The notes: generated by a model from the letters alone, not told the origin. Shown: positions 1 to 64,000, numbered from the stretch's first letter. The stretch is DNA of 64,000 nucleotides from an uncultured cyanobacterium (GCA_963706595.1 OY970166.1:2208001-2272000); one strand, 5' to 3'. Numbers and translations: made by a program.

Positions 1-324
1 TTTTTTATCTGGAATAATTTGTGTGGAATTACTAGGCTTTCGCCAGCCCAAACATTGATAATAAAAAGAAAGATCAGTGGCATCAAAGTCAATAGCTAAA
101 GCTTGATCATAGTAATCCATCGCTTCTGCTGTCCGTCGTTGCTTGAGCATCAAATTGCCCAATTGTTGATACGCAGGCAAAAAGTCTGGTTGCAGTATTA
201 AGGTTTCCTGATAGCGAGCGGAGGCATTTTCCAAGTCACCGCGCAATTGCCAAGCATTTCCTAATTTAAATTGGGTTAAAGCTGGGTTGTCTTGGTTATT
301 GTTTTTGTTTATTTCCAGATTCAT
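1..324 (-). CDS. TPR-repeat protein, N-terminal part (runs off the window edge)
   Basis: Manual translation from ATG at 324: MNLEINKNNNQDNPALTQFKLGNAWQLRGDLENASARYQETLILQPDFLPAYQQLGNLMLKQRRTAEAMDYYDQALAIDF..., two TPR-like motifs, open to position 1; overlaps the stop of the upstream gene. Confidence 0.8.
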   Translation of the reverse strand, partial: MNLEINKNNNQDNPALTQFKLGNAWQLRGDLENASARYQETLILQPDFLPAYQQLGNLMLKQRRTAEAMDYYDQALAIDFDATDLSFYYQCLGWRKPSNSTQIIPDKK

Positions 325-1601
325 AAAGTTTTGGCAATACGTATTCCCATAATACGCGGATGGGACGCACAAAGTAATACAGAAAAAATAATTGCTGAGG
401 AAGTCTTAAAAATTGGCGATCGCGTTCATTCGGTACACATAATCTCCTGATCAGAAAATACAAATATAATAAACTCATTGAAATTATTTGATCAAGTCCC
501 CAAGGATTTAATGAACTATCTAGTGTTTTTAATGGTGAGATATATACTAAATGCAGATTGCGGAAAGCCGATATTAGTCTACTTTCATATAATGCTTGGT
601 GTAAAGTGCTATTTGTCTGAATCTCTAGAGAATTGAACAGTGCAATTTGTGTATCCAGGGATTTAATCTGAATAAATTTTGATCCAATATGATCTGGCAC
701 AGAAATATTGAAGAGATTTTGAGTTATATAGATTCCCAGTAAAAATAGTTTCTGACACCGCAACTCTGAAGATAGTTGCAAAGTTAAGTGCCAATCTAAA
801 TCAGGATATGCTTGGATCACTTGGGCAAGATCACAAATTTGTTTAAGCGAGCGCAACCATCCATAATCTTTAGCAATATTAACACTTTGAATAATTAACG
901 CTATTTCTGGAATGAAACTTTTGATAGATTGACCCATCATTGTCATGGGCTGACAATATTCCCAAAGGCGATCGTAATGGTTCGGGTTCCAAGTCCGTCT
1001 CGGTGGAATACCCCAATGTAAGTCAATACTACGTTTTGGGTTGCTATGCAGCAATGATGGCTCAAATCTGGCGTTAAACATTTCTGCTTCCGGGGCTTTG
1101 TAAGACAGAGAGATTTGCCAATCTCTATCGACTTGATCAAATTCCACCTCTTCTGAGGAATTAGACTGATAGCCTTGACTAATTAAAACTGCCTTTGCTT
1201 GCCAAAAGTCCCGTCGCCGCACCAAAATATCAAGATCATTAAACTGGCGCAAAGACACATTACCATAAGCTGATGCTGCAAGTACTGCTCCCTTAAATGC
1301 GATCGCCTCAATTCCTGACTTTTCTAATTGCGTCAAAATCCTTAACAATTCTTTCGTTTGAGATAAGTTATTCAATCCATTCATGCGATTGAGCGTTTGC
1401 AGTTGCATCATTACCGAGGGCGGTACATCATCAATTTCCTTCAGACTTTGATACAGCAGAGGCATTACACCCTGAGCGATGCTAATTTCTATCAATAAAA
1501 CAGTTAAGATCATCTCTTAGTAAGTCCCTAACTGCGTTAACAGTTGTCGTGTGAAAATGGCACTTGAGACAAGCAAGTAAAGCGATTACTTCCGCAGATA
1601 A
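296..1601 (-). pseudogene. Nucleotidyltransferase family protein (NTP_transf_5-like), apparently frameshifted near its 5' end
   Basis: ORF 296..1513 has FKGAVLA..YG..LRQFNDLDILV and IDLHW motifs. The expected N-terminal segment LSAEVIALLACLKCHF..RDLLRDDLN lies in another frame at 1601-1503. Confidence 0.65.
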
Positions 1602-1762
1602 AGTATTTTTATAAGTTATTGATTAGTAGAAAGGTAATATCTGCAAAAATCTGTTGTTTATCGTTAATGCTGATACTTACAGCAATGCGATCCACAATTA
1701 ATTTGATGATGTAAAGTAATACCAGAGGTAATATACCCTGAATTCCATTTAAAATTACATTA

Positions 1763-1807
1763 GCAATTAGTCTAGTTTGGAGAACTTTGCCAAACTAGAC
1801 TAATTGC
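1763..1807. repeat. Perfect 18-bp inverted repeat (hairpin, terminator or operator)
   Basis: GCAATTAGTCTAGTTTGG-9nt-CCAAACTAGACTAATTGC. Confidence 0.8.
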
Positions 1808-1986
1808 ACGTTTGATGTTTGTCATTAAGCCATCCTGGAAAAACTAAGCCACTACAAGCAGCTAAATACTACATATAGAGTCTTAGCGGGAGATTTTGAA
1901 AATCTTTATAGTTTCCCTTGGATTTTTGCCCTTCTATTTAGTCTTTATACTTTTTTAACAAATACCTGTAGCGGGGCGAACTATTG

Positions 1987-2883
1987 TTACGAATTACGAC
2001 TTAATTGATATTGTTTCCACTTTTCCTGCTGACGTACTCTTTTTTCTTCAGTCAGGCTATCAAAACAGTGGGGACAAGAAATACCTTCTTCATATTTAGG
2101 GGAAGTCTTATCTGTCGCCGATATGGGATGTCCACAACAAAAGCATAATTCATGACTACCTGACTCTAAGCCATGACGCACTGCTACCCGTTCATCAAAT
2201 ACAAAACATTCACCTTCCCACAAACTTTCTTCTGTTGGCACTGATTCCAAATACTTGAGAATACCGCCTTTGAGGTGATAGACTTCGGCAAAGCCTTGAG
2301 ATATCATAAAAGATGAAGCTTTTTCACAACGAATCCCGCCAGTACAAAACAACGCGACTTTTTTGTGTTGCTTGGGGTCGAGGTTTTGACTCACATATTC
2401 TGGAAATTCTCGGAATGATTTAGTTTGAGGATTTTGGGCTTTTTTGAAAGTCCCAATATTCACTTCATAATCATTACGGGTGTCAATCACAACTACTTCA
2501 GGATCAGAAATTAAATCATTCCATTCCTGGGGTGTGACATAAGTACCCACCTGCTGATTCGGGTCAACTTCTGGCAAACCCATAGTCACAATTTCGGCTT
2601 TTAGCCGTACCTTCATCCGTTCAAAGGGCTGTGTTTCGGTGGATGATTCTTTGGCTTCTAAGTCTGCTAAACGGGGGTCAGCACGCAAAAATGTTAAAAC
2701 AGAGTCAACAGCTTGACGCGACCCGGCAATAGTCCCGTTAATACCCTCTGCGGCTAATAAAATTGTCCCCTTAACACCTTGTGATTGGCAGTAAGAAAGC
2801 AGAGGTTCTTGTTTTTCGGCAAAATCGGGCAGTCTGACAAATTTATAAAGTGCTGCCACCACCTGGATATTTTCTTGCTTCAT
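1987..2883 (-). CDS. trhO: Rhodanese-related tRNA uridine(34) hydroxylase (UPF0176)
   Basis: [58 protein letters not shown] motifs. Confidence 0.9.
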
Positions 2884-2939
2884 TTCGTGAGCAATGATAT
2901 AATCTTTAACTAAAGTAGCAAATGCTTTGTCTATTTTAT

Positions 2940-3012
2940 GGGGGTTTAGCTCAGTTGGTAGAGCGCCTGCTTTGCAAGCAGGATGTCAGCAGTTCGAGTC
3001 TGCTAATCTCCA
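2940..3012 (+). tRNA. trnA: tRNA-Ala(UGC)
   Basis: GGGGGTTTAGCTCAGTTGGTAGAGCGCCTGCTTTGCAAGCAGG...GTTCGAGTCTGCTAATCTCCA; full cloverleaf, TGC anticodon, G3:U70 pair. Confidence 0.95.
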
Positions 3013-3654
3013 CTATTCACCACGTTGAAAAACTACAGACAGATTATTAGCCGGCATTTGGTAAATTTCTTGAAAAATCAGATGCTGAGTGTTAGCTGCT
3101 TCTATGACATCCTCCAAATTACGCACACCCCATTCAGGATTTCGCTCCTTTAAAGATTGGTCAAAAGCCGCATTACTAGAAGCAGTATGTTCACCATTTT
3201 GTTTAAAAGGACCATATAAATAGAGTATTCCACCATTCGGCAAAATTCGACCAGCACCAGCCATCAGTCCCAAACAAGCTGACCAAGGTGAAATATGAAT
3301 CATATTAATATTAACTATAGCTACAATGGGTGAGTCAGGTAAATTACCTTTCTCCACTGCCCAAATTGGCGCACTAGCATCAAGTTCCAAAGGTAAATAA
3401 AGATTATCTGATGGACATTCTTCAGCCCAAGCCGTCACACTAGCGCGTAACAACGGATTTTGTTCAGTCGGTAGCCATCGGCGAGGGCTAAGACGGGGCG
3501 CAAAAAATACCGCGTGTTCACCCGTACCACTAGCCACTTCCAAAATAGTGCCACTTGTAGGTAACACTTGTAAAAGCACCTCTAAAATCGGTTCACGATT
3601 GCGTTCAGTTGCTGGCGCGTACTGTCGCGCATCATCCGGTATATTAATATCCAA
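3013..3654 (-). CDS. DUF938 family SAM-dependent methyltransferase
   Basis: APATERNREPIL, LEVASGTGEH, NMIHISPW, YGPF, SNAAFD, MPANN motifs. Confidence 0.9.
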   Translation of the reverse strand: MDINIPDDARQYAPATERNREPILEVLLQVLPTSGTILEVASGTGEHAVFFAPRLSPRRWLPTEQNPLLRASVTAWAEECPSDNLYLPLELDASAPIWAVEKGNLPDSPIVAIVNINMIHISPWSACLGLMAGAGRILPNGGILYLYGPFKQNGEHTASSNAAFDQSLKERNPEWGVRNLEDVIEAANTQHLIFQEIYQMPANNLSVVFQRGE

Positions 3655-3686
3655 ATTAAACTCTTATCCTTTGCGCCTCTGCGCCT

Positions 3687-5129
3687 TTGCGTGACAATAA
3701 TCCATATTCTCTGGAGAATCATTTGCCTAAATCAATCAACTCCACCCAACCACCACTCAAATTTATTCCCCAAAGCTTTAACCCATTTATAGTGCAAATT
3801 TTCCGGTGGTTATTGCCTATTGTGCTACGTTTTCGCACTAAACCGTGGCTACCTGCGGGGATTGTCCAAATTGAAGCTGAGAATGTTGAGATATTAGCGA
3901 AACTTTATCAACAATTCCAGGCTGGCAAAATTCGCTTTTTGATTGCCTTTCGGCATCCAGAGGTAGAAGATCCTCTGTGTATGCTACATCTAGTTTCCTA
4001 CATTTTGCCCAAGGTTTCACGCCAGCAGGGGATTAAACTGCAAGAACCTATTCACAGCTACTTTATTTACGATCGCGGGATGACTGTGTGGGCTGGGGAT
4101 TGGCTGGGGTGGTTATTCTCTAAGGTTGGCGGTGTTCCCATTCGTCGTGGTAGGCGAGTAGATAGACAGGCGATTCAAACCGCACGAGAGTTGTTTTGTA
4201 ATGGTGAAATGGCGATCGCGATCGCACCCGAAGGCGGTAATAATGGTCACAGTGAAATTGTTAGTCCCTTAGAACCCGGTGTAGCACAATTAAGTTTCTG
4301 GTGTGTAGAAGACTTGCAAAAAGCTCACCGTTCTGAGACTGTGGTAATTGTCCCCATTGGTATTCAGTATAGCTACGTCGAGCCGCCTTGGTCAAAACTA
4401 CATTGGCTATTAACTAAATTAGAAGCTGATAGCGGTTTGGAACCAATTGATCAATCTGCGACTCCAGAAATTTACTATCAACGCCTTTGTCGCCTGGGTG
4501 AATATTTGATTACCGAGATGGAAGAGTTTTATCGCCGTTTCCATCATCAAGACATCCCCAAAAGTATATCTATAGATGAATCTGCAAGTCCCAATGAGAT
4601 TCTCATTGCGAGATTGCATCGTTTAATGGATACAGCTTTACACGTTGCTGAAGCATATTTTGGCGTACAAGCCCAAGGAAATTTTATTGATCGTTGTCGT
4701 CGTTTAGAAGAAGCCGGTTGGAATTACATTTACCGGGATGATATAGCAGATATCAATGCTTTACCACCATTCAAACGCGGTTTAGCCGATTGGGTTGCGT
4801 CGGAAGCAGATTTGAAGATGCAACATATCAGAATAGTGGAAAGTTTTGTGGCTGTGACTGCTAATTATATCGAGGAAAAACCGACGGCGGAAAGGTTTGC
4901 AGAAACGGCGTTATTAATGTTTGATCTGCTGTCTCGCATCAAAGAATCTACTCTCCCCGGAAGACCTCGCTTAGGTTTGCGAAAGGCGCTGATTACTGTC
5001 GGTGAACCAATTTCTGTGACTGAACGCTGGGAAAAATCTCAAAGCGATCGCTCTGCAACTCGTCAAGCTGTAAGTGACTTGACAAAAGACTTACAAACTG
5101 CTATGGAAAATCTAATTCAGGATAATTAG
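3687..5129 (+). CDS. 1-acyl-sn-glycerol-3-phosphate acyltransferase (PlsC-like); start may be TTG at 3723
   Basis: HPEVED (HX4D) and IAPEG acyltransferase motifs. Confidence 0.85.
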   Translation: MRDNNPYSLENHLPKSINSTQPPLKFIPQSFNPFIVQIFRWLLPIVLRFRTKPWLPAGIVQIEAENVEILAKLYQQFQAGKIRFLIAFRHPEVEDPLCMLHLVSYILPKVSRQQGIKLQEPIHSYFIYDRGMTVWAGDWLGWLFSKVGGVPIRRGRRVDRQAIQTARELFCNGEMAIAIAPEGGNNGHSEIVSPLEPGVAQLSFWCVEDLQKAHRSETVVIVPIGIQYSYVEPPWSKLHWLLTKLEADSGLEPIDQSATPEIYYQRLCRLGEYLITEMEEFYRRFHHQDIPKSISIDESASPNEILIARLHRLMDTALHVAEAYFGVQAQGNFIDRCRRLEEAGWNYIYRDDIADINALPPFKRGLADWVASEADLKMQHIRIVESFVAVTANYIEEKPTAERFAETALLMFDLLSRIKESTLPGRPRLGLRKALITVGEPISVTERWEKSQSDRSATRQAVSDLTKDLQTAMENLIQDN

Positions 5130-5168
5130 CACCAACCGGGTTTTTGGATAAAAACCCAGTTGTTTCAC

Positions 5169-5402
5169 CTAATCGTCTAAATCCATGTCTGAATCATCAT
5201 CGTCATGATCATAAGGAATATCATCAAGCTCAATCATCTCCGAGATTTCTTCTACTTGACTCAGACGCTGAGATTCTTGATGTTCACGCTCTATGAGGCG
5301 ACCATTTGATTTTAGCCATTCTAGTAAAACAAATTCATTACTAGTACGAATTACAGTGGCTCGTTGATTACGAGGTTCTTCACTCAAAGGGCCGTTAGGC
5401 AT
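5169..5402 (-). CDS. DUF3134-like small acidic cyanobacterial protein
   Basis: PLSEEPRNQ..LLEWLKSNGRLIER followed by an acidic tail. Confidence 0.7.
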   Translation of the reverse strand: MPNGPLSEEPRNQRATVIRTSNEFVLLEWLKSNGRLIEREHQESQRLSQVEEISEMIELDDIPYDHDDDDSDMDLDD

Positions 5403-5837
5403 ATAAAAAACTCACTTTTAATGGAAAAAACTAGACTGGCTGGAATTAATAAACTACAATTAACCCTATAAAATGTGACAAAGTATAGTATCCATAACCT
5501 TTCCACAATTTGCTGAAGTACAGATTAATCGGCGTTCATCTGCGTTTATCTTCTTCTATCGGCGGTTAACTCTTTTTTGCATACAGCAATAGGAATAATT
5601 ATTATAACTCATAATCCTATCAGTATAAAACAACTTTACCAAAATCATGATATTTATCTTTTCGATAAAAAGTCTGATTTTATCTGATCCTCGGCGATTT
5701 ATAAGTTAATGTGGGCAATTAATCACAGGATGAGAGCCATGACTGCATTATGGAGAAAAATTGAGTGAAAATCACCGAATTTTTCACCGTAATTACATTT
5801 AAACTGGTGACAATTTGAATAAACAAGGTTAGTAATA

Positions 5838-7493
5838 ATGCCTGAACGTAAAGCGAATTTATTAATTCCTGCTGTTGGTGCGACTGTACTCGTGGCAGGA
5901 AGTATAGCTGCTTATATGTATTTTAAAGGACCATCTGGAGATAGCTCAGGGGCTTTAGGTAGTGCTAAATTAGTACCGTCTACAGCACTGATGGCGACTT
6001 ACATTAGTACTGACCCCCAAGCCTGGGCGGAATTGTCAGAGTTTGGCACTCCAGAAGCGCAAAAGCTACTAGCCAAAGGGTTAGAAGATTTTCAACAAGA
6101 TTTTTTTAAGGAAGGTAATATTTCCTACGAACAAGATTTAAAGCCCTGGGTTGGTGGTGTGATGGTGGCTGTACTCCCACCGAATCCGACTCAACTCGCA
6201 CAGACTAAGGCACAGCCAGAATCGAATATCTTGATGGTAGTAGGGATCAAAGATAAACTTAAGGCTTTAAGTTTTGCCAATAAATTAAAGTCAAAAGAAG
6301 GTGTAAAAGTTGAGGAATCTGATTACAAAGGTGAGAAAATTACAGCAGTTACAGAAAATGGTAGACTGACATATAGTGCTACTTTAAATAATAATCATTT
6401 AGTGTTAGCGCCGTCAAAGCAAGCTGTAGAAAAGGCTATTGAAACTTTCAAAGGACAGCCCTCTTTCGCCAGTGAAGCAGGTGCAAATAAGATGCTCACT
6501 GCTAACGCAGATGTGAAGAATATTCTGGCTCAAGTTTACATCCCAGACTATGGGGGAATGATGCAGCAATTGTTAGCTGCAAGTCCCCAGGCGACGCAAT
6601 TACCACCACAAACGTTAAAACAGTTACAACAAGTAAAATCTATGGTGGCGCGTGTGGGAGTTGATGCTCAGGGTGTGCGGATGAAGGCGATCGCTAATTT
6701 AGATCCACAATTGAATAAGTTCGAGTATCAAGCAAGTCCGGCAAAAATAGTCGGTCAATTACCTTTGGATACCTTTGCTTTGATGACTGGTAATGGGATC
6801 AGCCGCAGTTGGTCAGCTATAGTAGAACAGTCTCAAGATGATCCTGCATTTAACCAAGTCTTACAACAGGTGCGGGGACAATTAAAGTTTGTGAATATTG
6901 ACTTAGATAAAGACGTTTTTGGGTGGATGGATCGAGAATTTGCCTTTGGTGCTGTGCCATCGAATCAAGGTGTCTTGGCGAATTTTGGTTTTGGCGGTGC
7001 ATTAGTCTTAGAAACGAGCGATCGCCAAACTGCAACAGCAACTTTGAGTAAACTAGATAACCTCGCCAAAATTCAACAAATCAACGTCGCGAACAGAAAA
7101 ATCGACGGTAAAGATGTCACTGAATGGCAAATACCTGGACAAGGAGCTTTATTATCTCATGGTTGGCTAAATCAAGATACCGTGTTTTTGGCAGTTGGTG
7201 GTTCCGTAGCTGATGCGATCGCCACGAATAATTCTCCCAAACTTAATACTAGCAACACCTTCAAAGCTGTTACTGATTCACTGCAAAAACCCAACGCGGG
7301 ATACTTCTATATAGATGCAGAAAAAACTGCGTCTTTAGTTAATCGGTTCATGACACAAGGACAACCTCTGCCCACTGATGCTAACACAGTCCTGAGTGCC
7401 GTTCATGGTTTTGGTGTCACCGTCACGAGTCCCGATAAATCTACTGGTGAATTGGAGATGTTGTTGGCTTTGAAACCAAAAACTGCTAAGTAG
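5838..7493 (+). CDS. DUF3352 domain membrane-anchored protein
   Basis: N-terminal TM helix; SYEQDLKPWVG and DVFGWMDREFA motifs. Confidence 0.8.
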   Translation: MPERKANLLIPAVGATVLVAGSIAAYMYFKGPSGDSSGALGSAKLVPSTALMATYISTDPQAWAELSEFGTPEAQKLLAKGLEDFQQDFFKEGNISYEQDLKPWVGGVMVAVLPPNPTQLAQTKAQPESNILMVVGIKDKLKALSFANKLKSKEGVKVEESDYKGEKITAVTENGRLTYSATLNNNHLVLAPSKQAVEKAIETFKGQPSFASEAGANKMLTANADVKNILAQVYIPDYGGMMQQLLAASPQATQLPPQTLKQLQQVKSMVARVGVDAQGVRMKAIANLDPQLNKFEYQASPAKIVGQLPLDTFALMTGNGISRSWSAIVEQSQDDPAFNQVLQQVRGQLKFVNIDLDKDVFGWMDREFAFGAVPSNQGVLANFGFGGALVLETSDRQTATATLSKLDNLAKIQQINVANRKIDGKDVTEWQIPGQGALLSHGWLNQDTVFLAVGGSVADAIATNNSPKLNTSNTFKAVTDSLQKPNAGYFYIDAEKTASLVNRFMTQGQPLPTDANTVLSAVHGFGVTVTSPDKSTGELEMLLALKPKTAK

Positions 7494-7520
7494 AGGATCG
7501 GGAAAAAAACTCCCCCATCT

Positions 7521-7955
7521 CTACAGAACCTTAGTATCGCGAGATTCCAAAGTTTCAGTCAGCCGATCCAAAGCCCCAGTCAGTCTTTCTTGCGCTACGA
7601 CATTAGGATCTGGTGGTGCGGTTTCTTCTACGACTTCTTCTCGTCTTTTGAATCTTTGTAAGGCGCGTACCGCCAAGAAGATGATCAAGGCAATGATGAT
7701 AAAGTCAACGATAGCACCGAAAAAACTGCCGATTCTAATGCCTGTCCCGACAGTGATTGTTCTCCAATCTTCGCCAGTTACAGCCACCAAGGGATTGAGT
7801 AATGGCATAATTACATCCTCCACAAAGGAAGTGACAATCCGACCAAATGCAGTACCAATGACCACTGCGATCGCTAAATCCATGACATTGCCTTGGAGGG
7901 CAAATTCTTTAAAATCTCTGAAAAAACCGTTGGCTCTTCTTCTGACTCTGGCCAT
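7521..7955 (-). CDS. mscL: Large-conductance mechanosensitive channel
   Basis: FKEFALQGNVMDLAIAVVIGTAFGRIVTSFVEDVIMP. Confidence 0.95.
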   Translation of the reverse strand: MARVRRRANGFFRDFKEFALQGNVMDLAIAVVIGTAFGRIVTSFVEDVIMPLLNPLVAVTGEDWRTITVGTGIRIGSFFGAIVDFIIIALIIFLAVRALQRFKRREEVVEETAPPDPNVVAQERLTGALDRLTETLESRDTKVL

Positions 7956-8138
7956 ACTTGATAATCAAGAATTTTTGTAGTTTTTTAAACATTACAAATC
8001 TCAAATCAATCAAACATCCCACTTTGGCTAGAATACAAAATTTAAATGTCCAGTCTGATGCACAAGAACAGTGCTAGACTAGCCTGCGATAATGGTGTCA
8101 TAAGTAAAAAAGGCTGTTCAACGCAAACTCAAAAATTT

Positions 8139-9059
8139 ATGACTGCTGCTACAACAACAACTCCTGGTTTAGCCTCCCGTTTGGTAAATGGTATCCTGGG
8201 TATCAAACCTTTAGCCAATCTCGCCAAGCATCAAGCTAGACAAATGATGATTAAACGCGCGGAAAAAATTGGCGTTCCTTGGACACAAGAAGTCAAAACA
8301 TTACAAGCGCGTGATTGGACAGCAGAATTAGCTCAAGTTCAAAATCCTCAGCTTTCCTACCCAGACTATTACCTGACTTCATTTCATGCTTACGAAACAG
8401 GTAATCTCAGTTGGCAAGCTGCATTTGAGGTCAAGCCTGCTGCTCATGCCGTTCATGCTAAAATTTGGCAAGAGGCAGAAGCTCAAGGTGATGCTAAACT
8501 ACGTCAAAGTTATCACGATATTCTCAAAGGTTCGCTGACAAATATTCCGCAAGATATCCTGGATGTGGGATGTAGTGTAGGTTTGAGTACCTTTGCTCTG
8601 CAAGAAATTTATCCCCAGTCTCAAATTACAGGTTTGGATTTATCGCCTTACTTTTTAGCTGTGGCTCATTACCGCGCCCAACAACATCAAGCTCAAATTA
8701 ATTGGCTTCATGCCGCAGCTGAATCGACTGAGTTACCAGATGCTGGTTTTGATTTAGTCTCTATTTTCTTAATGTGCCACGAACTGCCCCAATTAGCAAC
8801 CCGCAAGATTTTTGCCGAAATGCGCCGGGTGCTGCGTCCAGGTGGTCATTTGGCAATTATGGACATGAATCCCCAATCAGAAATTTACAAGAAAATGCCA
8901 CCCTACATTTTGACACTGCTCAAAAGTACAGAACCTTATCTAGATCAATATTTTGGTTTGGATATTGAGCAAGCTTTAATTGAGGCTGGTTTTCAAGCGC
9001 CCACTATCACCAATAATACTCCTCGTCACCGGACTATAATTGCTCAAGTCCAGGGCTGA
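8139..9059 (+). CDS. Class I SAM-dependent methyltransferase
   Basis: ILDVGCSVG, GLDLSPY, RRVLRPGG; likely start ATG 8139 within ORF 8046..9059. Confidence 0.85.
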   Translation: MTAATTTTPGLASRLVNGILGIKPLANLAKHQARQMMIKRAEKIGVPWTQEVKTLQARDWTAELAQVQNPQLSYPDYYLTSFHAYETGNLSWQAAFEVKPAAHAVHAKIWQEAEAQGDAKLRQSYHDILKGSLTNIPQDILDVGCSVGLSTFALQEIYPQSQITGLDLSPYFLAVAHYRAQQHQAQINWLHAAAESTELPDAGFDLVSIFLMCHELPQLATRKIFAEMRRVLRPGGHLAIMDMNPQSEIYKKMPPYILTLLKSTEPYLDQYFGLDIEQALIEAGFQAPTITNNTPRHRTIIAQVQG

Positions 9060-9140
9060 TTTCTTGATTTTGTCTCTCCTGACTCAGGAACCACCTTGTA
9101 TACACAAGTGATCTAATCCCCCTAAATCCCCCTTAAAAAG

Positions 9141-9324
9141 CAGGGCTGTTTCATTCCATCAGGAGGGAGGATTTGTCAATATCATTAGGGATAATTTTTG
9201 GGACAGAAGTCATGGAAAACCTACATTTCAATCCAAAAAATTCAAATTTTTCTCAGGATATTTAGAGCGATCGCTTTAAATATCCCTTGACATAATAAGC
9301 CTTTGAGGGAATGAAACAGCCCTG
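9141..9324. mobile_element. 184-bp MITE with ISAs1-like CAGGG ends
   Basis: 17-bp TIR CAGGGCTGTTTCATTCC / GGAATGAAACAGCCCTG; 10-bp target duplication CCTTAAAAAG at 9131-9140 and 9325-9334. Confidence 0.9.
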
Positions 9325-9367
9325 CCTTAAAAAGGGGGACTTTAAGAAATTTTCCCCCCTTCTCAAG

Positions 9368-9522
9368 CTACGGTGTACACACAAGTCAGGAAATTCTCTT
9401 TTGCGTCATAAAACCCCACCCCTAGCCCCTCCCCGCAAGCGAGGAGGGGAACAAGATTTCTGATTAAATCTTGTTTTTAGGGCTGGAAACTCTCTTTGGG
9501 TCAGGATGTGTGTACACTGTAG
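9368..9522. mobile_element. 155-bp MITE with IS4/IS50-like ends
   Basis: TIR CTACGGTGTACACACA / TGTGTGTACACTGTAG; 10-bp duplication CCTTCTCAAG at 9358-9367 and 9523-9532. Confidence 0.9.
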
Positions 9523-9575
9523 CCTTCTCAAGGGGGGCTAGGGGGGATCAAAACGTGATGCTTTATATTAGACTT

Positions 9576-10556
9576 TTACCAATTCCACATCACCGCATTT
9601 TCATCGAGATGGTCGGTAACAATGCGCCCAATGGTATCGATTTGGGCTAGTTCCTCGTGATCAAGTTGAATCTCAGTAGCTTTGGCGTTGTCTTGTGCTT
9701 GTTCGGGATAACGCGCCCCAGCGATAGCGAAGCGCTCCGTAGGAATCGCATTTGTTTGGGGTTGGGCGATTAACCAAGCTAATGCTAACTGCGCCAAGCT
9801 ACAATGATGACGCGTTGCTATGGGACGCAGTTTTTCTAAAGCTTGTTGGGCGTGTTCAAAGTTTTCCCCTTGGAATAATTTATTTTTAGCCCGGTTGTCT
9901 GTGGGGTCAAATTTATGACCGGGGTCAAATTTTCCGGTTAACAATCCTTGGGCTAAGGGTGAATAAGCCAAAATAGAAATATTATTTTCTATACAATAGG
10001 GCATGGCATCTTTTTCTACCTGCCGCCAAAATAAGGAATATGGGGGTTGTAAACTATCAATACGTCCATACTGTGCGGCTTCTGTCAATTGGGCGCGAGA
10101 GAAATTAGAAACACCTATTGACCGGATTTTCCCCTGTTCTTTGAGTTTATTTAAAGCTTTCATAGTCTCTTCAATGGGGACTATTTCGGAATTGAATGAC
10201 CCGGAAGGCCAATGTATTTGGTAAAGGTCTATATAGTCAGTTTTGAGATTTTTTAAGGAGCGATCGCACGCGTCAATGACTAAATCATACTTGAGATGGT
10301 TGGCGAAAACTTTCGAGGCGTATTCAACGCGATCGCGCACATCAGATAAAGCTGCGGCGATAATTTGCTCAGAATGTCCTTCCCCATAGATTTCCGCAGT
10401 ATCGATGGTGGTAATCCCAGCTTCAACGGCGGCGCGGATAGTTTTAATCGAATCTGCATCCTCAATTCCCGTCCACATGGCTTTACCAGCTTGCCAAGTC
10501 CCCATGAGAATGGGTGTAATGTGGATATCTGATGTTCCGAGTCTGCGCTTTTCCAT
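9576..10556 (-). CDS. Aldo/keto reductase
   Basis: IDTAEIYG, YIDLYQIHWP, GKIRSIGVSNF, AYSPLAQGLLTGK; likely start MEKRRLG. Confidence 0.92.
   Translation of the reverse strand: MEKRRLGTSDIHITPILMGTWQAGKAMWTGIEDADSIKTIRAAVEAGITTIDTAEIYGEGHSEQIIAAALSDVRDRVEYASKVFANHLKYDLVIDACDRSLKNLKTDYIDLYQIHWPSGSFNSEIVPIEETMKALNKLKEQGKIRSIGVSNFSRAQLTEAAQYGRIDSLQPPYSLFWRQVEKDAMPYCIENNISILAYSPLAQGLLTGKFDPGHKFDPTDNRAKNKLFQGENFEHAQQALEKLRPIATRHHCSLAQLALAWLIAQPQTNAIPTERFAIAGARYPEQAQDNAKATEIQLDHEELAQIDTIGRIVTDHLDENAVMWNW
9726..9746 (-). repeat. 21-nt SDR5-like insertion splitting a HIP1 site inside the AKR gene
   Basis: Minus strand GCG|ATTCCTACGGAGCGCTTCGCT|ATCGC; removing it restores GCGATCGC and the reading NAIAGAR. 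Confidence 0.85.
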
Positions 10557-10765
10557 AATCCTTTCCTGGTGAATATCTCCCAATATCTGATAATTTAACG
10601 GTTTTAGAGAGAAATTAAATCAGAGGAACGGTAGATATATCGAATTGACTGTCAAAGAAAATTTTTTTTATCTGTGGAAATGCTGCAAACGCAGGTAATA
10701 TCAGCAATCCGCCCTCATGTAGCCATCAAAACAAATCCTCTAATCTGGCAATATCTGCCTAAATC

Positions 10766-10807
10766 GTAGTTATTGCTACATACACTGGCAAAAACCGCAG
10801 ATACTAT
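10766..10807 (+). promoter_or_regulatory. Canonical NtcA-activated promoter
   Basis: GTA-GTTATTGC-TAC (10766-10779), 22-nt spacer, TACTAT -10 (10802-10807), i.e. GTAN8TAC-N22-TAN3T. Confidence 0.75.
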
Positions 10808-11034
10808 TAGAAAAATCTTAACCTTAACGTCAGGTAAGAAAAAAATGTTGGTTTATCCTTATCTCCTACAGGAAGCCATTGATTACAACCCATAGCAGTT
10901 AAATAATTTTGCCGTTCTAGTTAGTAGACAAAATCACAAATACTGGGTGGATAAAAATTTATCCCACAAGGCTGAGGCAGGTATTGACAAAATTCTGCCA
11001 ATATGCAATCAAGCAAAACGTAAAGGAGTTTGCC

Positions 11035-11289
11035 ATGCAACGTCAAATGTGCTGGTTATCTAAGTCTGGCGGCGATGGAGAGAAAATTTTACATCTGCAA
11101 GCTTCACCCAATCAACCTTGGCGACCCTATACAGCTTTTCCCCACTTTGCAGTCCCTGATTATCAAATTCCTGGTGGTTCTAAAGGTTGGGCTACTTATC
11201 AAAAACTTCTCAAAGCTGGTTGGACTTTAGTACATAGCGCACGGGCAAATGAGTTTACCAGCAGCTATGCAGAATCAATTAGGGAGTAG
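11035..11289 (+). CDS. Small hypothetical protein
   Basis: AAGGAG SD before ATG 11035; MQRQMCWLSK..PWRPY..VPDY..GSKGWATYQKLLKAGW. Confidence 0.75.
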   Translation: MQRQMCWLSKSGGDGEKILHLQASPNQPWRPYTAFPHFAVPDYQIPGGSKGWATYQKLLKAGWTLVHSARANEFTSSYAESIRE

Positions 11290-11334
11290 GGAGTGGGGAG
11301 TGGGGAGTGGGGAGTAGGGAGTAGGGAGTGGGGA
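11281..11334. repeat. Heptamer STRR tract (RGGGAGT)n
   Basis: Tandem GGGAGTA/GGGAGTG units between convergent genes. Confidence 0.9.
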
Positions 11335-11335
11335 A

Positions 11336-13117
11336 TTAGAAACCACTGGGAAAACCTTGACCACGAGGGTCAGCTGCTGCTTCTAAATCTCCGTCTGCGG
11401 TGACTGCGATCGCATTAGCATTACCCCAAGTGTTACTTTCGTTAATTTTGTGTCCACGACGACGTAACTCTTGCAGCGTCAGAGTATCTAAACCCCAACG
11501 TTCCACACGTAACTGATCGGGTAGCCACTGGTGATGTATGCGTGGGACAGACACTGCTGCACCTACATCCATTTGGTATTCCAGGACATTCAGGATAATT
11601 TGCAGCACCTGAGTAATGATCGTGCTACCACCAGGAGTCCCCACCGCCATTCTGAGACGGCCATTCTCGGTGATAATTGTGGGAGTCATGCTGGATAAGG
11701 GAGTTTTGCGAGGTGCGATCGCATTAGCTTCATTACCTACTAAACCAAAGGCATTGGGTACTCCTGGCGCGGCCGCAAAATCATCCATTTCGTTGTTAAG
11801 TACGATACCCGTTCCCGGTGTGGCTATACCTGCACCAAAGCCTAAATTAATGGTGAAAGTCAGACTGACGGCGTTATGTTCCGCATCGACTACAGTTAAA
11901 TGGCTGGTTTCAGTCGATTCTTTCGGTAAAATGGGAGTGGGGAAAGAACGTAAATCAACTGGCTTGATTTGACTTGCAGGTTTCGCCGTTGACATATCAA
12001 TTTCTAGACGGCGTTTTTTGGCGTAGTCTGGGCTGATTAGTTGTTCTACGGGGACTTTGATAAAATCGGGATCACCTAAATATTCTGCGCGATCAGCATA
12101 AGCAATTTTCATCGCTTCCGCCATTAAATGTAACGCATCAGGGTGATGCCATCCTAAAGATTGCAAGTCAGTCTCACCGATGGTGTTTAACATCTGCAAT
12201 AAATGTACTCCTCCCGATGAAGGTGGTGGCATTGAGCAAATTTTAGCTTGACGGAAATTGCCACAAACGGGATTCCGCCAAATTGGTTTGTAGGCTTTGA
12301 GGTCTTCTAGAGTAATTAAACCACCATTTTTTGCCATATCCGATGCGATCGCCCAGGCAATATTTCCGGTATAAAAACTGTGGGGACTGCGGGCAATATC
12401 TGTTAAAGTCCGCGCCAAATCGCGCTGTACCAGCCTTTCTCCCGGTTGATAGAAATCACCATTACGAGTAAAAATCTCCCGCATTGCTGGGTTATTTAGA
12501 ATCGTCTGGAGACGTATATGGTTGACTAGCAAAAAATGAGGCGAAAGTACACGTCTGAGTATAAAACCATCTTCAGCCAGTGCGATCGCAGGTTTTACCA
12601 CTTCTGCCCAGGGTAACTTACCATAAAGCCGATGCACTTCATACATTCCGGCTACCGTTCCTGGTGTCGCCACAGCTAAATAGCCAGTTACACTTGCATT
12701 GGGACGCACCTTACCATCTGCATCCAAATACATATCTTTTGTTGCTTTCAGAGGTGCGCGTTCCCGAAAATCTAAAGCTTTGATTTCGCCAGTTTTCCCA
12801 GAGTGCATTAATAAAAAACCACCCCCGCCAATTCCGGCTGAAAATGGTTCCACTACAGAAATTGCAAAAGTTGTGGCCACAGCCGCATCAATGGCGTTAC
12901 CACCTTGGCGTAACATTTTAATACCTGCGTCACTCGCTAGCGGATGGGCTGAAACCACCATTCCCTTTTGACTGCGTAGGGGTACTGTAATAGTGGTTAC
13001 GGCTGTTTGGCTGTAAAAAATAATCAGGCTACTAGAAAAGATGCCAATGGCAATCCGTCGGGATACAGCAAAAATACGCATTTTATGAATTTTGGTTGAT
13101 ATTTCCGAGAATTTCAA
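11336..13117 (-). CDS. ggt: Gamma-glutamyltransferase
   Basis: GGNAIDAA, GIGGGGF, DFRERAP, ETSHLTVVD (catalytic Thr), LNNEMDDF, PLSSMTP. Confidence 0.95.
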   Translation of the reverse strand: MKFSEISTKIHKMRIFAVSRRIAIGIFSSSLIIFYSQTAVTTITVPLRSQKGMVVSAHPLASDAGIKMLRQGGNAIDAAVATTFAISVVEPFSAGIGGGGFLLMHSGKTGEIKALDFRERAPLKATKDMYLDADGKVRPNASVTGYLAVATPGTVAGMYEVHRLYGKLPWAEVVKPAIALAEDGFILRRVLSPHFLLVNHIRLQTILNNPAMREIFTRNGDFYQPGERLVQRDLARTLTDIARSPHSFYTGNIAWAIASDMAKNGGLITLEDLKAYKPIWRNPVCGNFRQAKICSMPPPSSGGVHLLQMLNTIGETDLQSLGWHHPDALHLMAEAMKIAYADRAEYLGDPDFIKVPVEQLISPDYAKKRRLEIDMSTAKPASQIKPVDLRSFPTPILPKESTETSHLTVVDAEHNAVSLTFTINLGFGAGIATPGTGIVLNNEMDDFAAAPGVPNAFGLVGNEANAIAPRKTPLSSMTPTIITENGRLRMAVGTPGGSTIITQVLQIILNVLEYQMDVGAAVSVPRIHHQWLPDQLRVERWGLDTLTLQELRRRGHKINESNTWGNANAIAVTADGDLEAAADPRGQGFPSGF

Positions 13118-13300
13118 GTGTACATTATGTCTACTGTTGCATGGCTAATAGGTAACTTTTAATTTAGATTTAATAGCAGTAATTATGTCTAGATTTTGTT
13201 ATTATGCCATTGTAGCGTTATTGATTTTAACTAAGTTTTATAAATAATCCTCAAAATCCAATGACCCAAAGCTTAATTATTTTTTTGCAAAAATTATATT

Positions 13301-13788
13301 ATGAATTCCTTTGAAAATATAACTATTCAAGGATATCGTCGTTTGCATAACGTAAAAGTCGATATGCGTAATTTGACAGTTATGATTGGTGCTAATGGCG
13401 TAGGTAAAACTTCTTTCTTAGAGATATTTTTACTCTTAGCAGCATCGGCAAAAGGTCAGTTAGAACCAAAGCTTTCAGAGTTGAGTGGACTGAGTGAAAT
13501 CATTACCCGTGACCAGGCAGATCGTGTGGCGATCGCCTTATCAATGAGTGTACCTGGTTATGCACCGCTTGATTACCAACTCGAAGTTGCGCCTAAAGGC
13601 TTGTCATACGAAATTGCTTTAGAAACACTTACTCAACAGAATAATCCAGATGCTTTTGACCCTTTCAAACACATTGACTCTCGTGGTTTAGATGTTAAAT
13701 ATTTTAGTCCAGAGGATCAAAAATTATTGCGTCCGAATATAGTTTAGACCAAATTTGGGCAATGAATTTAATGGGTGGTCGTCCATGA
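13301..13788 (+). pseudogene. AAA_21/RecF-like ATPase with a large internal deletion
   Basis: Walker A IGANGVGKT in a 148-aa ORF with no ABC signature or Walker B. An out-of-frame C-terminal peptide EYSLDQIWAMNLMGGRP* (13735-13788) directly follows ...KLLRP. Confidence 0.75.
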
Positions 13789-14393
13789 AGATAGCTATTT
13801 TAGTGGAAGGTGCAACTGAAAAGGTTTTTAAGCCAATTTTAACCGATTTTCTCAAGTCACGCTTACAACAACGAATGCCCAAGCTTCAATTCATGCCGTA
13901 TGATGGACGCATTCCCAAAGAAGAAAAACTCAAACGTATTGTCACAAATTTGCTGACAGGAAAACAAGCTGTTAATGCTGTAATTGCACTAACAGATGTT
14001 TATACAGGAACCAATGATTTTCAAAGTGCAGCAGATGCTAAAGATAAAATGACAGCTTGGGTAGGAAATTACCCGAATTTTTACCCTCATGCCGCACAGT
14101 ATGATTTTGAAGCTTGGCTATTACCTTATTGGAAAACTATTCAGGATTTAGCTCAACATAACAAGTCATCGCCTGGGGGTTTACCTGAGCAAGTTAATCA
14201 TAATAATCCACCATCATATCGGATTAAAGAAATTTTTGAACTAGGTAAATGTAAACGTAGTTACAATAAGATTCGTGATGCAGCAAGCATTTTGAAAAAA
14301 AATGATTTGATAGTTGCGCTTAACCAGTGTTCTGAATTAAAGGCTTTTTTAAACACTATTCTATCTCTTTGTGAGGTTGATTTGATTCCTTGA
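13785..14393 (+). CDS. DUF4276 family (TOPRIM-like) protein
   Basis: MKIAILVEGATE, ALTDVY, QYDFEAWLL, PEQVN, CSELKAFL; ATGA overlap with the ATPase remnant. Confidence 0.8.
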   Translation: MKIAILVEGATEKVFKPILTDFLKSRLQQRMPKLQFMPYDGRIPKEEKLKRIVTNLLTGKQAVNAVIALTDVYTGTNDFQSAADAKDKMTAWVGNYPNFYPHAAQYDFEAWLLPYWKTIQDLAQHNKSSPGGLPEQVNHNNPPSYRIKEIFELGKCKRSYNKIRDAASILKKNDLIVALNQCSELKAFLNTILSLCEVDLIP

Positions 14394-14452
14394 ATAGTAT
14401 GCGGTTCAAAGCTATAAACAAAACATGGGTGTACGATTATACGCAGAAATTC

Positions 14453-15352
14453 CTATAATCCCTGAGACTTGCGAAACTCGCGCACCACAGTTTTAATATC
14501 TTGTAATTCGCCTTCAACTAAATTATTTAACTCCCGCATTTTATCGGCGGTAATTTTTCCAGAAAGTTGATTTATAGCGGTTTTTAATTGCGGATATTTA
14601 TCTAACGTTTCTTTACGAACAATGGGCGCAGCTTCATAAGGGGGAAAATACTGTTGGTCATCTTTAAGTACCACTAAACCGAGGCGGGAGATTTGCCCAT
14701 CCGTAGAATTTCCTGCTACCATATCAACTTGTTTTTGAATTAACGCCCGATATATTAAACCCAAGTCCATAATTTGAGGAGGTCTAGCAAAACTGAGATT
14801 GTAGGTTTTAGCTAATCCTGGAAAACCATCTTCCCGTTCTAAAAATTCATAGCCAAACCCACCGCGCCATTCAGGTGTATATTTAGCAGCTTCCGAGAGA
14901 GTTTGAATATTATAGCGTTTAGCATCTTCACCGCGAATAATCATGGCAAATGTATTTTCAAACCCTAAACTGGGCATGACTTCTAAATTAAACTGTTCTG
15001 CATAAGCCTGTTTTAATTTTTCGTGAACTGATTTTGGGTCATTAACTGCTTGTTGTTTTAAAATAGCAGTAAAAGCCGTGCCTGTGTACTCAATATAAGC
15101 ATCAATTTTTCCGGCAAGAATCGCATTATGGCAAACAAAAGAACCCCCTAAACGGGGACGGCGTGTAACTGTTAAATCAGTTGTATCTTCAATTTGCTGG
15201 GCTAAAAGTTCACCTAATATATCTTGTTCTGTAAAATCTTTGGAAGCAATAACAATATCACCAGCACTGCTTGTAGTAGTATTGAAATTGCAACTAGCGA
15301 TCGCAATCACTAACACAAAACTTAATACAAATAAACTAAACAATCTTCTCAT
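14453..15352 (-). CDS. Osmoprotectant/glycine betaine ABC substrate-binding lipoprotein
   Basis: Lipobox IASC, SKDFTEQDILGE, YIEYTGT, GFENTFA, FPPYEA. Confidence 0.92.
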   Translation of the reverse strand: MRRLFSLFVLSFVLVIAIASCNFNTTTSSAGDIVIASKDFTEQDILGELLAQQIEDTTDLTVTRRPRLGGSFVCHNAILAGKIDAYIEYTGTAFTAILKQQAVNDPKSVHEKLKQAYAEQFNLEVMPSLGFENTFAMIIRGEDAKRYNIQTLSEAAKYTPEWRGGFGYEFLEREDGFPGLAKTYNLSFARPPQIMDLGLIYRALIQKQVDMVAGNSTDGQISRLGLVVLKDDQQYFPPYEAAPIVRKETLDKYPQLKTAINQLSGKITADKMRELNNLVEGELQDIKTVVREFRKSQGL

Positions 15353-15410
15353 AATTTTCTATTAATTAAAACTCTCGCATTTATCAGATGATCTGCTAAA
15401 GTTTTAATCC

Positions 15411-16043
15411 TTAAATTTTAACTTTTAATTTCTGTTCCAGCCAACCAATACCCAAATCAGCGACTAAAGCAATCATCGCCGCCGGCACTGCGCCAGCTAA
15501 AATTAACTGATTATTTACCACGGAAATTCCGCGAAAAATAAACACACCCAAACCACCAGCACCAATAGCCGCCGCAATTGTGGCGATACCGATAGAAATG
15601 ACTGTTGCTACCCGCACACCAGCCAAAATTACCCCCATTGCTAAGGGAATTTCTACTTGTAACAACAATTGTCTATCTGTCATCCCCATACCTCGCCCAG
15701 CTTCCCGAATCGCTGGATCTACCCCAGTTATACCAGTATACGTATTGCGAATTATCGGCAGAAAGGAATATAAAGTTAGAGCAAAAATTGCTGGCACAAC
15801 CCCAATACCGCCAATGACTGGGACGGGAATTAGCAACCCAAATAATGCTAAACTGGGAATAGTTTGGAGAATATTGGCAATACCGAGAATCGGTTGACGC
15901 AGGTGAGTTTTGCGGGTGATTAAAATACCTAATGGTATACCGATGAGTGTAGCAGTGGCGATCGCAATACTCACCATAAATAAGTGTTCTAGGGTATGTC
16001 GCAGGATTTCTGGCGCATACTTAATTAAAAAAAAGTCTTTCAT
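15411..16043 (-). CDS. Osmoprotectant ABC permease
   Basis: QTIPSLALFG, EAGRGMGMT (EAA loop), IGAGGLG; likely start MKDFF. Confidence 0.92.
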   Translation of the reverse strand: MKDFFLIKYAPEILRHTLEHLFMVSIAIATATLIGIPLGILITRKTHLRQPILGIANILQTIPSLALFGLLIPVPVIGGIGVVPAIFALTLYSFLPIIRNTYTGITGVDPAIREAGRGMGMTDRQLLLQVEIPLAMGVILAGVRVATVISIGIATIAAAIGAGGLGVFIFRGISVVNNQLILAGAVPAAMIALVADLGIGWLEQKLKVKI

Positions 16044-16804
16044 AAGGTTTCTTGCAATGATTGCAGACATTGGAGAAAAGCTAGGCTTTCTGGATGTTGC
16101 GAGCGTTTAAATTCATCCTTTGTCCCTAATACTACCAATTCTCCCTCACACATTAACCCAATTCGGGAAGCTAAAACAAAGGCTTCTTGAATATCATGGG
16201 TGACAAACACCACTGTCTTATTTAACTCTTGTTGTAAGCGGCGAAACTCTTGTTGGAGTTCTAAGCGGGTAATCGGATCGAGTGCGCCAAACGGTTCATC
16301 CATCAATAATACAGGGGGATCGGCGGCTAATGCTCTCGCTACACCCACTCGTTGCTTTTGTCCTCCCGAAAGTTCATGAGGATAACGCCCCGCAAATTGT
16401 GCAGGATCTAAGCCTACCATCTGCAACAATTCATAAACCCGCATTTTAATTTGTTTAGATTGCCAACCCAGCAACGTGGGGACTAAACCCACATTCCGTT
16501 CGACAGTGAAATGGGGAAATAAACCAGTTTCTTGAATCACATAACCTATATTGCGCCGTAATTTAATTTCGTCCCATTCAGTTGTGGGAATGCCATTAAA
16601 TAATACTTCACCTTGTGTAGGTATGAACAGGCGATTGATTAATTTCATTGTCGTAGTTTTACCGCTTCCACTACGTCCGAGTAAGACTAAAGCTTCTCCC
16701 TGATTAATAGAGAAATTGAGATGAGATACTAAAGGGCGATGGTTGCGGCTAAAGGTGACATCGCGGAATTCCACAGCAATTGGTTGTTGTTGTTGCATCA
16801 TCAA
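16040..16804 (-). CDS. Osmoprotectant ABC ATP-binding protein
   Basis: GRSGSGKTT, LSGGQKQR, LLMDEPFGALDP. Confidence 0.92.
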   Translation of the reverse strand: MMMQQQQPIAVEFRDVTFSRNHRPLVSHLNFSINQGEALVLLGRSGSGKTTTMKLINRLFIPTQGEVLFNGIPTTEWDEIKLRRNIGYVIQETGLFPHFTVERNVGLVPTLLGWQSKQIKMRVYELLQMVGLDPAQFAGRYPHELSGGQKQRVGVARALAADPPVLLMDEPFGALDPITRLELQQEFRRLQQELNKTVVFVTHDIQEAFVLASRIGLMCEGELVVLGTKDEFKRSQHPESLAFLQCLQSLQETL

Positions 16805-16836
16805 GTTGATTTTTGCAGGTACTTATTTATTTACTT

Positions 16837-17625
16837 ATGCCAAAAGTTCACGTTAACGGCATTGATTTGTTCTACGACATCAAAGGACAGGGTGAACCTT
16901 TACTCTTAATTGCTGGTTTCTTATGCGATCACTCCTATTGGTCGTTAATCATGCCATCCCTCGTTACCCAATATCAAGTTATTCGTGTGGATAATCGCGG
17001 CATGGGGCGAAGTTCTGCCCCCGATAGTCCCTATACTATTCAGGAGATGGCAAAGGATATAGCCGCATTACTTGATCACATCGATATCGGTCAAGTAAAT
17101 GTAGTCGGTCATTCCATGGGTGGTCAAATTGCCCAAGAACTGGTATTAGCGCATCCTGGAAGGGTAAAAAGTCTAATTTTGCTTTCTACTTTCGCCAAGG
17201 CTGATGGCAGATGCAATCATGTGATTGCTACATGGGGCGACCTTCCCAGTAGTATAGACCTGAAGCTTTATGAACAAGTCGTATTTCCTTGGATATTTAC
17301 CGATGAGTTTTATACGATTCCCGGCATGGTAGAACAACTAATTGAGTGGGCAGTCAATTATCCCTTTACACCAGCCACACATACACTTTATCATCATAGT
17401 CGGGCTATTCTCAGCAGTGATACACAAGACCGCCTGCATAACATTGACTGTCCCACGCTGATTTTAGTTGGGAAACAAGACATTCTCACCCCAGTTAAGT
17501 TTTCTGAACAACTAGCTCAAAGTATTCCCCACGCTGAACTGGTAGTCATCGACCGTGGCGGTCATGGTTTTTTGATTGAGTGTTCGGATACAGTAATTTC
17601 TGTGATGCTGAAATTTTTAGCTTAA
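16837..17625 (+). CDS. Alpha/beta hydrolase
   Basis: DNRGMGRS, GHSMGG nucleophile elbow, GKQD, GGHG. Confidence 0.9.
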   Translation: MPKVHVNGIDLFYDIKGQGEPLLLIAGFLCDHSYWSLIMPSLVTQYQVIRVDNRGMGRSSAPDSPYTIQEMAKDIAALLDHIDIGQVNVVGHSMGGQIAQELVLAHPGRVKSLILLSTFAKADGRCNHVIATWGDLPSSIDLKLYEQVVFPWIFTDEFYTIPGMVEQLIEWAVNYPFTPATHTLYHHSRAILSSDTQDRLHNIDCPTLILVGKQDILTPVKFSEQLAQSIPHAELVVIDRGGHGFLIECSDTVISVMLKFLA

Positions 17626-17629
17626 ACAG

Positions 17630-18091
17630 CAAGAAGCCTCTCACTTAACACGATAGCGGAAGTGATGAGATGAATTGCGCGTGAATTGACGACAGTCTCC
17701 CGACCAATGCGACAGCGAGGAAGGGAGACACGGAGGAAACGAGCAAAATATTTTAAATTTGGTATAATCGATTTGGTTGACTTCACCCATATTGGTGTCT
17801 GATAAGCCTCTGTCCAATAGCATTACGATTATTGGTAAGCGACTCCGTTGCACAGCATAGAAGCAAGTAGGCACATCTTGATTAATACAGATCACCTCCG
17901 GGTTTGTCCTATAGCGCGAATAAGCCAGCATCTCATCCAGGACAGTAAAATTTGTAGGGTACAAGGTAAGAAATTGCATAGTCTGCGGAGGGGCTTCTCG
18001 TGGACTTAAAACAAAGCTCAGTCAATGTCTTCATAGAAGAGTCGCTGAGAAGCCTACACTGTATGCTTGCATCAGTGTAGGAGTATGTCAC
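17630..18091 (+). mobile_element. Decayed or non-autonomous IS200/IS605-like element
   Basis: Left-end-like AAGAAGCCTCTCACTT..AAGTGATGAGATGAATTGCG and right-end-like GAAGCCTACACTG..CAGTGTAGGAGTATGTCAC hairpins; no intact tnpA/tnpB. Family assigned from memory of cyanobacterial IS605 ends. Confidence 0.5.
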
Positions 18092-18131
18092 CCCGTGATT
18101 TGCTTCAAAATCTCCCCTCTCCTTAGTCCTA

Positions 18132-18451
18132 CTGGCGTGACCAGCTTAAAATAGTGCATTAGGAAAAAGCAGAAAACATAGATTTATCTCAATTTTCTCA
18201 AAAATCTATTGCAACATTTTAGCCTTGTCACGCCAGTAGTAGCGTGGCAAGCTTAAAATGGGGCATTAGGAAAAAGCAGACAACATTGATTTATCTCGAT
18301 TTTCTCAAAAATCTATTGCAACATTTTAGCCTTGTCACGCCAGTAGTAGCGTGGCAAGCTTAAAATAGTGCATTAGGTAAAAAGCAGAAAACATTGATTT
18401 ATCTCGATTTTCTCAAAAATCTATTGCAACATTTTAGCCTTGTCACGCCAG
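18132..18451. mobile_element. Three head-to-tail IS630-derived MITEs (105, 105, 106 bp) separated by TA
   Basis: Units 18132-18236, 18239-18343, 18346-18451, near identical; ends STRGCGTGRCMAGCTTAAAAT...ATTTTAGCCTTGTCACGCCAG match the TIRs of the adjacent IS630. Confidence 0.9.
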
Positions 18452-18453
18452 TA

Positions 18454-19702
18454 GTGGCGTGACAAGCTTAAAATGTTGCATTAGAATCAACGATTTTGTG
18501 AGTTTCAAACACTGGGTAAAGATGTTTAAGTTTGATACGAGCATCATCAGTAGTAAAACGCCAAATAACTTTACCTGCGGTGCGGTTACGTTCGTTTTGC
18601 CAAGCGGTCAATTCTCTAGATAGTTGACAAATACTAGGAATTCGTCGGTCTAGGCACTGTTGGCTTAAAACGCTTAATTCAATTTCGGCAACGTTGAGCC
18701 AGCTTCCATTGCGAGGAGTGTAATAAATCTCCAGTCTCCTAGCCAAGCGGTGAGCTTCTGGTGCGGGAAAAGCTTCGTAAAGTGATGTAATGCTATGAGT
18801 GTTGAGGTTGTCACATAGCAATTTGACCTTGGTGGCTTGGGGATAGTCTTCATCTAATAGTTGACGGACTTCTTCGGCCCAATCAACACGAGTCCGATGA
18901 GCGCGATTGCTGACACGTCGCCAACCTCTGATTGGGTCAAAAAACATGAACAAAGCTTGGACTCCTTCGCGAGTATAGTGATAATCTTCTTTTGCATCTT
19001 CACCCGGTTCCATTGGTTTTGGCTCATAAAGATGCCCTGTTAATTGTCTAGAAGCTTCATCCATACAGATTAAAGGTTCCAAATCACTATGTTCTTGGCT
19101 GTAGAGGTCTAAAACTACTTCCATTTGAGAGACAAAACGTGCTATATCCCGTTCGGGAATACAAAATCTTTCTGTTTTCCAGGGGCGTAATTTGTTTTTT
19201 TTAATGTCTTTCTAATCGTCTCCCTAGAAATTTCTATGATAATTTTTCGGTTTTGAATTTCTTGCGTCAGTAATCTGAGACTCCAGTGTGCTTGCCCCGT
19301 GGGAGGTTCAGAACAACATAATGCAATGATTTGGGCTTCAGTCTGACCATCTATCTTGCTGACATTTGGTGGTTTTAACCTCTGATGACGATTTAAGGCA
19401 GGTTCTTCTCCCTGTTCGAGGAACCTCTTCCTGATTCTTGCCACCGTATTGCGATGAACCCTTAACCCTATACTTATTTCTTCATCTGTCCATTTTTTCC
19501 TTGCACCCTCTCCCTCATCGCACATTAACAACACCTGTGCGTGCAATATTTTTTTGGCTGGGGCCTGTCCGTTGCGAGCGATCGCTTCTAATCTTTTTCT
19601 TTTCTCTGTATCTAATATGACTTTATCTCTACGACCTCTCCCCATCAATTTCTCCTTTTTTTTCCTCCATTCTAATGCACTATTTTAAGCTTGCCATGCC
19701 AC
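18454..19702 (-). mobile_element. IS630-family insertion sequence (1249 bp)
   Basis: TIRs GTGGCGTGACAAGCTTAAAATGTTGCATTAGA / TCTAATGCACTATTTTAAGCTTGCCATGCCAC with TA on both sides. Confidence 0.92.
18468..19645 (-). CDS. IS630 transposase, two ORFs joined by a probable -1 frameshift
   Basis: OrfA HTH (WSLRLL, ISRETIRKTLKK); A8 run at 19195-19202 shifts into KLRPW..FCIP..FVSQME; OrfB DDE motifs CMDE, CDNLNTH, SWLNVAEIE. Confidence 0.9.
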
Positions 19703-19704
19703 TA

Positions 19705-19809
19705 CTGGCGTGGCAAGCTTAAAATGGGGCATTAGGAAAAAGCAGACAACATTGATTTATCTCGATTTTCTCAAAAATCTATTGCAACATTTTAGCCTTG
19801 TCACGCCAG
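19705..19809. mobile_element. Fourth IS630-derived 105-bp MITE
   Basis: Near identical to 18239-18343; flanked by TA. Confidence 0.9.
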
Positions 19810-19888
19810 TAGGGTGTGTTATGCCGAAGGCTAACGCACCATCCCAGATTTTCGGTGCGTTAGGACTAAAGTCCATAACACACCCTAC
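19809..19888. repeat. GTAG-type REP doublet
   Basis: GTAGGGTGTGTTA..TAACGCACC spacer GGTGCGTTA..TAACACACCCTAC; related copy at 35044-35124. Confidence 0.7.
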
Positions 19889-19920
19889 CGAAAGAAAATG
19901 AGTGCAGGTAATATTTTCCG

Positions 19921-20012
19921 ACTTGTGTGTAAACTGTAGCCTCGCCTACGGGGGCTAGGGGTGGGGTGTTATGACACAAAAGAGAATTTCCCGACTTGTG
20001 TGTACACCGTAG
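19921..20012 (-). mobile_element. Two nested ends of the CTACGGTGTACACACAAGT MITE family
   Basis: ACTTGTGTGTAAACTGTAG at 19921-19939 and ACTTGTGTGTACACCGTAG ending at 20012; 19940-20012 is the reverse complement of the left part of the 9368 MITE. Confidence 0.8.
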
Positions 20013-20238
20013 TTCCTTAGTCAAGAGAGACGTTTAGGCTGAGGTTGGTGTATTTAATTAAATTTCTATTCTGTAACTAATGGGAAAATTTCTTTTTAAC
20101 TTAATAGCAGCAAATAAAAATGTCAAATTTTTACGGAAATTGGATTCTAGTTAATGTGGGTAGGTGGGATAATAGTGGCATATTATTATAGTTAGGCATT
20201 GGTCACCCTATTCATCCTCAAGGATACCAATTATAGAT

Positions 20239-20604
20239 ATGACAGACTTTAGAGAACTGCAAGAATGGGAAAAAGCGCACGAACTAACAGTTGCAGTCTA
20301 TGAAATTACTAAAACCTTTCCAGAAGAGGAATTACAGGGGCTAACTCAACAAATTCGTTTAGCTTGCACTACCATTCCTATCAAGATAGCTCAGGGATGC
20401 GATCGCGATGACTATGAAATGCAACTAGATTTTCTGGAAATGGCGCGAGATGCAGTGATTGAGGTGGAATACTACTTGCTGCTTTGCTTTGAGTTGAATA
20501 TGCTCAAGTCCTCTGATTATGATGATTTAATCAGTGACGTGGTAGAAGTCAAGGAACTGCTAGCATCTTATATTGATAAGCAAAGTCACAATTTTGATGA
20601 ATAG
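20239..20604 (+). CDS. Four-helix-bundle protein (23S rRNA IVP-like family)
   Basis: DFRELQEWEKAHEL..YEITKTFPEEE..GLTQQIR..IPIKIAQG. Confidence 0.8.
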   Translation: MTDFRELQEWEKAHELTVAVYEITKTFPEEELQGLTQQIRLACTTIPIKIAQGCDRDDYEMQLDFLEMARDAVIEVEYYLLLCFELNMLKSSDYDDLISDVVEVKELLASYIDKQSHNFDE

Positions 20605-21064
20605 TAGGTTAATTAACCTCCTCCCGGAACACTTGCAAACTATCTGTAGCCATGCTCAAAGCACCTACCCAGAAGAATGCTGTGGACTAATTATCGGTTA
20701 TCTGGGTACGAAAGGCAAAACTGTCATGGAAATTATCCCCACAGAAAACGCCTGGAATACCCAATCCGGTGATTTTCCAGGAGAACACACAGTACAGACT
20801 ACCAGAAAACGATATGCGATCGCGCCCCAACTTATGTTACAGGCACAAAAAGCCGCAGGCGATCGCTCATGGAATATCATCGGTATATACCATTCCCACC
20901 CAGATAATTCCGCTACACCATCAGAATGCGATCGCCTATATGCTTGGGCAGAATACTCATATATAATAGTTGCTGTTGAAAACGGCCAAGCTACCACAGT
21001 CAAAAGTTGGATTCTTGATGATCATCACCAATTCCAACCAGAGTCAATTGAAAACATAATTTAA
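20597..21064 (+). CDS. M67/JAB (Mov34/MPN) metallopeptidase
   Basis: YPEECCG and IYHSHPD..PS..D motifs; adjacent to moeB. Confidence 0.9.
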   Translation: MNSRLINLLPEHLQTICSHAQSTYPEECCGLIIGYLGTKGKTVMEIIPTENAWNTQSGDFPGEHTVQTTRKRYAIAPQLMLQAQKAAGDRSWNIIGIYHSHPDNSATPSECDRLYAWAEYSYIIVAVENGQATTVKSWILDDHHQFQPESIENII

Positions 21065-21115
21065 AAATATCATTTTTCGATAAAATCAATATCTCGGCTG
21101 ATCTACCTAACTCCT

Positions 21116-22288
21116 ATGCTAAATCCCAACCTGGAAGAAATCCAGTTGACCAAAGACGATTACGAACGCTACTCCCGCCATTTAATCTTGCCAGAAATTG
21201 GACTAGAAGGACAAAAGCGTTTAAAAGCTGCCAGTGTATTGTGTATTGGCACTGGTGGACTAGGTTCGCCATTACTGTTATACCTTGCAGCCGCAGGTAT
21301 TGGACGCATTGGTATAGTAGATTTCGATATCGTCGATACTTCCAACCTCCAACGCCAAGTCATACACGGTACATCCTGGGTAGGTAAACCCAAAATTGAA
21401 TCCGCAAAAAACCGGATACACGAGATTAACCCCCATTGTCAGGTTGACTTATACGAAACTCGCCTCAGTGCTGAAAACGCCCTAGAGATCATTAAACCTT
21501 ATGATATCGTCGTCGATGGTACGGATAATTTCCCCACCAGATACCTTGTGAATGACGCTTGCGTATTGCTGGATAAGCCCAACGTCTACGGTTCCATTTT
21601 CCGCTTTGAAGGACAAGCCACGGTCTTTAACTACGAAGGTGGTCCCAACTATCGTGACTTATACCCAGAACCACCACCACCAGGAATGGTTCCCTCCTGT
21701 GCAGAAGGTGGCGTACTCGGTATTTTACCAGGAATGATTGGCATTATTCAGGCGACAGAAACAGTAAAAATTGTCACAGGAAAAGGTAACACCCTCAGTG
21801 GAAGATTACTATTGTACGATGCCTTAGAAATGAAATTTCGGGAATTGAAACTTCGTCCCAATCCCATTCGCCCAGTTATTGAAAAACTGATAGACTACGA
21901 ACAATTCTGCGGAATTCCCCAAGCTAAAGCAGAGGAGGCTAAACAGCAGATGGAAATGTCAGAAATGACCGTTAAGGAATTAAAAGAATTACTGGATAGC
22001 GGTGCAAAAGATTTTGTGCTATTAGATGTCCGTAACCCTCATGAATACGAAATCGCCAAAATTCCTGGTGCTGTATTGATACCCTTACCAGATATTGAAA
22101 ACGGCGACGGTGTAGCCAAAGTCAAAGAAATCCTCAATGGACATCGCTTAATTGCTCATTGTAAACTAGGCGGACGCTCCGCCAAAGCCTTGGCTATCCT
22201 CAAAGAAGCCGGAATTGAGGGAACTAATGTCAAAGGCGGAATAAACGCTTGGAGTAAAGAAGTAGATCCTTCAGTTCCAGAGTATTAA
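21116..22288 (+). CDS. moeB: Molybdopterin-synthase adenylyltransferase with C-terminal rhodanese domain
   Basis: RYSRHL, IGTGGLG, SNLQRQ, DGTDNF, rhodanese HCKLGGRS. Confidence 0.93.
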   Translation: MLNPNLEEIQLTKDDYERYSRHLILPEIGLEGQKRLKAASVLCIGTGGLGSPLLLYLAAAGIGRIGIVDFDIVDTSNLQRQVIHGTSWVGKPKIESAKNRIHEINPHCQVDLYETRLSAENALEIIKPYDIVVDGTDNFPTRYLVNDACVLLDKPNVYGSIFRFEGQATVFNYEGGPNYRDLYPEPPPPGMVPSCAEGGVLGILPGMIGIIQATETVKIVTGKGNTLSGRLLLYDALEMKFRELKLRPNPIRPVIEKLIDYEQFCGIPQAKAEEAKQQMEMSEMTVKELKELLDSGAKDFVLLDVRNPHEYEIAKIPGAVLIPLPDIENGDGVAKVKEILNGHRLIAHCKLGGRSAKALAILKEAGIEGTNVKGGINAWSKEVDPSVPEY

Positions 22289-22363
22289 AATCCTTTCGAC
22301 AGAGTAACGCAGAGATTCCACATTGATTCTCTGCGCCTCTGCGTGAGGTAAGAAAGTGATTAA

Positions 22364-23227
22364 TTAAGTACTCGGCTGTGACTGTGATTCATTCGCTGGC
22401 GCAGATTCTTTCTTCTCTGTCTGCGTCTCAGTTGACTGCTGTACTTGCTGGAAATGAATGTTATTCACCTGTTGAATAAAGTGTTCTAAAGCTTGGCTAG
22501 CTTTTTGTTGCTGTTGCACCTCGTCAGGAGTATCATAGAAACGATAAGGTTGTGTCACGCCCAAAATAAACTTTTCTTCTTCCGCTTCCAATAATTCTAC
22601 TACCGTGTTAGCCGCTACCCAATTCTTTTGAAAAGGGAACGACGTAACTATACTGGCGAGTATAGACGCAATAGCGGGACAAATAACCGGTAGCCACTTC
22701 AACCAAGTTTGTCCTGCTTCTATTTTATCTACCAGCACTAAAATAGGTGTGATTCCCGAAAAAACCACAGTGGTAATTTGCAGAACATAGTAAATCGTTC
22801 TCGACAAATCCCGAACTCGTCTATAGTCTTCAATCAAATCTTGACAGTATTGTAAAGCTTTAGCTTTAATTGGCGTAAAATTTTTGAGCTGCCAAGAGCT
22901 ATTATTCAATATATAAGTATAGATTTCGGCTTTTTTGTTAGCTTGGTACTGATTAGCAGCTTTTTGTGAGTCTTGAAATAATTGTCTATTGACGATGAAT
23001 AGTGAAAAGACAAAACAGAGTGCTATCACACCATAAAGAGCAAACTTTTGATTTTCGGAAAAACTAATCACAAGAATACTCAATAATAGTAAAGATGCGA
23101 TCAGCAATTTATCAATTATTTTCAGAGTTAAAAATCTTTTCTCCTCTGGCGAAACTGATGCATTACCTGTACTTTCCCCATTGGGATTTTGTATTAAATT
23201 CTCAATTATCAAATCTGGTGTAGTCAT
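22364..23227 (-). CDS. DUF4231 (SLATT-like) membrane protein
   Basis: Two N-terminal TMs plus a two-TM SLATT-like unit followed by FQKNW..ELLEAEEEKF. Confidence 0.7.
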   Translation of the reverse strand: MTTPDLIIENLIQNPNGESTGNASVSPEEKRFLTLKIIDKLLIASLLLLSILVISFSENQKFALYGVIALCFVFSLFIVNRQLFQDSQKAANQYQANKKAEIYTYILNNSSWQLKNFTPIKAKALQYCQDLIEDYRRVRDLSRTIYYVLQITTVVFSGITPILVLVDKIEAGQTWLKWLPVICPAIASILASIVTSFPFQKNWVAANTVVELLEAEEEKFILGVTQPYRFYDTPDEVQQQQKASQALEHFIQQVNNIHFQQVQQSTETQTEKKESAPANESQSQPST

Positions 23228-23541
23228 TGCTTGGTGTCTCTAGTGATTTTTTAGGGTAAAATTAACAACCAAAAATTTAGTTTCTGAATTGTTAATAGTT
23301 TTAGATATCCAATGCTTACGGATGTTTGCAGTTTTTCCCAACTCTTGTGAATCAAACCTGATCTGGAATTTCCTCTGGATCAGGATGTGTGTACACGTAG
23401 CCCTAGAAGGTGAGGAAAATATCTGTGTACATCTGTTGTGATGTTTAAATCAAAACACACTAGAGTATAATCGAACAATCAAGTTGCTGCAATCTAAATT
23501 TTCGATAATTAAGCTTTTTTTAAGGAATTAGCCCAAATTTA

Positions 23542-23578
23542 AAACATCCCCGATGAATGGAATTGTTTGGGGATGTTT
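23542..23578. terminator. Probable intrinsic terminator hairpin after the ABC ATPase gene
   Basis: AAACATCCCC..GGGGATGTTT inverted repeat. Confidence 0.55.
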
Positions 23579-23593
23579 GTCTTCGTAACTTAA

Positions 23594-24322
23594 TTAGTGC
23601 TTTTTACCAGCGCCCAAATAGAGTTCACCGACTTTGGGATCGTGTAATAATTCTTGACCAGGACCAGAGATAGCATCGCGTCCAGATTCGAGTACATAAC
23701 CACGGTCAGCCATTTCTAAGGCTTTGCGGGCGTTTTGTTCGACTAAGACAATGGCTGTACCTGTTTGATTAATTTGTTTAATTTGCTCAAATACTTGCGT
23801 TACTAGAATGGGGGATAATGCCGCAGAAGGTTCATCTAATAGCAGTAAACTAGGTTCCAACATCAAGGCTTTGCCCATAGCCAACATTTGACGTTCTCCT
23901 CCTGAGAGTGTACCAGCACGTTGACGACGGCGATCGCTTAGTCTAGGAAACATGGTAAAAATTTTATCTTTCAGGGGTTTCAGGGGAATATCACGGACAA
24001 AAGCCCCCATTTCTAGATTTTCCTCAACACTCAGGGAAGCAAAAACATTAGTTAGCTGTGGTACATAGGACATTCCCTTCCTGACAATTTGATTAGACTT
24101 TAACCCAGCAATATTTTCATCTTTAAAGGTAATAGTGCCTGTGTGAGGAGTTAAAAGCCCAAAAATAGTTTTAGCTAGGGTGGATTTACCCGCACCGTTG
24201 GGACCAATTACTGTTACCAATTCACCGGGTTTCACACAAAAATTTACCCCTTTGAGGATATCTATATCTTTGCTGTATCCGGCATGGACATCTTTAACTT
24301 CTAGTAAATAATCATTAGTCAT
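23594..24322 (-). CDS. natE: Branched-chain/neutral amino acid ABC ATP-binding protein (LivF/NatE type)
   Basis: GPNGAGKST, AGTLSGGERQMLAMGKALM, LLDEPS, LVEQNA; start ATG 24322. Confidence 0.8.
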   Translation of the reverse strand: MTNDYLLEVKDVHAGYSKDIDILKGVNFCVKPGELVTVIGPNGAGKSTLAKTIFGLLTPHTGTITFKDENIAGLKSNQIVRKGMSYVPQLTNVFASLSVEENLEMGAFVRDIPLKPLKDKIFTMFPRLSDRRRQRAGTLSGGERQMLAMGKALMLEPSLLLLDEPSAALSPILVTQVFEQIKQINQTGTAIVLVEQNARKALEMADRGYVLESGRDAISGPGQELLHDPKVGELYLGAGKKH

Positions 24323-24530
24323 TAGTCGAGAGCATCCGAATTTCTTAAAAATATAGAAGACCCATGCAAAAAACCTATTAAACCCTCTTTCCTTGGCGTT
24401 CTTTGCGTCTTGGCGGTTCGTTTTTGCCAAAATCCCATAAATAAATTAAACTTAAACATTTGGGATGCTCCGCATGAGACATTAGTCAACAGCCAAGTTA
24501 ACAATAACTATAGACTGTTGACAGACAATT

Positions 24531-24755
24531 TTAAGGTGTTTTTTGCAAATCAGGACGTTCTTCGGGAAGGATTGCATCTGCTACCGGGCAAACTTGGATA
24601 CATATACCACAATCGATACAAGTGGCAAAATCAATCCAATACCAATCGGTTCCCTTGACATTTTTCCCAGGACCTTCATGAATACAAGCTACTGGACAAG
24701 CATCTACGCAGTCAGCAACGCCTTCACAAACATTAGTAACAATCGTGTGCGGCAT
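24531..24755 (-). CDS. Bacterial-type (7Fe) ferredoxin
   Basis: CEGVADCVDACP and CIDCGICIQVCP. Confidence 0.92.
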   Translation of the reverse strand: MPHTIVTNVCEGVADCVDACPVACIHEGPGKNVKGTDWYWIDFATCIDCGICIQVCPVADAILPEERPDLQKTP

Positions 24756-24796
24756 TTTTTCGATTCCCTCTCTTTCGGATCAGCTATATCTAGCCT

Positions 24797-24988
24797 AGCA
24801 GGGGAAGAAGCCGGGGGGCAGGGCGCAGGGCGCAGGGGAGAAGAGGCAGGGGGGCAGGGAGCAGGGGGCAGGGGAGAACAAGAATTTCCTACTCCCTACT
24901 CCCTACTCCCCACTCCCCATTCCCTACTCCCCACTCCCCACTCCCCATTCCCCACTCCCCATTCCCCACTCCCCACTCCCCACTCCCT
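24797..24988. repeat. STRR tracts (GGGRGCA)n and (ACTCCCC/ACTCCCT)n
   Basis: Tandem heptamers between the ferredoxin gene and hisZ. Confidence 0.9.
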
Positions 24989-24990
24989 AA

Positions 24991-26202
24991 TTAACGCAAT
25001 GATTCATTCACAATTGAACCATCAGATTTAATCCAAGCAATTTCGGCAATGCCGCGATCGCTTGCGTATTTTCTCGTAGCTTCCACATCTCTGCCACCTA
25101 AGTCCATTTCTACTCGTACCAAATCTGTAGAATCACGCAATTTTTGCGCGTGGGCAAAGGCCGCAGCTTCCATATTTGCTGTTTGGGCTACTACTAACCA
25201 GTTACTAGCAGGAGTTGATTGCGGTAATTGCTGAGTAGATAGAATAACTTGAGATAAATCTTCGATATTCAGGACAAAACCAATACCGGGAATATCTTCG
25301 CCTTGGGGATGATATAGTCCTAAAAGCTGGTCGTAGCGACCACCACGCCCTAAAACTCTGGCTTGTGAATCCGTATGGCTGACGATTTCAAAGACTATGC
25401 CAGTATAGTAGTCTATGGTTTGAATTAAGCTCAGGTCAAGAATTAAAGGAAAGTCCCCTTCTGATTGTAATAACTCTACCACAGATCTGAGGTTATTGAC
25501 AATCTCTTGTTGCTCTGGATCTAAACCGAGACTACTGACTTTTTGCAAGACATCGGCACTGTCACCACGCAAATCCATCATAATGATGGCGCGATCGCGT
25601 AGTTTATCGCTTAAAGGTAAATTATCGATGGCTATGCGGTCAAGATGAGCGATCGCACTGCGAACTGTAGCTTGGATATTCGCCGGAAAAGCATCCAGGA
25701 GCGATCGCGTAATTCCCGCTTCGCCCAAAATCAAATGCCAATCCTGCAAACCCAGTGCAGCCAGACAATTTTTCGCTAATAGCAGCACTTCGGCATTTGC
25801 CAACAATCCGCCCACACCTAACAACTCAACCCCAGACTGATAAAACTCTTGCTGGCGATTGTGCCTGTTTTCCCAGGTACGGCGAAAGACATTGGCATTG
25901 TAGTAGAGCCGTTGCGGATAAGAAACATCTGTCATCCGCGTAGCCACTGCACGAGCAATAGAAGCTGTCAATTCGGGACGCAATCCTAATTCTTCATCTT
26001 CACCATTTTGCAGCTGAATCACCATCTGGCGATCAATTGCTTCTCCCGCCATCAGAGTATCCATCCGTTCCAACGTGGAAGTGATAATCTGGTGATATCC
26101 CCAACGATGAAACACTTGCTGTAACCGATCTTCAATCCAGCGTTTTTGAGCCACATCTAAAGGCAATAAATCCCTGGCTCCCGCTGCTGGTTGATACACC
26201 AT
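24991..26202 (-). CDS. hisZ: ATP phosphoribosyltransferase regulatory subunit
   Basis: GARDLLP, LRPELTASIAR, QEFYQSGVEL, YYTGIVF, GGRYD. Confidence 0.93.
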   Translation of the reverse strand: MVYQPAAGARDLLPLDVAQKRWIEDRLQQVFHRWGYHQIITSTLERMDTLMAGEAIDRQMVIQLQNGEDEELGLRPELTASIARAVATRMTDVSYPQRLYYNANVFRRTWENRHNRQQEFYQSGVELLGVGGLLANAEVLLLAKNCLAALGLQDWHLILGEAGITRSLLDAFPANIQATVRSAIAHLDRIAIDNLPLSDKLRDRAIIMMDLRGDSADVLQKVSSLGLDPEQQEIVNNLRSVVELLQSEGDFPLILDLSLIQTIDYYTGIVFEIVSHTDSQARVLGRGGRYDQLLGLYHPQGEDIPGIGFVLNIEDLSQVILSTQQLPQSTPASNWLVVAQTANMEAAAFAHAQKLRDSTDLVRVEMDLGGRDVEATRKYASDRGIAEIAWIKSDGSIVNESLR

Positions 26203-27152
26203 TATTTTTTATTCCCACCAAAGAAACCACCAAACAAACCCCCACCTCCTGACTTATCTGGTTGATTAGCGCCATCATGAGGAGGTGAGGTTACTTTTGA
26301 GCCACTCGATTGTGTCCCTAAAACCTTTTCTATTTTAGGTTTCCATGACAATGCTATTGCATTTGTGGGATCTAATTTCAAAGCATTATCAAAATGAATT
26401 TTGGCCATCTTCACCTGATTTTGCTTCAAATATACCAAGGCAATCAAACTATGACAGTGACTATTTTTAGGTTCGAGCTTCAGAGCCTCCTGTAACTCCA
26501 CCTTGGCTGGACTAAATTGCTGTTTGTTCATTAAACCTTCAGCCCGGCGGATATACTGCTCTACAGGGGAATCCTCTTTGACTGCTGGGGGTGGCGGTGG
26601 CGGTGCTGTCTTGAGCTTTGCCGTAGCTGAATTACTTTGAGATTTAGCCGATGACAGTGGCGAGGTGAAAGCGTTGGCAGCACTCCGCATCAGGTAAACT
26701 AAATTTAACTCACTGATTTGAGATATCGTCTCAATTGATTGCTGTAACGAGTCATATTGAATAGCCGCAATTTGAGCGATCGCAGTTTTGTAAGAATAAT
26801 CAATATTAGGGGCATTAACTAGTTGTTTCGCCAAGTCGCTACTTAATTCTACTGAAGTAGATTCTTGTACTAGGCGCTTGCCTATTTGAGACAAAACTAT
26901 AATGTATTCTGTGCGACTACGTTCTTTAGAAAGATTTTCATAAGCTGGGTTCACCAACTTTGATAACAATTCATTAGCTAGCTGTTTTTCCTGAGCAGAG
27001 ATCACCACGCTGCTATCCGGGTGCAAACGGCGAGCAATTTGCAGATAACGTTTACGTATGTCCTTCACATCCGCATCAACCGGAACACACAAAATTGCGT
27101 GATGGTCTATCAAATCATATTTAAACAATCCCTGATCTATTTTTAAAGACAT
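26202..27152 (-). CDS. J-domain plus TPR protein
   Basis: IRKRYLQIARRLHPD J-domain, Pro-rich linker, C-terminal TPRs. Confidence 0.88.
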   Translation of the reverse strand: MSLKIDQGLFKYDLIDHHAILCVPVDADVKDIRKRYLQIARRLHPDSSVVISAQEKQLANELLSKLVNPAYENLSKERSRTEYIIVLSQIGKRLVQESTSVELSSDLAKQLVNAPNIDYSYKTAIAQIAAIQYDSLQQSIETISQISELNLVYLMRSAANAFTSPLSSAKSQSNSATAKLKTAPPPPPPAVKEDSPVEQYIRRAEGLMNKQQFSPAKVELQEALKLEPKNSHCHSLIALVYLKQNQVKMAKIHFDNALKLDPTNAIALSWKPKIEKVLGTQSSGSKVTSPPHDGANQPDKSGGGGLFGGFFGGNKK

Positions 27153-27242
27153 AGAGCGGTTCTGCACCAAAAGAGCTTGAGCTTTTCTCTATTTTACCCG
27201 TAATTTGTCAGTAGTAGATGTGATCAGTTTTCCTGACATCCT

Positions 27243-28055
27243 TCACTTCCAGCTTGACAAAGGCGGAACTTCTACCAACTCATGACTCAGCTTGTGGTGA
27301 ATCTTACCATTAGTAGCCAAAATTCTACCTGATTCAATTTTGAAAGGAGTACCATCATAAGCAGTAACTTCACCCCCAGCTTCTCGCAATAAAACTATCC
27401 CTGCGACCACATCCCAAGGCGAAATTCCCCGTTCCCAGTAACCATCAACACGCCCACAAGCAACATAAGCCAAATCTAGGGCGGCGGAACCGCTACGCCT
27501 CACACCTTGGGTGAGATGAGTCAAGTGACAAAATTCGGCATAGTTATTATCCGATGTTTCCCGGCGGTCATAAGCAAATCCCGTTACCAAGAGGCTTTTA
27601 CCCAGTTCAGATGTTTCTGAAACCTTGATAGAATGACGGTTGCGCGTCGCGCCTAAGCCAGTAGCCGCCCGAAATAGCTCATCATGAAAAGGGTCATAAA
27701 TTACCCCAACTTGTGGCACACCATCAACTAATAGCCCAATAGAAACAGCAAAAGCCGAGTATTGGTGAGCGTAGTTAGTTGTACCATCTAAGGGGTCAAT
27801 TGCCCAGAGATACTGATGATCTTGATTTCCCAACTTGCCTGATTCTTCAGCCAGGATAGAATGTTCGGGAAAGTGGCGACGCAAAATTTCCAAAATCACC
27901 GCTTCCGAAGCTTTATCCGCCACAGTGACTAAATCACCAGGACGACCCTTTTCAGTAATAGCATCTTCTAACTTACCCAAATACCCTTGCAAAACCGCAC
28001 CCGCAGCCATAGCCGCCTCTGTCGCAATATCGAGAAAAATTTGTAAATTAGTCAT
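27243..28055 (-). CDS. suhB: Inositol monophosphatase
   Basis: LAEE, WAIDPLDGTTN, RRSGSAALD, PWDVVAG. Confidence 0.92.
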   Translation of the reverse strand: MTNLQIFLDIATEAAMAAGAVLQGYLGKLEDAITEKGRPGDLVTVADKASEAVILEILRRHFPEHSILAEESGKLGNQDHQYLWAIDPLDGTTNYAHQYSAFAVSIGLLVDGVPQVGVIYDPFHDELFRAATGLGATRNRHSIKVSETSELGKSLLVTGFAYDRRETSDNNYAEFCHLTHLTQGVRRSGSAALDLAYVACGRVDGYWERGISPWDVVAGIVLLREAGGEVTAYDGTPFKIESGRILATNGKIHHKLSHELVEVPPLSSWK

Positions 28056-28177
28056 TAGTCATTAGTCATTGGTCATTTGTCATTTGTCATTAGGAAATTA
28101 CCGTCTTCTGCCCCCTGCCCCCTGCCCCCTGCCCCCCTGCCTCTTCTCCCTACTCCCCACTCCCCATTCCCATTCCC
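28048..28177. repeat. STRR tracts (TTAGTCA/TTGGTCA)n, (CCCCTGC)n, (ACTCCCC)n
   Basis: Tandem heptamers in the suhB-nuclease intergenic region. Confidence 0.85.
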
Positions 28178-28785
28178 TAAAGATTTTGGCGACGAAATTC
28201 AGCAGGAGAGACACCCATCGGTTTTTCTGGGTTCCAGATGCCTTTTCCCATGAGTCTAGCCCATTGTTGGGCGCGTTCCAAGCGCTGGTCATATTTGTGA
28301 TTAGGCGATCGCCCCACAAAGATCGCATATCCTTGTTTAAGGATTTCTTCATTCAATAACTGCTGATCTTTCCACACATAAGCCAAAGTCCGACCAATTT
28401 TATCTTTGTTTGACACATCAAATTCCATAATTACGGTTTTTTCTTGATCACCAATCAACTTGGCTAAAACTTCTCTAGACTCATCTCCCCAAGGACGCTG
28501 ACCAAAATCTGGTGCATCAAGACCAACTAACCGGACGCGAGAAATCAAATTTGGTTGTTCAGCCATACCCAAAACTTCCAAACTTTGCCCACTGACTACC
28601 CGCGCCACCTTCACCTCAACCTGATTGCTTGCAGTCTGATTATTAGCTTGACAACTCACCAGCAACAACAAGCAACCCAAAAGGACAATTTTCCTCACTA
28701 AGACATCAAAACAACCCTTTGCGTCTACTCTGCGAGATCGCGGAGCGCGATTGCGCCTTTGCGTGAACAAAATCTTAATCCTCAT
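28177..28785 (-). CDS. Thermonuclease (SNase-like) lipoprotein
   Basis: Lipobox LVSC, VRLVGLDAP, DKIGRTLAYVW, GKGIW; true start uncertain. Confidence 0.88.
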   Translation of the reverse strand: MRIKILFTQRRNRAPRSRRVDAKGCFDVLVRKIVLLGCLLLLVSCQANNQTASNQVEVKVARVVSGQSLEVLGMAEQPNLISRVRLVGLDAPDFGQRPWGDESREVLAKLIGDQEKTVIMEFDVSNKDKIGRTLAYVWKDQQLLNEEILKQGYAIFVGRSPNHKYDQRLERAQQWARLMGKGIWNPEKPMGVSPAEFRRQNL

Positions 28786-29143
28786 CTAACGGTAAACCCG
28801 CCTTCACCTTACCCCTGGCAAAATAGCGCCCAAACTGCAACTCATAAACCTCATCCTCATCTTGAGTTTCCACCTCCAAATCAGAACGAGCGTAACTCAC
28901 ACATAACAAAGCGTAACCTTGGCGGCGTAACGCAGGCGATAACCCAATCGCCTCCGGTTGGTAAATTTCTCCAGATATCACCCGCACAGCACAAGTCGTA
29001 CAAGCCCCATTCCGGCAAGAAAACGGCAGTTCTTCCCCTTGGTGTTCAATGCTGTGGAGAATGTAGCGGTCATCTGGAACTTGGAGACTGTATTCTTCGC
29101 CTGTAGCGCGATCGCGGACTTTAATCGTATATTTCTGAGACAT
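28775..29143 (-). CDS. 2Fe-2S ferredoxin with C-terminal extension (Fed2/FdC2-like)
   Basis: SCRNGACTTC..LLCV and DEDEVYELQFGRYF tail. Confidence 0.88.
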   Translation of the reverse strand: MSQKYTIKVRDRATGEEYSLQVPDDRYILHSIEHQGEELPFSCRNGACTTCAVRVISGEIYQPEAIGLSPALRRQGYALLCVSYARSDLEVETQDEDEVYELQFGRYFARGKVKAGLPLDED

Positions 29144-29248
29144 CTTGATTTAGATTGAGAATGTGAGCTTTCAGCTTTAATTTAATCAGATTAATTATAT
29201 AGTTGCATTTTCTAAGATTTCATAGTATGCTTATAAATCGTTGCCCCT

Positions 29249-29335
29249 GGAGAGGTGGCCGAGTGGTTGAAGGCGCAGACCTGGAAAGTCTGTTATGCGG
29301 GAACGTATACGAGGGTTCGAATCCCTCCCTCTCCG
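29249..29335 (+). tRNA. trnS: tRNA-Ser(GGA)
   Basis: GGAGAGG/CCTCTCC acceptor stem, CAGAC-CTGGAAA-GTCTG anticodon arm, long variable arm, GGTTCGAATCC. Confidence 0.95.
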
Positions 29336-29451
29336 TTTTAACAGTTATCAGTGAACAGTTATCAGTTATCAAAGATAATTGTCTTGAAGTCCCAATAGTG
29401 GTTTTCTTCAACCTTGATAACTGTTTACTGACCACTGTACACTGATTTAAA

Positions 29452-30228
29452 ATGCCCCTAGAACTGCAAAATCTCACTGGTGGTTATACCGCATTACCCA
29501 TTATCCAAGACATTAACCTATCCCTACAAACAGGAGAATGGTTAAGTTTAGTTGGTGCTAATGGTTCTGGTAAATCTACAGTCCTGAAATTACTCAGTCG
29601 GATTCTTTCCCCACAGCAAGGCACAGTATTACTTGATGGTAAAGCCATTCATTCTCAGCCTCCTCATATAGTGGCACAGAAATTGGCATTGTTACCGCAA
29701 CAACAAACAGTTCCTGTGGGCTTAACAGTGCGCCAATTAGTCAGTTTAGGACGCACCCCCCATCAACCTTGGTGGCAATGGGAATTAAACATTGAAGACC
29801 GGAAAAAAGTTGAAGCCGCAATTCAAGAAACGCAACTAGAAAAATTAAGCGATCGCCTCGTCGAACAACTTTCTGGTGGTGAAAGACAACGGGCTTTTTT
29901 AGCCTTAGCACTAGCCCAAGAACCCAAAGTATTACTATTAGATGAACCCACTACTTATTTAGACATCAACTATCAATTACAACTCTTAGAACTGCTGAAA
30001 AATCTCAACCAGCAGCAGAATTTAACCATTGTCACAGTTTTACACGAATTAAATTTAGCCGCCCGTTATAGTTCCCGCATCGCCTTATTAAAACAAGGTC
30101 GTTTATGGGAAGTTGGTACACCCGAAGCCGTTCTCACACCCAACTTCATCGCCCAAGTTTTTGGTGTAGAATCCGTGATTATTCACACCCCTGTTGGTTT
30201 ACAAGTTTGTGCAATTTCTGCTGTTTAA
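29452..30228 (+). CDS. Iron-siderophore/cobalamin ABC ATP-binding protein (FecE/FhuC-like)
   Basis: GANGSGKST, LSGGERQR, LLDEPTTYLD, VLHELNLA. Confidence 0.9.
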   Translation: MPLELQNLTGGYTALPIIQDINLSLQTGEWLSLVGANGSGKSTVLKLLSRILSPQQGTVLLDGKAIHSQPPHIVAQKLALLPQQQTVPVGLTVRQLVSLGRTPHQPWWQWELNIEDRKKVEAAIQETQLEKLSDRLVEQLSGGERQRAFLALALAQEPKVLLLDEPTTYLDINYQLQLLELLKNLNQQQNLTIVTVLHELNLAARYSSRIALLKQGRLWEVGTPEAVLTPNFIAQVFGVESVIIHTPVGLQVCAISAV

Positions 30229-30285
30229 ATATTTGTTTAATTTAAAAAAAATATATATTATTTCAAAGCCCCTCCTCGCTGGCGG

Positions 30286-31906
30286 CTATCCATTACCCAC
30301 ATCTTTCTTAACATGGCTGTAAAGCAGACTGTGTGGGGATGACATAGCTTCCATGAGAGGGGATGGTTGACAAACTAGACAAAACATGAAAATGAATATA
30401 TCTATATTGGGATGCGATCGTTAACCAGAAACATCAGATGGGGAGTGGGAATGGAGAAGTTTCCAGGTAGCGGCGATATCGTGTAATCGCCGTAAACCCC
30501 GCCAAATAGTTTTAACTCCCGGCTCACCATCTCCCTTGCGAGCCAGAAAGCCGCCGAGAGTGGCAATCATTCGCACCGCTTCTCGTAAAGATGGAGGTTT
30601 TTTTGGTGGGGTGGGATTTTTGTTGACAGTGGCACATAAAGATTGCCATTCATCAGTTTCTAAAACAGCATCAGAGGATAAATCAGGGTGAACTCGTGAG
30701 GAGTAAGTTAGCCATAATAAACGCCAAGCGACAACAGAATAAGTGGCTAGTGCCATATTGATGCGGTCAGCAGTGGACAATTGTAATTGTTCAATTCTAC
30801 ACCCACTCTTTAGAGTGTAATGATAGCGTTCTATCAACCAACGATAGGTGTACCATTGCACACAACGCGCGGCATCTTCTAAGTTATGAATCTCAAGGCT
30901 GGTGAGCAATAACCAACTAATAGGATTGACTCCGGGTGGTGGATGATCTTCTGATGCCAGAATTACTTGTAACTTGACAGGTTTTAGCTGTGAACGCCCG
31001 ATGTGATGTAATGGGACTTGGATATCAACACTAGTGAATCGAATTGTAAGTATCGCTTTTCTAGCACTATGTTCTGGACTGCGTTTGACCTCTGCTGTCA
31101 GTGTTCCATTGGGTTCAATTTGGCGGATTGCAAGATGTAGATATTTCGCACAATGGTCAACTTTGCGGTTGTGAGTCCCACGAATTAACAAATGGGAATT
31201 TTCTGAACGTTTGAGATTAAATAAGTCAAATATGTCTGCTTCTGAGTCACCTATTGTCACCACTTGAATCTCTGATGGGACTGAGCTTTGTGTGACTTCT
31301 AATCCATCTAACCAGCGCTGACTTTCTTTTAAAAGTGTTTCCCTTTGACGACGTTTTTTCGCTATGCCCAAATTTTCAGGTGGTCTAGCCCATACCTGCT
31401 GTTCAATAATTCCTAACGGCACTCCATTACTTGTGGCAGCAAATGTTGAATGTACTTTCAATCCTGATGATTGACGATGGTCAAGATAACCCACACCTTT
31501 AGTTTTGGGGTGGTCTGTTAAATCTATGTTTGTTGTGTCTTGAATCGCTAAGACTATTTGATGTTCTTTGATTCTTTCGATTGTGCTATTTATATGCCCT
31601 TGACGAATTTCACTGGCGGGAAAATATGGTGATTTCCAAAAGTTATATGCCGCTTTGGTTGCTGCCATATTTCCGCTCGCTTGTGGTACGCTGCTATCCG
31701 GCTGTGCGGCTAAGTCCTCTACTATCTTGATTAACCGCTTGTTTCGACGAAGGTCTCCTAGGTCTACCCCAGACAGTTCCTTGGCTGCCCACTTTTCCAT
31801 GATTCCATTACCCGATTCTGTTCTCTCCACACTATACTTAGCAAGCTTTTTCCCTTTATATTAAGTATCTTGTTGGATTGTTAAGAAAGATGCGGGTAAT
31901 GGATAG
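30286..31906 (-). mobile_element. IS4-family (IS50/Tn5-like) insertion sequence, 1621 bp
   Basis: 28-bp TIR CTATCCATTACCC(A/G)CATCTTTCTTAACA with one mismatch; no target duplication visible. Confidence 0.93.
30421..31800 (-). CDS. IS4-family Tn5-like transposase
   Basis: LGDLRRNKR, IQDTT, KESQRW, GDSEAD, WLLLTS, YTYRWLIERYHYTLKSG (YREK), LGGFLARKGDGEPG. Confidence 0.95.
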   Translation of the reverse strand: MEKWAAKELSGVDLGDLRRNKRLIKIVEDLAAQPDSSVPQASGNMAATKAAYNFWKSPYFPASEIRQGHINSTIERIKEHQIVLAIQDTTNIDLTDHPKTKGVGYLDHRQSSGLKVHSTFAATSNGVPLGIIEQQVWARPPENLGIAKKRRQRETLLKESQRWLDGLEVTQSSVPSEIQVVTIGDSEADIFDLFNLKRSENSHLLIRGTHNRKVDHCAKYLHLAIRQIEPNGTLTAEVKRSPEHSARKAILTIRFTSVDIQVPLHHIGRSQLKPVKLQVILASEDHPPPGVNPISWLLLTSLEIHNLEDAARCVQWYTYRWLIERYHYTLKSGCRIEQLQLSTADRINMALATYSVVAWRLLWLTYSSRVHPDLSSDAVLETDEWQSLCATVNKNPTPPKKPPSLREAVRMIATLGGFLARKGDGEPGVKTIWRGLRRLHDIAATWKLLHSHSPSDVSG

Positions 31907-31965
31907 TTACTAAGGAGAGGGGTTTGGGGTGGGGTAATTCTTTCCTTGATAAGAAAAAAATTTTA

Positions 31966-32628
31966 TTAAGATTTAGTTTCCTGTGTCTGCGCGTCAATAA
32001 CTGAACTCCAGTCATCGTTTTTCACAGCAGCTTCCAGTTGACGCTGACGTTCCGCTTCACTCCCATCCACCTTTTCTATTTCTTGAGACAAAGTTGAATC
32101 AGCCATTGCTTTCCGCAACTTTAACTTTTTCTCCTCATAAGCGTGGCGTTCCGCTTCTGACATCACCGCCTTAGCCGCCTCACCTACCGTACTCGCCCAC
32201 ATTCCGCCTTCAGCAGCATTACCAGGGGGTGTAGTTTCCAATTCTGCTATCCAAGCATCTCGCAAATCTTCCATGTCTTGACGCTTGGGAAACTTAAAAT
32301 TCTGTACCCTCACAAAAGCGCACTTTTGCTCACCATATTGGCTAACATGACCATTGAGGGAAAGTAAAACATTCCGAGAATAGCCAATGTACTGGGTTTG
32401 GCTGTCTGCATCCAAAACCGCGTATACTCCGGCAATTTTGGCATTGTGGTCAGCCGTGCGCCAACTTTCTAGAGGCATAATATCTACCCCATTATTGGCG
32501 AATATAGGCGTTATAGCCAGTTCAGTGGTATCGTGTTCATCGTCGGAACTATACAAAAATTCATGTAACCCACGGTGATTGACTGGTACATTTTGATGCT
32601 CAATTGGCAAATTGTTCTCAGATTCCAT
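31966..32628 (-). CDS. GIY-YIG domain protein
   Basis: AGVYAV..QYIGYSRN; likely start MESENN at 32628. Confidence 0.8.
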   Translation of the reverse strand: MESENNLPIEHQNVPVNHRGLHEFLYSSDDEHDTTELAITPIFANNGVDIMPLESWRTADHNAKIAGVYAVLDADSQTQYIGYSRNVLLSLNGHVSQYGEQKCAFVRVQNFKFPKRQDMEDLRDAWIAELETTPPGNAAEGGMWASTVGEAAKAVMSEAERHAYEEKKLKLRKAMADSTLSQEIEKVDGSEAERQRQLEAAVKNDDWSSVIDAQTQETKS

Positions 32629-32838
32629 CACAGTAAATCTCCGTGTTATTAAATAGATGCCCTTAAAACATTGAAGCTTAAATTTACCCACATCCCCAAG
32701 AAAGCTGAATCTGTATTTTTGTGAGTTTTGGTGAGCGATCGCCAATCAAAGGCAAATGTTCGTGTAATATTAATTAGCCTTTTTATCGTACTTCACGGGT
32801 GAGGAAATTATCCCCTAAGTCAACTACAAAATGCCTTC

Positions 32839-33762
32839 ATGAATCAAATTAAGCCTCAAAAGTGGAATTTTATCAAACAAAGATTGACTCCTTACTTATT
32901 CTTACTCCCCGCTTTAATTCTCTTGGTTTTAACAGTTTTTTGGCCAGCAATACAAGCATTTTACCTCAGCTTCACCAGCTACGAAGACCTTTCCCAACCA
33001 CCGCAATGGATAGGTTTTGCCAACTTTCTCCGCTTGTGGAAAGATGCAGTTTTTTGGAAAACCTTAGAAAATACTTTTCTCTATCTTGTGGGTGTTGTCC
33101 CAATTTTAGTCATGGCTCCCTTAGTTTTGGCAATTTTGGTAAATCAGAAACTGCGAGGGATGAATTGGTTTAGAGCAGCTTATTACACCCCGGTAGTGAT
33201 ATCAATGGTAGTAGCTGGCATCGCTTGGAAATGGCTGTATGCAGAAAACGGCTTACTCAATCAGTTACTCAAAACTTGGAATATTTTGCCAGAAGGAATT
33301 CCCTGGCTAACTAGCCCAGAAAAGCTACTTGGCATTGTACCGATTTCTCTAGCCAGTGTCATGGCTGTCACCATTTGGAAAGGACTCGGCTATTACATGG
33401 TAATTTATTTAGCGGGGTTGCAATCAATTCCGGCTGATGTCTATGAAGCCGCAGCTATTGATGGTTCAGATGGTATCCGCAAACACTGGGATATTACAGT
33501 ACCCTTAATGAAGCCGTACTTAGCGCTAGTGGCGGTAATTTCTGCAATTTCTGCCACCAAAGTATTTGAAGAAGTATTTATTATGACCCAAGGCGGTCCA
33601 TTAAATAGCTCCAAAACCATTGTTTACTATTTATATGAAGAAGCCTTTAGTAACTTAGAAATTAGCTATGCTTGCACCATTGGATTAGTATTATTTTTAA
33701 TTATTTTAGTGTTATCAGTCTTGCGATTAGCGATCAATCAACAGGAAGATATCACAATTTAA
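32839..33762 (+). CDS. Carbohydrate ABC permease
   Basis: YLFLLPAL, WIGFANF, YEAAAIDG EAA loop, TQGGP. Confidence 0.92.
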   Translation: MNQIKPQKWNFIKQRLTPYLFLLPALILLVLTVFWPAIQAFYLSFTSYEDLSQPPQWIGFANFLRLWKDAVFWKTLENTFLYLVGVVPILVMAPLVLAILVNQKLRGMNWFRAAYYTPVVISMVVAGIAWKWLYAENGLLNQLLKTWNILPEGIPWLTSPEKLLGIVPISLASVMAVTIWKGLGYYMVIYLAGLQSIPADVYEAAAIDGSDGIRKHWDITVPLMKPYLALVAVISAISATKVFEEVFIMTQGGPLNSSKTIVYYLYEEAFSNLEISYACTIGLVLFLIILVLSVLRLAINQQEDITI

Positions 33763-34290
33763 ATCCATATTTTGCCACAGAAAAACAAATTTGGCAAAAA
33801 ACACATTTGAGCATTCATGAATATGCCAAAATATTAATTGAGAGCTAACCATTAAATGAATTAGCCCATCAATAAAAACCGCATTAACTACATCACCAAT
33901 TTAAAATATAGGACTCCTATTTGATTTCTGAATATCAATACAACTTAAAATGGCTTTTTCCCACTCCCCACTCCCCACTCCCCACCTACGCAAGTAAGTT
34001 AAAAAATCAAAGCGGATTACAATATTAATTTATGGCCTTTGACAGATTAATTTTGCCAAGATATTTAGGTACTAATCTATCCAATCACTCGTGAAAATTG
34101 CTTCAAACACTGATTCATCCAAGATCGAGTATGAAATTAACTCTGCCTAAATACTTAATTAACTTTGTTCACTAAAGTTTACTAGATAATTTCAGTATAT
34201 TTAAACTATGCCGTTAGGCTGAGGGACAGTATCCATAAAATTATTAACTATGGTCAGTAATTCTCTACTTAACGGAATTTTCACCAAACT

Positions 34291-34899
34291 ATGAAATTAA
34301 GTCAAAAACTCATAGGAAAAGTATTGTTCAATATAATCACTATAGGCAGTTTAGTCGCTCTATCTGCCTGTGCTGAACCTGTTACACAACGAACTCCACC
34401 CGTGACAGAAGCCCCTCCTGCCGCCCCGCCAGTTGCAGATACTCGTATAGAAACAACTGCTGACCTCAATTTAGCTGAACTGACACAAGCCGCAGCTAAA
34501 GAAGGACAGTTTCAAACGCTAACACGGGCAGTGGAAGCCGCAGGCTTACAGGATCAATTGGCAACGCCGGGACCTTACACAGTTTTTGCACCTACTGATG
34601 CCGCTTTTGCAGCGCTACCCACAGGCACTTTAGACAACCTCTTAAAACCAGAAAACAAAGACCAATTAACCAAGCTCATTGCCTACCACGTCATCCCAGG
34701 GCAAGTTACCTCTAGTCAACTGACATCTGGAGAAGTCAAAACAGTTGAGGGTAGTCCTGTGACAGTGAATGTTGATGACGCTACCCAAGCTGTCACTGTC
34801 AACGATGCTAGAGTGACTCAAGCAGATATTCCAGCTAGCAATGGCGTTGTTCACGTCATCGATCAGGTAATCCTACCACCTGATTTTCCAGGGACTTAA
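34291..34899 (+). CDS. Fasciclin (FAS1) domain lipoprotein
   Basis: Lipobox LSAC, GPYTVFAPTDAAF, ASNGVVHVIDQV. Confidence 0.93.
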   Translation: MKLSQKLIGKVLFNIITIGSLVALSACAEPVTQRTPPVTEAPPAAPPVADTRIETTADLNLAELTQAAAKEGQFQTLTRAVEAAGLQDQLATPGPYTVFAPTDAAFAALPTGTLDNLLKPENKDQLTKLIAYHVIPGQVTSSQLTSGEVKTVEGSPVTVNVDDATQAVTVNDARVTQADIPASNGVVHVIDQVILPPDFPGT

Positions 34900-35006
34900 G
34901 AATACAATCCAAACATCATATTTCTTAATAAAAAGAATACCTCCCCGGTCATATTTTTGAGCAAGCAAGAACAAAAACCGGGGAATTTTTCTTTGTGTTT
35001 TTTACT

Positions 35007-35175
35007 CAGCGTGTACACACAAGTTGGAAAACCTTTGATTTGAGTAGGGAGCGTTACGGACGTTAGTCCATAACGCACCGAAAATTGAGGATGGTGCGTT
35101 GTGCTACGCGACAAGACACCCTACAACAAAGGATTTCGAGTAAATTTAATTTAATCATTTGTGTATACACCGTAG
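35007..35175. mobile_element. Degenerate IS4-like MITE carrying a GTAG REP doublet
   Basis: GTGTACACACAAGT at 35011-35024, TGTGTATACACCGTAG ending at 35175, GTAGGG..CCCTAC at 35044-35124. Confidence 0.65.
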
Positions 35176-36591
35176 CCCTTTGGGACAAGGGGAGACGGCT
35201 ACGCGGTAGCGTATCGGAGGTTATAGCTATGCCTGTCAGGGCTTTACGAGTGCTGCTGAAGTCTAATGACTACGTATAGGGCATTGATTGAGTATTATTT
35301 AGACACATGAAGTTGATCAGCACTTCAGTTAAAAGTCAAAAGCACGGCTCCATAACATTGGGGTTAATTTCTTCCACAAGTTAGAAGAGCATTTGTTATG
35401 CTTGAATGGCAAAGCGAAATCTTGTTCACCAAGCAGAATTGGCTAAATGTCTTAAGGATTAAATATCACAGAATCACAACATTATCTTTAAGCTTAAAGT
35501 ATTATATTTAACAATCTTATTACTGAAAGCCCATCTGCAAGTAGGTTCCAAACCGATGATCAGACTTTTCTATGTTCCAACTTCTCACTGCTAATATCTT
35601 CCAGCGTTGCCGGGGTGATGGCTATTATTGTGCCTGTATCATCTAGAGATTCGCCTTAAGTAGGCTAATATCTGTAATTCTGACTGTCAAATTTCTGCTG
35701 AATTGATTAAAATATCGATGTATACAATAAGAACAGTTTGTCAACTTTCATAGGGTTGAAATTTCAGCAGTGCGCTAATGTGTGAATAAGACCAATCAGT
35801 AAAAATCTCAATTGTTGGCCTCATGGCTGATTCCGCCATCGCCTCAACTCCTTAGTTCAGGCATTTGGCATAATTAAGGTTAACTGTCTTGAGACAAGCA
35901 TCACCGTTCTTGCTGTCTTTACGCTGTGAGAAACTCCACGCAAGTCTTAAGATTGAGCCATTTATGAAGGAAATGTAAAAATGGGTGCATTAATATTTCT
36001 CGCTTAAGTTAACATTAACAAAACTGTTCCTCAGTAATTAATGTTGCACATCATACCTAAAAGTATGTAGTAGCGGGTGTATTTTCCTTTGAATGTCAAG
36101 ATAATGCCACTAGGATGCCAAAAAAATTTGAGAAAAATTTAAGGGCATGACTACCGTTTTCAATATCTTTTTGTTATTGGTGGCTTTACTTTGCACAATG
36201 GCATCATGATTAATACACAAAAAGAGTGCAATTTTTGTGAAACAGGCTACAATCGGAAAAGTCTTTATCAGAGAATATGCCAACGGTCATATTTTGTCTA
36301 TGTGGAGTGGTAGATTTTTGAGATCAAGACAAGCCTTTGTTCAGACGAATTTAGTTAAAAGTTGTATGTCATAGCAACACATGATGATTTCTAACTAAAA
36401 TGAGCAAGTCAGCAGTTACTGCGACTTTTCACATACCGTCAAAAAATCCTCTATGAAGAGGAGCAAACTTCCGAAAAGATTTCCGGGAAATCAGCCTAAA
36501 ACCCGATTTTCGGTAGTTAACTAGCTCGTTTAAAAAGAGCAGTAAACACATCTTGAGTAATTGATTCTGCAAGGAGCATGAGGAACGCGGC

Positions 36592-37767
36592 ATGAACCAG
36601 GCTAACAACGTACTCGAAAGCATTTATCAGCCTGACCTAGAAATAATAAATCAGCCTGAGCTCGAGTTAGAACTCTTAGTCGAAGAAGAAGAAGAAGAAG
36701 AGGACTTGCTGATTAACGATGATGGCGAAGATGAGTTTTTAGAGCCTCAGTCTGATGAGGACGACACAAAGTCTGGAAAAGCCGCTAAATCACGTCGTCG
36801 GACACAAAGCAAGAAAAAGCACTACACCGAAGACTCGATTCGCCTTTATCTGCAAGAAATTGGTCGGATTCGCCTATTGCGGGCAGACGAAGAAATTGAA
36901 TTGGCGCGAAAAATCGCTGATTTGTTGGAATTAGAAAGGGTGCGGGATAGACTGCAAGAACAGTTAGAACGCGAACCTGAATATCGGGAATGGGCGGAAG
37001 CTGTACAAATCCCATTACCAGCATTTCGTTATCGCCTGCATGTTGGTCGCAGGGCAAAAGATAAAATGGTGCAATCGAACCTGCGTCTTGTGGTGTCAAT
37101 TGCTAAGAAATACATGAATCGTGGTTTGTCTTTCCAAGACTTAATTCAGGAAGGTAGTCTCGGTTTGATTCGCGCTGCAGAAAAGTTTGACCACGAAAAA
37201 GGTTATAAGTTTTCTACTTATGCTACATGGTGGATTCGTCAAGCAATTACCCGTGCCATAGCTGATCAATCTCGTACTATCCGCCTACCGGTTCACCTCT
37301 ACGAAACCATTTCGCGGATCAAGAAAACTACCAAATTGCTATCCCAAGAAATGGGACGCAAACCTACTGAAGAAGAAATCGCGACTCGCATGGAAATGAC
37401 CATCGAGAAATTGCGGTTTATCGCTAAATCTGCCCAGTTACCTATCTCACTAGAAACGCCCATCGGTAAAGAAGAAGATTCTCGATTGGGCGATTTTATT
37501 GAGTCAGATGGTGAAACTCCCGAAGATCAGGTTTCCAAAAATCTGCTGCGCGAAGACCTGGAAAAAGTCCTCGATAGCCTCAGTCCTCGTGAACGCGATG
37601 TCCTCCGACTGCGCTATGGTTTGGATGACGGGCGCATGAAGACTCTGGAGGAAATTGGCCAAATTTTTAATGTTACCCGCGAACGAATTCGTCAAATTGA
37701 GGCCAAAGCACTCCGCAAGTTACGTCACCCGAATCGCAACAGTGTTCTTAAGGAATATATTCGGTAG
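36592..37767 (+). CDS. sigA: Principal RNA polymerase sigma factor
   Basis: [61 protein letters not shown]. Confidence 0.97.
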
Positions 37768-37809
37768 TTATTAGTTATTAGTTATTAGTTATTAGTTATT
37801 GGTCATTAG
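37765..37809. repeat. STRR tract (TAGTTAT)n
   Basis: Tandem heptamers starting at the sigA stop codon. Confidence 0.85.
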
Positions 37810-37852
37810 CTTTATACCAATCTCTGATAACTAAAAAAAGTAACAAACAATT

Positions 37853-37889
37853 AAAAACCTGGTAGTGATGATTCACTACCAGGTTTTTT
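37853..37889. terminator. Bidirectional intrinsic terminator between sigA and the hli gene
   Basis: AAAAACCTGGTAGTGA-TGAT-TCACTACCAGGTTTTTT. Confidence 0.85.
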
Positions 37890-37926
37890 CTTATTTTTTT
37901 ATGTAGCTATTTCTGTATAGTCGAAT

Positions 37927-38106
37927 CTACAGAATTCCCCAGAAATGGAGGAAACCTTGACCAGAGAACAACTCAATGAGCGCTGCTGCTAAAAAGCCAA
38001 TCATTGCCAAGCGACCGTTCCAGATTTCTGCTTGGGGTGTAAAGCCCCAACGCCATTCGTTGCGATTTTCGTTTACGGGAGCATTAACGTTTGTTGCGTT
38101 TGTCAT
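37927..38106 (-). CDS. High-light-inducible protein (HLIP/SCP)
   Basis: [19 protein letters not shown] chlorophyll-binding motif. Confidence 0.93.
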
Positions 38107-38146
38107 GGTTGGCACTCCAAATTAGATTTACGAAGTATTATTGCCT

Positions 38147-38164
38147 TATGTAAACTAATATAAC
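38147..38164 (-). promoter_or_regulatory. HLR1 (RpaB-binding) direct repeat upstream of hli
   Basis: Minus strand GTTATATT-AG-TTTACATA versus consensus (G/T)TTACA(T/A)(T/A)-N2-repeat. Confidence 0.65.
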
Positions 38165-38392
38165 AAATATTTTCATAAATGCAACCTTTATTTATAGTTT
38201 GTTGCTATATTTTGACTACTCTTTGCTGGGGAGTGGGGAGTGGGGAGTGGGGAGTGGGTTCAAACCGTAATGGTGTCTAAGTTTGATTATCCGTTTATGT
38301 TTTAACGTCCTTGGCGATCGCCAGATCAAAATAAAAACCTCACAGGGAGAAGCCGCATGAGGTTAAAATTAGCTGTATTTGGTCAAAGCAGT

Positions 38393-40903
38393 TTACATCC
38401 GCACTTCTATGACTGAGATAATTCTTTCATCGCGGTTAAGTTCAATCATGCTTTCACCCTTAGCATCTCTAGCTAATATCGGCACTGTGTCTACAGGTAT
38501 CCGGACTATACGCTCTTTATTGGTGAGTATTGCTACTTCGGCAGAGGCGATCGCCTTCACCATACCAGCTAAATGATCTGTCTTATTGGCAAATTTCAGG
38601 GATTGGATGCCTAAATTAGCCCGGTCAGCCCGTTTTAAATTACTCGCAGGTAAGCGTTTAGCATATCCTTCTTCAGTCACCAGCAACAAGTTATCGTCTC
38701 CAGCCGCAGTTACACAGCCCACCATGCGTTGATGTTTGAGCAGGCGTAATGCTTGTAACCCCATTGCAGTCCGACCCATCACAGGTAATTGTTGGTCATC
38801 TGCGGCGAACTTTAACAAGCGCCCGCCGGAACTGGCTAAAATCAGATTATCCTTGGAAGTGGTTAACTGGGTAAATAACAATTCATCATCTTCTTTGAGC
38901 TTGAGAATCGTAATTCCCCGACGAGTCAGATTTGTAAATTCTGCTAACGACAGGCGCTTAATTCGTCCTTCCTTGGTCAGGAGAACCATCTGTTGAGTTT
39001 CTAAACTTTCTGGTAGAATCAGGCGACTCACCACGCCTTCTTGAGCGCTTTGAGCCGTGGTACTGAGCATTGTAATTAGTGGTGTTCCCCGTGGAGAACG
39101 TCCAGTAGTGGGGCGAATATCTCCCACATTTACAGGGTAGACTTTACCGCTACTGGTAATGATCAGCAAGTCTTGATCTGTGGCGGTTAAATCGGTTTGG
39201 ATGATGAAGTCATGATCGGGTAGAGCGTTTTCAGCTTTCGATTTTTTGCCTGTTGGCTGAAGGCGACGCACATATCCCCGGTGGCTAAATTCTAAAACTA
39301 CTTCTTCGGCTGGTTCAGTAGAGGGGGAATTTTGCGGATCGATTTCGGCGGCTGTGCTGGGAAGTTTTTCTACACCTTTGACTTTGGCAAATTCTTGACT
39401 ATTTCTAGCTAAAAGCTTAGTCCGCCGGGGATTGTTGTATTTGCGCTTGAGCGATCGCAAATCTTTTTTCAGTGTTTTCAGTAATTCGTGGCGATCGCTG
39501 AGTAATCTTTGCAATTCCCCAATTTGCTGACTCAGTTGCTCAAACTCTTGTTGCAAGTTACGCTGTTCTAAGCTAGTCAGGCGGCGTAATGGCATCGCTA
39601 GAATCGCATCTGCTTGTGACTCACTCAAATCCAGACGGCTACAAAGGCTGATTTTAGCGGTAGTACCATCAGCAGCTGTTCGCAAAATTTCAATTAATTG
39701 ATCCAGTTGCGATAATGCTTTGAGCAACCCGGACACGATATGCAGCCGACTTTCGGCCTTACCTAACTCATAACTGTAGCGACGGTTGAGAGTTTGCTCA
39801 CGGAATTTCAAAAACTCCTGTAACATTTGCCGCAAACTTAACTGGCGGGGTTGCCCATCTACTAAGGCTAAAAGAATCGCCCCAAAGTTGCTTTGCAAGG
39901 CGGTTTGGTGATACAAGTGTTGCAAAAGTTCTTGGGGGTTGGTATCACGTTTGAGTTCAATTACTACCCGCATTCCTTCGCGATCGCTTTCGTCCCGCAG
40001 GTCAGAAATCCCATGCAAACGACCTTGATTGACTAAATCGGCGACTTTCTCAATCCAGCCAGCCTTATTTACTTGATAAGGCAATTCGGTGATAATAATT
40101 GCTGTCCGCCGCTTACTGCCTTTGGTAGGGGCAATTTCTTCGGTATTGGCGACTCCGCGCAGCACAATGCTACCCTTACCACTGGTGTATGCTTCCCGAA
40201 TCCCTGTCTCACCAACGATTTCTCCACCGGTGGGAAAGTCGGGACCAGGAATGATTTCCCATAACTTTTGATCGGACAAATCTGGTTGGTCAATTAAAGC
40301 AATCAAGCCATCAACTAATTCTCCCAAGTTGTGCGGGGGAATATTTGTCGCCATACCCACAGCAATCCCAGAACAGCCATTGAGTAAGAGAAAAGGCAAT
40401 TGAGCCGGAAGTACGGTGGGTTCTTGTTGGGAATTATCAAAGTTACCGATGAATTCCACCGTTTCATCGCCAATTTCTGCCAACATTCCCTCATGGCTGA
40501 TGGGTGCGAGACGCGTTTCTGTGTAACGCATCGCTGCGGGTGGATCATTATCGACACTACCAAAGTTACCATGTCCTGCTAATAGGGGGTAGCGGCTGGA
40601 AAATTCTTGTACTAATCTGACTAAGGCATCATAAACTGATTGATCACCGTGGGGGTGGTATTTACCTAGCACATCTCCGACTACACGGGCGCACTTACGA
40701 TAGGGTCTATCTGGGGTTAAACCTAGTTCGTGCATGGCATATAAAATCCGCCGATGCACTGGTTTTAAGCCATCACGCACGTCGGGTAAGGCTCGCCCCA
40801 CAATCACACTCATGGCATATTCTAGGTAAGACCGTTGCATCTCCGTGTGCAGGGCTGTTGTGATTACCTGTCCCGTGGGGAGAAGGTTTAACTGTTTTGC
40901 CAT
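38393..40903 (-). CDS. Type IIA topoisomerase subunit A, ParC-like paralog of GyrA
   Basis: [26 protein letters not shown]-terminal pinwheel repeats; no QxRGGKG GyrA-box seen. Confidence 0.88.
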
Positions 40904-41130
40904 GAGTTTTTTCCCTGAAATTTAATTACACAAAGGTCGCTTGATTTGAACACCGCAGCAAACACAGCATAACGGATGAAATGGGATTCCTAACACAATT
41001 TTGATGGTCAAAGGATAAACAACAGTAGTATTATCCTTGATGACAGGGTGATAATTTGATCATTAAAAAGGAGCGAAACAACTGTTTTTGTCAGGTTGTC
41101 CTCTCCTTCTACTCTATAAATAAAATTCTC

Positions 41131-41535
41131 ATGAAAACTGTTCTAATTGTTGAAGACGATCTGATTAATGCTCGCGTTTTTTCCAAAATTTTGACCAAGC
41201 GGGGTGGCTTGAATGTCAAACATACAGAAAATGTGGAAGAAGTCATGGAAATTGCCGATTCAGGGGCAGCTGACCTGATTTTAATGGATGTTTCTCTGTC
41301 CAGAAGCGTTTACCAAGGTCAGTCTGTTGATGGGATCAAAATTACCCAAATGTTGAAATCAAACCCAAAAACGGCACATTTACCGATTATTCTGGTAACG
41401 GCACACGCTATGCAAGGCGATCGCGAAAACTTTCTCAAGCAAAGCGGCGCTGATGGCTACATTTCTAAACCCGTTGTCGATCATCAACAGTTTGTTGAAC
41501 AAATCATTGCACTTTTCCCCAAAGATATCCATTAA
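41131..41535 (+). CDS. Single-domain response regulator (DivK-like)
   Basis: LIVEDD, LILMDV, VTAHAM, YISKP. Confidence 0.9.
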   Translation: MKTVLIVEDDLINARVFSKILTKRGGLNVKHTENVEEVMEIADSGAADLILMDVSLSRSVYQGQSVDGIKITQMLKSNPKTAHLPIILVTAHAMQGDRENFLKQSGADGYISKPVVDHQQFVEQIIALFPKDIH

Positions 41536-41612
41536 GAACTGACGGCTGCTGTCAGGAATACTCGCCCACTCAATAATTTGGGCGAATAATTCCTGTATTA
41601 TATAGTATGTAT

Positions 41613-41797
41613 GTACTAAAAAATGGTGTGTTCGGCAAGTGGTCTAGTGAAAAAGCCAAGGGTAAAGAGTTGGGAATTTCTGCCTGTTGGGGATTTCCCT
41701 CAATCCCCAAGACCTGACTGCTGTAAAAATTATGTCAAGCGCTTACGGCGTAGCCTGCCGGAGGCTGAATGACGAATTTAACGGCAATTAGTTTTAC
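41613..41797 (+). ncRNA. ssaA: 6S RNA
   Basis: GGCAAGTGGTCTAGTGA..GCCAAGGGTAA..ACCTGACTGCTGTAAAAA..GCTTACGGCG..TGCCGGA matches my recollection of cyanobacterial 6S RNA; closing stem has G-U pairs on +; TATAGT -10 at 41601. Ends approximate. Confidence 0.85.
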
Positions 41798-42642
41798 TAT
41801 TGCTCTAGAGCCGCTTGGATGCGTGGTAATTCTAAGAATTTTTTGGTATCAGATAGTAATCGTTCACCCCAGAGATTTTCTTTGAGGAAATCTAAATTAC
41901 CATAGCGCTGATCGATGGCGAGTGCAGCTTCTCCCATTGATAGGGCTTGTTGGCGGTCGCCTTGATTATACATGGCCACTGCTAAGGCTAATAAAGGTTC
42001 TGCGGCTTGTTTGTCGATGTTAACAGAAGTTCGCCATTGCTTAACCGCATTTTCAACATCACCCTGTTCGTATTTGATTAAGCCAATGTTATTAATGGCC
42101 GGCCAGAATTTTTTGTCTAAAGAGAAAGATTTATTGTACTGGGCGATCGCTTCTGGTAATCGACCTAACATATAGTAAGCATTGCCCAAATCAAACAATC
42201 CTTCTGGGTTGTCGGGTTTTAACTGCAAACCTTTTTGGTAATACGTCGCTGCTGCTTGGTAATTTTGCTGTTGAAAATTAGCCGAACCCAAAGCAAACAC
42301 AACGTCAGGATTTTGGGGATTGAGGGACTGTGCTTTTTGCAAAGCCGCGATCGCCAGATCAAAATCTTTGGTTTGCAAATGTAAACCACCTAACAGAAAC
42401 CAGACTCTATCATTATTAGGAGCCAGTTGACTGGCTAACTTAGCCCTTGGCAAAGCCAACTCAAATTGCTGAAATTGCCCCAGTTGAGCAGCTTCTTGTG
42501 CTAGACCCAACCCTTGTTTTTCCAAATTCTCTGCATCCAGTTGCAGTGTATGAGGTATCAATGCCTGTGCGTGAACTGCCTTTGGCATACTCCACAAACT
42601 ACAGACCACCAAAAGAGAAATCAAACTAATATGTTTAGGCAC
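41797..42642 (-). CDS. Secreted TPR protein
   Basis: Signal peptide ending VHAQA followed by tandem TPR motifs. Confidence 0.88.
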   Translation of the reverse strand: MPKHISLISLLVVCSLWSMPKAVHAQALIPHTLQLDAENLEKQGLGLAQEAAQLGQFQQFELALPRAKLASQLAPNNDRVWFLLGGLHLQTKDFDLAIAALQKAQSLNPQNPDVVFALGSANFQQQNYQAAATYYQKGLQLKPDNPEGLFDLGNAYYMLGRLPEAIAQYNKSFSLDKKFWPAINNIGLIKYEQGDVENAVKQWRTSVNIDKQAAEPLLALAVAMYNQGDRQQALSMGEAALAIDQRYGNLDFLKENLWGERLLSDTKKFLELPRIQAALEQ

Positions 42643-42884
42643 ACTACCGCCTCTTAGCCACAAATCAAGGAATCTTCCAGTTAGCTTATACGATATCTGC
42701 TTGAGAAGAAAGGCACTCGTTCAGATCAAAAGGTAATTACAGCATTTGTCATGTAAATAAAATACACCGTAAGCTTGTATTCTCACCGAAGAGGCAGGGG
42801 AGCAGGGAAAATAATTTGTCTCCCAGCAGGTTGCAATTTGCTTACTCCTCATCTGTGTATTGTTTGATAATTTCAGTAAAATTA

Positions 42885-42969
42885 GTGACTTTTGTCATGC
42901 CCCACAATAGCTTTACTAATGACTTTTGTCATACACAGCCCAGGCACTTTTAGGTAGATAATATCTACC
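42885..42969. promoter_or_regulatory. Paired palindromic operator-like sites
   Basis: GTGACTTTTGTCAT (42885-42898), ATGACTTTTGTCAT (42919-42932), GGTAGATA-A-TATCTACC (42953-42969). Confidence 0.6.
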
Positions 42970-43038
42970 ATCAATTGCTCATCTCCTAGTTTAACTAGAG
43001 GGCAATTGCAATTTTATGCCAGTAATGGAGTCAATTTC

Positions 43039-43461
43039 ATGTTGAAACGAATTAGCCCCATCATGCTCTTGACTGTGGCTCTAACAGTTTCACAACTTTT
43101 TTTATCTACACCTGCAAATGCTAAACCAAAATACCAGCATCACTACAATAGAGGACGAAGCAGAGCCAGAGTAGTTAATTCAACTAGAAACGTTGTTACC
43201 CCAAGGAGATCCAGAGTCGCTACCCCAAATAAAAAAGGAGGAGGAGGAAGAATAGTTAGACTGGCTAATGGTAATGTCAGACTTCCCAACGGGCAAGTTG
43301 TTCCTTCTCATAGATTAGTCAGACTACGTAATCAAGGTTACTGGAGACTTCCCAATGGGGATTTTATTCAGCCCAACCAGCAAATTGTTCCTGTGAAAAA
43401 CACAGTCAGAATGCAGAATGGCCACATCAGACTTCCTAATGGAATCATCTTGATCATATAG
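43039..43461 (+). CDS. Small basic secreted protein with RLPNG repeats
   Basis: GGAG SD, signal peptide ending PANA, Arg-rich region, repeats RLANG/RLPNG/RMQNG. Confidence 0.75.
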   Translation: MLKRISPIMLLTVALTVSQLFLSTPANAKPKYQHHYNRGRSRARVVNSTRNVVTPRRSRVATPNKKGGGGRIVRLANGNVRLPNGQVVPSHRLVRLRNQGYWRLPNGDFIQPNQQIVPVKNTVRMQNGHIRLPNGIILII

Positions 43462-43794
43462 CAATTGATCATTAATACAATCTCGTTCATTTAACCGGGG
43501 CATTGGTGCTATGTACTCCCAGATTTCCCAGGTAATTTCATAATTACTTTTACTGTATGCCCTTCCAATGTTGCTTTGGAGGGGATTTTACTGAGAAAAT
43601 TATTTAATCGCTAACCTACAATCAGCCCTTTTCCTAGCGATAACGTTCTTCAGGACGGGCGTATTGCAATCAGCCTCTTCTATAGATTTTGCATTGATTT
43701 TTAATGGTTCTACTATTTACGCCAACCTCTACTAGCTTATGGTTCTAGCGGTGCAGAACTAGCTCGGAAGCAATTGTTTTTCCTGGAACTTTAT

Positions 43795-45339
43795 ATGAAA
43801 ATTGATACATCACAGCCAGTAGATTCTTCATCTTTGATCACAAAGGTGAACAAAAAGAGTCGAAATCATTGGCTATCTTGGTTACTTATTCTCGGACTTG
43901 TGAGTGGTATTGGCTATGCAGTTTATTACCAATTAGCAGTTCGTCCCAGCCAACAAGCCAGACAACGGGTGTTGACACAGCCTGTAGAACGACAGAGTTT
44001 AACAATCACAGTTTCCGCCAATGGCACAGTGAAGCCGGAACGGTCAATTAACCTCAGCCCTAAAAATTCAGGAATATTAAAAGAATTGTTGGTGAAGGAA
44101 GGAGATATCCTCAAACAAGGACAAATTGTCGCTTATATGGACGATTCAAACCTGCAAGGACAACTGATTTCGGCTCGTGGACAACTGGCGCAAGCCCAGG
44201 CAAATCTTCAAAAGTTAGAAGCAGGTAATCGCCCTCAAGATATTGCCCAGGCTCAGGCACAATTAGAAGAAGTACAAGCAAATCTGCGAAGGGCGCAAGC
44301 AGGTAATCGTCCTCAAGAAATTGCCCAAGCCCAAGCCCGTTTAAACAGCGCTCAAACTAATTTAAATAGAACAGAAGATGATCTCCGCCGCAACCAGCAA
44401 CTATACAATGCTGGCGGCATTTCTCTCCAGATTCTCAACCAAATTCGTGCAGACCGTGATAACGCTCAGTCTCAGGTCAATGAAGCCCAGCAAGCATTGG
44501 CGTTGCAACAAGCAGGATCACGTCCTGAAGATATTGACCAACTGAGAGCGACAGTTAGGCAAAGAGAGGAAGCTGTAGGACTTCTGAGAGCCGGAACGCG
44601 CCGCGAAGATATTGATGCCGCTCGCGCTCAAGTGATGTCGGCTCGTGGTTCGCTGCAAAACATTCAAGCTCAAATTAATGACACGATCATTCGCGCTCCT
44701 TTTGATGGTTTGGTAACGAGGAAATTTGCTGACCCTGGGGCTTTTGTCACTCCTACAACTGCTGGTAGTGACGTATCTTCTGCTTCTTCTTCTTCAATTT
44801 TGTCTCTGGCTTCTATTAATGAGGTGGTAACAAGTTTAGCTGAAACTAATATTTCTCAAATTAGCCTTGGTCAACCAGTCACAATTACAGCTGATGCTTA
44901 CCCAGGAGAAACTTTTGCGGGAAAAGTCAGTCAAATCGCGGCTCAAGCTGTAGTGGTGCAGAATGTTACCAGCTTTGAAGTGAGAGTGTCACTGGTAGAC
45001 CCGGAAAGTTTACTGCGGTCAGGAATGAATGTGGAGGCTGAGTTTCAAGTTGAACAAGTGGAAAATGCTTTAGTTGTGCCTACTGCTGCGGTGGTGCGTC
45101 GAGAAGGTGGTACAGGTGTGTTTGTGGCTGGAGTTGATGGAGAACCTGTTTTTACTCGCATTGAGACTGGGGTGACTGAGAATAATTTTACGGAAGTGAA
45201 GTCTGGTTTGTCAGGAGATGAGGAAGTTTTGTTGAGTTTCCCGCCAGGTTCACGTCCACGCTCTACACCACGAGGGGGTATTCTTCCTGGTATGGGTGGG
45301 GGTGGCGGAGGTGGTCGAAATCGCGGCGCTCGCCCTTAA
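43795..45339 (+). CDS. Efflux periplasmic adaptor (MacA/HlyD family)
   Basis: N-terminal TM, long coiled coil, IRAPFDG, LRSGMNV. Confidence 0.9.
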   Translation: MKIDTSQPVDSSSLITKVNKKSRNHWLSWLLILGLVSGIGYAVYYQLAVRPSQQARQRVLTQPVERQSLTITVSANGTVKPERSINLSPKNSGILKELLVKEGDILKQGQIVAYMDDSNLQGQLISARGQLAQAQANLQKLEAGNRPQDIAQAQAQLEEVQANLRRAQAGNRPQEIAQAQARLNSAQTNLNRTEDDLRRNQQLYNAGGISLQILNQIRADRDNAQSQVNEAQQALALQQAGSRPEDIDQLRATVRQREEAVGLLRAGTRREDIDAARAQVMSARGSLQNIQAQINDTIIRAPFDGLVTRKFADPGAFVTPTTAGSDVSSASSSSILSLASINEVVTSLAETNISQISLGQPVTITADAYPGETFAGKVSQIAAQAVVVQNVTSFEVRVSLVDPESLLRSGMNVEAEFQVEQVENALVVPTAAVVRREGGTGVFVAGVDGEPVFTRIETGVTENNFTEVKSGLSGDEEVLLSFPPGSRPRSTPRGGILPGMGGGGGGGRNRGARP

Positions 45340-45376
45340 TTTTAGTTTTAAATATTATGGATATCTTAGGGGAATT

Positions 45377-46678
45377 GTGAAGATTAGTTTTTTGACGAAC
45401 CGTCAAGTACGCCAAGGAAACCAAGGGAGTTTACAAACTCGTTCTGTGCCGTTGCTAGAAATTTTGTTAATGGCAGTGGAAACCCTGTGGAGTAATAAGT
45501 TACGCACAAGTTTAACGATGTTGGGTGTTATTATTGGTATTGCTTCGGTGATTGCTATTACTTCTGTGGGTCAAGGGGTGCAAAGGGGTGTTGAGCAACA
45601 GATTCAAGCTTTGGGTACTGATGTCATTCAAGTTCTGGCTGGTACTGCTAGAGGAGGTAATGTTCGTCAAGGCTTGGGTTCTAGTAGTACTTTAACTTGG
45701 GAAGATGCTCAGGCGATCGCTACACAAGCCCCATCTGCTGAAATTGTTTCTGCCTATCTCCAACGCAATACACAAGTGGTTTATGGACAACAAAATACTT
45801 CTACAACCGTTTTTGGCACAGATTTAAATTACCCAGAAGCGAGAAATACTTTTCCCCAACAAGGGCGATTTTTTACTCAAGCAGAACTAGATAAAGCTAC
45901 ACAGGTGGCTATTATTGGTCCTACAGTCCAGAGGACACTGTTTGGACAAAATGCCAATGTCATCGGTGAGAGAATCCGCATTCAGGGAGAGCCTTATGAA
46001 GTGATTGGGGTGATGGAACCTAAAGGTTCTCAAGGACCGAATGATCGAGATGACCAAGTTTTTATTCCTCTCACCAGTATGTCGAGCCGAATTGTCGGGA
46101 ACAATGCTCTTACTGGTATTTCTGTGAATGGGATTTTAATTAAATCTGGTAGTCCCGAGCAGTTAGAAGCGGCTCAGTTTCAAGTGACTAATCTGTTACG
46201 CCTACGCCACAATATCTATCCACCACAACCCGATGATTTTCGACTAACTAACCAAGCTGATATTGTTAGCACTTTTACAAATATTGTCGGTTTATTTACA
46301 GTCATGGTAGTGGCGATCGCCGGAATTTCCTTAGTTGTTGGCGGTATCGGCATTGCTAATATTATGCTGGTTTCCGTTGTGGAACGGACGCGGGAAATTG
46401 GCATTCGTAAAGCAGTGGGAGCCACCAATTCAGCCATTCTCAATCAATTTTTAGCCGAAGCGATCGTTATTTCTACATTAGGAGGCGCAATTGGCATGGG
46501 CGGTGGTATTTTGATTGCCTTTGGTGCTGCAACTGTGTTTAAATTTCCCTTTGTAATTTCGGTTCTATCAATCATCGCCGGGTTCGGATTATCTTTAGGC
46601 GTTGGCTTACTTGCTGGTGTAATTCCTGCCCGTAATGCCTCCAAATTAGATCCAATTACCGCTTTAAGAAGCGATTAA
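45377..46678 (+). CDS. MacB/FtsX-like ABC permease
   Basis: NKLRTSLTMLGVIIG, GGIGIANIMLVSVVERTREIGIRKAVGA; start uncertain. Confidence 0.9.
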   Translation: MKISFLTNRQVRQGNQGSLQTRSVPLLEILLMAVETLWSNKLRTSLTMLGVIIGIASVIAITSVGQGVQRGVEQQIQALGTDVIQVLAGTARGGNVRQGLGSSSTLTWEDAQAIATQAPSAEIVSAYLQRNTQVVYGQQNTSTTVFGTDLNYPEARNTFPQQGRFFTQAELDKATQVAIIGPTVQRTLFGQNANVIGERIRIQGEPYEVIGVMEPKGSQGPNDRDDQVFIPLTSMSSRIVGNNALTGISVNGILIKSGSPEQLEAAQFQVTNLLRLRHNIYPPQPDDFRLTNQADIVSTFTNIVGLFTVMVVAIAGISLVVGGIGIANIMLVSVVERTREIGIRKAVGATNSAILNQFLAEAIVISTLGGAIGMGGGILIAFGAATVFKFPFVISVLSIIAGFGLSLGVGLLAGVIPARNASKLDPITALRSD

Positions 46679-46859
46679 TACCATTTCTTTCCTTTCTTTC
46701 CTTTCTTGCCTTTGTGTACTTTGCGTACTAGCGCCCTGGGGGCATACGCTGCGCGGTAAGCGAAGCTATGCCGAAGGCTTTATGCGGTTCGTTCCTCAAA
46801 TACTCAGCATTCACGCCGAAGCCATCATACAGAATTGATATAACTAATTCATAAATTAT

Positions 46860-47531
46860 ATGACCACAATGATTTGGATGGAGTCCATCACCAAAACTTA
46901 CCATCTAGGAGAAATGACTGTTCCTATACTCAAGGGGATTCAACTCTCCATAGAAGAAGGGGAATATGTCTCAATTATGGGTGCTTCTGGTTCGGGGAAA
47001 TCTACCTTGATGAATATTGTCGGGTGTCTGGATCGCCCCACGGCGGGAAACTATATTTTTGAAGGCAGAAATTTAACTACTTTCGATGATGATGAATTAG
47101 CATATATCCGTAACCAAAGAATTGGTTTTGTTTTCCAACAATTTAATTTATTAGCCAGGGCGACAGCACTAGAAAACGTGATGCTACCAATGATTTATGC
47201 TAATTTACCCAAGCCAAAACGTCGTGAACGGGCATTGTCAGCATTACAAAGGGTGGGACTAGGCGATCGCATCTCTAACCGTCCTAATCAACTCTCTGGG
47301 GGGCAACAGCAACGAGTGGCGATCGCTCGTGCTTTGGTGAATCGTCCAGCTTTGGTTTTGGCGGATGAACCCACGGGTGCTTTAGATACCGAGACTTCCC
47401 ACGATGTGATGAATTTACTCACAGAACTGAATGAGCAAGGAATCACCATTGTGATTGTGACTCACGAGCCAGATATTGCGGCTCAAACCAAAAGAATTAT
47501 TCGTGTTCAGGATGGTTTGATAGTAGGCTAA
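46860..47531 (+). CDS. MacB/LolD-like ABC ATP-binding protein
   Basis: [26 protein letters not shown]. Confidence 0.93.
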
Positions 47532-47581
47532 TTCAGTACGATAATTTTTATAGCTGAGAAACCTGATACTAGTCTAAGAAT

Positions 47582-48997
47582 ATGAATTTTAGCTTATTTT
47601 GTGTGCATTCTACCGGGATGGCTGTGGCGATCGCTCTTCTGGTTCCCAGTTTAGCTGGAAGTGTAACTGCTCAAACTCCCCCAGAAATTCCGGCTGATGC
47701 TGTGCAAGTTCCCGATTTTCTCAACCCTAATCCTAATCCTCTGCTGTTTCCCACTCGCCCAGAAGAAGTGAGAATTCAGCGCACTCAGCCGATATCTTTA
47801 GCTGAGGCTTTGGAACTAGCAAAACGCCAAAATCGAGATTTACAGGTAGCAATCTTAGAACTAGAACGTAGTCGCTCGGCATTACGGGAGTCTCAAGCTG
47901 TTTTGTTTCCGAATGTTAATGTCAATAGTAGCTTGACTAACAGAGGTGACGGTTTTACTGGTGACGCATCTCAATCTAGCACTACTTTCAATGGTCAAGC
48001 ACAAATAAATTATGACCTGTTTACTTCTGGTAATCGTCAAGCTAGCATCCGCGCGGCTGAGGAACAGCTACGGATAGATGAGTTAGATGTAGAAAATCGG
48101 TCTTTAGAAATTCAACTGAATGTCACTACTCAATATTACGATTTGCAAGAAGCAGATGAATTAGTCAGAATTAATCAGTCGGCTGTGGCAAATTCCCAGG
48201 CTAGTTTGCGGGATGCTCAAGCTAGGGAACGAGCCGGAGTTGGTACGCGGTTCGATGTGCTGCAATCTCAGGTAAATTTGGCTAATGCTCAACAAAGCCT
48301 GACTAATTCTCTTTCACGACAGCGAATTGCCCGTCGTCGGTTTGCTGCTTTGTTAAATTTGGCACAATCAGCCGAAGTTAGCGCCGCAGATGCTGTCCAA
48401 GTGGCGGGACTTTGGCAACAAACTTTGGAAGAATCTATTATCCAAGCGTTTCAGAACCGTCCAGAATTACAACAGGTTTTGGCACAACGGAATATTTCGG
48501 AACAACAGCGACGACAAGCTATTTCACAGCTAAGGCCGCAAGTGAGTTTGAATGGCAATTACAACGTCTTAGACCGCTTTGACGATGGACTCAGCCTGAC
48601 TGATGGTTATTCTGTGGGAATCAGAGCTAGTTTAACTTTATTCGATGGGGGAGCAGCTAAAGCCAGAGCAGCTCAATCTAAAGTTAATATTGCGATCGCC
48701 CAAAGTCAATTTGCGAGTCAGCGTGAAGGAATTCGCTTTGATGTGGAACAATTCTATGCTCAATTACAGTCAAATCTAGATAACATCCAAACTTCTGGCG
48801 TGGCTTTAAATCAAGCCAGGGAAGCTCTGAGTTTAGCCAGATTGCGCTTTGAAGCTGGCGTTGGAACTCAAACAGATGTGATTTTTGCTGAAAACGATTT
48901 GACAAGAGCTGAAGGTAATCGAGTCTCAGCAATTTTAGATTACAATCGCGCTTTGGCTAATTTACAAAGAACTGTCACATTCAGGAGTGCCAGATAA
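47582..48997 (+). CDS. TolC-family outer membrane efflux protein
   Basis: Signal peptide; duplicated OEP motifs AGVGTRFDV and AGVGTQTDV. Confidence 0.9.
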   Translation: MNFSLFCVHSTGMAVAIALLVPSLAGSVTAQTPPEIPADAVQVPDFLNPNPNPLLFPTRPEEVRIQRTQPISLAEALELAKRQNRDLQVAILELERSRSALRESQAVLFPNVNVNSSLTNRGDGFTGDASQSSTTFNGQAQINYDLFTSGNRQASIRAAEEQLRIDELDVENRSLEIQLNVTTQYYDLQEADELVRINQSAVANSQASLRDAQARERAGVGTRFDVLQSQVNLANAQQSLTNSLSRQRIARRRFAALLNLAQSAEVSAADAVQVAGLWQQTLEESIIQAFQNRPELQQVLAQRNISEQQRRQAISQLRPQVSLNGNYNVLDRFDDGLSLTDGYSVGIRASLTLFDGGAAKARAAQSKVNIAIAQSQFASQREGIRFDVEQFYAQLQSNLDNIQTSGVALNQAREALSLARLRFEAGVGTQTDVIFAENDLTRAEGNRVSAILDYNRALANLQRTVTFRSAR

Positions 48998-49116
48998 GTA
49001 GGTTGGTGTTCAAAATAGTCGTTGGGGCAAGGTAGGGAGCAGGGAACAGGGGGAAAAAGGGTTTCACCCCTATTTACTTTTCTGCATACATTTTGGTGAT
49101 CTCACCTCCACCTACT
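48997..49116. mobile_element. Small TA-flanked MITE-like element
   Basis: TA|AGTAGGT..ACCTACT|TA with an internal GGGAGCA-type tract. Confidence 0.5.
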
Positions 49117-49315
49117 TAATTAAACTGGCAAAGTTAGTCTATCAGGCGAAGGCGTAAACAAAGACTAAAAGCTAATATAAAGAAAGATTAAGCAATCATC
49201 AAGCTGATTTTCAGTCTAGTTGTTGAGTCTATGGATAAATATGGGTATTTAGTCCACACGTCTTTTAAACTCCTGCACTTGCTTGATCACAAGTGATATT
49301 CGTAGGCTAATATTT

Positions 49316-50782
49316 ATGGTTAGGCAAATCGAAGTTCCCCTGATTGGGAAAGTTAAATATCCCCTACGCTGGGGAATTGGGTTAATAGTTGCAGGTTCTT
49401 TAGCTGTGGGTACAACTATTACCTATAATCTGGCAAATCAGAGAACTCGTGAACAAAGTATTACCGAATTAACTGTGCCGGTAGAAGCACAAAATGTGAC
49501 TTTAAGGATTACCGCCAGTGGTAAAGTGGTGCCGGTTCAAAGTGTGAATATTAGTCCCAAAAACCCCGGTGTGCTGGCAGAGTTATATGTGGAACAAGGC
49601 GATCGCGTGTCACAAGGCCAAGTTCTGGCGCGGATGGATGTAGGCGACATCGAAGCGCAAATTCTCCAGCAACGTGCCAATTTAGCTCAGGCACAGGCAC
49701 AATTAGACCAAGCCCGTGCGGGGAGTCGTCCGCAAGAAATACAGCAAGCTCAGGCGCGTTTAGCCCAAGCTGAAGCACAGTTAAGTCAAGCCCGTGCGGG
49801 GAATCGTGATCAGGAAATTGCTCAAGCCCAGGCTCAGGTAAATTCAGCCCAGGCCCAGGTAACTCTCACGCAATCACGGGTCAAGCGTTATCAAGAATTA
49901 ACCCAGCAAGGGGCGACTTCTCAAGACCAATTGGATCAGTTTATTAGTGAAGACCAAAGGGCAAAAGCGAGTTTAGATGAAGCCCAAAAACGACTATCAT
50001 TGTTAGAAGTTGGTAGTCGGAATGAAGAAATTACAGCCAGAGAAGCTGCTGTTACCGAAGCCCGCGCCGCATTGGTACTGTTAGAAAATGGCAGTCGTCC
50101 AGAGGAAATTGCTCAACGTTTAGCAGCAGTGAAAGGGGCGGAAGCTCAAATTCAAGCGGCCGAGGTGAGGCTGCAAGATACTGTGATTCGTGCGCCCTTC
50201 TCCGGAATTGTCACCCAGAAATACGCCAATATTGGTGCTTTTGTGACTCCGACAACTTCCGCTTCTACCAGTGCATCGGCAACTTCTAGTTCCATTGTGG
50301 CAGTTGCACGGGGTTTAGAGGTGTTGGCGCAAGTCCCAGAGGTGGATATTAGCAGAATTGCAGAGGGACAACAGGTAGAAATTGTGGCTGATGCCTATCC
50401 TGATCAAGTATTTAAAGGTAATGTGCGTTTGATTGCTCCCGAAGCGGTGGTGGAACAAGGTGTAACATCCTTTCAAGTGCGGGTAGCTCTGGATACGGGT
50501 ACAGAAAAACTGCGTTCTGGCTTAAATGTGGATTTGACTTTTTTAGGCGATCGCCTCAGTGATGCTTTGGTATTACCCACGGTAGCAATTGTCACCGAAC
50601 AGGGTAAAACTGGTGTCTTAGTCGCAGATGACCAAAATCAACCCCTGTTTCAGGAAGTGACTATTGGGGCGCAAATCGAAGACCAAACTCAAATTTTACA
50701 GGGAGTGAAACAAGGCGATCGCGTATTTATCAACCCACCGCCAGACTACAAAAAGGGGCGGAATCAACCGCGTCTACCTTGA
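49316..50782 (+). CDS. Second efflux periplasmic adaptor
   Basis: Paralogous to 43795..45339: VNISPKNPG, IRAPFSG, LRSGLNV. Confidence 0.9.
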   Translation: MVRQIEVPLIGKVKYPLRWGIGLIVAGSLAVGTTITYNLANQRTREQSITELTVPVEAQNVTLRITASGKVVPVQSVNISPKNPGVLAELYVEQGDRVSQGQVLARMDVGDIEAQILQQRANLAQAQAQLDQARAGSRPQEIQQAQARLAQAEAQLSQARAGNRDQEIAQAQAQVNSAQAQVTLTQSRVKRYQELTQQGATSQDQLDQFISEDQRAKASLDEAQKRLSLLEVGSRNEEITAREAAVTEARAALVLLENGSRPEEIAQRLAAVKGAEAQIQAAEVRLQDTVIRAPFSGIVTQKYANIGAFVTPTTSASTSASATSSSIVAVARGLEVLAQVPEVDISRIAEGQQVEIVADAYPDQVFKGNVRLIAPEAVVEQGVTSFQVRVALDTGTEKLRSGLNVDLTFLGDRLSDALVLPTVAIVTEQGKTGVLVADDQNQPLFQEVTIGAQIEDQTQILQGVKQGDRVFINPPPDYKKGRNQPRLP

Positions 50783-50885
50783 AAACCATAGTTTTTTATC
50801 ATGAGGTTAAAGTTTAGAACTCAAGCTACAACCGAATCATATACTCTGCTCAAAAACTTCAGGTTTCAATATGGACGGGGTTTAA

Positions 50886-51009
50886 GGGACTTCCAATTAA
50901 AAAAATATCCCATTGCTGAGGTAGGCAGGGGAGCAGGGAGCAGGGAGCAGGGGGGATAAAGAACAAAGATGGTCTAATGAAATGGGGCAATTTATTTTCT
51001 GGAAGTCCC
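50886..51009. mobile_element. 124-bp MITE with GGGACTTCCA ends
   Basis: TAA|GGGACTTCCA...TGGAAGTCCC|TAA, 3-bp duplication (IS5-like). Confidence 0.75.
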
Positions 51010-51061
51010 TAATCAATAACAATTTTGGTGCATCTCTGAAAATTACAAATTACGAATTAGT

Positions 51062-52279
51062 ATGAATATTTTAGAAAGTATGCAAATGGCAGGAAAAACC
51101 CTGCTATCTAATAAGTTGCGTAGCGCCTTGACTATGTTGGGGATTGTGATTGGTAATGCTTCAGTAATTGCCATGATTGGGATTGGTGAAGGTGGACAAA
51201 GGTTTGTTAACCAACAGCTAGAATCTTTAGGACCAAATGTGTTATTTGTCATCCCCGGAAATCGTGCCACACAGCGCGTCTCTAGAGAAGTACCGAAAAC
51301 TTTAGTATTTGAAGATGCTAAGGCGATCGAGAGTCAAGTGCCAACGGTAGCAGCAGTCACAGGAGAGTTGAATAGTAGACAGGTACTCACATATAGCAAT
51401 CAAAACAGTAATGTGAATATTGTTGGCACAACTCCCTCTTTTTTGACTGTGCGTGACTTTGAAATGGCCACAGGGCGATTTTTTACTGATATAGATATGA
51501 AGCGGAATAACCAAGTTGTGGTAATAGGCGCAGACTTGGCAGAAAGATTATTTGGTAATAGTAACCCTATCGGTGAGAAGTTGCGGATCAGAAATACCAG
51601 TTTTCAAGTAATTGGAGTATTAGAAAGCAAAGGCTCAAACTTAGGTGTGAATTACGATGAAGCGGCGTTAATTCCATTGGTGACAATGGCGAACAGAATT
51701 GTGGGGCGAACTTCTCCCTTTGGATTAGAGTTAACTTATATTGTGATCTCAGCTAACGATGCCGATAGTGTGGATGCAGCCAAGTTTCAAATTACTAATT
51801 TGCTGCGTTTGCGGCACAAAATTACTGGGGAAGATGATTTCACAATCAATACTCAAAAGGATGCTTTGGAAACCGTTGGTCAAATTTCCAGTGCATTAAC
51901 TGTTATGCTGGCTGCGATCGCCGGGATATCATTATTTGTGGGTGGTATTGGCATCATGAATATTATGCTAGTTTCCGTCACCGAACGCACCCAAGAAATC
52001 GGATTGCGGAAGGCAATTGGCGCAACTGAACAAGATATTTTACTTCAGTTTATGATTGAAGCGGTGATAGTTTCCGTCATCGGTGGTTTAGTTGGGACTG
52101 CGGTGGGTGTGAGTGGTATTGTATTAGTAGCAGTAGTAACTCCCTTAGAAGCTGCAATTTCTCCCATTGCGATCGCCACAGCCGTGGGTGTATCTGGTGG
52201 TATAGGTTTATTTTTTGGTGTTGTTCCCGCCCGGCGTGCTGCTCAACTTGACCCGATTGTAGCCCTCAGAAGTGCTTAG
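51062..52279 (+). CDS. Second MacB/FtsX-like ABC permease
   Basis: NKLRSALTMLGIVIG, GGIGIMNIMLVSVTERTQEIG. Confidence 0.92.
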   Translation: MNILESMQMAGKTLLSNKLRSALTMLGIVIGNASVIAMIGIGEGGQRFVNQQLESLGPNVLFVIPGNRATQRVSREVPKTLVFEDAKAIESQVPTVAAVTGELNSRQVLTYSNQNSNVNIVGTTPSFLTVRDFEMATGRFFTDIDMKRNNQVVVIGADLAERLFGNSNPIGEKLRIRNTSFQVIGVLESKGSNLGVNYDEAALIPLVTMANRIVGRTSPFGLELTYIVISANDADSVDAAKFQITNLLRLRHKITGEDDFTINTQKDALETVGQISSALTVMLAAIAGISLFVGGIGIMNIMLVSVTERTQEIGLRKAIGATEQDILLQFMIEAVIVSVIGGLVGTAVGVSGIVLVAVVTPLEAAISPIAIATAVGVSGGIGLFFGVVPARRAAQLDPIVALRSA

Positions 52280-52602
52280 AGTCGCTAATTAAGTTGATCT
52301 GGATCGCAAAAATCAAAGTAGGAGAAATGGCCCCGATAGCCGACGTTATTCCCATTTTTAAGTCGATTACGGGTATTTATGAGCAGATTATGTCTAAGCG
52401 ATCGCGTACCCTGATGATCACCTAACCTGAAGGAAACAATGGATAAAGTTGAGATGAGACGCATTGAACCGAAATCCTAGTTTAGCGAAGTAGAAGACCC
52501 TGTAAAAGTTATTCACAAAATCTATCTATAGATATTTCCTACAAATAGGCGATCGCCATTAAACTGCTCAGAATATGTTCAAATTTTATACATATTTTGT
52601 AG

Positions 52603-53913
52603 ATGATAGATATTTACATTCTTGAACTACTGCTTATTGGTCTACTGTTACTAGTAGTTACACTAGGGTCAGGTTGGATTAAGCGCTTACCACTTTCTTT
52701 TGCACTAATATATCTATTAATGGGTATATTTTTAGGTTCTGAAGGCATAGGAATCATCCAACTGAGAGAAAATCAGGTATTTAATGCCAAAATACTCGAA
52801 AGACTAACAGAGTTTGTCGTGATTGTTTCTGTATTTAGTTGTGGTTTGAAAATTATCCATCCCCGACGCTGGAGAGTGTGGAATATCACAGCAAGGTTGA
52901 TTGGCTTATTAATGCCGATTTCTATCTTTGGCTTGGCAATAGTCGGGAGATTATTTTTAGGAATGAATTGGGGAGAAGCAATCTTATTAGGAGCAATTCT
53001 TGCCCCCACTGACCCAGTATTAGCTTCAGAAGTACAACTAACAGATACTAACGATAGAGATGAATTACGCTTTGGTTTAACCTCTGAAGGCGGGTTAAAT
53101 GATGCTTTGGCTTTTCCTTTTGTTTATTTTGGGATTCATGCCATTCAAGATAATAATTGGCAAAACTGGTTTAAGGATTGGTTAATAATTGATGTGCTGT
53201 GGGCAATTACATCTGGGATTGTGATGGGTTTTTTGGTAGCTAAACTCATCGTTTGGGTTGACCAAAAAATTCAAAAAAAGCGTTCTGCTGATGTACACAT
53301 GGAATATTTTGTTGCTATTAGTGCAATTTTAATTACCTATTCTTTAACAGAAATTATCAATGGTTATGGATTTCTAGCAGTATTTGTGGCTGGTTTGATT
53401 ACCCAAGACAGTTACAGAAATCCTGACAAGCCAATGGCACAATTAGAATTTATTGAACGACTAGAAAGATTATTGGAAGTAGGGATAATTTTATTATTGG
53501 GAACAATATTATTATGGCAACCAATGCTTCATTATGCCTCTCATTCTTTAATAGTCATAGTTTTATTATTTTTTGTAATTCGACCTCTAGGAGCTTGGAT
53601 TAGTACAATTGGTCAACGTCCCTTACACTCCCAACGTCGTAATTTTCATCCTGCAACTCGTTGGTTATTTGGCTGGTTTGGTATTCGGGGCGTAGGCTCT
53701 TTATATTATCTGGCCTATTCCTTTAGTCATGGCTTAAAAGGAGAGGTTGGTGAACAGATATCTTGGATAATTTACAATACTGTGGTATGTTCTGTAATTT
53801 TACATGGCATTTCTGCTACACCCTTAATGAACTGGTATGAACATCAGGTTGCTGCAAAACGATCTCTGGTTCACAGTACGATGAGTGAATTAGAAGATAA
53901 TTCTCGAAATTAA
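52603..53913 (+). CDS. Cation/H+ antiporter (CPA1/NhaP type)
   Basis: LAPTDPVLA, SEGGLND, GWFGIRGVGS, many TM segments. Confidence 0.9.
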   Translation: MIDIYILELLLIGLLLLVVTLGSGWIKRLPLSFALIYLLMGIFLGSEGIGIIQLRENQVFNAKILERLTEFVVIVSVFSCGLKIIHPRRWRVWNITARLIGLLMPISIFGLAIVGRLFLGMNWGEAILLGAILAPTDPVLASEVQLTDTNDRDELRFGLTSEGGLNDALAFPFVYFGIHAIQDNNWQNWFKDWLIIDVLWAITSGIVMGFLVAKLIVWVDQKIQKKRSADVHMEYFVAISAILITYSLTEIINGYGFLAVFVAGLITQDSYRNPDKPMAQLEFIERLERLLEVGIILLLGTILLWQPMLHYASHSLIVIVLLFFVIRPLGAWISTIGQRPLHSQRRNFHPATRWLFGWFGIRGVGSLYYLAYSFSHGLKGEVGEQISWIIYNTVVCSVILHGISATPLMNWYEHQVAAKRSLVHSTMSELEDNSRN

Positions 53914-54102
53914 AGAGCCTATCCCACTCATCTGAGATCGACTTGATCAAACTTGTTGCTGGTTGATGTCTCCAGCATAAGCAGTTAAGGCGATCGCTAG
54001 CATCTGTGCCAGATCGCATGAATTTTCCGGTACATGAAAATCATTTCTGTAGCTTCACTCATACCAATTTCAGCGATCGCCTGGTGTTTTTTTTCGATGA
54101 TG

Positions 54103-54666
54103 CTATTCTGTTAACCAACTAAAAAGTTTACCCACAGTCAGGTTGAATGATTCTGCAAAGGGTGGGACAGGTAAGCGATCGCTTTCTAGTTCAAAAACTG
54201 CAAGGGTGCGATTAGCAAAATAGGCAAATACTACTTCTTCTTCTGGATCAATCAACCAGCCCATCTGAGTTCCGTGGTTGAGACAGTGGAGAATGTTACG
54301 GACGACTTTGGTTTGGCTTTGGTCAGGGGAAAGGATTTCAATTGTCCAGTCTGGTGCGATCGCGAAGGTGTTGGATACTTTACCATTATCGTCGCGGGGG
54401 ATGCGTTCCCATGTAAAAACTGCGATATCAGGAACAATGGATCTACCCCCAAAGGTACAGCGTAGTTCTGAATAAGCACGGGCGATATGCTGGGGTTTCA
54501 GAGTTAAATTGATATCCGCACCAAGGTCAACTTGAAGGGTGCTGTGTTTTCCCTGGGGCATAGGTTTTTGAATAATCTGACCGTCTATAAATTCGCTAGC
54601 TGGTTTGGTTTCCGGTTGTTGGAGGAATTCTTCTAGGGTTAAGGGTTTGGTGGGGGTTTGAACCAT
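54103..54666 (-). CDS. Uma2 (DUF820) family endonuclease-like protein
   Basis: KPMPQGKHS, ELRC..VPDI, PDWTIEILSP, GWLIDP. Confidence 0.92.
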   Translation of the reverse strand: MVQTPTKPLTLEEFLQQPETKPASEFIDGQIIQKPMPQGKHSTLQVDLGADINLTLKPQHIARAYSELRCTFGGRSIVPDIAVFTWERIPRDDNGKVSNTFAIAPDWTIEILSPDQSQTKVVRNILHCLNHGTQMGWLIDPEEEVVFAYFANRTLAVFELESDRLPVPPFAESFNLTVGKLFSWLTE

Positions 54667-54891
54667 AATTCACCTGCATCTTAATTATTAGCTTGATATC
54701 TTTGTTAATAAGATTCCTAAAATTTGAGTAATTTATTAGTGTTCAGAGTTAAATCCGGTGGGTATAAAAACTGCTTAAATTGTAATTTCAATTTTTATAT
54801 AAACGCCTTAGAAATTATTATTATAATTCTTTCTAACACATTGATCCGTATCTCAATTAGATGTAAAATAAATCATGCCATTTATATATTT

Positions 54892-56175
54892 TCACGCTAT
54901 CGCTTCTTGCTTGAGTTTGAAGTAGTAATAAAGATTAGCAACAGTCATGTTTGATATATCTTCCCAATTTGCAGGAGCTAAAGCATTCAATCCCAAAGCC
55001 TTCGCTTGTTGAATAATATAGGATTCATGCGACCGACGCAACTCAGGTTTTAACATCATCTTGAGTTGCTCACGTAAAGATAATGTCTGAGACTTTTTCT
55101 GCAACTTTTCGTAAAACAACACTTCTGAAGGTATTGAATCTGTAGAAGTTTCAGCTACATCTGAATTAGCATTTTCTTCCCACAAAATAGAACCGGAACT
55201 TTGGAGCATTTTCATATCTGACTCTGCCAGTGAAGACTGCCAACTTAGATGATTGCGCCAAGACTCGATTACAACTAAATCATGGTTGTGAATCCGTAAG
55301 ATTTCAGGAAATAACAAGTCAATCTCATCATTTTTAGAAGAAGTTACTAAATTGAAACTATCTTGACTAATTTTATCCTCAATATGATGTAGGCGATCGC
55401 TCACTACTTCATAGGCTTCTTGTAATTGATATGTGAGTGTAATTGTCTGATCAATTGCCCAAACACATTCGAGTCTACGTAGTTTCCCTAGAGTACATAT
55501 ATCTTGATATATAGCTGGATTACTATAATCTGCAAGAGCCTTGTATAACATCCCTTGTATATTTATTATAGCTGCATTCCTAGCACTTTTATCTGGTAAT
55601 TGTAATGAATTTCTCAGCCACTTAAGTGCTTGAAAAAACTGCCCATAAGCCTGGGCTAAAATTGTACGATGATGTTTAAATTCAATTTCTTGAGCAACTT
55701 CATCAATACGTTGAATGATTTCTGTTCCTTGTCCTTCTAAGGCTTGCTTCATGTCAATAAAGCCATCAGAGACTTGCAGTCGTAGTTGCTTGACATCTTC
55801 TCTGAGTTTCAATATCTGATGCAAGTTTACTGCTGATAAAGCTACCGTTGCTACAGTTCCGACACCAATGACTGCTGTAGTCGCTTGTAAAACTCCGACA
55901 CTGTTCTGAAGCTTATCAAGCATTTTATAAGTTTTTTGAAACCCCATGTGAGTTTGAGCCATTTGCAAGCCACCCATGAAAAGTTGAGCAGGCGCAAATA
56001 ACGGATCTATGGCTACTCCAGGTATGTGACGTGCAATACCAACAGCATTAGCTACAAATTGCCCTGTTGTTTTATTTCTGGCTAGTCCTATTAATTCTCC
56101 TGTACCTGTGCGAACAATTTCGTACATACCAGAGTCAATCCCTGCTTGAATGACAGGAGCAAATTGAAACAACAT
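54892..56175 (-). CDS. Hypothetical protein with one TM helix and coiled coil
   Basis: 427-aa ORF; hydrophobic segment VGVLQATTAVIGVGTVATVALSAV. Confidence 0.75.
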   Translation of the reverse strand: MLFQFAPVIQAGIDSGMYEIVRTGTGELIGLARNKTTGQFVANAVGIARHIPGVAIDPLFAPAQLFMGGLQMAQTHMGFQKTYKMLDKLQNSVGVLQATTAVIGVGTVATVALSAVNLHQILKLREDVKQLRLQVSDGFIDMKQALEGQGTEIIQRIDEVAQEIEFKHHRTILAQAYGQFFQALKWLRNSLQLPDKSARNAAIINIQGMLYKALADYSNPAIYQDICTLGKLRRLECVWAIDQTITLTYQLQEAYEVVSDRLHHIEDKISQDSFNLVTSSKNDEIDLLFPEILRIHNHDLVVIESWRNHLSWQSSLAESDMKMLQSSGSILWEENANSDVAETSTDSIPSEVLFYEKLQKKSQTLSLREQLKMMLKPELRRSHESYIIQQAKALGLNALAPANWEDISNMTVANLYYYFKLKQEAIA

Positions 56176-56327
56176 TATTTTATATCATAAAAGCTCATCT
56201 CAGCATATCTTTTGATTTATTCAAACTGTAACAGTATTTTTACTGAATTGCTTAGATTCAATTTAGGGTATATTAAATTATAAAGAATTACTTTTCGCAT
56301 TCAGAGTTCAGTCAAGGTTTACCAATA

Positions 56328-57359
56328 ATGAATAACTACCTAAATACATTTTTTGATGCTAGTGCATCAGTTGACATATTACTGAATAATGATTTAAGTT
56401 CTGAAGAAATTAAGAAATCTGCTACAAAATTACAACAAACAATTCAACCCTGCATTAAAGAAATTCAAGAATCTGCTGCAAAATTACAACAATTGATGTT
56501 GTTATCTTTTGATGAACTGCAATATGGTTTAGATGTTTTGCAAAGCAAGCCTAAAATTGCCAAAGTAGTAACATCTGAAATATGGGAACAGCTTGGTGAA
56601 ATGAGTGGGCATTATATTAAGATTAGTCAATCAAGTAATCGATGCAAAAATGAAGCTATAGAAGATAGTAGAAACTTTTGGAACACTCAAATGAGATTCC
56701 TAAAAAACAAATACTTTATTGATAAAAATGGTCAATCTAAAAAAGCAGTGGGTTGGGATGAGAAAAAAATGTTTGTGAATGATATAAAAAATGAAGTGAA
56801 TAAGCTAGACACAGAATTGTATATAAACATAAAAATGTCATTAGAATCAATATATAAAGAAGTTGCAGAAATTAATCTGGAGACAATGGTGCATTATATT
56901 GAAATATCATATTTTAGTTTTGCTAATCAGTGTAAACTAGCTGATATAAAGCAGCGATTAGAGTTAATAAAACATGAAATTATAACTAAATTTCAAAATC
57001 CTATAGGAAATTCACCTGAATATGTATTAAAACTACTAAATCGCAACAGTGCAGATTTATTTTTTTTGGTAGAAGGAACTTGGGGTAGTATTTTGTGGGA
57101 AGATGTTGTGAAGTTTGAAAATAAAGTATTGAACAACATCGAAAATTTGATTACAGCTATTTTCGACAACAGAATTAAATTGGTAACTGATGCCATCGAA
57201 AAAATAATTGAATTTTACAATAATTTTTTGGCTAAACAACAGCGATATCAGCGAGAAACACCGGAACAGCAATTAGCGGAAAAAACCTGGATTGACAAGC
57301 AACGTCAAGACTTAATGCAAGTTCAGAATTTTTTGGAAGTGATTCTGAATGGGAATTGA
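56328..57359 (+). CDS. Hypothetical alpha-helical/coiled-coil protein
   Basis: 343-aa AT-rich ORF with no recognisable catalytic motif. Confidence 0.7.
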   Translation: MNNYLNTFFDASASVDILLNNDLSSEEIKKSATKLQQTIQPCIKEIQESAAKLQQLMLLSFDELQYGLDVLQSKPKIAKVVTSEIWEQLGEMSGHYIKISQSSNRCKNEAIEDSRNFWNTQMRFLKNKYFIDKNGQSKKAVGWDEKKMFVNDIKNEVNKLDTELYINIKMSLESIYKEVAEINLETMVHYIEISYFSFANQCKLADIKQRLELIKHEIITKFQNPIGNSPEYVLKLLNRNSADLFFLVEGTWGSILWEDVVKFENKVLNNIENLITAIFDNRIKLVTDAIEKIIEFYNNFLAKQQRYQRETPEQQLAEKTWIDKQRQDLMQVQNFLEVILNGN

Positions 57360-57417
57360 TAGAAAAGGCACATAGTATTTGAGAGTAGCTCAGTAATTTA
57401 CATTTTTTATAAACATT

Positions 57418-58947
57418 ATGCTTGCTAGAGTTTGGAGTGCATCTATTGTGGGCATCGATGCCGTGAAAGTCGGTGTTGAAGTCGATATTTCAGGGGGTTT
57501 ACCGGGAATTGTGGTGTTGGGTCTTCCAGATTCGGCGGTGCAAGAATCTAAGGAGAGGGTAAAAGCGACGCTGAAAAATGCTGGTTTTGCTTTCCCGATG
57601 CGGAAAATTGTGATTAACCTGACTCCGGCTGATTTACGCAAGGAAGGGCCATGTTTCGATTTACCCATTAGTGTGGGGATTTTGGCGGCTTCTGAGCAAG
57701 TTAGTGCTGATTTGTTGGGAGATTATCTTTTTTTGGGTGAAGTCTCCTTAGATGGTAGTTTACGTCCTGTGGCTGGGGTTTTACCCATTGCGGCTACAGC
57801 CCAAAAAATGGGAATTGCAGGTTTAGTTGTTCCAGTAGATAATGCTCAAGAAGCTTCGGTAGTTGCAGGATTGGCGGTTTACGGTTGCAAAAATATCGCT
57901 GAGGTGGTGGATTTGTTGAATAATCCAGGGCGTTACAAACCTGTACAGCCAGATAATTCACAACCGTTACCCAAAACGGCTTATCCTGGCGCAGACTTAA
58001 AAGATGTCAAAGGTCAGGCTCATGCTCGTCGGGCTTTGGAAATTGCAGCTGCTGGAGGTCATAATCTTATATTCGTCGGACCTCCTGGGAGTGGGAAAAC
58101 GATGTTAGCTCGACGTTTACCGGGTATTTTACCACCTTTGGAGTTTGCGGAATCTTTAGAAGTGACTCGGATTCACTCGGTGGCTGGGTTGTTGAAAAAT
58201 CGCGGTTCCTTAGTACGCGATCGCCCTTTTCGCAGTCCTCACCATTCAGCATCGGGACCTTCTCTGGTTGGTGGTGGTAGTTTTCCCCGTCCTGGGGAGA
58301 TATCTTTATCACATTTTGGGATCTTATTTCTGGATGAGTTGACAGAGTTTAAGCGCGATGTTTTAGAATTTCTCCGCCAACCTTTAGAAGATGGTTATGT
58401 GACAATTTCCCGCACTAGACAATCGGTGATGTTTCCGGCGCAATTTACTTTAGTCGCCAGTACCAATCCCTGTCCTTGCGGTTATTATGGCGATACTATT
58501 CAACAGTGTACCTGTTCACCCAGACAACGGGAAAATTATTGGGCAAAGCTTTCGGGACCTTTGATGGATCGGATTGATTTACAAGTTGCAGTGAATCGTT
58601 TAAAGCCAGAGGAAATTACCCAACAACCTACGGGAGAAGCTTCAACTTCAGTTTTAGAGAGAGTTACAAAAGCACGCGATCGCGCCGTTAAACGTTTTCA
58701 AGGAGAACCAAATCTGCGTTGCAATGCTCAAATGCAAAGCCATCATCTTCAGAAATGGTGCAAGTTAGATGATACTAGCCGCAGTTTATTGGAAGCAGCA
58801 ATTAGAAAATTAGGCTTATCTGCAAGGGCGAGCGATCGCATTCTCAAAGTCGGGCGGACTATTGCAGATTTAGCTGGGGAAGAGGAATTAAAAGCCAATC
58901 ATATAGCTGAAGCGATTCAATACCGCACAATCGATAGGATGCAATAA
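57418..58947 (+). CDS. comM: YifB/ComM Mg-chelatase-like AAA+ ATPase
   Basis: INLTPADLRKEG, GPPGSGKT, RSPHHSAS, LFLDE, NPCPCG, LSARA. Confidence 0.92.
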   Translation: MLARVWSASIVGIDAVKVGVEVDISGGLPGIVVLGLPDSAVQESKERVKATLKNAGFAFPMRKIVINLTPADLRKEGPCFDLPISVGILAASEQVSADLLGDYLFLGEVSLDGSLRPVAGVLPIAATAQKMGIAGLVVPVDNAQEASVVAGLAVYGCKNIAEVVDLLNNPGRYKPVQPDNSQPLPKTAYPGADLKDVKGQAHARRALEIAAAGGHNLIFVGPPGSGKTMLARRLPGILPPLEFAESLEVTRIHSVAGLLKNRGSLVRDRPFRSPHHSASGPSLVGGGSFPRPGEISLSHFGILFLDELTEFKRDVLEFLRQPLEDGYVTISRTRQSVMFPAQFTLVASTNPCPCGYYGDTIQQCTCSPRQRENYWAKLSGPLMDRIDLQVAVNRLKPEEITQQPTGEASTSVLERVTKARDRAVKRFQGEPNLRCNAQMQSHHLQKWCKLDDTSRSLLEAAIRKLGLSARASDRILKVGRTIADLAGEEELKANHIAEAIQYRTIDRMQ

Positions 58948-59127
58948 GGCATAATGTAAAAATAATTAGTACAAAATTTATTTTGAATAGCTTGCTGAAT
59001 CTAACTTTCATATAAAAATTGTTCAGGTTATTTTTACACAAATCCTAATCAAATAACATTTTTCGGATAGGTTAGTTGGTAATTGCAGTTGCATCCAATA
59101 GTTAATCCTTGGTTAAGTCAACTCAAT

Positions 59128-61215
59128 TTATCCCCCGCCAGAAGGATCGCTGCCACATACAGGGCAGATATACATCCATTTTCCTTTATGTTCTGGATGA
59201 TCTGAGTGTCTATGGAAACAGTTAGGAAACTTAAGGATACGGTGATTTTTACCGTAGCAATGTTGGACAACCCAGAATTGACCACATTTAGGACATGAAC
59301 AATATAGACCTGTCCCTGTTCCAGACCTGGAACTACCTGATATTACGCGACTAGTCAATTCTTGTTGACTTATTTTATTTGGTATCCAACTAGTCTGAGT
59401 GTCTTGTTCCAAATTAAGTTTATGTCCGCAAAATAGACAGTCGGTAGAAAAGCTACCGTGGTACTGAAACATTAATCTAATTAATCTATTAAGCTGCCTA
59501 TTCACCCCTACACCTGGCTTAAGTGCAATTGCTCCATATTTGTGGCTAATAAATCTATCTTCACTTCTTCCAAGGGTGTCATCAAACTTTTCCTTTAGTA
59601 CCCTGTTGATAGGGACTTCACCCCAAAAATCAATTTGTTGATCTGTATGCAAAATAAAACTAGCTTTTCCTCTTAAAGAATACAAGTATTTATCTCTAGC
59701 AACATCTATAACATCAGAAATAAACTGTTTACTCCCTTGGTGTTTATAGTTACGATATTTAGCATCAAAATAGTAAGTATTTGTGTCACTATTGGTTGAT
59801 ATATCTATCCTAATATCAGGAATTTTTAATTGATTGGAATTAGTATATTGCTTTGGTTGATACCATAGTGAAACATTGAATTGACTACCATCATCAAAAG
59901 CACCTTGAAGACGAAATACATTATTTGTAGGTATTTTAATCTCTCCTTTCTCAATTCGCATACTCTCAAAAAGAGTAGTTTCATTTAAGGGAGGACGCAT
60001 ATTCAAATTTGTAACAAAAGCATTATAGAGCCTGACAAAGCACCAAATTTCGTATAGTTCCCATGTAGAACGAACTTGACCTTGATAGATAGCTTTAAAG
60101 AGCTTAATAACTGGTTGAATCTTAGGAAAAATACTGCTTTCGCAATTCATGTACTCTTCAAAAATAGGAGCATAAGCGGGAGAGCTAATTAATCGCTGAG
60201 ATGGTAAAGGTAGTTGAGTGGGAGTTAGTACATTCTGTAAAAATGGAGTATGACGGACGTAAGTTGCCCATTCTGCACACTCTTGAAGTTGAGCTACTAT
60301 TTTCGATATATTTTTCCTTTCCTCTTCCCTTTGCTGATTAAATTTTTTAACTCGCTCTTTAGCTCTAGCCAAAAAGCTTAACATTGCTGGTTCATTGGCA
60401 TAATTAAGAGGTGAAAAGAAGCTATCATCAATTCCTAAGTCTTCAAGTGAATGAAAAATCCCATTAACTAAATCCTTTAAATAAACATCTAGTACATAAC
60501 ATAAAAATTCATTTTCAGAGCATTGAGTAGATTCAACTTTGGTTAAAGCTAGAATTCTTTGTTTAGAAGCATCTATCTTGGCTTTGATTATAACTTGAGG
60601 CGAATTGATTAATTTTCGTGTATCAACTAAACCTAACTCTCTAGAAAAACTTTTCAGGGGACGTTTTTCTATTATTGCCCAGTTACTTTGAACAACTGAT
60701 GCTAGTTTTAATATGGAAGTTGCTGTTAATAATAAACCTCTGCTGTCAGAGTATCCCATTCCAATCATTGCAGTTTCTACGTCTTCCCCTACAGAAACTT
60801 GTAATTGATTGGTAACACAACTAGATGTAGAAAGTCCTAGTAATCCTATTTCAGTAATTAATTGTTCTAGTTCCTGCTCTGTTAAGCCAGCTGGTTTCAC
60901 TAACAAAAAAGCTTCAGGACTACTATCTATGGGTTCACCGGAAGCATTCAAGAGTATAGCGGTTATTTGTCCTGTTCTTGACGCTACTCCTTTACTGATT
61001 TCTCGCTCGTGTTTCGTTCTTTGAGGGAGTTCCCACCTATTGCTGCCTATTTTTAGGAGTGGAATTATAGAATCACCCTTTAAACCAACACTTCCATTCC
61101 ATAAACCCTCTATCTCAACATACCAACGTCCACTGTACTGGCGAGTGTATTGTGCATCATCTTCCCAAGGTAGCTCACCTCTGGAGTCAGCAAAATTAAT
61201 TTTTGGATAAGCCAT
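59128..61215 (-). CDS. McrC-like DUF2357/PD-(D/E)XK nuclease with C-terminal Cys/His Zn-finger region
   Basis: ENEFL, LYEIWCF (~60040-60057), PDI (59812-59820) and FDAKYR (59752-59769); tail CLFC, CPKC, CPVC; 11 bp downstream of the RT-McrB gene. Confidence 0.8.
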   Translation of the reverse strand: MAYPKINFADSRGELPWEDDAQYTRQYSGRWYVEIEGLWNGSVGLKGDSIIPLLKIGSNRWELPQRTKHEREISKGVASRTGQITAILLNASGEPIDSSPEAFLLVKPAGLTEQELEQLITEIGLLGLSTSSCVTNQLQVSVGEDVETAMIGMGYSDSRGLLLTATSILKLASVVQSNWAIIEKRPLKSFSRELGLVDTRKLINSPQVIIKAKIDASKQRILALTKVESTQCSENEFLCYVLDVYLKDLVNGIFHSLEDLGIDDSFFSPLNYANEPAMLSFLARAKERVKKFNQQREEERKNISKIVAQLQECAEWATYVRHTPFLQNVLTPTQLPLPSQRLISSPAYAPIFEEYMNCESSIFPKIQPVIKLFKAIYQGQVRSTWELYEIWCFVRLYNAFVTNLNMRPPLNETTLFESMRIEKGEIKIPTNNVFRLQGAFDDGSQFNVSLWYQPKQYTNSNQLKIPDIRIDISTNSDTNTYYFDAKYRNYKHQGSKQFISDVIDVARDKYLYSLRGKASFILHTDQQIDFWGEVPINRVLKEKFDDTLGRSEDRFISHKYGAIALKPGVGVNRQLNRLIRLMFQYHGSFSTDCLFCGHKLNLEQDTQTSWIPNKISQQELTSRVISGSSRSGTGTGLYCSCPKCGQFWVVQHCYGKNHRILKFPNCFHRHSDHPEHKGKWMYICPVCGSDPSGGG

Positions 61216-61226
61216 AAACGTTCACT

Positions 61227-63473
61227 TTATCCCCAGTAGCTAACATTGCGCCGTCTAGTATCTTGGATTTGATTTCGTAAATTTTCAATTACATCTGGAG
61301 TACCGAACTGAGAATAATTATTTTCAATTTCCTCTAGCCATTCAAGGCAAATATTTTCTCGCTCTTCATCCTTGAAAAAAGAAATTCTAGGCAGAAGTTT
61401 CGTAAAGAGAAAGTATCCTATACATTCTTTGGCTGTTAATCCAATAATTTTAGAAGCAGTATAGAAAACTTTATAATCTCTTTTTACTCGATATCCTAAA
61501 GGTATTCCGCACTGAGATAAGTAACGAGAGTTCCAATTTGAGATAGTATCCCAACCAGAAATTCTGTTGGGAGTTCCGAGAAGTTGATTATCTAATTCTT
61601 TAAATAAAGATGTTATAAATGTTCCTGCAATTGGATTGCTAGAAAGGGGCGAATTTGTATTTTCAGTAAAATCAGGCAAAGGATAGGTAATGATGAAGGA
61701 TTTATCTATTACTTTTGGACTGATGTTATAAGTGGTTTCGTCTGAATTTAGAGTTCCAATCAAAACTAAGTTTTTGGGAATTAAAAATTCCGCAGGATAA
61801 TTACTTAAAATATGTTGAAGTTTAGCCAGTCTGTTAATTTGTTCAGATGTTTTTGATTTTTGGGATTGTAACAGCTTAATTTCTTGCCTAATTTGTATTT
61901 CTATACTAGGTGAGTAGAGAATTAGCTTTTGCGTTGCTTGACCTTTGGAATATTCTAAAGATGAGAGTAAGTCAGCAGCATAGTTTTCAATTCGAGCTAA
62001 ATTGAGTTCATCCAAACAGACTAAAAAAACTTGTTCAAATTTTTCGTGAGCTTGTTGTAATGCAGTTAAAAAACTGGAGGGATGAAAGCTATCATTAATT
62101 GGATTGTAAAATCCTAACAAATCGCTTGAGTCAGTCCAAGCTGGTCGAACAGGAATAATTTTGCTATTACCATTTAAAATTTTAGCAGATTTTTCTACCA
62201 GGCTTGTTTTACCAATTCCAACCGAGCCATTTAATAAAATAATTTGTCCAGTATATAAAGAAGTTAATACAGATAATAAATAGCTAGTTTTAATATAGTT
62301 GGCTAATAATATACCCCTGGCGTTAACTTCAGCATTCCAGTCTTGATAATTGAGTGAAATTTCTTCCTGCCATCCTTTAATTTTTAATTTTTTATGGTTA
62401 GCTATTTCCTCAGATAATAGTTTTTTGTAATGAACCAAATATTTTATATATATTGGGTCATTTTTACCTCTAACCATACCTAAAAATTCAATCTTACCTC
62501 GAACAACATGATGAAAACGTTTTGTTTGTTCACTGCTTCTAATTTTTAAATATTTGTATTTTTTATCATATCTACTACTATACTCACCTGATGCCTTCTC
62601 AATTCCAAACTTTTGCCAAGCATGAAGCAACGCTTGGATTTGTCGGACAAATTTACGATTTACGTTAGGAAGATGGTTAACTGTTAAACCCGTTACTTCC
62701 TGACGATAGTTTTGAGTTTGCAACCTTACTTTATTCTCATTTACTTCAAAATTATTACTATTAAGTATTTCTCGTAATTCTTCTCCAACAAAAAATCTTC
62801 TTGCAGATCCATTATTAACTACACGTCCTAGTCCTTCTGGAAACTCCTCTAAATTATTAGAAAAAGTGATATCATCAGCATATCTTGTATATGTTGCTTT
62901 ATATTTTTTTGCTAGTTCTAGTAATTGCCTATCCATTTTTGCACATACCATATTTGAGACGATAGGTGAAGTGGGTGCGCCTTGAGGTAACTGATCCTGA
63001 TAGCAGCATATTTGTGCCAGTAGGTTAGCTACTTTATCATTCGCGTTATATGGTTGTGCCATAAACATGGCTCGAACTCTTTCAAAGTTAATTGATGCAA
63101 AAAAGTCTTGAATATCTAAATTTAGAACATATTTCTTTTTAGTATGAGCTTTGGCATTAGTTACAATACTTTTTTTTGCTGTAAAACCATGTACGCATGG
63201 CTTAGGTTGATAAACAGGTTGTAGTATTTCTTTGCTGAGTTTTTTTTGTATATCTAGTAAAGGAAAATATCCTTCTCCTTCATATATTTCATAACGTTCC
63301 GAGCTACTTATTGGTGTTCTTATTGTTCTTACACCACCAGATTTCTTAGGAATTTTAAATTCCCTGTATATTTCATCTACTTGTTCAAGTAGCTCAATTA
63401 AACTATGATAATCAATGCCTAGTTTTTCTGCTACAAGTTCTGGAGATAAGCGATATAAGTCGTTTAAATTCAT
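61227..63473 (-). CDS. Retron-type reverse transcriptase fused to an McrB-like AAA+ NTPase
   Basis: RT: IPKKSGG, HGF, NAKAH, LDIQDFF, LPQGAPTSP, YADD, VTG. AAA+: GSVGIGKT, VRPAWTDSSDLLGFYN, LDELN, GTLNSDE. Confidence 0.9.
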   Translation of the reverse strand: MNLNDLYRLSPELVAEKLGIDYHSLIELLEQVDEIYREFKIPKKSGGVRTIRTPISSSERYEIYEGEGYFPLLDIQKKLSKEILQPVYQPKPCVHGFTAKKSIVTNAKAHTKKKYVLNLDIQDFFASINFERVRAMFMAQPYNANDKVANLLAQICCYQDQLPQGAPTSPIVSNMVCAKMDRQLLELAKKYKATYTRYADDITFSNNLEEFPEGLGRVVNNGSARRFFVGEELREILNSNNFEVNENKVRLQTQNYRQEVTGLTVNHLPNVNRKFVRQIQALLHAWQKFGIEKASGEYSSRYDKKYKYLKIRSSEQTKRFHHVVRGKIEFLGMVRGKNDPIYIKYLVHYKKLLSEEIANHKKLKIKGWQEEISLNYQDWNAEVNARGILLANYIKTSYLLSVLTSLYTGQIILLNGSVGIGKTSLVEKSAKILNGNSKIIPVRPAWTDSSDLLGFYNPINDSFHPSSFLTALQQAHEKFEQVFLVCLDELNLARIENYAADLLSSLEYSKGQATQKLILYSPSIEIQIRQEIKLLQSQKSKTSEQINRLAKLQHILSNYPAEFLIPKNLVLIGTLNSDETTYNISPKVIDKSFIITYPLPDFTENTNSPLSSNPIAGTFITSLFKELDNQLLGTPNRISGWDTISNWNSRYLSQCGIPLGYRVKRDYKVFYTASKIIGLTAKECIGYFLFTKLLPRISFFKDEERENICLEWLEEIENNYSQFGTPDVIENLRNQIQDTRRRNVSYWG

Positions 63474-63660
63474 TTAATGTATTCAACAAGAAAGGCATAA
63501 GGTTTCTCTAATCGAACATAAAAGCCACCCAAAAGGGCAAGGGTTTAATTCCCCTACCAAAATCAGAGATTTGGTAGCTTCCAACTCGTGGGTATTGAAG
63601 CCTTTAACATCTTATACCCTTCTGCCTTCTTCACCAGAGTTTTCATCCTTCTAAATTGTG

Positions 63661-63770
63661 GAGGTATATACAGGTCTATTCCTAAGTGTCTTTTTTTCTT
63701 TTTTATGAAACCTTGCGGTAACTCGTTGCAGGATCAACAACGAAAATCAATAGCTACCTATATATACCTC
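63661..63770 (-). ncRNA. Candidate retron msr-msd ncRNA
   Basis: Arms GAGGTATATATAGGT and ACCTGTATATACCTC (15 bp, one G-U), AG after the 5' arm, two internal hairpins, directly downstream of a promoter and upstream of the RT. Confidence 0.7.
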
Positions 63771-63775
63771 TCTAT

Positions 63776-63805
63776 ACAGTATTTCTCTTTTGCATATTTT
63801 GTCAA
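63776..63805 (-). promoter_or_regulatory. Sigma70-type promoter of the retron operon
   Basis: TTGACA (63805-63800), 18 bp, TACTGT (63781-63776); predicted start near 63770. Confidence 0.65.
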
Positions 63806-64000
63806 GACTGTTACACAAATTGAACTAGAATGGAAAATATGATAGGTGGAATTAATGAGCTTATGCAAGCCTAAATTGACAATATTGAGAAGTTATAGCG
63901 ATTTCCAAAGTCGTCAGTATTGAGACAAAATTAACCACAGAGCAGATAAATCTATACCTAAGCTAAACTGAGAAATTCTGTCTCACGAATAGGGCAAAAA

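Follow-up and report, generated by a model that had tools for sequence, protein, structure and literature searches.

A compact retron-type RNA, very probably of the RT clade 8 family, upstream of an RT-McrB-like fusion gene in an uncultured cyanobacterium

Among the described retrons, those closest to the locus analysed here are Retron-Eco2 (Ec67, type I-C1), whose reverse transcriptase (RT) and TOPRIM effector form a single polypeptide, and the retrons of types XI (RT with a trypsin-like protease, RT clade 8) and XII (RT-TIR). In Ec67 the branch is at G15, synthesis ends at G52, and the msDNA is 67 nt long (PMC12916289). The RNAs of clade-8 retrons were long missing for types XI and XII: in Mestre et al. 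2020 no ncRNA is given as determined for either type (PMC7736814), and reports of such RNAs, covering some lineages, are a late development. RT-DNA production served to validate ncRNAs of type XI (PMC10849725), and candidate RNAs were described for two lineages of type XI-like retrons that belong to Bacteroidota and Bacillota and have WYL or DnaB_C as partners (PMC13712802). The branching residue of retron RNAs is most frequently, but not always, guanine, and G is also the commonest base at which copying begins (PMC10849725).

The stretch of DNA analysed here, referred to as the window, comprises 64,000 nt from an uncultured cyanobacterium (GCA_963706595.1 OY970166.1:2208001-2272000), and the element of interest is the 110 nt from 63770 to 63661 on its minus strand. 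Its two ends form a 15-nt inverted repeat (63770-63756 and 63675-63661) that is 93% complementary, and the sole non-Watson-Crick position, U63760 opposite G63671, is a G-U pair on the minus strand only. The minimum free energy fold of the minus strand had -33.6 kcal/mol, compared with -17.0 +/- 2.8 for shuffled sequences (z -5.96, none of 200 being as stable), and contained the pairing of the a1 and a2 arms (helix P1), helix P2, both hairpins (P3 and P4) and an unpaired AG. The fold of the plus strand was weaker (-25.7, z -3.54). The first-pass annotation of this DNA had described a compact retron-like RNA in the same orientation, with a1/a2 arms whose one mismatch is G-U only on this strand, an inner helix and two hairpins; all of these sequence features are present at the minus-strand coordinates collected in Table 1, the G-U pair included, and folding reproduced the whole arrangement. 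From the sequence analyses described below, the element is very probably a real and conserved retron msr/msd-type ncRNA, and a compact variant within an RNA family of RT clade 8. A search of Rfam with 63000-64000 at a permissive threshold gave chance-level matches only, the best of which was a snoRNA model with 22 bits against a gathering score of 80. An 84-aa ORF on the plus strand across the element (63588-63842) was taken as spurious, since the region is accounted for by the RNA and the plus-strand fold is the weaker one.

Table 1. Coordinates of the RNA, its predicted parts and the neighbouring genes in the window
Feature	Coordinates	Strand	Basis or remark
Promoter-like site, TTGACA, 16-nt spacer, AATACT	63778..63805	-	10/12 matches; predicted start ~63771-63770
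Whole retron-type ncRNA (msr/msd), 110 nt	63661..63770	-	Fold and covariance model R1
a1 arm, 5' strand of P1	63756..63770	-	Inverted repeat; in the family 7/8 P1 pairs changed on both sides
a2 arm, 3' strand of P1	63661..63675	-	Inverted repeat, family covariation, orthologue alignment
Unpaired 2-nt bulge AG, including G63754	63754..63755	-	AA in 4/5 orthologous loci; bulge length variable in the family
P2 5' strand, CUAUU	63749..63753	-	Pairs with 63680-63676; 3/5 P2 pairs double-changed, e.g. C-G to G-C
P2 3' strand, AAUAG	63676..63680	-	Family covariation; last letter U in L078, leaving 4 pairs
Candidate branching guanosine G63748	63748..63748	-	Between P2 and AUUU linker; G in 5/5 loci and 28/30 rows
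P3, conserved msr hairpin, UCGUUG, loop UUGAUCCUG, CAACGA	63723..63743	-	98% of cells paired; 3/7 pairs double-changed, e.g. C-G to U-A
P4, small hairpin ACC-GNRA-GGU (ACC-GCAA-GGU in the window)	63710..63719	-	Fold; loop GCAA or GUAA in orthologous loci
Predicted msd template, ~32 nt, A-rich, without stem-loop	63681..63712	-	Limits from Ec67 numbering via L077 (PMC12916289)
Spacer from a2 to RT start codon, including a ~150-nt block with hairpins	63474..63660	-	187 nt
748-aa fusion of retron-clade RT (~residues 12-361) and McrB-like AAA_5 (~397-521)	61227..63473	-	Pfam RVT_1 4e-19, AAA_5 1.4e-7
695-aa PD-(D/E)XK nuclease-like partner, possible McrC analogue, with C-terminal CxxC pairs	59128..61215	-	Pfam PDDEXK_7 9e-9; PADLOC PDC-M26B 2e-10

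Downstream of the RNA, on the same strand, lie the genes of the fusion protein and of its nuclease-like partner. Only the RT part of the fusion was covered by the retron models, both in PADLOC (RT-Protease_XI 1.6e-124, RT-TIR_XII 4e-117 and RT-Toprim_I-C 1.3e-116) and in NCBIfam, where Retron_TIR_antiphage reached 352 bits against a cut-off of 600 and retron_Ec67_fus 294 bits against 450. The nearest solved structures were the RT of Ec67 (2e-51, residues 33-295) and that of Ec86 (7e-26) for the RT part, and McrB (1.9e-4) for the AAA part. All three motifs by which retron RTs are recognised, NAxxH of region X, VTG of region Y and YxDD (as defined in PMC13712802), are intact in the fusion as NAKAH106, VTG260 and YADD198, and the AAA_5 part keeps a Walker A motif at residue 416 and the motif GT.N..DE. 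The partner protein carries PD465 and DAK484, and its nearest Atlas clusters contain PDDEXK_7 in 51-73% and DUF2357 in 12-19% of their members; sequence searches found no solved relative of it, and no McrC family was matched among Pfam, NCBIfam and solved structures. Stand-alone AAA_5 proteins that are 47-51% identical to the C-terminal half of the fusion, each followed by a homologue of the nuclease, were found at three loci of other cyanobacteria (L003, L004 and L015), so the ATPase-nuclease pair is a module of its own, corresponding to the PADLOC candidate PDC-M26. The retron RT occupies the N-terminus of the fusion, in place of the different sequence with which the stand-alone relatives begin. 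Clusters holding both RT and AAA_5 numbered only four among the best 120 of 4396 protein matches.

Compared with the described types, the locus combines features of several. It resembles Retron-Eco2 in having the closest solved RT and in joining RT and effector in a single polypeptide, and the RNAs of the Ec67 family share with the window RNA the order of a1, G, AUUU, one msr hairpin and a GUUA..AAGG segment. It differs from Ec67 in its effector, which is a McrB-like AAA_5 part with a separate PD-(D/E)XK protein instead of TOPRIM, in the extra helix P2 between a1 and the G, and in the predicted template, about 32 nt without a hairpin as against a 67-nt msDNA. Pfam gave no Toprim match for the C-terminal TOPRIM domain of type I-C, and no TIR match for the C-terminal TIR domain of type XII. 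For type XI, which provided the best PADLOC match of the RT part, the models matched profile positions 12-326 of 510 only, and Pfam found AAA_5 and no peptidase domain. The RNA of a type XI locus (L056) has the same P3 core, the same P1/P2 layout and the same G-AUUU linker as the window RNA. The published type XI and type XI-like RNAs (PMC10849725, PMC13712802) were compared with it by their descriptions. The effector genes have the make-up of McrBC systems and of PDC-M26: an AAA_5 NTPase with Walker A, McrB as its nearest solved AAA+ relative, a match to PDC-M26A (1.3e-55) and an adjacent PD-(D/E)XK gene. Similarity to E. coli McrB itself is weak, the NCBIfam McrB equivalog giving E 0.004 and 15.8 bits against a cut-off of 637, and by the curated models neither protein belongs to its family (McrB or McrC) in the strict sense. 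No paper on a retron that uses McrB or McrC came up in the literature searches. The combination of an RT-McrB-like fusion with a nuclease does not appear in Table 1 of Mestre et al. 2020 (PMC7736814) or in PMC13712802, where a term search gave neither McrB nor cyanobacteria.

The upstream DNA of the window was compared with that of four further RT-AAA_5 loci, namely L002 (genome G168), L031 (a plasmid of Nostoc sp. HK-01), L079 (G407, where a 753-aa RT protein is accompanied by one of 696 aa) and L078, a cut metagenome contig that was found with a 32-nt pattern of the RNA and shows the RNA and the start of the RT. The whole fusion protein used as a query in the genome contigs found no related loci, and the relatives came from other genome searches, a plasmid collection and DNA patterns. 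At all four of these other fusion loci the same RNA stood behind the same promoter boxes. Arms, P2, linker, P3 and P4 were identical or nearly so across the five loci, with similarity starting at the -35 box. The U63760 of the window and a G at a1 position 8 of L079 each turn a Watson-Crick pair into G-U, and on the other strand they would give A-C mismatches. In sharp distinction to these parts, the stretch from GGUUUC to CUUCGG (CUUAGG in the window, adjoining the P2 3' strand) differed in sequence and length in every locus; both of its ends were conserved and its middle carried indels in A-runs. The predicted template would measure 21-32 nt among the orthologues. In a public-metagenome contig variant, 11 nt were missing from the same stretch. 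Since the five orthologous RNAs are closely related, conservation within the group says little, and the covariation had to come from the wider family.

The promoter-like site is a weak match on its own, because one such site was found in 700 bases where 2.5 were expected in shuffled sequence. Its TTGACA and a -10-like box were kept in all five orthologous loci, and similarity ended upstream of the -35 box. Downstream of a2, the window type has no U-run, unlike most of its relatives, and two terminator-like sites lie within the spacer (63558-63525). The block of ~150 nt in this spacer is shared by the window, L002 and L078 and is missing from L031 and L079, whose spacers are ~45 nt; it was considered as a repeat, and this was rejected on finding it single-copy in the genome. 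Pairing between the first codons of the RT and the spacer is conceivable through two arms, 63454-63467 and 63603-63616. Among public sequencing runs, none exceeded a share of 0.13 of the words sampled. Contigs from a relative that is 90-95% alike cover 63300-63770 in public DNA runs, and those from RNA libraries cover 63301-63604 only, which leaves out the ncRNA; as such contigs show neither starts nor levels, they speak neither for nor against its transcription.

The same core was present in RNAs that precede RTs of other cyanobacteria, 50-58% identical to the RT of the window, and the RNAs of this family lie 100-300 nt ahead of the related RTs. Searching the genome contigs with a degenerate 26-nt pattern of the core gave 39 loci, nearly all cyanobacterial, and at most of them an RT-length ORF of ~350-390 aa begins 79-323 nt downstream, the RT identity having been checked at one of the 39 and at the related loci from the genome search. 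The next ORF, of ~290-310 aa, had no Pfam or PADLOC match. One member of the family, in a Clostridiales MAG (L056), precedes an RT-protease that is canonical for type XI and matches the model over its full length (8e-183), and the element is homologous with this RNA family of clade-8 retron RTs. Each family RNA had an a1/a2 pair of its own, with 14 distinct 5'-arm strings. Covariation was assessed on 30 sequences selected from 49 distinct spans, leaving out near-duplicates, the truncated L039 and L040, L052 and L017. RNAalifold recovered P1, P2 and P3 from these sequences, and pair counting showed 95.6% of cells paired and 13 of the 20 pairs changed on both sides, values reached by none of 500 shuffles, while controls with slid positions had 31-61% of cells paired. 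The letters of the P3 loop were near-invariant over the 30 sequences. P4 as a family-wide helix was rejected, its pairs being mostly U-G beyond the window type.

The covariance model built from the family (R1) matched 63768-63663 with 70.3 bits (E 7e-13), and in the whole 5.57-Mb genome it gave a single match, which was this element (E 3.2e-11). R1 matched in 13 of 151 genomes sampled from the order; seven of the 13 also had an RT match, and in all seven the RNA lay just upstream of that RT. It also matched upstream of the RTs of L017, L020 and a Herpetosiphon plasmid (E 1e-5). Together, the covariation, the conservation among orthologues and the R1 results support the retron-RNA reading well. 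Two checks suggested in the first-pass annotation, covariation across homologous loci and the keeping of the arms upstream of homologous RTs, thus both came out in favour of a retron-like RNA that has a1/a2 arms and msr stem-loops and precedes an RT of the retron clade.

Within this family the window type is the shortest: it measures 100-110 nt, while the remaining 27 rows range from 127 to 196 nt. The difference lies between P3 and the P2 3' strand, where the other members are 17-86 nt longer. In the window RNA this interval is 42 nt, of which only the 3-bp P4 is paired in the fold, the remainder being unpaired. A long stable stem-loop, which is a common msd feature according to PMC7736814, is therefore lacking on the msd side, as is the AGCUUUAC-like motif that follows P4 in most of the other 27 rows, and because both are missing the window RNA could be a degenerate template. 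The features of the msr side, a structured RNA beside the RT with a1/a2 arms and msr hairpins and conserved together with the RT, were all found.

Several further observations were made among the relatives and in the window. The loci L032-L070 and L005-L014 (for example L058:3635-5627 and L041:3628-5605) represent a widespread cyanobacterial retron lineage with an R1-type ncRNA followed by a U-run after a2, an RT of ~355-380 aa and an ORF of ~290-310 aa; a protein with an RRM_1 domain is among those encoded downstream in L055 and L064. At L013:2649-3107 (G113) and L055:3397-3993 the ncRNA stands twice in tandem upstream of one RT, and the RNA at L017:2844-3014 has a long inner region with repeated segments. 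At L033:620-3223 an R1-type core has no RT after it but two ORFs, one of 150 aa and one of 687 aa for a UvrD-like helicase, which may be a rearranged locus or a different partner. A weak R1 match on the plus strand of the window (22901-23003, 16.8 bits, E 0.87) was taken as chance.

The identity of the branching guanosine was examined by comparing the two candidate positions across these alignments. The first-pass annotation had proposed the bulged G63754 as the 2'-OH primer, and this part of it fared less well than the structure. The column of G63754 is A in four of the five orthologous loci, and the bulge that holds it varies in length and sequence in the wider family. The column of G63748 is G in all five loci and in 28 of the 30 family rows, and the letter opposite to it, just before the P2 3' strand, is likewise G in 28 of 30; exceptions, with U at the position of G63748, are L018, L019 and the Herpetosiphon RNA. 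Three plasmid RNAs of the Ec67 family (from Bacillus cereus, Enterococcus faecium and E. coli) show a 13-nt a1, G, AUUU and a hairpin. The E. coli relative (L077; 630 bits to the Ec67 chain, not identical to it) was numbered after Ec67, so that G15 corresponds to the G after a1 and G52 to the AAGG after the hairpin, which gives, counted by hand, a template of 66 nt against the 67 published. In this relative G52 lies 37 nt beyond G15, and in the window the conserved GG at 63712/63711 lies 36-37 nt beyond G63748. The link to Ec67 was drawn from the motif as read by eye and from this relative, because R1 with filters off left the Ec67-family RNAs (L073, L074) and the RT-TIR locus L072 undetected (E above 3). 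At the latter locus, on an E. coli plasmid (L072:970-2599), the RT-TIR gene of type XII-like kind is present as two overlapping ORFs and an A precedes AUUU, and it is possibly a decayed retron. Provided that the RNA is reverse transcribed, these comparisons make G63748 the somewhat favoured branch, and G63754 is probably a wrong assignment.

The same RNA could still be used as a retron with P1 alone as the a1/a2 stem, the bulged G63754 as the branch, and copying from G63676 through the P2 3' strand. In its favour, G63754 is unpaired, follows directly after a 15-bp a1 and is preceded by GGUA, as is the G in the E. coli RNA of the Ec67 family; TTA often stands before the branch G of retrons (PMC10849725); and the differences listed for the metagenome contig variant close to the window include none at this position. 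These points have to be set against the four orthologous loci that have A there with an otherwise intact-looking RT and RNA, against the variability of the bulge, and against a spacing of 42-43 nt from G63754 to the GG, as compared with the 37 nt between G15 and G52 in the Ec67-type RNA (PMC12916289), into which G63748 fits. Branching at G63754 on this scheme is accordingly regarded as quite unlikely.

The alternatives that do away with reverse transcription must be weighed on the same data. The element might be a retron-derived RNA that still binds the RT but is no longer reverse transcribed, having lost its msd hairpin, and that now does no more than act as a scaffold, help assembly as a cofactor or regulate the RT-AAA_5 gene in cis. 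The small size of the window type, its want of an msd hairpin and of the AGCUUUAC-like motif, and the drift of the would-be template by indels in A-runs, as expected of unconstrained sequence, all agree with this. A variable msd beside a conserved msr is, on the other hand, the usual retron pattern; the RT keeps YADD, NAKAH and VTG; and the five loci show no change, or hardly any, in the arms, in P2, in the G opposite the G and at the two ends of the variable stretch, as would be needed of sites of priming and termination. A non-template function therefore seems unlikely, if slightly less so than branching from the bulge. That the structure has nothing to do with reverse transcription, being a palindrome due to chance, an intrinsic terminator or a 5'-leader structure of a general kind, is suggested by the AT-rich region, by the terminator-like stem and by the U-run after a2 in the wider family, but the window type itself has no such U-run, the helices covary, and the RNA is single-copy in the genome and associated exclusively and one-to-one with retron-clade RTs in genomes and on plasmids, so that this explanation is hardly credible.

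We consider it likely that the locus encodes a retron msr/msd RNA with its own promoter, from which the RT primes a short msDNA linked to an effector. According to this reading, the ncRNA would be transcribed from its own minus-strand promoter with a start at ~63770, its 5' and 3' ends would pair as a1 and a2, and P2 would extend P1 across the 2-nt bulge. The P3 hairpin, with P4, may be the handle that is recognised by the downstream RT. As primer the RT would use the 2'-OH of a guanosine, most likely G63748, that marks the inner end of the stem formed by P1 and P2, and it would copy the single-stranded A-rich stretch from G63681 to a stop near G63712/63711, yielding a T-rich msDNA of ~32 nt without a hairpin. 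That the RNA is indeed reverse transcribed into such a short msDNA is judged, from the comparisons made here, rather probable, with less assurance than the RNA itself. The complex of RT and msDNA would then hold or inform a toxic effector, the McrBC-like nuclease motor, as an anti-phage system; an anti-phage role as in other retrons is likely since the RT is fused to a McrB-like AAA+ part and a PD-(D/E)XK nuclease is encoded next to it. A more specific proposal, which we put forward only tentatively and regard as doubtful, is that the locus represents an undescribed retron type in which a McrB-like motor has a clade-8 RT in place of its N-terminal, DNA-reading part. The short (~20-32 nt), T-rich, fast-evolving and hairpin-less msDNA might then be a built-in DNA ligand of the McrB-like ring, and its loss or modification during phage infection would free the McrC-like nuclease. 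The specificity would be set by the hypervariable template, in which indels distinguish even loci with almost the same flanks.

On one side of the cassette lies a gene like comM/YifB and on the other a gene for a membrane protein, each on the opposite strand. In genomes of the same genus the flanking genes were present and no RT match was found; the orthologue of G168 lies elsewhere in the chromosome, and that of Nostoc sp. HK-01 lies on a plasmid. The comM region looks like a variable island hot spot. Comparison of window positions 57418-58947 with a contig of the same-genus genome G318 (C9:193666-231085) showed that G318 has two copies of the 3' end of the comM-like gene at a distance of ~32 kb, as would result if an element had integrated into comM. 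In the same genome, ~4 kb without an RT match lie between the partial comM copy and the membrane-protein gene that flanks the retron in the window.

The locus anchors a covarying RNA family for the cyanobacterial branch of RT clade 8, and the shared layout of stem, G, AUUU and hairpin links this clade-8 family to the well-studied Ec67. To our knowledge the 48-nt msDNA of Ec48 is the shortest among the classical msDNAs, and the template of the window RNA would be far shorter. As the smallest version in the family, the RNA offers a natural test of the minimum template for a retron RT. If the system is active, a McrBC-type motor would join the list of retron effectors.
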